Source of the DNA: an archaeon
GTDB taxonomy: Archaea; Iainarchaeota; Iainarchaeia; Iainarchaeales; 0-14-0-20-34-12
DNA: 30,415 nt
NCBI GenBank assembly: GCA_038046645.1
Contig: JBBSVU010000006.1
Span: 138,681 to 169,095 of the forward strand
Reading direction: 5' to 3'
Within the stretch, counting starts at the first letter, position 1; each line of letters opens with the position of its first letter. Below the pieces are notes generated by a model that did no database searches, was not told the DNA's origin, and saw nothing but the letters and a program-made list of their open reading frames with translations. Below, piece after piece: positions 1 through 30,415 of the stretch. The translations under genes were made by a program, and so were the position numbers.

Positions 1-866
1 TCAACCAGCTCAATTTTGCTCTTGCTTGGCAGTATGTTTTCATCCATGTTCATTGTTTCATGGTATATTTGGATGATTATGTCTTCACCACTCATTCCGT
101 GCTTATACATTAGTTCATATAACATTTTGCGTGCATTTTCGAATTCTTTGTTCAATGCAAAAGCAATCATTTCTTTTATTTCCTTTGGTTTTGCCCTGCT
201 TGAGACATCGTAAATAGTATCTTCAGTTATCTTATGCCCCAATATGGCAGAACCCTGCAATACATTTATTGCCTTTCTCAAATCCCCATCAGCAACATAA
301 ACCAAAGCATCAAGCGCTTTTTCATCTATGCCCAATTTTTCAATTTTTGCTATTTCATTTATTCTTTCTTTTATTTCATGTTCCTTTAAAGGAATAAACC
401 TGAATACAACACATCTTGATTGTATTGGCTCAATTATCTTGCTTGAATAATTTGCGCTTAAAATAAAGCGGCATGTTTTAGTGTATTTTTCCATTGTTCT
501 TCTTAATGCCTGTTGTGCCTCTGATGTCAAAGCATCGGCTTCATCCAAAAATATTATCTTAAAATCAGCATTGAATGCAAGCATTCTGGCAAAATCCTTT
601 ATGGTTTTCCTTACAACATCTATCCCTCGCTCATCGCTTGCATTTAATTCCAAAAAGTTATTTTCAGCTGAAGAACCATAAAGCTCTTTTGCGAGTGCTA
701 CAGCAGATGTTGTCTTGCCGCAGCCAGCCGGGCCTGCAAATAGTAAATGCGGCACAGCCCTTGTTTTCACATAATTTCCAAGGCGTTCAACTATATGTTT
801 CTGCCCTACAATTTCATCAACTTTTTTGGGCCTGTATTTCTCAACCCAAGGCAATTCGAATTCCAT
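1..866 (-). CDS. rfcS: Replication factor C small subunit (3' end runs off the window; absent from the ORF track)
   Basis: Manual minus-strand translation from ATG at 866: MEFELPWVEKYRPKKVDEIVGQ...PHLLFAGPAGCGKTT...FLELNASDERGIDVVR. These are the RFC box II, Walker A and ELNASD motifs. Confidence 0.96.
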   Translation of the reverse strand, partial: MEFELPWVEKYRPKKVDEIVGQKHIVERLGNYVKTRAVPHLLFAGPAGCGKTTSAVALAKELYGSSAENNFLELNASDERGIDVVRKTIKDFARMLAFNADFKIIFLDEADALTSEAQQALRRTMEKYTKTCRFILSANYSSKIIEPIQSRCVVFRFIPLKEHEIKERINEIAKIEKLGIDEKALDALVYVADGDLRKAINVLQGSAILGHKITEDTIYDVSSRAKPKEIKEMIAFALNKEFENARKMLYELMYKHGMSGEDIIIQIYHETMNMDENILPSKSKIELV

Positions 867-937
867 TTTATTTCCTCGTACAATAAAAGGAATTAGGCAG
901 AATATATATAAAAAGATAGCTATCTAACTCTCATAAT

Positions 938-1510
938 ATGGCAAAGACTAAATCTAATAAGCTTAATAGGTCTAATCCCACTAAATCTAATTCAAGAACA
1001 AGGTTAATCCTGCTTCTCATATTATTCGTCTTTTCCTATGCTTTGCTATATGGATTTACCTTTTTCAGTTTTCTTTCAAATATTCCGATTCTCAATTTGA
1101 TATTTCCATTTGGGGTATGGGATTCCCCTATGTATTGGCTTTTGCCAATTGTCGGCTTTTGGTTTGTTTATTTTGGCATAACCTGGTTTAATTCGGAATT
1201 CAGCTCAGAATTTGCAAGCAAATGGATGTTCCCAGTTGTTTATTTCATTATTTCCCTCATAGCTTTTTACATAAACCTTTTTATGTATTTAGTAGGCAGC
1301 GTTTCAGGCAGGGAAATTATTGTCTGTTTATTTGATTGTGATGCAATAAGAAATTCAATTATGCAGGCAGGCAATCCGCAAAACTATATTGTGATGGATT
1401 ATTGGCCAACCCTTAAAGTTTCGGCATTTTTGGCATTTTTATTTGCAGGCATATTTGCTTGGTTAACCATCTTTATCCTGAATAAGCTTGAAGAAAAAGG
1501 TTACATTTAG
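938..1510 (+). CDS. Hypothetical multi-pass membrane protein
   Basis: 190 aa ORF with basic N-terminus and about 4 hydrophobic segments; TATA-like TATATATA about 30 nt upstream; divergent from rfcS. Confidence 0.8.
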   Translation: MAKTKSNKLNRSNPTKSNSRTRLILLLILFVFSYALLYGFTFFSFLSNIPILNLIFPFGVWDSPMYWLLPIVGFWFVYFGITWFNSEFSSEFASKWMFPVVYFIISLIAFYINLFMYLVGSVSGREIIVCLFDCDAIRNSIMQAGNPQNYIVMDYWPTLKVSAFLAFLFAGIFAWLTIFILNKLEEKGYI

Positions 1511-1544
1511 GCGAAGAAGTAAAATTGCAGTTATTCTGGTTCAA

Positions 1545-2795
1545 ATGCAAAATATTTTTGTTGAAGGCTATGGCTGTTCGCATAATCTTAGTGATACGGC
1601 AAAGATAAAATGGCTTGTTAAGGAAAACTATTCACTTGTTGAAAATCCCGAAAAAGCAGATATTATTATCTTCAATGGCTGTACAGTAAAAAAGCCTACA
1701 GAAAACCATATGCTTAATGTTCTGAAAAAAAGGCTTGCACTGAAAAATGTTAATTCATTGGTTGTTTTTGGGTGTTTGGCAAGGATTAATAAAAAAGAAT
1801 TGGATGCGATTCAGAATACGAAACTCAAGGTATTTGAAGGCTTGCCTGAACTTTGCCATTTTCTGAAATTGCCGATTATTGATTTTTCACCAGCTATGCT
1901 TGAATGCATGCAGAACAAGATTATTTCCATATTGCCAATTTCGACAGGCTGTTTGGGAAATTGCTCTTTTTGCTGCGTGAAAAAAGCAAGGGGCAATCTT
2001 AAGAGTTTTAATCCGCAGGAATTGAATGCGAAATTCAAGAATCTTGCAAAGCAAAGCAAGGAAATATGGCTGTGTTCTGAGGATACCGGCTGTTATGGCC
2101 TTGATATCAAAAGCAGCCTGCCAGAGCTTCTTGAAACTATTCTTTCAAATGAAGGAGCATACAGAATTCGCTTGGGTATGCTGAACCCGCAATGGCTTGA
2201 CCGTTATTTTGATCAGATTGCCGACTTTTATACTGATAAAAGGATGTACAAATTTTTGCACCTGCCTTTACAAAGCGGTTCTGATAAAATATTGAAATTG
2301 ATGAATCGTGCATACACTTTTGATAAATATTATTCCCTAATTAAGGAATTCAGAAAAAAGGTAAAGAACTGCACAATTTCAACAGATATTATTGTCGGAT
2401 TTCCAGGGGAAACAGAAGAGGATTTTCAAAAAACAGTAACTGCAATGCAAGTAGTAAAGCCAGATGTTCCAAATATTTCACGTTATTACAACAGGCCTTT
2501 TGCTGCTGCATCAAGTTTTAAGGATCAGGTGCAGGGAAGAGAGCTTAAAAAAAGAAGCAGGCTTTTGTTTAGCATTTGCAGGGAAATCTCTTTTGAGCAT
2601 AATAAAAAAGAAATTGGCAAAACGTACGAAATTCTGGTTAATGAAACAGGCAAGAATAATTCTTTCGTAGGGCGAACAATTTTTTATAAGCCTGTCGCTG
2701 TAAACAAAGCAGCACTTGGTGATTTTATTAATGTAAAGATAATCTCTGCAAAACCAACCCATCTTTTTGGCAGGATTTTGGATAATAACACTTAA
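1545..2795 (+). CDS. MiaB/MtaB-family radical SAM methylthiotransferase (probable tRNA t6A37 methylthiotransferase)
   Basis: N-terminal UPF0004 motifs GYGCSHN and NGCTVK, radical SAM CLGNCSFC, HLPLQSGSD, TDIIVGFPGETEEDF and a TRAM-like C-terminus. Start moved to ATG 1545 (MQNIFVE) to avoid overlap with the upstream gene. Confidence 0.92.
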   Translation: MQNIFVEGYGCSHNLSDTAKIKWLVKENYSLVENPEKADIIIFNGCTVKKPTENHMLNVLKKRLALKNVNSLVVFGCLARINKKELDAIQNTKLKVFEGLPELCHFLKLPIIDFSPAMLECMQNKIISILPISTGCLGNCSFCCVKKARGNLKSFNPQELNAKFKNLAKQSKEIWLCSEDTGCYGLDIKSSLPELLETILSNEGAYRIRLGMLNPQWLDRYFDQIADFYTDKRMYKFLHLPLQSGSDKILKLMNRAYTFDKYYSLIKEFRKKVKNCTISTDIIVGFPGETEEDFQKTVTAMQVVKPDVPNISRYYNRPFAAASSFKDQVQGRELKKRSRLLFSICREISFEHNKKEIGKTYEILVNETGKNNSFVGRTIFYKPVAVNKAALGDFINVKIISAKPTHLFGRILDNNT

Positions 2796-2879
2796 AAGTT
2801 ATTTTTTGGCCAGAACAACAGCTTTTTAATCCTTTTTTTGTTCTTATAAATATAATTTATTTTTTAACAGAGGGGGAAA

Positions 2880-3626
2880 ATGAATACTAAATTGCTTTCA
2901 GGTTCGTATCGCCTGTATAAAGAAAATTTCAAGGTAGCCTTACTTTTTTCAGTCCTTATTATCTTCGCAGCATTTTTGCCATACTTTTTTAATATGACAT
3001 TTTCCTCAGCAGCTATTTTTTGGAATTATTTTATTATATCCGATCCATTTATTTTGATTGGTGAGCTAATAACAATACTGCTTTTCCTCTTTGCCTATTC
3101 CTTCCTTCTTTGCCTGCTCGTTTTGCTGGTTGAGAGAGAACTCGGTTATTTTAATTTTGAATTTAGTTTTTACAACCTTATTGATGCCTTCGTAAAAAGA
3201 GTTTTCATGTTCTTTGTTGCATACACTCTTTTAATAGCAATAATTGGCTATGCTGCAGTTTCATTTTCTTTAGATATGACATTGGCAACAATCTTTATTT
3301 TCATAATCTCTTTGGCTGTTTTGTTTGTTCCTCAAGCATTAATTATTGAAAAAAGAAAATATGCTCATGCATTAGAAGATTCAATAAAATTTACCTTACG
3401 AAATCCTAAATTTACCTTGCTTATTTTAGTTGTTGGCTCTTTGGTTCTTGCATTAATCTTGCTTATCGAATATCTTATTGATTTGGCTACGCCTGAAATG
3501 TTCTTGGGAAGATTTTTCTCATTCCTCTTCATTTCATTCTTTTTGGTGCCCTTTATGGAGATATTGAAAACATATTCATATATGTTAAAATTCAACCTTA
3601 TCCATGGCCCAGAAAGGATAGAATAA
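2880..3626 (+). CDS. Hypothetical polytopic membrane protein (~6 TM)
   Basis: 248 aa, strongly hydrophobic; SD-like GAGGGGG upstream. Confidence 0.8.
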   Translation: MNTKLLSGSYRLYKENFKVALLFSVLIIFAAFLPYFFNMTFSSAAIFWNYFIISDPFILIGELITILLFLFAYSFLLCLLVLLVERELGYFNFEFSFYNLIDAFVKRVFMFFVAYTLLIAIIGYAAVSFSLDMTLATIFIFIISLAVLFVPQALIIEKRKYAHALEDSIKFTLRNPKFTLLILVVGSLVLALILLIEYLIDLATPEMFLGRFFSFLFISFFLVPFMEILKTYSYMLKFNLIHGPERIE

Positions 3627-3654
3627 ATCAGATAACCTGCCACAGTTCGGATAG

Positions 3655-3668
3655 CAAACTTTTTATAT
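3655..3668 (+). promoter_or_regulatory. Probable BRE/TATA promoter for a leaderless lrp-topA transcript
   Basis: CAAAC followed by TTTTTATAT, ending 23 nt before ATG 3692, which is typical archaeal spacing. Confidence 0.5.
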
Positions 3669-3691
3669 GTTTTTATTTAGAATAATCAAGT

Positions 3692-4165
3692 ATGCCTGTT
3701 TCTTTGGATAAAATAGATTATGAAATATTGCGCTGTTTGCTTGAGGATGGAAGGGCAAGTTATTCTTTAATTGCAAAAAGGGTAAACCTTACTGATGTTG
3801 CAATAAAGAAAAGGTTGCAGTCGCTTATGAAGCGTGGCATAATAAAATCAATTGTTCCGCAGTTAAACCTTGAGGTTCTTGGTTATGAAAATCCCATCTT
3901 TGTGCAGATAAGGTCTGATGCCTCAAAAACAAAGGATGTTTTAAAAAGGCTAGATTCTTTTGATTACATTGCTGAGGTTTACAAAACATTAGGAGAGTTC
4001 AACCTGCTTGTAAAGATTGTTCTTCCAAAATTAGGGTTAGCAGATGATTTCATCACAAAGATGGGTACAATTGACGGAATCAATGATATAAAAACCCTAG
4101 TAGTTCTTGATAAAGTTAAAAACAGCGAATGTTTGCCAGCCTCAATATTACAGAAAAAATTATAA
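3692..4165 (+). CDS. Lrp/AsnC family transcriptional regulator
   Basis: LDKIDYEILRCLLEDGRASYSLIAKRVNLT HTH, LGY linker, and RAM domain with VYKTLGEFNLLVKI. Confidence 0.93.
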   Translation: MPVSLDKIDYEILRCLLEDGRASYSLIAKRVNLTDVAIKKRLQSLMKRGIIKSIVPQLNLEVLGYENPIFVQIRSDASKTKDVLKRLDSFDYIAEVYKTLGEFNLLVKIVLPKLGLADDFITKMGTIDGINDIKTLVVLDKVKNSECLPASILQKKL

Positions 4166-4185
4166 CTGACTAATTTTTTGATAGC

Positions 4186-6312
4186 ATGATTTTAATTATA
4201 GCAGAAAAGGAGATTGCAGGCAGAAGGATAGCTCAACTTTTGTCGGATGATAAATTCCATACTGAAAAACACAGGAATAAGCCTTATTTTGTTTTTACCA
4301 AGGAATCAAAAGAGTATGTTGTGGTTCCATTAAAAGGCCACATAAAGGATGTGGATTTTCCCTCACGGTATTCTGCTTGGATAGGCACAGATTTGAAAAG
4401 CTTGATAAATGCTGAAATCCTTTATGGGCACAAAGAAGAGGATATTATTTCCCTGCTTAAGCATATCTGCCTAAATATTGATTCATTAGTTATTGCAACT
4501 GATGCAGATCGGGAAGGGGAAAGCATTGGATTAGAGGCAATTACTGTTGTGCAGGAAAAAAATAAAAGCCTAAACATAAAAAGGGCATTATTTTCTGCAA
4601 TCACCAAACAGGATTTGGATGAGGCATTTTCCTCCCTTAGCAATGTTGATTATGCATTGGCAGATTCAGCAGATGCAAGAAGGGAAATAGACCTTGTTTG
4701 GGGTGCGGTTCTGACGCGATACTTATCAATTGTTTCAAACAGGCTAGGTTCTGAATTTATTTCTGCTGGGAGAGTCCAAAGCCCTACCTTAGCATTAATT
4801 GTTGGCAAGGAGAAAGAGCGCTTGGCTTTCAAAACCCAAATGTATTGGGAAATATTTGCGGAATTTGACAAGAATGGAGAACGGTTTATTGCTACACATA
4901 AGAATGGCCGTTTTTGGGAGAAAGATAAGGCAGAAGCGGTTATGCAAAAGAAGGCTGATTTTGGCACAGTAACTGATGTAAAAAAATCTAAAAAATTATT
5001 AAAGAGGCCAGAACCTTTCAATACTACAAGTTTTTTGGCTGCTGCAACAGTTTTAGGGTTTTCAGCATCAAAGGCAATGAGCATTGCTGAAGATTTATAC
5101 CAAAGAGGATTCATCAGTTATCCCAGGACTGATAATGCCGAATATCCTGCAAGCTTAAATATTCGAAAATTATTGGAGACACTTTCCCATTATGGGCCAT
5201 TGCATAAGGACATATCCAAATTATTGTCACAAGAAATGCTAATTCCTTCAAAAGGAAAATCCTCAAAAGACCATCCCCCAATACATCCAGTGTCTGTTCC
5301 AAATGAACAATTAAGTTCGCAGCACCTTAAGATTTATGAATTGGTAACAAGGAGATTTTTGGCAACACTAGCAAAGGACGCACTTGTAGAGGTTGTTAGG
5401 GTTGATATTGACATGAATGCCGAGCCATTTGTTGCTACAGGCCAGACATTTATTGAATTAGGTTGGAAAGAATTCTACCCATACAGTGCAGCAAATGAAG
5501 TAACACTTCCTAATCTTGCACAAGGAGACCGCCTTAAATTAATTGATTTGAAATTAAGTGAATCAGAAACTAAGCCGCCTGCAAGATATTCCCAGGGTTC
5601 TTTGATAAAAGAAATGGCAGCAAGAAATTTAGGTACAAAAAGCACAAGGCACGAAATCATACAAAAATTATATTATAGAAATTATATTTCAGGCCTAAAA
5701 TCAATCATTCCAAACAAGATTGCATTCGCAGTTGTTGATTCACTTGAAAAATATGATGGTATGGTTCTAAAGTCAGAGATGACAGCTGAACTAGAAAAAG
5801 AGATGGATCTTATTGCCGCAGCGAAAAAATCAAAGCCAGAAGTAGTAACTGATTCCAGAAAAATGCTTGAAACCATATTGGACGAATTGCTGAAGAATAA
5901 GGACAAAATAGGCCAATCCCTGAAACAGGCATTGCTTGAAGACAGTAAATTAGTAAAGTGCCTTGATAGGAATTGCACAGGCATGTTAATGGTAAGGAAA
6001 GGTTATTCAGGCAAAAGATTTTTAGGATGCACAAGTTATCCAAGATGCAGGGTCACATTGCCATTGCCGCAACAGGGCGATATAGTTCCTCTGGAAGAAA
6101 GATGTGCAGTATGCGAATTCCCTGTGGTAAAAATACTTAATGGAAGGAGAAGCTTCAAGATGTGCTTGAACCCAAATTGTGCATCCAAGGAGGAATGGCG
6201 CAACAGGGCAAAGGCAAAAATGCTTGAAGCTAAAAAAACCCCAGAACCCAAAAAACCCCCAAAAAAAGAAACTAAAACAGCCAACAAACCAGATGCGAAA
6301 TCTGTTAAATAA
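4186..6312 (+). CDS. topA: DNA topoisomerase IA (archaeal TopA)
   Basis: TOPRIM motifs IIAEK and ATDADREGE, SAGRVQSPTL, catalytic ISYPRTD, LGTKSTR, C-terminal Cys zinc ribbons and Lys-rich tail. Confidence 0.97.
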   Translation: MILIIAEKEIAGRRIAQLLSDDKFHTEKHRNKPYFVFTKESKEYVVVPLKGHIKDVDFPSRYSAWIGTDLKSLINAEILYGHKEEDIISLLKHICLNIDSLVIATDADREGESIGLEAITVVQEKNKSLNIKRALFSAITKQDLDEAFSSLSNVDYALADSADARREIDLVWGAVLTRYLSIVSNRLGSEFISAGRVQSPTLALIVGKEKERLAFKTQMYWEIFAEFDKNGERFIATHKNGRFWEKDKAEAVMQKKADFGTVTDVKKSKKLLKRPEPFNTTSFLAAATVLGFSASKAMSIAEDLYQRGFISYPRTDNAEYPASLNIRKLLETLSHYGPLHKDISKLLSQEMLIPSKGKSSKDHPPIHPVSVPNEQLSSQHLKIYELVTRRFLATLAKDALVEVVRVDIDMNAEPFVATGQTFIELGWKEFYPYSAANEVTLPNLAQGDRLKLIDLKLSESETKPPARYSQGSLIKEMAARNLGTKSTRHEIIQKLYYRNYISGLKSIIPNKIAFAVVDSLEKYDGMVLKSEMTAELEKEMDLIAAAKKSKPEVVTDSRKMLETILDELLKNKDKIGQSLKQALLEDSKLVKCLDRNCTGMLMVRKGYSGKRFLGCTSYPRCRVTLPLPQQGDIVPLEERCAVCEFPVVKILNGRRSFKMCLNPNCASKEEWRNRAKAKMLEAKKTPEPKKPPKKETKTANKPDAKSVK

Positions 6313-6328
6313 AAACAAAGTGCTTACC

Positions 6329-7180
6329 ATGGATAAATCCACTAAACTTCTGCCATTATTCCCAATCCTTGTAACTTTCCTGTTTTTCTCAGCATGTTTG
6401 CAGGATCCTGTAAAACTTGAAGATAATTTTTTAAAGATAAATTCTTTCTGGAAAACCGATTCTTCAGAATCTTTGCTTGATACAATTCCTTTGAAATCCT
6501 TAGATAATGCATACAGTGTTGCCAAGATTGCTGGCATCAAACAAAACCTTTCTGATTTCAACAAATCCCTTTTGGAATTTTCTTCGAGCAATGCGGCAAT
6601 TCTTTCTTCTTGGATTAGCATAAATTTTTCCATGCTTGATTATTTGGAAAATATTATGAAATTCCAGAAAAAATCTAAATCAACGATTGCCAGCATGCCT
6701 TCTTTTGATTTAAATAGCATGTCAGAAGAAAACTGCCCTTCTTTTTTAGAATTATCTGCTAGCCTTGCTTCCTTAATCCAGCAAAGTGATTCAATCAATT
6801 CCTCTTTTGACTCTTTTTATGCCCAAAATCCAAAATTATTTAATTCGAAATCTTCTTTGATAGACAATTCTGCACTTGTTGGCTTTAAAGGCCTGCTTGA
6901 GGAAGCAAATTCAAATTTTTCAAATCTCTGCACTTTTAATTCCAAAATATTCTCTTGGGTAGAATCTTTTGGGGAAGAGAACATTTGTGACAATGTTGAT
7001 TCGCTTGAAAAACAAATAATTGAATTGGAATCAATGAAATTAATTATAAAAGATATTGTGCAGAATGAATTATTTTCTGCAGATTCAGAACTTGATTCTA
7101 CTTATTTCTCATTTGAGCAGCAAGCAGAAGAATTTGGCAAAGTATATGCTTCCTTGAAATATGCCTGTGAACCGCAATAA
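6329..7180 (+). CDS. Hypothetical lipoprotein/secreted protein
   Basis: Probable start MDKSTK at 6329, hydrophobic stretch and lipobox-like FSAC; helical, Ser-rich body. Confidence 0.7.
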   Translation: MDKSTKLLPLFPILVTFLFFSACLQDPVKLEDNFLKINSFWKTDSSESLLDTIPLKSLDNAYSVAKIAGIKQNLSDFNKSLLEFSSSNAAILSSWISINFSMLDYLENIMKFQKKSKSTIASMPSFDLNSMSEENCPSFLELSASLASLIQQSDSINSSFDSFYAQNPKLFNSKSSLIDNSALVGFKGLLEEANSNFSNLCTFNSKIFSWVESFGEENICDNVDSLEKQIIELESMKLIIKDIVQNELFSADSELDSTYFSFEQQAEEFGKVYASLKYACEPQ

Positions 7181-7244
7181 ACAATAGATTTTTTGTATTT
7201 GAGATTAAAGAAAAATATTTCTAAAAAACAAAAGATGATTAAAA

Positions 7245-7370
7245 ATTAGAAGGGAAAGGGATCAAACATCCTCAACATTGTTGAGACCATATACGCTTGG
7301 TGGGCTTATCCCTTTTCCCTTTTTTCGATTTTTTTAATTTCTATTACGGGCAGATCCCTCCTGTCCTTTT
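7245..7370 (-). ncRNA. Candidate structured non-coding RNA (strand tentative)
   Basis: GC-enriched intergenic island. Stem 7250-7262/7308-7321 encloses two hairpins; a further hairpin lies at 7348-7366. Minus-strand TTATAAAT at 7399-7392 and a T-run at 7245-7241. Confidence 0.4.
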
Positions 7371-7471
7371 TAATATGATAAGACTATTCTCATTTATAAT
7401 AACTATCTGGTTTTTAATGTACAAAAAGTATATTTAAAATGCCTTTTGGTGTACTATATTACTGATGAAAC

Positions 7472-8011
7472 ATGCCGTTTACCATGAAACCAGACGATGA
7501 GATAAGGCTTAGGATATTAGGTTCATTGCTTTCAAAAGGTGCAGTAAAACCTAACATTAAACAAATAAAGAGAGAAACAGGCTTTCACAAAAGCACTATT
7601 CTTTCAAGCCTTGCTTTTCTGGAAAAAGAAGGTATACTTGCCGGTTATGGCCCTAAGATTGATTTCAAGAAATTTGGTTATGCCTTGGAAGTTATTACCC
7701 TAGTTCAGGCAGATCTGTTTAATAAACCTGTTTTCGAAGAATTCCTAAATGAAGCAAAGAAAGATCCTTCAATATATTGGCTTTCCGAAATCTTTGGTTC
7801 AGGAACATATAACATTCTTATGCGACAGGTGCATGCTAATGTTGAATCCTATAATAAGCATATGCAACAGCAGTACTATAGCAAGGTAGGGAATATGCAC
7901 AAATTAATCTTGACTAAACAAGTATTTTTTACGACAGAACCAGTGTATAAAAATGTTTCAAGGACCAGATCTATTATTGAACTCATAAAAAAAGGCCGTG
8001 GCTTGGATTGA
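7472..8011 (+). CDS. Divergent Lrp/AsnC family transcriptional regulator
   Basis: HTH IKQIKRETGFHKSTILSSLAFLEKEGIL, GYGPKIDFKKFGY linker, RAM-like FGSGTYNILM. Confidence 0.8.
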   Translation: MPFTMKPDDEIRLRILGSLLSKGAVKPNIKQIKRETGFHKSTILSSLAFLEKEGILAGYGPKIDFKKFGYALEVITLVQADLFNKPVFEEFLNEAKKDPSIYWLSEIFGSGTYNILMRQVHANVESYNKHMQQQYYSKVGNMHKLILTKQVFFTTEPVYKNVSRTRSIIELIKKGRGLD

Positions 8012-8859
8012 TGATTATGCAAGTTGAAATTGATTTTAACAAAAGCATTGAATCAAATGCTTCTTCATATTATGATAAGGGCAAGGAGGCAAAGGCCAAG
8101 GCAGAAAGGATTCAACAGGCAATTGAAGTTATTGAATACAGATTGTCGCAGTTAGACAAACAAATAAAGCAAAAGCAGGAAATAAAGCAGGCACCAAAAA
8201 AATGGCATGAAAAATTCCATTGGTTTTTTTCAAGCAATGGCTTTTTGGTTTTAGCTGGGCGAGACATGAAATCAAATGAACTTTTAATTAAGAGGTATAT
8301 GAAACCTGATGACCTTTATTTCCATGCTGAGATACAAGGGGCAGCACACTGCATCGTAAAAACCGAAGGCAATGAGGTAGATGAAGAAACAAAGAAAGAA
8401 GCAGCTGTTTTTGCTGCAAACTTCAGCAAAGCATGGGCATCAGGCTTATCCTCAATTGATGTTTATTCAGTAAAGCCAGAGCAGGTTTCAAAACAAGCAC
8501 CTACAGGCACTTCATTATCTACAGGTGCATTTATGATTTATGGGAAAAGGGAGTGGTTCAGGAATATTTCATTAGGCATTGCAATAGGCATTGAAAAAAA
8601 AGATGACTATTATAAAGTAATCTCAGGTCCAAAAGCTGCGATAAAAAAACATTCTGCTATCTCTTTTGAAATCTTCAGGGGAGAGAAAAAAAAGAGTGAG
8701 ATAGCGCAGGAGTTAAGGGGATTATTTGAAAAAAATCTGAATCTAAGGTTAGCAACAAGCATTGATGAGATTGTTTCAATGCTGCCCGCAAGCAACCTTG
8801 AGATAGGCAAAAGGCTGGACAAGGTGTCGAATACTTCAGTGTTAACGATAAATGACTGA
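8008..8859 (+). CDS. NFACT RNA-binding (DUF814) domain protein, C-terminal part of the Rqc2/NEMF family
   Basis: SIESNASSYYDKGK coiled coil, KWHEKFHWFFSSNGFLVLAGRD..SNELL, FHAEIQGA, FSKAW, QVSKQAPTG..LSTGAFMIYGKR. ATGA overlap with the upstream gene. Confidence 0.88.
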   Translation: MMIMQVEIDFNKSIESNASSYYDKGKEAKAKAERIQQAIEVIEYRLSQLDKQIKQKQEIKQAPKKWHEKFHWFFSSNGFLVLAGRDMKSNELLIKRYMKPDDLYFHAEIQGAAHCIVKTEGNEVDEETKKEAAVFAANFSKAWASGLSSIDVYSVKPEQVSKQAPTGTSLSTGAFMIYGKREWFRNISLGIAIGIEKKDDYYKVISGPKAAIKKHSAISFEIFRGEKKKSEIAQELRGLFEKNLNLRLATSIDEIVSMLPASNLEIGKRLDKVSNTSVLTIND

Positions 8860-8966
8860 AACACATAATTTATTTGTTCGACCCTTTGTTGAATAAGCTA
8901 AGCCTTTAATAGTTTTATATTATTAATATTGTTCTGTTCAAATAGTGTTTATTTTTGGTTGGGAAA

Positions 8967-11201
8967 ATGTCTAAAGAAATAGTTTTAAGGGTGCAGGATT
9001 CTGATCCCTCACATGTTGGCAGGAATATTATTACCTTAGATTATGAGAATAAACAACAGTTAGGCTTGACTTCTGGCGATATTGTTGAGATTGAAGGCAC
9101 TAAAAAAACAGCAGCAATTGTCTGGCCTGCAAGGTCAGATGACGAAGGTAAGAAATTAATAAGGATGGATAATTTCATAAGGCATAATGCAGGCATCAGC
9201 CTTGGGGACGTAGTAAAGGTAAGGGCTGCTGATCTGAAAGAAGGCAAGGAAATTGTTTTGGCTCCGATTGAGGAGGTAAGGGTAATTGCTTCAGGATATA
9301 ACAGGATTCTCAAAAAAACATTTTTAGGCAGGCCGTTAAATAAAGGCGATTTAGTTTGGGTTTCTGTTTTTGGTTCAGGTTTTATCTATAAAGTAATAGC
9401 TACCAAGCCAGTAGGCATTGTTAGAGTTAGTGAACTTACAGATTTCACGCTTAAGGAACAGCCGGTAAAAGAAGCAGCAAGTGCTTTTGGTGCTATTGCT
9501 TATGAAGATATTGGTGGCTTAAGGGAACAGATTACAAAAGTAAGGGAAATGATAGAATTGCCTATGAGGCATCCTGAACTTTTTAGAAAATTAGGCATTG
9601 TCCCACCCAAAGGGATTTTATTATTTGGTCCGCCAGGCACAGGAAAAACCTTGCTGGCAAAAGCAGTTGCAAATGAAACAAACGCCCATTTTATCAGCAT
9701 AAACGGCCCGGAAATTTTAAGCAAATTTGTTGGGGAAGCAGAGCAAAAATTAAGGCACATATTTAAGGAGGCAAATGAAAATGCCCCAAGCATTATCTTT
9801 ATTGATGAGATTGATGCAATCACGCCAAAAAGGGATGAGGTTGTTGGTGAAGTAGAACGAAGGATTGTCGCTCAACTTCTAGCTTTAATGGATGGCCTTG
9901 AAGCAAGGGGAAATGTAATTGTTATAGCGGCAACAAACAGGGTAAATTCAATTGATGAAGCATTAAGAAGGCCTGGTAGGTTTGACCGTGAGATTGAGTT
10001 TCCAATACCTGATGCAAAAGGCAGGAAGGATGTCCTATTGATTCATACAAGGGGAATGCCGCTTGCAAAGGACATGAAAGAAAAAGAAGGCAAGGATAAA
10101 AATGGAAGTAAAAGTGGCTTGGACCACTTTGCAAGGATTACCCATGGCTTTGTTGGTGCGGATTTAGAAGCATTGACAAAAGAGGCGGCAATGAAAGCAT
10201 TGAGCAGATACATCAACGGCCCAAACGATTCAAAAACCCCACAAATAAATCTTGAAGATGAAACAATTTCAGAAGAAGTCCTTGAATCTTTAGAGGTAAC
10301 AAGGGCAGATTTTGACCAAGCATTGAAAGAAGTGCAGCCTTCTGCTTTAAGGGAAATTACCGTAAGAATCCCAAATGTAAAATGGGATGATGTTGGTGGC
10401 TTAGATAGTGTAAAAAAAGAATTAAAGCAAGCAGTGGAATGGCCGCTTAAAAAACCGCAGGTATTTGAGGAAATGGGGATTAAACCGCCTAAAGGAATAT
10501 TATTGTATGGCCCCTCTGGTTGCGGCAAAACACTGTTGGCAAAAGCTGTTGCAAATGAAAGTGAGGCAAATTTTATGAGCGTTAAAGGGCCTGAATTGCT
10601 AAATATGTTTGTAGGTGAGTCAGAGAAAGCAATCCGAAAAATCTTCAAGAAAGCAAGGCAGGTTGCACCAGTAATTATTTTCTTTGATGAGCTTGATTCT
10701 ATTGCAGGAAGCAGGGGCAATCATTTTGATTCTGGAGTAAGCAACCGTGTTTTAGACCAATTACTTACTGAGCTGGATGGCTTGGAAGTTCTGCAGAATG
10801 TTTTGTTTATTGCTGCCACAAATAGGCCTGACCTGATAGACCAATCATTATTAAGGCCAGGCAGAATTGATAAATTAATCTATATAGGCCCGCCCGATGC
10901 CGCAGGACGGGAAAAAATTTTACGAGTTCATACAGCAAATGTCCCATTAGCAAAGGATGTATCATTAAAAGAGTTGGCTGAAAAAACAGAAGGTTTTTCC
11001 GGAGCAGATTTGGAAGGTTTGGTAAGGGAAGCAACACTGCTTGCAATAGAGGAAAACAATTTGAATAAATCAAATGTTTCACTGAAGCATTTCGAGAAGA
11101 TTTTGTTAAAATTGAATCCAACAGTGAGCGAGCAGACAGAGAATGCTTACGGCGATTTCAAGAAGCATTATAGGGATTTCAAGCCAAGCTATATCGCTTA
11201 A
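8967..11201 (+). CDS. cdc48: CDC48/VCP (VAT) family AAA+ ATPase
   Basis: N-domain plus two AAA modules: GPPGTGKT/IFIDEID/ALRRPGRFDRE and GPSGCGKT/FFDELD/LLRPGRID. Start taken at ATG 8967. Confidence 0.97.
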   Translation: MSKEIVLRVQDSDPSHVGRNIITLDYENKQQLGLTSGDIVEIEGTKKTAAIVWPARSDDEGKKLIRMDNFIRHNAGISLGDVVKVRAADLKEGKEIVLAPIEEVRVIASGYNRILKKTFLGRPLNKGDLVWVSVFGSGFIYKVIATKPVGIVRVSELTDFTLKEQPVKEAASAFGAIAYEDIGGLREQITKVREMIELPMRHPELFRKLGIVPPKGILLFGPPGTGKTLLAKAVANETNAHFISINGPEILSKFVGEAEQKLRHIFKEANENAPSIIFIDEIDAITPKRDEVVGEVERRIVAQLLALMDGLEARGNVIVIAATNRVNSIDEALRRPGRFDREIEFPIPDAKGRKDVLLIHTRGMPLAKDMKEKEGKDKNGSKSGLDHFARITHGFVGADLEALTKEAAMKALSRYINGPNDSKTPQINLEDETISEEVLESLEVTRADFDQALKEVQPSALREITVRIPNVKWDDVGGLDSVKKELKQAVEWPLKKPQVFEEMGIKPPKGILLYGPSGCGKTLLAKAVANESEANFMSVKGPELLNMFVGESEKAIRKIFKKARQVAPVIIFFDELDSIAGSRGNHFDSGVSNRVLDQLLTELDGLEVLQNVLFIAATNRPDLIDQSLLRPGRIDKLIYIGPPDAAGREKILRVHTANVPLAKDVSLKELAEKTEGFSGADLEGLVREATLLAIEENNLNKSNVSLKHFEKILLKLNPTVSEQTENAYGDFKKHYRDFKPSYIA

Positions 11202-11233
11202 GCAATTCTTTTTTTAAGAAATAATTTATCTAA

Positions 11234-11293
11234 TATTAAAAGACATTAATTTTGAAACTTTTTTTTGTATCCATATTTTTGTCCTTTGATATA
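11234..11293. repeat. Degenerate copy of the TAGCAAA-GACA inverted-repeat element
   Basis: TATTAAAAGACA...TGTCCTTTGATA (10/12 IR). Internal GACATTAATTTTG matches the reverse complement of the 13015 copy. Lies between convergent genes. Confidence 0.45.
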
Positions 11294-11305
11294 AACCAAA
11301 AGAAC

Positions 11306-11665
11306 TTACTTTTTCATTACAGTTCCTTTTTCAGTGAATGAAGGTACGCAAACACAATAGAATTCCAAATCCTTGTTGCATTTATTTTCAATACAATGAT
11401 TGCTGTTTTTAGGAATTAGGATAGAATCCCCCTCCATTACCTTTTTCTTTTCGCTATTGAGATGCATTATTCCTTTTCCCTTGGCTATGACATATATCTC
11501 TAAGAACTTGTGCAAATGTTCCATTGTTTTCATTCCTTTTGGCAGGATTGCATACGCTAAACTCACTTCTTTTAATTTGCAGGTTGGAATCCCATATAAT
11601 TCAGTTATGCTGCAGCCGTCAATAGCAGTAAAATATTTGCTTTTTTTCAGGTTTTCAATTCGCAT
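11306..11665 (-). CDS. Cupin domain protein
   Basis: EHLHKFLEIYVIAKGKG and GDSILIPKNSNHCIEN cupin motifs. Start is ATG 11665 or TTG 11686. Confidence 0.9.
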   Translation of the reverse strand: MRIENLKKSKYFTAIDGCSITELYGIPTCKLKEVSLAYAILPKGMKTMEHLHKFLEIYVIAKGKGIMHLNSEKKKVMEGDSILIPKNSNHCIENKCNKDLEFYCVCVPSFTEKGTVMKK

Positions 11666-11712
11666 ATTTATCAAAACAATTAGCAATTATCCCCTTTTAA
11701 CCAAATCCTTTT

Positions 11713-12300
11713 TCAGAAGAACAAAAAATAAGCAAGCAAAGGGAAGAATATCAAAGCCCAAATCCTTACATCCCAAAGCATTACCTTGCTCCCATCTAAT
11801 GGCGGAATTGGTATCATATTGAAGAAAGCCAAAAATAAATTAATCATCATTGCGTAAATAGCAATTGTATAAAGGAAACTGTTGCTGCTCCCAATGATAA
11901 AAACTGCGGTCAACAGTGCAATTATTGCAATAATAATATTCATCACAGGCCCTGCCACCGATATTATTCCATTCTGCTCTCTTGTAATATGCGGGCCATA
12001 AATATAAACAGCACCAGGTGCAGCAAAGACAAATTTTCCAAAAGTAATTATTGGCAAAGCTAACGCCAATAGCAATCCAAAAGTCCATGCCTTATATTCT
12101 GCATGCGCACCATAATGCTTTGCAACCTGCCTATGCCCTAACTCATGCAAGACAAAGCCCGTGCCAACACCAACAAGGCTTATTGGCAAAGCCATAACAA
12201 ATGAAACTAAATTTAAAAGGTTAGGGCTTAGGACAAAAGCAAATGCTATGCTTATTGTTATCCAGCTTATAAACAAATCCTTCTTCTCCTGCGATTTCAT
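11713..12300 (-). CDS. Site-2 protease (peptidase M50) family membrane metalloprotease
   Basis: HELGH zinc motif, AAPGAVYI, ISVAGP and FNMIPIPPLDG. Confidence 0.94.
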   Translation of the reverse strand: MKSQEKKDLFISWITISIAFAFVLSPNLLNLVSFVMALPISLVGVGTGFVLHELGHRQVAKHYGAHAEYKAWTFGLLLALALPIITFGKFVFAAPGAVYIYGPHITREQNGIISVAGPVMNIIIAIIALLTAVFIIGSSNSFLYTIAIYAMMINLFLAFFNMIPIPPLDGSKVMLWDVRIWALIFFPLLAYFLFF

Positions 12301-12378
12301 ATTAACTTATCTTCCTGCACATTGTTTTAAATAACATTTCCTTCAATATTAATTTGCTAAGCTAGGAGGTTGGTTAGA

Positions 12379-12543
12379 ATGGAAAATAAAGCGCAGATAT
12401 CGTTAGAGCTGATTATCTTATTGGCAGCAGTTATAGCCTTAGTGCTCTTGATTGTAACAAGGTTGCAGTCAACAGGCGAATCAGCATCAAAGAAGTTTGA
12501 TACAAAGGTAAAGGAAGTGCTGGATGAAATCGAAGACATATAA
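12379..12543 (+). CDS. Small class III signal peptide (pilin-like) protein, 54 aa; absent from the ORF track
   Basis: MENKA/QISLELIILLAAVIALVLLIV...IEDI*, with Glu at +5; SD GGAGGT at 12365. Confidence 0.88.
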   Translation: MENKAQISLELIILLAAVIALVLLIVTRLQSTGESASKKFDTKVKEVLDEIEDI

Positions 12544-12991
12544 ATCAAATAAAAACAGTTCTTTTGCAAAAGGCCAGCTAAGCCTTGAATACCTGATGTT
12601 GCTTGCAATTTCCTTTTCCATGCTTGCGATATTTATTTCAACCGCGGGCAATTTTTTGGATAAATCAGAAATTTCCTTAGAAAAACAGAAAGCCAAGCAT
12701 TTTTCAGAAACATTTAACCAAGCAATATCTGAATTAACTTTATTTGGTGCAGGCTCAGCTAAGCAGGTTCATTTATACAATAAATTCCCATGGACCATTT
12801 TAATTAATTCACATGAAATTTCAATTAATATTTTGGCAAAAGGGCAAGAAACAATTAATGTTACTGCCAAAATTAGTGAATCTGCAGATATTGAAGAAAC
12901 TGAAATTGTTTGTGTTGGTTGCAGTTTGTTGATTTCAAAAAACAAGGATTATTTTTCAGCCTCAATTATAGCAAATGACAAAAATAATTGA
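12524..12991 (+). CDS. Class III signal peptide (pilin-like) protein
   Basis: AKG/QLSLEYLMLLAISF: prepilin-type cleavage site with Glu at +5. Confidence 0.85.
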   Translation: MKSKTYKSNKNSSFAKGQLSLEYLMLLAISFSMLAIFISTAGNFLDKSEISLEKQKAKHFSETFNQAISELTLFGAGSAKQVHLYNKFPWTILINSHEISINILAKGQETINVTAKISESADIEETEIVCVGCSLLISKNKDYFSASIIANDKNN

Positions 12992-13059
12992 CCAACTCAA
13001 TGTCATTTGCTATCTAGTAAACGATAATATTTGTTCAAAAATTAATGTCGTTTGCTATA
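12967..13059. mobile_element. Two tandem MITE/REP-like inverted-repeat units
   Basis: TA-TAGCAAATGACA-N20-TGTCATTTGCTA-TC-TAGTAAACGATA-N19-TGTCGTTTGCTA-TA. Confidence 0.65.
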
Positions 13060-13434
13060 GTAATAAACAGTAACCGCAATTGCTATTTTTTCATCATCCC
13101 AAAAAAGTTTTGCATCCTCAGTTATTCGCTCATTATTTCCTTTGCAAAATTCTTCATTCACTGCTGTTTCCTTTTGATTTATATAAATAAATCCGCAGTT
13201 TTCTGGAAATAACATCTTGAAATTATTGGCCATCTGATCTATGTTTAAATTTTCAGCCATAAGCCAGTGTTTCAGCAAATCATGCTCTTTCTGCATTATG
13301 TAAAGTTCATCAAGCAGCTTATCCGCCCCATTTGCCGGGGAATAATCCGCAAAAATAAGAATCATTATGGTGAAAAAAGCCGCAAGCAATGCTTCAAATG
13401 AAAAATTAAAGCCCTGCTTATTCACATAAACCAA
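13042..13434 (-). CDS. Pilin-like protein with probable class III signal peptide
   Basis: NKQG/FNFSFEALLAAFFTIMILIF. Confidence 0.7.
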   Translation of the reverse strand: MVYVNKQGFNFSFEALLAAFFTIMILIFADYSPANGADKLLDELYIMQKEHDLLKHWLMAENLNIDQMANNFKMLFPENCGFIYINQKETAVNEEFCKGNNERITEDAKLFWDDEKIAIAVTVYYYSKRH

Positions 13435-13828
13435 CCCTCAAAATTGATACTATATCCTCAAATATGACAAGCCTTTCAACAGCCAGCGCTTTTTTGTTGC
13501 ACTCATTTATTTTGATATTTTTGCCATTCTCTGCAACAATCTCAACCCAATATTTTTTGCCATCATATGGTATTTTTCCAATTTTCACCCGATTCTCAAT
13601 AACCATTTTTTTATCATAATCAAACATAGCTAACCCCTTTCCTTCAGGCAGCTTTGCCAAGGAATCGGCAAGCAGCAAAATTTGGGTCTTTTCATCAAAA
13701 TCATTTAGCATCTTATTTTCTTTTTCAGCCAATCCTTTTATTTCAGAAAACCAGATTGAGGATAACATTAGGAGTAGAATTACGGCGAAACAGGCATCAG
13801 CAGAAAAAAGCAAACCCTTTTCATCCAT
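13418..13828 (-). CDS. Pilin-like protein with probable class III signal peptide
   Basis: MDEKG/LLFSADACFAVILLLML. Confidence 0.7.
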   Translation of the reverse strand: MDEKGLLFSADACFAVILLLMLSSIWFSEIKGLAEKENKMLNDFDEKTQILLLADSLAKLPEGKGLAMFDYDKKMVIENRVKIGKIPYDGKKYWVEIVAENGKNIKINECNKKALAVERLVIFEDIVSILRVGLCE

Positions 13829-14077
13829 TTACCCACCGTTATTTAATTCAAAAAATGTTTTTTCCCTGAGTTTTTCAGAGCAAGATTCATTGGTTTTAAT
13901 TTCGCTTTTTGTAGCATATCCCGAGTTTGCAATCGCTGAACAATAAGATATTTTTGCATTCTTGCCCAAGCCCTCGGGCAAGCCTTCAAGGCCTTTTGTG
14001 ATATTCACGAATAGCAGTATTGCTGCAAGAAATATTGAAAATGAAATGATGAATTCAATGCTAATCTGCCCATTCAT
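13829..14077 (-). CDS. Small class III signal peptide protein
   Basis: Probable start MNG/QISIEFIISFSIFLAAILLF at 14077, with Glu at +5. Confidence 0.75.
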   Translation of the reverse strand: MNGQISIEFIISFSIFLAAILLFVNITKGLEGLPEGLGKNAKISYCSAIANSGYATKSEIKTNESCSEKLREKTFFELNNGG

Positions 14078-14606
14078 ATTCCCATATCCGCAAAGTATAA
14101 TCTGCAGGAATACTGAAAAAAGAAGAAACATTCCCTGCTTTTATTTCGCAGGAAGGTTCGAGATTTTTGAGAATGCCTGCATGCATCGTTACCTCAGCCA
14201 GCTTTGCTTGCCAGAAATTAACCATATTCACACTTAGCAAGCTAGACAATGCTTCTTCAGTAATCTGCTTTTTTTCTTGCCCTATCTTGTCCAAAATATT
14301 GCAAGAAATACCTTCCTCCTTGCTAATTCCATTGAAATAATCCGCCAGGTTTTTTGCAATTTGGAATTTTACTGAAAAAGGATCGTTGTTCCCAAACTGA
14401 AGATTTTCTATCACAGTTTTCCGTATTATCTGCTCAACGTTTATTTCAATTTTTGTTCTTATGAAATCTGTTTTCTCGGCGCGCATTGCCTCTATTGCAG
14501 CTTTTTTTAATAAAGCGGTATCCTGAAATGATTGCTGCATCAAGGAAAAATAACTGCTGCAATATGCAATAACTAAAATTATTGTAAAGAACCCTTTTTT
14601 GTTCAT
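14061..14606 (-). CDS. Pilin-like protein with probable class III signal peptide
   Basis: MNKKG/FFTIILVIAY from ATG 14606; first of four overlapping or abutting genes. Confidence 0.65.
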   Translation of the reverse strand: MNKKGFFTIILVIAYCSSYFSLMQQSFQDTALLKKAAIEAMRAEKTDFIRTKIEINVEQIIRKTVIENLQFGNNDPFSVKFQIAKNLADYFNGISKEEGISCNILDKIGQEKKQITEEALSSLLSVNMVNFWQAKLAEVTMHAGILKNLEPSCEIKAGNVSSFFSIPADYTLRIWEYEWAD

Positions 14607-14691
14607 GGCAACCCTTAACAGCAAGGAATTGTTTGTGAAAAACAGTTAAAAGGTTAGCGTTAAACTTCCAAGTTGCTTTTTTTGCCAATAT

Positions 14692-15024
14692 CTAAATTAT
14701 AAAAAGAACAATAAGCAAAATAAAAGCAATTGTTGCAATTGTTCTGTTGTAATAAGCAACAAGCCCAAATACTGCTGGTGCGAGAATCATAAACGGTGCG
14801 AAATCAGGAAATCTTAATATTGATATTGCCCCGAATACTGCCCCTATTGTGAATAGGAAAAAAAGAAAAGCGATAAAAGTGCTTATCTTTTGCCCAATAT
14901 AATCCTGAATTTTGTTGAAGAGCTGATCTACTGTTTGTGCCCCAGCATTGTTGGAAGCCGCAGGAGCAGCATGTTCTGCATGCCCAGCATCTCCATGGCT
15001 ATCATGTCCATGCGTATCTGACAT
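14692..15024 (-). CDS. Small membrane protein with His-rich N-terminus
   Basis: MSDTHGHDSHGDAGHAEH followed by about 3 TM segments. Confidence 0.8.
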   Translation of the reverse strand: MSDTHGHDSHGDAGHAEHAAPAASNNAGAQTVDQLFNKIQDYIGQKISTFIAFLFFLFTIGAVFGAISILRFPDFAPFMILAPAVFGLVAYYNRTIATIAFILLIVLFII

Positions 15025-15044
15025 AATTTCATATTATTAAGGAA

Positions 15045-15215
15045 CTAATTTAAATGGATTGCTTCCTTCATCTCAAGGATAGTTAATAGTTCAAAGGTAA
15101 GGTTTCTTGAGATTTTGTCCCTGCCCATTATCAGCCTCTCAAATATGAGGTCCTTTCTTGCCCTTAATTCACTAATGCTCATTTCAAGCAAATCAAACTT
15201 ATTGGTCAATTTCAT
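15045..15215 (-). CDS. Hypothetical 56-aa protein; absent from the ORF track
   Basis: MKLTNKFDLLEMSISELRARKDLIFERLIMGRDKISRNLTFELLTILEMKEAIHLN*; SD-like GGTGG and TTTATAAA (15246-15253) upstream. Confidence 0.65.
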   Translation of the reverse strand: MKLTNKFDLLEMSISELRARKDLIFERLIMGRDKISRNLTFELLTILEMKEAIHLN

Positions 15216-15319
15216 TAAACCACCAAGTGATTAATAATTCAGCCCTTTATAAACAAGAGGAGAGAGTAGATTTCCCCTGAACTCCGTCTTTTCTTTTTCT
15301 CTTAGGAAGAGAAAAAAGA

Positions 15320-15427
15320 ACCAAGTAAAATTATTTGAATTTTACTGGTCCAACAAACTTTGTTTGTTGACCCTTTCAAACTGTTGTTTGAAAAGGTCCA
15401 ATAAAATTTTACAGAAATTTTATTTGG
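15320..15427. repeat. Four-hairpin cluster (a double-hairpin element with a second one nested inside)
   Basis: GTAAAATT/AATTTTAC, CAACAAAC/GTTTGTTG, TTTCAAAC/GTTTGAAA and ATAAAATTT/AAATTTTAT; GGTC repeated on both sides of the inner pair. Confidence 0.75.
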
Positions 15428-15434
15428 AAATATA

Positions 15435-15688
15435 GGCTGTCAAAAGAAAAAGAGAAAAGAAAATATGGGTTGCCGAAAGAAAAGAGAAAGAAAAAGTAGG
15501 TTACAACTAAAATCCAAAGGATTTTAGTGTACATTAAAATTCATAAGAATTTTAATTGTATTAAAAGAAAGAAAAGAAAGGCCCCCGGGTTCAAAGAAAA
15601 GAAAACAGATCTGTTGCCAAGAAAAAGAAATTAAACTATTTAGGTAAAGAAAGAGAAACTACAAGTTGCACCAAAAGAAAGAGATACA
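15435..15688 (+). repeat. Degenerate tandem array, consensus ~GGTTGCCAAAGAAAAGAGAAA, about 7 units
   Basis: Terminal GAAA/GATA of the last five units at 15576, 15601, 15627, 15655 and 15683 (25-28 bp period); two more units near 15435 and 15467. Confidence 0.65.
15502..15560. repeat. TA-flanked double-hairpin element A
   Basis: TACA-ACTAAAATCC-AAA-GGATTTTAGT-GTAC-ATTAAAATTC-ATAA-GAATTTTAAT-TGTA. Confidence 0.8.
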
Positions 15689-15717
15689 ATTATATTCATT
15701 TCAATCCTTTTCTTATA

Positions 15718-16845
15718 ATGCCTAATATTTTTTCAAGCAAGCCTTCTGAGAATCAGATATTCAAGGATGAGCGTTATTTATATCCTGAATTCATACCAGA
15801 AAAGCTTTGTTATAGGGATGTACAGTTGGATACGCTTGTAGGAATTCTAAATCCTGTCCTGAGCAACAAAAAAGTCCTGAATATATTTATCCATGGCCCT
15901 ACTGGCAGTGGCAAAACAGTGACTATGCGATTTGTTTTAAAAGAATTGGAGAGCTATTCTGACAGGGTAAAGAGCCTTTATTTAAATTGTTTTGAATTCA
16001 ATACAAGGCATTCAATTCTGTCACAAATTGCCACATTATTAAAGATACCCCTGCCAAGAAGGGGAATAGCAACTGATGAGGTTTATTCTAAAATATTGCA
16101 GCAGATGAAGAAAATAGACTTTACTCCGATAATATTCCTTGATGAATTTGATAGGTTGATTGATGCAAATGAAGCCTCTTCCCTGCTATATGATTTATTG
16201 CGCGGGGATTATGGGATGAAATCCTTTATTCTTGCTCTTATTTCAAACAAGAAAGAAATCATTGCTGAATTGGATGCGAGGGTAAAAAGTTCATTTATGT
16301 ATGAAGAGATAGAATTTCCTGCATATGAACCGCAGCAGATCAAGCAGCTTTTGAAGGAAAGGATTGAATATGCATTTCTGCCAAATGTGGTTGAGCCAGA
16401 TGTGATTGATGTAACTTCAGGCTTTTCTGCAAAGCATAATGGTGATGTAAGATTAGCCATTGAATCCCTGCTTAAGGCCGGAAGAAATGCAGAGAATGAT
16501 AATTCTAAAAAAGTAAAATTGGAACATTTGAGAAAAGCGATTGATTCAATACAGCAAAGGCTTCCCCTGAAACATATTCCCCTGCTTGATGGTAACGAAA
16601 AAGCAATTTTAAAAATTTTAGTTTCAAATGATGGCATTTATTCCGGGAACCTATTTAAATCATACCGTTCTTCAGTTAAAAATCCATTAACCCAGAGGGG
16701 ATTCAGGACAAAGCTAGATTCCTTGGAGAATAAGAATCTGATAAACCTTACGCTCAAAGAAAAAGGGCTAAGGGGAAAAACAAGGCTGGTAACCTTGAAT
16801 ATCCACAGGGATGAGATTGAAAAGCTGGTTAAAGGCGGCAAGTAG
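15718..16845 (+). CDS. cdc6: Orc1/Cdc6 replication initiator
   Basis: LYPEFIPEKLCYRD, GPTGSGKT, LYLNC, IIFLDEFD, FPAYEPQQIKQLLKERI, GDVRLAI and a C-terminal winged helix with GLRGKTR. Confidence 0.95.
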   Translation: MPNIFSSKPSENQIFKDERYLYPEFIPEKLCYRDVQLDTLVGILNPVLSNKKVLNIFIHGPTGSGKTVTMRFVLKELESYSDRVKSLYLNCFEFNTRHSILSQIATLLKIPLPRRGIATDEVYSKILQQMKKIDFTPIIFLDEFDRLIDANEASSLLYDLLRGDYGMKSFILALISNKKEIIAELDARVKSSFMYEEIEFPAYEPQQIKQLLKERIEYAFLPNVVEPDVIDVTSGFSAKHNGDVRLAIESLLKAGRNAENDNSKKVKLEHLRKAIDSIQQRLPLKHIPLLDGNEKAILKILVSNDGIYSGNLFKSYRSSVKNPLTQRGFRTKLDSLENKNLINLTLKEKGLRGKTRLVTLNIHRDEIEKLVKGGK

Positions 16846-16916
16846 GCCATTTTTTTGCATAAAAAGGATTTTATAGTATAACAGACTTAAATATAAAAAT
16901 AAATGCGGTCCTTTAC

Positions 16917-16972
16917 TACAACTTAAAGCATTGCTTTGAGTGTACAATTAAATCCAAAGGATTTAATTTGTA
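16917..16972. repeat. TA-flanked double-hairpin element B
   Basis: TACA-ACTTAAAGC-ATT-GCTTTGAGT-GTAC-AATTAAATCC-AAA-GGATTTAATT-TGTA; same architecture as element A. Confidence 0.8.
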
Positions 16973-16974
16973 TC

Positions 16975-17019
16975 TAGCAAAAGACAATAATAATTCCAAA
17001 ATTGAAGTATTTTGCTATA
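16975..17019. mobile_element. MITE/REP-like inverted-repeat unit
   Basis: TAGCAAAAGACA-N19-AGTATTTTGCTA-TA; same family as 12969 and 13015. Confidence 0.6.
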
Positions 17020-17043
17020 AATAAAAAAGATATCTGATGTATT

Positions 17044-17604
17044 ATGAAAAGGTTTCTTCCATTCCTATTTATTTTATTAATTATGCTGGCAGGCTGTTTG
17101 CAGCAGAATCCTGAAAAGATAACAGATTCTTTTGTACTCAATCCTTATTTAACCGATGCAAAGGTTTCTGAAACAATGCAATATGTTTCAAAGGGGCAAT
17201 TTGCTGAAGGCTTATTAAAAGTAAAGGCAACATATAATTCTGCCTATTTGTTGAATAATTATTCATATTATGAGCCTGATTCAAATGAGGATTATTTCTT
17301 TGAGCCGCAAGAAGGCTATTTTTACCTTGTTGTGAATGTTACCCTAAAGAACCTTAACGAATATGGGGTAATGACAGGTGCAAACGATTTTAGCGTTGTG
17401 GACAAGGAAGGTTACAGGTTTTACCCAAAATCATTCCATTCAGATAAGGCAATTATTATGATAGATTATATTGACCCGAATAAGGAAGCTAATGGAGAGA
17501 TGTTGTTTGAAATTCCTGATTTAAAGAAAAATCTGCTTTTGCAGTATAAATTAGCCTCAGGCTATTCCTGGCAGATTAATGTAAATTCATTAAATTATAA
17601 ATAA
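17044..17604 (+). CDS. DUF4352-like lipoprotein
   Basis: Lipobox LAGC; PQEGYFYLVVNVTLKN, FSVVDKEGYRF and IDPNKEANGEMLFEIP are typical of DUF4352 Ig-like domains. Confidence 0.8.
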   Translation: MKRFLPFLFILLIMLAGCLQQNPEKITDSFVLNPYLTDAKVSETMQYVSKGQFAEGLLKVKATYNSAYLLNNYSYYEPDSNEDYFFEPQEGYFYLVVNVTLKNLNEYGVMTGANDFSVVDKEGYRFYPKSFHSDKAIIMIDYIDPNKEANGEMLFEIPDLKKNLLLQYKLASGYSWQINVNSLNYK

Positions 17605-17605
17605 T

Positions 17606-18793
17606 TTAGCCTCTTAGCAATATTTTTACAATTGCATTATTTTTCAATTCACTTGTTTCCGAAATTTTTTGTTTTGTCCTGCAGTCTATTGCTCCAAGAT
17701 ATTTTTCAATAAAATCAGTATGAATCTTTCCTGCTAGGTCCTTTGAGTTGCTACCTTCCTTTATTAGATAAGCATCAGGAAGTATGTGGCCTTTTGCAGA
17801 AATCCATTTATTCTGGTCCTGCACAGGATAAACAACAATCAATTTTAGCAATTCAAATGCAGTTTTGTTTATTGCTTCCTGCACTCCGGTTGAACCATAT
17901 TGCTTGAGGATATTCTCCTTTATGAATTCAAGGGCTTTTTTCTGCTTCTCAGGCAGTTCTTTTTTAACAATAAAATCATTGCTCCCTGGAACATATTCAA
18001 TTAATCCTTCCTTTGCAGCCTTTCTTAACGCAAGTTCAGCTTCTGCCGAACATGCCACAAAAATATGGTCAGGAAACTGCTTTTTTAACCGTTCAAAATT
18101 TTCCTTTGAACCAGGCAAATCAATTTTGTTGCAAGCAATTATCATAGGTTTGCTGAATTTCCTTATTTCTGCACAGAATTCCAACATTTCATCTTCTGAC
18201 CATTTTTCCAAAACATCGCTAAAATTCAATTTTGTCAAGACATCCTTTATATTTTTTTCAGTTATTCCTAACCCAGTTAATTGCATAGCTAAAGCTTCTG
18301 AAGATTTCTTCTCTGCATCTGCCTTCCTTACAATTTTTATCCAATTATTTGTTAATATTCCTTTTATCCAGTAATCAATTTCTTTTTCCAAAAATAAAAC
18401 ATCCTCTGCAGGGTCATGCCCTCCCTTTATTGGGTTTCCTTCTGCATCAGTTGTCCCTGATATGTCTAAAACATGTATCAATGCATGTGCCTGCATCAAA
18501 TCATTCAAAAATTGATTTCCCAATCCGCGGCCTTTCCAAGCATCTTTCACTAAACCAGCAACATCAAGCAATTGTATTGGAATTAACCTTATTCCATTTA
18601 CGCATTTGCTGTTCTGCGGCTGGCATTCTTTTCCCAAATCCGAATGTGCACATCTTGCAGTGACGTATCCAATTCCCTGATTCGGTTTTATTGTCACAAA
18701 AGGCCTGTTGCCTATTTCAACATCAATCAATGTTGAGGCAGAGAAAAATGTTGATTTTCCAGAATTAGGCTTTCCAACGATTCCGATTTGCAT
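17606..18793 (-). CDS. ychF: YchF/Ola1 OBG-family ribosome-binding NTPase (archaeal type)
   Basis: GIVGKPNSGKST, PFVTIKPN, DVAGLV, GRGLGNQFL, NKID and a C-terminal TGS domain (LAGKIHTD). Confidence 0.95.
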   Translation of the reverse strand: MQIGIVGKPNSGKSTFFSASTLIDVEIGNRPFVTIKPNQGIGYVTARCAHSDLGKECQPQNSKCVNGIRLIPIQLLDVAGLVKDAWKGRGLGNQFLNDLMQAHALIHVLDISGTTDAEGNPIKGGHDPAEDVLFLEKEIDYWIKGILTNNWIKIVRKADAEKKSSEALAMQLTGLGITEKNIKDVLTKLNFSDVLEKWSEDEMLEFCAEIRKFSKPMIIACNKIDLPGSKENFERLKKQFPDHIFVACSAEAELALRKAAKEGLIEYVPGSNDFIVKKELPEKQKKALEFIKENILKQYGSTGVQEAINKTAFELLKLIVVYPVQDQNKWISAKGHILPDAYLIKEGSNSKDLAGKIHTDFIEKYLGAIDCRTKQKISETSELKNNAIVKILLRG

Positions 18794-18794
18794 C

Positions 18795-20003
18795 CTATGC
18801 CCCTCTTTTCAATGACTGTTTTATCCTTTGGATTCTCCTCAGTTTTGCCTTCTCAGGCAGCCCAGTTAAGCTAGCATCCTTGGCAATCTCAAAAGGCCTC
18901 TTTCCCTCAGCCAATAATTGGCTAATCCGTGAATTTTGTGCATCTATCTGCTGTCTTGTAAACTGGCTTCTTACTGGGTTTCTTTCAACAACAATGCTGC
19001 CTTTTTTTCTCATGTAAGATATCCTTGCATCAATTTGATCAGTGGTTAAATCATGCCCTAATTGTTTTTTTATTTCGGCAGCAATATCCGGAGATCTTCT
19101 TTTTTGCAAAGCCATTTGGGATATTATGGCATTTTGTTTAGCTGTTTTATCCCTTGTAAATTTGCTGCCGCCTGTTGCAAATTTAGTTTTTTGCTGGCCG
19201 AAAATTTTAGATACCCTATTTTCATAATCGTGAATATTCATCTTTGGCAAAGCAGGATCTATGCCTTGCATAGCCGCATTTACTGCTGCTACAACATCAG
19301 CAGGCCTTCTCTTTTTTTTATGTAATTTTGTTATCATTTCATCCTGCATTCTTTCTATTCCAATATTCCATTTATGCCCTGCAATTATCCGCATGTCTAA
19401 TATTTTTTGGGGCAGTCTTTGCAAATCCTTAGTTGTTGTTGCTTGACTTATCCCAAGAACCCTTTGCATTGCTTCGTTTGAAACTTTAGGGTTTGCCTTT
19501 ATTATATCAGTAATCCTTAGTACTCTTGCCACTATTGCAGGATCATCTCTTGCTGGCACAACCATATCTCTTTCTTTATATTTTCTTATTGCTTCTAAAT
19601 CTGAAGCAAGTAACTCTCTCCTAGGTTCTCCGCCATAATACATATCTAAAATTTCTTTAGGCGTTCTTCCTGCAGTTAATTCTCTATCAACTATAACCCT
19701 TCTTCTTATTGCTTCAGCATCTTTTGCCCCAAATTTCCTTGCCCTTTCTTCTGGCGGAATATGCAAGCCTCTACGTTCCAAATCAGCCAATACTTTATTT
19801 GCTGCAGCAAAAGGTATTTTTAGATATCTTCTATGGACTGCGGCAGCAGTTACTGATCCTTCCCTTTTTATCATTCCTAAAATAGTTTTTTCATACCTTC
19901 TCAATATGGCAATTTCTCTTTGCCTTTTATTACCATAAGCACGTTTCCAAGGTGAAATGCTTCTTTTCATTTTCCTTATTCCAGGTAATCGCTTTTTCAG
20001 CAT
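18795..20003 (-). CDS. Hypothetical highly basic protein with several HTH-like repeats
   Basis: 402 aa, Arg/Lys-rich, with internal repeats such as QNAIISQMALQKRRSPDIA and QNSRISQLLAEGKRPFEIA. Confidence 0.75.
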   Translation of the reverse strand: MLKKRLPGIRKMKRSISPWKRAYGNKRQREIAILRRYEKTILGMIKREGSVTAAAVHRRYLKIPFAAANKVLADLERRGLHIPPEERARKFGAKDAEAIRRRVIVDRELTAGRTPKEILDMYYGGEPRRELLASDLEAIRKYKERDMVVPARDDPAIVARVLRITDIIKANPKVSNEAMQRVLGISQATTTKDLQRLPQKILDMRIIAGHKWNIGIERMQDEMITKLHKKKRRPADVVAAVNAAMQGIDPALPKMNIHDYENRVSKIFGQQKTKFATGGSKFTRDKTAKQNAIISQMALQKRRSPDIAAEIKKQLGHDLTTDQIDARISYMRKKGSIVVERNPVRSQFTRQQIDAQNSRISQLLAEGKRPFEIAKDASLTGLPEKAKLRRIQRIKQSLKRGA

Positions 20004-20085
20004 ATATTAATCCTTAACCAAAAGCAATTTAACTGATTCTTTTATTGCCCAAACTAATAAAACCCTTTTCAATTACTTATACTAT

Positions 20086-21540
20086 ATGCTTTTTGCTGAA
20101 AAATATTTCCCCAAAACATGGGATGAATTTGTCGGAAACCCTACTGTGCTTGGGCAGGTACAGAAATGGGCAAATGATTGGTCGCAAGGAAAATCGCAAA
20201 AGCCTTTGTTTTTTTATGGTTCATGCGGAACAGGCAAAACTGCACTCGCTATTTTAACCTCAAAAATGATGGGTTGGCAGTTCTTTGAATTAAATGCCTC
20301 TGACTTCAGGACAAAGGAAACAATAAACAAATATGCAGGTACAGCTTCCACAACATCAAGTTTTTTTGGGACTTTAAGATTAATACTTTTGGATGAAATA
20401 GATGGCATATCCAGCAAGGATAGGGGCGGAATAACTGCAATAATTGACATACTGAAAAATTCCCGAAATCCAATTATCCTTACTGCAAATGATTTATATG
20501 CACAAAATATTTCAGGCATCAGGAATTACTGTGAAAATCTGCAGTTTAAAAAAATCAATTACCTTTCAATTGAAAAAAAGATGAAGGAAATCTGCCTTGC
20601 AGAGAAAATTCCTTATGAAGAAGAAGCATTGAAAAAGTTAGCACAATCTAGTGAGGGCGATTTAAGGGCAGCCTTGCTTGATTTACAGACACTTTCCCTA
20701 TTTGGCAGCATTTCCCTGAAAAATGTTTTAGAGCTTTCAGAACGTTTAAAGTTAGATGATGTTTTCAAAACATTGAATTCAATATTTAATTCAAAAGACC
20801 TTGGAGAAATAAAAAAAATAATGGCAGAGTCTAAGGAAGATTCAGGGCTTTTGTTGAATTGGATTGCAGAGAATATTCCCAGAGCATTAAAACCAGAAGA
20901 AGCAGCTTTAGCTTTTGACCGTTTTTCAAAAGGCGATGTTTTGGAAGGCAGAATTCTGCACAGCCAATATTACGGTTTCAGGAGATATTCTATTGATTTG
21001 ATGTCAAGCGCAGCTCTAGCCAAGGAAGAGCATAAACCTTCTTGGATTAATTACCAGTTCCCCTCATTTCTGAGGCAGATGAGCTCAAGCATTTCAAGCC
21101 GTGCTTTGAATAAAGCAGTATGCAAAAAAATAGGCTCAAAGATCCATTCCTCAATAAGGGCAGTTCAGCAGAACGAATTGCCAATCATAAAACAACAATT
21201 CAAAAATGCAGAAACAGCAGCAAACATTTCCTGCTTGTTTGATTTTGATGAGGATGAGATAGCCTTTTTATGTGAAGCAAAATCCGATTCAAAAAAGGTG
21301 CAGAATATTCTTGAAAAATCCAAGGAATTAAAAGAAATGAACATAAAAGAAAAATATGCCTCAGCAAAAGGGCATGTTGCTTTAATCTCGCACACTCAAA
21401 AAGGTTCACATAAGTTATATGGTAAAACAGAGCTAAAGAAATCAAAAATTCCCGAAACTGAACACAAGCAAAAAACAGAAAAGCATGCTGAAATGGAAAA
21501 ACCCGCTGCGCATGAAAATCAAACAAGGCTTTTTAGATAA
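20086..21540 (+). CDS. rfcL: Replication factor C large subunit
   Basis: EKYFPK, GSCGTGKT, FELNASDFR, ILLDEIDG, PIILTAND, GDLRAALLDLQ, WIAENIP and C-terminal PIP box QTRLF. Confidence 0.95.
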   Translation: MLFAEKYFPKTWDEFVGNPTVLGQVQKWANDWSQGKSQKPLFFYGSCGTGKTALAILTSKMMGWQFFELNASDFRTKETINKYAGTASTTSSFFGTLRLILLDEIDGISSKDRGGITAIIDILKNSRNPIILTANDLYAQNISGIRNYCENLQFKKINYLSIEKKMKEICLAEKIPYEEEALKKLAQSSEGDLRAALLDLQTLSLFGSISLKNVLELSERLKLDDVFKTLNSIFNSKDLGEIKKIMAESKEDSGLLLNWIAENIPRALKPEEAALAFDRFSKGDVLEGRILHSQYYGFRRYSIDLMSSAALAKEEHKPSWINYQFPSFLRQMSSSISSRALNKAVCKKIGSKIHSSIRAVQQNELPIIKQQFKNAETAANISCLFDFDEDEIAFLCEAKSDSKKVQNILEKSKELKEMNIKEKYASAKGHVALISHTQKGSHKLYGKTELKKSKIPETEHKQKTEKHAEMEKPAAHENQTRLFR

Positions 21541-21575
21541 TATAGCAAATGATAACATTTGTCCAAATTGCTATA
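21541..21575. mobile_element. Internally deleted copy of the MITE-like unit
   Basis: TATAGCAAATGATAACATTTGTCCAAATTGCTATA, directly after the rfcL stop and between convergent genes. Confidence 0.55.
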
Positions 21576-21584
21576 GCTAACGTT

Positions 21585-23252
21585 TCAGTAATTAGAATTT
21601 TTGTTTGAAGCCAATTCTATTTCTAAAATAGCAATCTCCTGCCCCAACCCAAAGTTCTTTGCAATCTTCTGGTTTAATTCGCCAATGATGCCTTTTCTCC
21701 CATCTTCAAAAGCAAGTGCAGCAACCATCCCTTTCTTGAAAGTATTGTGCTCAACCTTTTTCACAGAATATTTCCAGCCCATATGTTCTGCAATTGCATC
21801 TAAGTATCTTTTCAATTCATTGAATTCAGCATTTTTGCCGCACAGCACTATTGTCAAGCACAGCATTTCTTTTACCTTGGTTTCTAAAGATTCATCAATG
21901 CTTAAGGCTTTTCCGATTTCAAACACATTTTGCGGGTATTCAGTATTTTTATTCTTCCCCAAAAAATCCAAAATTTCAGGTATTAAGCTTTTCCTGAAAA
22001 CTGCCCATTCGCTTGACATTGGATTAGCTATTTCCACAAGCTTTTCTTTTTCCAATCCAACCTTATTCACTTGTTTTTCCAGAGAGGTTAATGTAAATGT
22101 CAAAATTTCCTGCAACCCTAACCCAACACAAAGTTCTGCAATATCCTCTACTAAAATTGTATCTTCCCTTAATGCGCCAAATGTATGCATTCTTATAGGG
22201 TCTAATTCTAATTCATTATAGCCTAAAGACATTATTACATCTTCAATTATGTCCATTTCATGCAAAATATCCTGCCTGTATGAAGCATATTCAACATAAG
22301 CTGTATTTCCCTTTACTTTTACATTATACCTTGACCGTTCAAGCAGTTTTTTTATTTCAGCATTGCTTATTTTTAGCCCAACAATTTTCCTTATTGTATC
22401 AAGGTTAACCTTTGCCTTTTTTGCAGCATAATTTGGTGTTGAATACTTTTCCTTCCCATCAATTATATTTACCTGCTCAACAATGCAGCCTCTTTCAAGG
22501 AATGCTGCAGTCATTATATTCAATGCAGTATTGACATATTTTTTCTGAAAACCAGTAGATTCAATAAAAATATTTTTTGTATCCTGAGTTACTTTTCCTG
22601 TGTACTCAGAATTAATTATTGGCGGCATTGAGCAAACATTATTTGCAGAGTCAATTACTATTGGGTAGTATTCATAGCCTTTAATCAAATGGCCATATTC
22701 CTTTCCTTTCTGGTGCAATTCCAAGATATCATCCAAAAATAGTTCCCTGTCAAATTCTAACGGCTGATATTTTAACTCTCGGGGTTTAAAGCCGACATAA
22801 TAAATAGGTTCTTTTATCTTGTCAAAATCATATAGCCCTAAGCCAACTTCCTTCCTTTTCTTCCCATAGCTTATGCCTACTTTTTCCTGCAATTGGATTA
22901 ATTGCTCCAAGAATTCATCTGTTATCCTGACATTCCTTATTACTGCTCCAACAATATAAGGCCTTGTTCCCTTTACACTTTCCTTTACTATGACCCTTGT
23001 TTTGCCCTTTTGCGCTTTTAATTTTGGCAATCCTTTTTCCATGCCTATCCTTGCACGCAATTCCCTTGCTATGCCTTCTACACTCCATAAGTCAGGCCTG
23101 TTAGTATCTTTAATATCCAACTTTAATTTGTCACAATCACTTGCATCTATCTCTCCCTTAACAAATAGCAATGTTTTTTCCAGCTCTTCACCTGTGAATT
23201 TTTTCCCAACAAGATTTTCAAGGTCTTTTTTGCTTACATCAATTGTTACCAT
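21585..23252 (-). CDS. pheT: Phenylalanyl-tRNA synthetase beta subunit (archaeal type)
   Basis: DTNRPDLWSVEGIARE, LIQLQEK, SMPPIINS, YRQDILHEMDIIEDV and IANPMS. Confidence 0.96.
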   Translation of the reverse strand: MVTIDVSKKDLENLVGKKFTGEELEKTLLFVKGEIDASDCDKLKLDIKDTNRPDLWSVEGIARELRARIGMEKGLPKLKAQKGKTRVIVKESVKGTRPYIVGAVIRNVRITDEFLEQLIQLQEKVGISYGKKRKEVGLGLYDFDKIKEPIYYVGFKPRELKYQPLEFDRELFLDDILELHQKGKEYGHLIKGYEYYPIVIDSANNVCSMPPIINSEYTGKVTQDTKNIFIESTGFQKKYVNTALNIMTAAFLERGCIVEQVNIIDGKEKYSTPNYAAKKAKVNLDTIRKIVGLKISNAEIKKLLERSRYNVKVKGNTAYVEYASYRQDILHEMDIIEDVIMSLGYNELELDPIRMHTFGALREDTILVEDIAELCVGLGLQEILTFTLTSLEKQVNKVGLEKEKLVEIANPMSSEWAVFRKSLIPEILDFLGKNKNTEYPQNVFEIGKALSIDESLETKVKEMLCLTIVLCGKNAEFNELKRYLDAIAEHMGWKYSVKKVEHNTFKKGMVAALAFEDGRKGIIGELNQKIAKNFGLGQEIAILEIELASNKNSNY

Positions 23253-23261
23253 AATTATTCA

Positions 23262-24716
23262 CTACATCCTTAATAATTTTGAATTTCTCAGCCAGTTTAA
23301 ATCATCTGAAAATAAATGCCGGATATCCTTAATCTGCATCTTAAATGCAGCTAACCTGTCAATCCCCATGCCCCAGCCAAGCACAGGCTTTTCAATGCCC
23401 AGTGTTTTTGTAAATTCTGGCCTGAATATGCCTCCTCCTGCAAATTCAATCCAGCCTAACTGCGGATGTTTTGCAGACAGCTGTACCGAAGGTTCGGTAA
23501 ACGGATAATAATCCGGCAAAAATTTTACCTCTTCAGCACCCGCAACCTTTACTGCTAATTCTTTTAAAATGTAAAGAAGATTCCTAAAATTTAAATCATC
23601 ACCAACAATAAAGCCATCCAGTTGATTAAATTCTACGAGATGTGTTGCATCTAAAACATCCGGCCTATAGCATCTGTTGATTACAAAATATTTTGCCTGT
23701 TTCTCCACTCCCTTAATCATCTGGATAGCATCTGCACTTGTTCCGTGTGCTGTAGGCATTAATTTTGCTGCAATATCTTCGCTCCATTCATATTCCCAGC
23801 CTGTTGATCCTGTGTTTCCACCATGTTCGTGTGCATGCTTTACCTTTTCAACAATTTCTCTGCTAGGCAAATTCCCTTTTGAAGGATTTTTTAAAGTATA
23901 AGTATCAGTCCATGTCCTTGCAGAATGATTCTGCGGCTGGAATAAAACATCAAAGTTGTAAAATTCCTGCGTAATCAGGCGCTCAGGCATTTCTTTAAAA
24001 CCTAAATTGCACAAATGGTGCTTTAATTTATTTATGAAGCGTGCATACGGATGCCTTTTCCCGATAAAAATAGGCTTTACCTTTGTTTCAAGCACAAATG
24101 CCCTTTCTTTTACCTGAGAAGATAATTCGCTTACTTTTATTCCATCAGCATTTATTTTTACTGATATTTCCGTTTCAAAATCTTTTTTTACTAGGCCACG
24201 TTTTATTAACTCAAGCAGTTCATCTTCATTTGCTTGATTGTTTTTTACTTTTTCAATTAGTTTTTCAGTGTACAAGCCATTTTGTAAAGCATCCTTTCCC
24301 ACTTCATTAAGTTCAACATTTCCAGAAATAATTCCAATATAACATAATTTTTTATTTGTCCCTAATGCAGCATTAAATTCTTCCCTGCTTAATCCTGCCT
24401 TTTTTCCGATTTCATTCAAAGAAGCTTTTCCATTTAATTCTTCAAGTGCTGAAAGGAATTTTTTTTCAGGCAAATCACCTGCCTTATCGGTTACAACAAA
24501 TTTCTCAGTAATTTTTTCTTCAACATCAATTAGTTTTTTCTCCTGCAGCCAATTTATTGCTCTTCTTACTGAATCAATGTTTAATTTTCCAAATCTCGCG
24601 ATCTCAGTTATGCCAAGGCTTTTTTCATTTACTATTGCCTTTAACACCGACTTTTCTATTTCACTTAGTTCAGAGGCAATTTCCTTCAAATTGGGTTCCA
24701 TGCTATCGTATAACAA
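23262..24716 (-). CDS. pheS: Phenylalanyl-tRNA synthetase alpha subunit (archaeal type with N-terminal wHTH)
   Basis: GKRHP, FYNFDVLFQPQNHSAR, YRPDVLDATHLVEFNQLDG, YYPFTEPS and WGMGIDRLA. True start may be the second Met. Confidence 0.96.
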   Translation of the reverse strand: MLYDSMEPNLKEIASELSEIEKSVLKAIVNEKSLGITEIARFGKLNIDSVRRAINWLQEKKLIDVEEKITEKFVVTDKAGDLPEKKFLSALEELNGKASLNEIGKKAGLSREEFNAALGTNKKLCYIGIISGNVELNEVGKDALQNGLYTEKLIEKVKNNQANEDELLELIKRGLVKKDFETEISVKINADGIKVSELSSQVKERAFVLETKVKPIFIGKRHPYARFINKLKHHLCNLGFKEMPERLITQEFYNFDVLFQPQNHSARTWTDTYTLKNPSKGNLPSREIVEKVKHAHEHGGNTGSTGWEYEWSEDIAAKLMPTAHGTSADAIQMIKGVEKQAKYFVINRCYRPDVLDATHLVEFNQLDGFIVGDDLNFRNLLYILKELAVKVAGAEEVKFLPDYYPFTEPSVQLSAKHPQLGWIEFAGGGIFRPEFTKTLGIEKPVLGWGMGIDRLAAFKMQIKDIRHLFSDDLNWLRNSKLLRM

Positions 24717-24782
24717 AATATTGGAATGATTTATATCATTATGTTTTTATTATATATCTAGCTGTTTTGCATAGGTAATGTA

Positions 24783-25280
24783 ATGAAATTCCTGCTAGAT
24801 GCTTCAGCTTTATTGAATGATCCTAATTTTAGGTTTGAAGAAAGCAATTCATACATTACTACGACAGAGATAATGGATGAATGGAAAACCTTTGAAGCAA
24901 AATTCCTTGCGGAAAATGCCCTGCACAAGAATTTGTTGAGAATTGAAGAGCCAGAATTAAAATTTCGGGAGCAGATCGCTATCTTAGTGCGGCAACATGG
25001 TTTTAACAAGCTTTCAAAGCCTGACCTTTCACTGCTTGCTTTATCTTTGCAATATCAATCAAAAAAAGAGGATTTTTCTGTAATAACTGATGATTTTTCA
25101 ATCCAAAATTTCCTTAAAATATTAAAAATCCCATTCTCGCAGGCAATCCAGGGCAAGATTGATAAGGTTTTAAGCTTCAAAAATATCTGCCCTGGCTGTT
25201 CCCGCACTTTTTATGACCCAAGCCTTAAAACCTGCGATTTCTGCGGTTCTAAGCTGAAAAAGCAGGCTATTTTTAAATGA
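24783..25280 (+). CDS. nob1: Nob1-like PIN endonuclease with zinc ribbon
   Basis: LLDASALL, LSKPDLSLLAL, ITDDFSIQN and CPGC...CDFCG. Confidence 0.9.
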   Translation: MKFLLDASALLNDPNFRFEESNSYITTTEIMDEWKTFEAKFLAENALHKNLLRIEEPELKFREQIAILVRQHGFNKLSKPDLSLLALSLQYQSKKEDFSVITDDFSIQNFLKILKIPFSQAIQGKIDKVLSFKNICPGCSRTFYDPSLKTCDFCGSKLKKQAIFK

Positions 25281-25371
25281 TTTACTGATTTCAGTTAACA
25301 AGTTAAGTTTAAATAGCCAGCCAAATAGTAATATATTATATAATAAAACTGAATCCAAAGGCTGATATGTA

Positions 25372-25740
25372 ATGTTTCTTGAATTTGCATACAATATGCT
25401 TAACCTAAATTTTGTCTGGATTTTTGATGTAATCATGAATAATTTGCATTACCTCTTTGGTTTTGCTTTGCTGATGTATTATTTCACAGATGGCAAGAAT
25501 GCCTTTCGCGGTTTTGTAATCCTTGTTTTTGAAATATGGGCTGTTTTAGGCTGGATAGATGTTTTTGGCTGGGTTGGATTAGTCGGGGGATTTTTGGCAA
25601 TAAATTATATTGTAAAAGTAGCATTACTGACCTTCATACTGGATGATCCAAAATTAGCGCCAAAGCTTTTTTGGGTTAATGAAATAGCAGCGTTCACTGT
25701 ATGGGCCTTGTATAATTTCTATGCGATGGGGTATATATGA
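25372..25740 (+). CDS. Small ~4-TM membrane protein, paralog 1
   Basis: 122 aa, hydrophobic; shares NLHYLF and GGFL with the next gene. Confidence 0.8.
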   Translation: MFLEFAYNMLNLNFVWIFDVIMNNLHYLFGFALLMYYFTDGKNAFRGFVILVFEIWAVLGWIDVFGWVGLVGGFLAINYIVKVALLTFILDDPKLAPKLFWVNEIAAFTVWALYNFYAMGYI

Positions 25741-26090
25741 TAGTGGATGTTTTTTACCATCTCTTAATATTTGACTTGGGTTGGGTAGCTATGCTTATCC
25801 TGACTAACCTGCATTACCTGTTTGCATTTGCTGCAATTGCCTTCTTTAATGCAAGGGACAAATTGATGTTTTTTCTTATGTTAACAGTCTATATGTGGGG
25901 CACTGCAGGATTTAATGGGGTAACCGGCTTGATTGTCCTGACCGGAGGATTTTTAAGTTTGCATTATGTTGTAAGGGCTGTTTTAATGATTTTAGTAGAG
26001 GATGTCAAATCACTGCAGCCTAAACTGGTGCCAATATTAATACTGGAATTTTTTGCTTTAGTTATAATTTATAATTTATTTTTAATCTGA
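25737..26090 (+). CDS. Small ~4-TM membrane protein, paralog 2
   Basis: 117 aa; ATGA overlap with paralog 1; NLHYLF, GGFL and LxPKL. Confidence 0.8.
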   Translation: MIVDVFYHLLIFDLGWVAMLILTNLHYLFAFAAIAFFNARDKLMFFLMLTVYMWGTAGFNGVTGLIVLTGGFLSLHYVVRAVLMILVEDVKSLQPKLVPILILEFFALVIIYNLFLI

Positions 26091-26110
26091 AAATTAAAAT
26101 ATGTGGTAAA

Positions 26111-26275
26111 ATGCTCGGAAAAGTAATATTGGCAATTTTCATAGTATACTTTATGCTAATTACTCTAACTATATTTGGCGTTGATATATTTTCAGAAAAT
26201 ATTTTTTCTATCCCCGGGATTATTTTTATGGTTATTTATATTCCGGCAATATTAAAGATGGTGGATTCCACTTGA
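26111..26275 (+). CDS. 54-aa two-TM protein; absent from the ORF track
   Basis: MLGKVILAIFIVYFMLITLTIFGVDIFSENIFSIPGIIFMVIYIPAILKMVDST*; GTGGT upstream. Confidence 0.65.
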   Translation: MLGKVILAIFIVYFMLITLTIFGVDIFSENIFSIPGIIFMVIYIPAILKMVDST

Positions 26276-26331
26276 GGAATAAGGATTGTTATGGTTATGG
26301 TGAATAATAATTTTTGTGGGAAGGTGGCTGT

Positions 26332-26508
26332 ATGGGCGCAATAAGCTTTGTAATAAATACAATCAGCCTGACAATAATATTTTACATAATACTAGGGGTT
26401 TTTTTAGGTGTAAACACGCCTCTTTTTTCAGGCCCTATCTTTACTGTTGTTGGCTTTGTAATAATGTTCATATTCTTCTTTTGGGAATGGGCTTTTTTGA
26501 AATTGTAA
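26332..26508 (+). CDS. 58-aa two-TM protein
   Basis: MGAISFVINT...WEWAFLKL*; SD-like AAGGTGG before ATG 26332. Confidence 0.65.
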   Translation: MGAISFVINTISLTIIFYIILGVFLGVNTPLFSGPIFTVVGFVIMFIFFFWEWAFLKL

Positions 26509-26612
26509 TCCCAAGAAATGGCTTTATTCAAACGAATAAAATTGTTAATTACATATTTCAACTACAAGTAATATTTCAAAATTAATTAGGATTGTTATAT
26601 TTTAGGGAATTG

Positions 26613-27413
26613 TTATTCTAGTGCTGAATTGCTTTCAACAAAAGTCTGTACCTTTTCATTTATCTGCTTCCTTTTTACATAAAAACCCCCGAGGATGGCA
26701 ATTAATATGACTGCTAGAATAATCTTAATTTCCTGACTTACATTATCCATAAAATTTTTGAATGCAAGGGAAATGCTTACTGACGGAGCTATTTCTTTCC
26801 AATAAGTGTATTTCAAGCTTAAATTACTTATCTCTTTCAAACCTTCCCATTTGATTATAAAATATGATTCATCAGAGCCGAGTGTAGCATCAGGGCTTAT
26901 ATCTTTTTTTTCAGCAGTTGATTTTGATGGCAGCATAAAATAAATCTCAGTGTTTGCAGGAATTTTATAAAATGGCTTCTCCAGAAAGCTATTGAAGTAG
27001 TTTTTTTTCAATTCATAATCTACTGATCTTGATGTTTCCACCTTTTTTGAAACAATCGGCTCTTGCAATGCATATTCCATCTGCAAATATTTATTCTCAT
27101 TCTCAACAAAAGCAATAGACCCACTTAACGGCAGTATATCCTTTTTTGTCCCTATATGAATTTTTATTTTTGGGTCAAAACTCGCCCAAGAATCTAGGCT
27201 TACGCCTAATTCATCCTTCTTTACCTTAAAATTATCCAATTGTTTTTGTGAAGTAAAGTTAAGCACGAATTTTTCAGTAACTGTTGCATTCCCTGTTTCA
27301 TTTATATTTATGAAAATCTGGTGCATTGAAATATTGTAATAAGGAACAGCATTTATTCCGTTGAAAAATGCAGTAACAAATGCAAGCAAAAGAAATATTT
27401 TCCAAAAATTCAT
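26613..27413 (-). CDS. Hypothetical surface protein (signal peptide plus C-terminal TM anchor)
   Basis: Probable start MNFWKIFLLLAF, beta-rich ectodomain (ININETGNATVTEKF), C-terminal TM followed by KRK. Confidence 0.75.
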   Translation of the reverse strand: MNFWKIFLLLAFVTAFFNGINAVPYYNISMHQIFININETGNATVTEKFVLNFTSQKQLDNFKVKKDELGVSLDSWASFDPKIKIHIGTKKDILPLSGSIAFVENENKYLQMEYALQEPIVSKKVETSRSVDYELKKNYFNSFLEKPFYKIPANTEIYFMLPSKSTAEKKDISPDATLGSDESYFIIKWEGLKEISNLSLKYTYWKEIAPSVSISLAFKNFMDNVSQEIKIILAVILIAILGGFYVKRKQINEKVQTFVESNSALE

Positions 27414-27547
27414 ATAACCAAAGTATATATGTGTTCCTAGTTTTTTAATCATTTCTTTTGGGAAAAAGATTTTTCTGAAGTAAATTAATGCTTCACAATA
27501 CAGCTTGCTTATAAACGTATTCTCCTACTATTTTATTGGGTGTAGGT

Positions 27548-28237
27548 ATGTATGAGGTCCAATACTTGGGACATTCATTCTTTAAGGTAAAGTTTCCTAA
27601 GGTAACTGTGCTTATTGACCCTTACATTAAGTTGGAAACAAACTCAAAGGACTTCACTAGGCTAATAAAATGCCCGGTTTCAGAAAAACACCTTAAGGAT
27701 ACTGACCTTATTCTCGTAACCCATGAACATTTTGACCATTTTGACCATCAGGCGATTGAAGATATAGCCAAAAACAACAAATCTTTAGTTGGTTCTTCAT
27801 CAGAAATCCTGAATCAGTTAAAAATATCCCCCAGCCTCAAGATTCAGCTTGAGCCGAATAAGACTTTCAAGCTAAGGGGATTAAGCGTTAAGCCAATTTC
27901 AGTGCATCATCCAACCTCTTTCTGCCCCATGGGCTATTCAGTAGGTGATGAAAATTTTACAGTATTCCATTCAGGCGATACACAATTAATGGATTCTTTA
28001 AAAAGCATTAAGGCGGATATTGCATTTCTCCCAATCGGTGGTGGAAATATGACAATGGATGTTGTTGATGCTGTCCGTACAGTAAAAATGATGAAGCCCA
28101 AGTATGCTATCCCTATGCATTACAATACATTCAAAATGATTAAAGCCCAGCCATTAGAATTCAAGGAAAAAATAGATAAAAGCATCATTCCTACTAAACC
28201 CCTAATTATGAAAGTCGGGGAAACAATTAAGTTTTGA
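27548..28237 (+). CDS. Metallo-beta-lactamase-fold hydrolase (UPF0173/UlaG-like)
   Basis: YLGHSFF, LIDPY, THEHFDH, FHSGDT, LPIGG and IPMHYNTF. Confidence 0.92.
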   Translation: MYEVQYLGHSFFKVKFPKVTVLIDPYIKLETNSKDFTRLIKCPVSEKHLKDTDLILVTHEHFDHFDHQAIEDIAKNNKSLVGSSSEILNQLKISPSLKIQLEPNKTFKLRGLSVKPISVHHPTSFCPMGYSVGDENFTVFHSGDTQLMDSLKSIKADIAFLPIGGGNMTMDVVDAVRTVKMMKPKYAIPMHYNTFKMIKAQPLEFKEKIDKSIIPTKPLIMKVGETIKF

Positions 28238-28291
28238 AAAAGTTCTATTTAAAAAACCAAAAACATATTATCCTAATTGAGGTTAGCCCTT

Positions 28292-28741
28292 ATGAAGCCA
28301 AGGAACAGGCCTAAAATAAGAAAAAGGCAAGAAGCAGCTAGGAAAAGTGTTAATCCTGCAAAACGTTGGTCCGAATTAGGTAGTTTGCAAGCCAAATCAT
28401 TTCAGGAAACCCAACTATTATTGGCAGAATTAGAAGCTAGAACCCCTGCGATAGAAGTAAAGGTTAATGCTAAAACTATCTCTAAAAAAGAAACTTTGGA
28501 TTTCTTAGATTTAAGAAAAAGATTTTTGAAGAATTCAATGAATGGCTGGTTGATTCAGGATGAAATGGCTGGGCTATTATCAGATGCAGCAGCGATGCAA
28601 GCTGCAAAGGCTAAAGCATTGCAAGCCCTTTCAAGAAGAAGACATTTGTTGGAATTGGTCGAAAAAGCTGAAGTAAGAATAACTGCTGGCGAAGATATAT
28701 CTACAGTTCTGACAGAAATGCAAGAAGAATATGCTGCATAA
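28292..28741 (+). CDS. Hypothetical helical protein with basic N-terminus
   Basis: ATG 28292 after SD GAGGT; MKPRNRPKIRKRQEAARK. Confidence 0.65.
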   Translation: MKPRNRPKIRKRQEAARKSVNPAKRWSELGSLQAKSFQETQLLLAELEARTPAIEVKVNAKTISKKETLDFLDLRKRFLKNSMNGWLIQDEMAGLLSDAAAMQAAKAKALQALSRRRHLLELVEKAEVRITAGEDISTVLTEMQEEYAA

Positions 28742-28773
28742 TTTTTATCAAGAAATGAATTGCTTTATTATTT

Positions 28774-29691
28774 TTAAATCATAGGAAGCTTATGCCTTCT
28801 TGCAACTTTATTCAGAATGTCTGTAGCAAATCGATGATTTAATGAGTATTTAGCACATACTGCTACCCGTAAGTTATGCGCAGAGTTTTCCCAAATTTTT
28901 GCATCATTTTCTTGGCTTGGATATAAGATATCCAAATCCTGTACAAAAACCTTTACTGATCTATCCTGCAAGGTAATTCCATTAAAAGCATCTACTCTTC
29001 CCCATCTGCGATAATCATAAGTACCACCTAATTCCAATTTTGCTTTTGTTAATAAAACTAATTGTTCTGCAGTTTCCCTGAAAACTGCTTGTTCTTTTTC
29101 ATCGCGCAAATCCATGTCATGGATAAACTCATCAGATGGCAAGAATTTTGTATAAACCACTTTTTTTCTTTGACCTGACAAATCCTCACTCTCCCCAACC
29201 TTTATGAACGGTTCCATTACAATATAGCGTTCTATTTCTTCATGCCCTTTTGAAATTTCAAAATAAGCCATTTTAGGGTGGGGTACCCCGCTTCTTTTAA
29301 GCCTTGCAATTATTTCAGGCATTTGCTGCGAATATGTGCCTGAAACAAATTTATGAAATTGTTTTACCACAATCCTTTCAGAAGAAGCTTTTCCCTTAAA
29401 CTTTATCTTCCCCCAAAAGATAGCTCCATATCCCCCCTTAGCTTGTTTTCTCCCAAAAGGATCTAGGAAAACGTTATCCCATACCCTAATCCATTCAACA
29501 TTCTCTAAAGTAAAAGGCTTTCTTTGCCCTCTTTCTACAATCTCCCTTGGAACAGGTACTGCATTAGGATTTTTGTAAATTATCTCTCCTTTTCTTTTTC
29601 CTTTTGGAAACCTTGCCTTCCTAGCTATCCCTTTTTTTGCTCTCCAAGCTTTTACTCTTTTACTTGTAGAATGTCTTCTTATTGATGGCAT
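28774..29691 (-). CDS. Divergent protein-kinase-like protein with basic N-terminal extension
   Basis: KGGYGAIF (Gly loop), IVVK, HPKM, YIVMEP, RVDAFN and VQDLD appear in kinase subdomain order. Confidence 0.6.
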   Translation of the reverse strand: MPSIRRHSTSKRVKAWRAKKGIARKARFPKGKRKGEIIYKNPNAVPVPREIVERGQRKPFTLENVEWIRVWDNVFLDPFGRKQAKGGYGAIFWGKIKFKGKASSERIVVKQFHKFVSGTYSQQMPEIIARLKRSGVPHPKMAYFEISKGHEEIERYIVMEPFIKVGESEDLSGQRKKVVYTKFLPSDEFIHDMDLRDEKEQAVFRETAEQLVLLTKAKLELGGTYDYRRWGRVDAFNGITLQDRSVKVFVQDLDILYPSQENDAKIWENSAHNLRVAVCAKYSLNHRFATDILNKVARRHKLPMI

Positions 29692-29716
29692 AAAGAATTA
29701 TCTATGAAGTAGTAAT

Positions 29717-30415
29717 TTAAGCATTCTTATTTGCTTTTTCCAAATCTTCCAAAGAGCCAATATCTAAAATTTTTTCTTCACACTTTACAAAGCCAATTTT
29801 TTTCTTTTCTTTCAAAAGAATTTTTATTGAATCAGTAATTTCGTATTCATTCCTCAATCCATTTTTTTCAGTCTTTTCAATCGTATCAAAAATCTTTTCA
29901 TTGAATTTATACACACCAGCATTCACTAGATTGCTTTTAGGTTTTTCAGGCTTTTCTTCCAAACCCAAAACTGCATTTCTTTTTTCATCAATTTCCACTA
30001 CCCCAAACCTTTCCGGATTTTTTTCTTCCCGCACAAGCAGAACAGCATCAAATTTCTTTTTTGCAATCAATTCTTCCAAGCATTTTTCCGGAACAATTAC
30101 ATCAGCGGAACATACAATAAAATCATCGTCGAAGAAGTTCTCACTAAGCTGAATTGCCTTTGCAGTTCCATTTGCTTCTTTCTGTTCAACATACTGCAAT
30201 TTCATTCCTTTGAATTCACTTCCAAATCTTTCCACAATCTTTTCTTTCAAATAGCCTACAACCAAAACACATTCTTCAATTCCTGCTTTTTCGCACCCTT
30301 CCAGTACATGCTCAAGTAAAGGTTTGTTCTTAAGAAGCACCATTGCCTTTGGCATTTCATTAGTTAACGGTCGCATCCGTTTTCCCAAACCAGCTGCAAG
30401 AATTAATGCTTTCAT
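29717..30415 (-). CDS. Sugar-phosphate nucleotidyltransferase (RmlA/GlmU N-domain family)
   Basis: ILAAGLGKRMRPLT..PK, EQKEANGTAKA, EEKP, NAGVY and EYEITD. Confidence 0.93.
   Translation of the reverse strand: MKALILAAGLGKRMRPLTNEMPKAMVLLKNKPLLEHVLEGCEKAGIEECVLVVGYLKEKIVERFGSEFKGMKLQYVEQKEANGTAKAIQLSENFFDDDFIVCSADVIVPEKCLEELIAKKKFDAVLLVREEKNPERFGVVEIDEKRNAVLGLEEKPEKPKSNLVNAGVYKFNEKIFDTIEKTEKNGLRNEYEITDSIKILLKEKKKIGFVKCEEKILDIGSLEDLEKANKNA

Follow-up and report, generated by a model that had tools for sequence, protein, structure and literature searches.

Small palindromic repeats are well studied in bacteria and, according to the literature searched, hardly described in archaea. The bacterial REP, BIME and REPIN sequences are imperfect palindromes of small size that lie outside genes, contain a bulge and end in a conserved tetranucleotide; they occur as singles, as oppositely oriented doublets and in mosaic arrays, and in which structure is conserved while sequence varies. 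The CGTC-tagged REPs likewise form palindromic repeat families and, in the accessible part of their description, appear to have no transposase of their own (Di Nocera et al., 2013; PMC3733652). Another class of small non-coding elements, the TA-duplicating MITEs of the IS630/Tc1-mariner type (Stowaway-like), have CA...TG ends, lie between genes and insert into one another; MITEEc1_IS630 is named in the accessible part of a large archaeal MITE census (PMC11602168).

The double hairpins described here, which flank the cdc6 gene of one Iainarchaeota genome, resemble the bacterial repeats in all the features listed above. They differ in their archaeal host, in occupying 11-21 loci per genome instead of hundreds, and in their ends, which are TACA...TGTA, with the covarying forms TGCA, CGCA and GACC among relatives, in place of the GTAG (or CGTC) tag. 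Whereas a REPIN consists of two inverted copies of one REP, the two hairpins of the archaeal element differ from each other and each pairs with itself; moreover, a TA is duplicated at double-hairpin junctions, and no RAYT was found. Tag, composition and bacterial hosts separate the CGTC-tagged REPs from the present family, and TA duplication is not among the features given in the accessible part of that description (PMC3733652). With the MITEs the double hairpins have in common their small size, lack of coding sequence, TA duplication, CA...TG ends, intergenic position and mutual insertion. Of the properties by which MITEs are defined, target-site duplication was seen at six junctions and was missing from two GGTCC-type indels; in place of terminal inverted repeats of at least about 10 bp, the double hairpin has four complementary end bases (4-bp terminal repeats), its palindromes being internal. 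As for a related autonomous element with the same ends, neither DDE_3 nor DDE_Tnp_1 nor a gene-sized element with the ends of the carrier X described below was found, and no IS630-type transposase occurred in any of the 20 element-bearing genomes. The best reading is that of a REP/MITE-like structured repeat of archaea which lacks defining properties of both the REP/REPIN sequences and the MITEs. Like these, it is non-coding, intergenic, modular and defined by its structure, and near relatives differ by its gain and loss. Our literature search found no description of such elements for Iainarchaeota, although the archaeal census, of which a part was accessible, may list them (PMC11602168).

Fold of the two double hairpins beside cdc6

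The window, a stretch of 30,415 nucleotides (C6:138681-169095), belongs to an Iainarchaeota (DPANN) genome of 1.17 Mb (G000) with 35% G+C, 89% complete and assembled into 25 contigs (C1-C25); positions without a contig name are those of the window. The cdc6/orc1 gene (15718-16845, plus strand; Pfam Cdc6_lid, AAA_22 and Cdc6_C) adjoins the elements without belonging to them, and its upstream spacer is long (693 bp) and rich in repeats. A scan of the whole window with Rfam 15 at gathering scores gave no match, and ARAGORN found no tRNA or tmRNA in it.

Double hairpin 1 (15502-15560) lies upstream of cdc6 and double hairpin 2 (16917-16972) downstream, neither being assigned to a strand. The sequence-only reading had described both as sharing a TACA-hairpin-GTAC-hairpin-TGTA frame with different yet self-complementary stems, and this was confirmed at these positions. 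When folded as single-stranded DNA, 15495-15570 formed two adjacent hairpins (-14.9 kcal/mol, z -6.6, equalled by none of 200 shuffles), and so did 16910-16980 (-11.9 kcal/mol, z -4.2, equalled by one of 200). The covariance model described below matched double hairpin 1 with 76.8 bits on the plus and 70.8 bits on the minus strand, and double hairpin 2 with 80.5 bits. Each hairpin is built from an A/T-rich stem of 9-11 bp, a loop of 3-6 bases, one bulged base and a 3-bp outer helix; the bulge is on the 5' side in hairpin 1 and on the 3' side in hairpin 2 of both elements. The central tetranucleotide is common to both outer helices, the adjoining hairpins having two central bases in common. The halves had also been proposed to be mirror images, which held for the bulge sides and for the two-fold symmetric frame, but the halves are two different hairpins and not inverted copies of one. 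A three-way junction closed by the first and last four bases was considered and rejected, the closing pair between first and last base being present in 65% of cells compared to at least 99% for the 3-bp outer helices.

Tandem hairpin pairs were more frequent than expected by chance, with 36 in the genome versus 0, 0 and 0 in three block shuffles, and exact hairpins (stem of at least 8, loop of 3-6) numbered 415 versus 92-106. The outcome named beforehand as refuting the observation, no further copies and an equal frequency in shuffled DNA, was therefore not obtained. Near-identical copies of double hairpin 1 are present at C6:8147 and C6:27950, and four paralogs of double hairpin 2 at C1:33205, C10:49026, C14:44313 and C22:4401; the loop of its hairpin 2 reads AAA in the window and TTT in the four paralogs, with unchanged stems. 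No exact match to this hairpin was found in viral contigs. Contigs from independent runs spanned double hairpin 2 in place, and among the contigs of four DNA runs covering 14600-17700 no joint deleted either double hairpin; the joints that were seen fit paralogous repeat copies.

A dispersed repeat family with covarying stems

Thirteen copies, ten from the window's own genome and three from a genome of the same genus (G001, whose Cdc6 is 82% identical to that of the window), were aligned under one structure and used to build covariance model R1. In this alignment 94.7% of cells pair, compensatory changes occur in 9 of 25 pairs, and the covariation score was reached by none of 500 shuffles. A genome scan for further copies, proposed along with the original observation, gave 39 matches with both strands counted, corresponding to 21 distinct loci: 11 with the TACA/GTAC/TGTA frame and 10 with a GGTCC-type frame. 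All 11 TACA-type copies sit between genes or at the last bases of a gene, in either orientation relative to the flanking genes and also between divergent genes.

Across the order, the model matched in 20 of 121 sampled genomes (9 of the 51 that are at least 90% complete; 15 of 62 genera), and the distribution was patchy, matches being plentiful within the family of the window genome and, outside it, in a single genus of another family. The frame covaries in distant copies (TGCA/GCAC/TGTG, CGCA/GCGC/TGCG, TACG/GTGC/TGCA and GACC/GTCC/TGGA) while the architecture is kept. In the full set of 112 matches, in which one locus may count on both strands and the alignment is fitted to the model, 95.4% of cells pair versus 74.7% in shuffles, compensatory changes occur in 21 of 25 pairs, and the covariation score is 0.536 versus 0.142 in shuffles.

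Orthologous copies were compared between the two species of the genus. The copy at C14:36953 differs at six bases: one loop accounts for four of them, the other loop for one and the bulge for the last; its approximately 50 paired bases show no difference, and the flanks have diverged. At C14:17113, beside tRNA-Ser, about 140 bases are the same except for loop-region bases, the neighbouring genes being approximately 80-86% identical. At C17:37800, G001 is without two of four hairpins, between repeated GTCC junctions. Frozen stems and free loops at orthologous sites suggest constraint, as judged from these alignments. Template switching during replication can yield loop flips and paired changes without selection, as stated in the accessible part of PMC8794818, so covariation alone is no proof of selection. 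The frozen stems are easier to reconcile with a function for the host than with an element that is purely selfish.

Probable insertion sites, carrier element X and the surroundings of cdc6

Several sites were found in both an empty and a filled state, and six junctions contained one TA when empty and two when filled. The spacer 3' of cdc6 measures about 58 bases in G001 versus 198 in the window genome; there, G001 reads GATTT-TA-AATAAC and the window genome GATTT-TA-(144 bases, TAG...CTA)-TA-AATAA. The empty site looked for at the orthologous cdc6 locus was thus present downstream of the gene. At C14:44313, G001 reads ATGC-TG-AAGATAAC versus ATGT-TA-(X plus double hairpin)-TA-AAGATAAC in the own genome, where the element provides the stop codon, the G001 gene being seven codons longer. 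In the reverse direction, G001 carries a 58-base CA...TG double hairpin between two TAs at C7:11540, versus one TA between near-identical flanks at C14:22605 of the own genome. A metagenome relative holds X and a double hairpin where the own genome has 39 bases (C10:46434-46472). Insertions were also found inside the elements: at C6:27865-27955, X lies in the 5' arm of hairpin 1 of a double hairpin, with TA or TAA duplicated, and in G001 and several metagenome contigs a further double hairpin is nested in the loop of one hairpin.

When 19 sites of G001 (in 18 stretches) were placed on the own genome, 10 were absent between mapped flanks, 3 were shared and 6 could not be placed. At one of the absent sites, beside tRNA-Val, the two genomes differ by a clean indel of 60 bases that has a one-base ambiguity and lacks the TA. 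Nor was a duplication seen for a GGTCC-type array of 104 bases in a metagenome relative, and both of these GGTCC-type array indels are free of a 2-bp duplication. The flanking TA may be partly structural, because it also pairs with the central TA, and precise loss by slippage between two TAs would give the same junction picture in such comparisons of two genomes. A rule of target choice by which the flanking dinucleotide is the complement of the central one was rejected, as it fails at the G001 junction C3:604.

Double hairpin 2 lies within a 144-bp element, here called carrier X (16874-17017, no strand assigned), which has TAG...CTA ends, is absent from the orthologous G001 site and is flanked by TA at 16872-16873 and 17018-17019. 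The basic repeat, about 95 bases long, is composed of two long-loop inverted repeats, and in the window copy double hairpin 2 is inserted between these two. The copy at C6:184490 is without a double hairpin (...TTTAC-TA-TCTAGC...), whereas five X copies contain one, and this comparison provides another of the six junctions with one TA versus two. The identity between paralogs is 87-89% over approximately 110-125 bp, and the ends of X are 11 bp long with 2 mismatches. Further X sites are C17:15969, C17:7979, C16:68299, C6:108147 and the above C6:184490; no gene-sized element between X-type ends was found in a search for one. In the 3' flank of cdc6, X split the TATA-like box of the next gene at its TA and rebuilt the box, and X looks like a promoter-targeting miniature element. 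An X end often lies about 25-35 bases upstream of a start codon. Elsewhere in the window, 11669-11710 (C6:150349-150390) is an empty site whose orthologous place in G001 (C37:916-1101) holds an X-like element and a double hairpin in 186 bases.

Upstream of cdc6, double hairpin 1 sits between polypurine units in a 178-bp block (15428-15605, no strand assigned) that blastn found in three genome copies of approximately 97% identity. Of the other two (C6:8105-8281 and C6:27783-28023), one precedes radA and one a small gene without assigned function. In G001, the distal part of the block upstream of radA, double hairpin included, is absent. An 88-residue protein without Pfam match is encoded downstream of one block copy (L113:1787-2050; C6:8386-8649), and the grouping of this gene with radA and cdc6 is probably a coincidence, since the block is missing at radA in G001. 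Just upstream of double hairpin 1 lies an array of four bulged hairpins with GGTCC-type junctions (15317-15427, no strand assigned; detected by folding and a model match of 31 bits), which counts as one of the ten GGTCC-type loci and has the double-hairpin architecture with different outer helices; neither paralogous block contains it. In contigs of three runs, 15316 is followed by two other letters and then by 15428; our reading of these joints is that they represent the paralogous block copies. The array is preceded by a polypyrimidine/polypurine hairpin (15294-15316, no strand assigned) that was identified by a hairpin search and belongs to a family found near several tRNA genes (one member immediately precedes tRNA-Glu, C1:80099) and within the long introns of tRNA genes. 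A module with a TATA-like box (15245-15284, minus strand), common to the left end of a TnpB insertion sequence, faces the minus-strand gene 14692-15024 and may act as its promoter.

Seven same-strand units, each (G)GTTGCC followed by a polypurine run, occupy 15437-15500 and 15563-15700. Such arrays also occur upstream of other genes (C17:37900-38080 and C6:28010-28060), G001 has two copies upstream of its cdc6, and double hairpins are often inserted within a unit of this kind.

The sequence-only reading had offered, as one possibility, a structural signal bracketing the initiator gene. Cdc6 orthologs were identified in 23 of 24 relatives, and none of these 23 loci carried a double hairpin within about 1.5 kb on each side (a few cut by contig ends; model E up to 1), which does not support a bracketing signal. 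An origin- or initiator-linked signal, i.e., a cruciform or Orc1/Cdc6-related element on both sides of cdc6, could account for two copies flanking the gene at its 693-bp, repeat-rich upstream spacer. It is nevertheless largely refuted and highly improbable, given the absence from all relatives' loci, congener included, the nineteen other genomic loci that carry the element beside unrelated genes, the same 178-bp block upstream of radA and of a small gene, and the lack of a GC-skew switch at cdc6. The skew along contig C6 showed no clear switch there and was uninformative. Archaeal origin recognition elements are conserved beside origin-linked cdc6 genes in relatives, a property that the double hairpins do not have. 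Both cdc6 copies are lineage-specific arrivals, recent local copies and not a cdc6-tied signal, and hairpins near cdc6 in one genome should not be counted as origin elements.

Candidate mobilising enzymes and explanations of the spread

The sequence-only reading had pointed to HUH-family RAYT nucleases and to IS630-like transposases, and neither link held. Profiles for Y1_Tnp (PF01797), DDE_3 (IS630 type) and DDE_Tnp_1 (IS4/5 type), whose controls gave matches in known genomes, found nothing in the own, 89%-complete genome. Across the order, Y1_Tnp occurred in 35 of 121 genomes without tracking the element (4 of 20 genomes with it versus 31 of 101 without), G001 having a fragment. DDE_3 occurred in 4 of the 121 genomes and in none of the 20 element-bearing ones. 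No known transposase family tracks the repeat across these 121 genomes. Of the types looked for, only TnpB elements were found in the own genome; five TnpB-type matches belong to an insertion sequence of about 1.3 kb that recurs, complete or in part, at roughly ten places, many of them at contig ends.

The suggestion that the elements form a small repeat family, defined by structure and showing signs of mobility, was borne out by the 21 loci, the empty sites in the congener, the TA duplications and the nested insertions. Taken jointly, the data are best explained, with a probability of roughly 0.68, by a dispersed Iainarchaeota family of double hairpins of about 60 bases, an insertion-competent non-coding DNA whose cdc6 copies are lineage-specific. 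Observed directly were the membership in one family, the architecture of paired bases, the lack of the element at the cdc6 loci of relatives and the sequences of the junctions. The course of events behind them may be pictured as follows. Copies would arrive at fresh intergenic sites with duplication of a TA, would insert into other small repeats and receive insertions from them, and could travel as passengers in the 144-bp carrier X. The upstream cdc6 copy would have arrived with the 178-bp block, triplicated in the own genome, and the downstream copy with carrier X, landing in the TA of the TATA-like box of the next gene. The spread itself might be a transposition in which some enzyme takes hairpin-forming DNA as its substrate. 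Copies that stay in place may owe this to their structure, for example by forming hairpins in RNA or single-stranded DNA that serve as punctuation between genes, in the manner of bacterial REP/BIME sequences.

An alternative is that the double hairpin is a structural module selected by the host, whose hairpins would work in RNA or single-stranded DNA, for example in 3'-end protection, termination or insulation or as a protein landing site, and which is copied by recombination or replication slippage and not by transposition. The invariant stems and changing loops of orthologous copies would agree with this, as would the position of all TACA-type copies outside genes or at a gene's last bases, the related hairpin arrays beside or inside tRNA genes, the changes of unit number between repeated GTCC junctions and the fact that no transposase correlates with the element. 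However, most orthologous sites of the congener lack the element, its orientation to the flanking genes varies, some copies stand between divergent genes, and its distribution across the order is patchy (20/121). Insertion events typically leave TA duplications and nested insertions, and we regard such a module as unlikely. Mobilisation of a REPIN or REP doublet by a RAYT-type Y1 (HUH) transposase, acting in trans or encoded in an unassembled part of the genome, appears quite improbable. Although bulged hairpins with a conserved terminal tetranucleotide resemble Y1 substrates, the 60-base indel without a duplicated dinucleotide is what Y1 transposition is expected to leave, Y1_Tnp is present in the order and as the G001 fragment, and IS200/IS605-family TnpB elements exist in the roughly ten full or partial copies mentioned above, the own genome has no Y1_Tnp, this enzyme and the element show no association across genomes, the GTAG tag is missing, the hairpins are not inverted copies of each other, and TA is duplicated at six junctions. 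Y1 transposition is not known to produce a TA duplication.

A bolder version of the dispersed, insertion-competent family, which we consider possible but doubtful, would be structure-coded mobile hairpins of DPANN archaea that spread by TA-targeted insertion without a known transposase family, through an undiscovered enzyme or the replication and repair machinery, and of which the host keeps copies as punctuation of its very short intergenic regions. Retention of this kind would explain the frozen stems and free loops at orthologous sites. The family offers clean before/after insertion sites, nested insertions and deep covariation in a genome of approximately 1.2 Mb without the usual transposases; through it a new mobilising activity could be discovered, and it could show how reduced genomes build and reshuffle intergenic signals.

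Other small repeats were encountered during this work. The TnpB-only (IS1341-like) insertion sequence of about 1.3 kb has copies at C25:9319-10623, C14:31935-33210 and the ends of C2, C6, C9, C10, C11, C16 and C20, which are approximately 85% alike. A small gene-less derivative lies at C1:61118-61382, and about 40 bases of the left end of the insertion sequence, with the TATA-like box, recur upstream of ordinary genes, 15245-15284 of the window included. A separate G+C-rich repeat of three hairpins has at least five copies (C8:13490-13600, C9:49669-49780, C16:98117-98230, C22:12962-13070 and C5:41194-41250), one of which directly adjoins the end of a TnpB element. Genome-wide, ARAGORN reported many tRNA genes with very long introns of 86-221 bases, for example at C5:50018-50313, C16:81751-81999, C14:17218-17435 and C17:37583-37766. 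The introns that were inspected contain polypyrimidine/polypurine hairpins and GGTTGCC-polypurine units, and the C16 intron also contains a GGTCC-type double hairpin.
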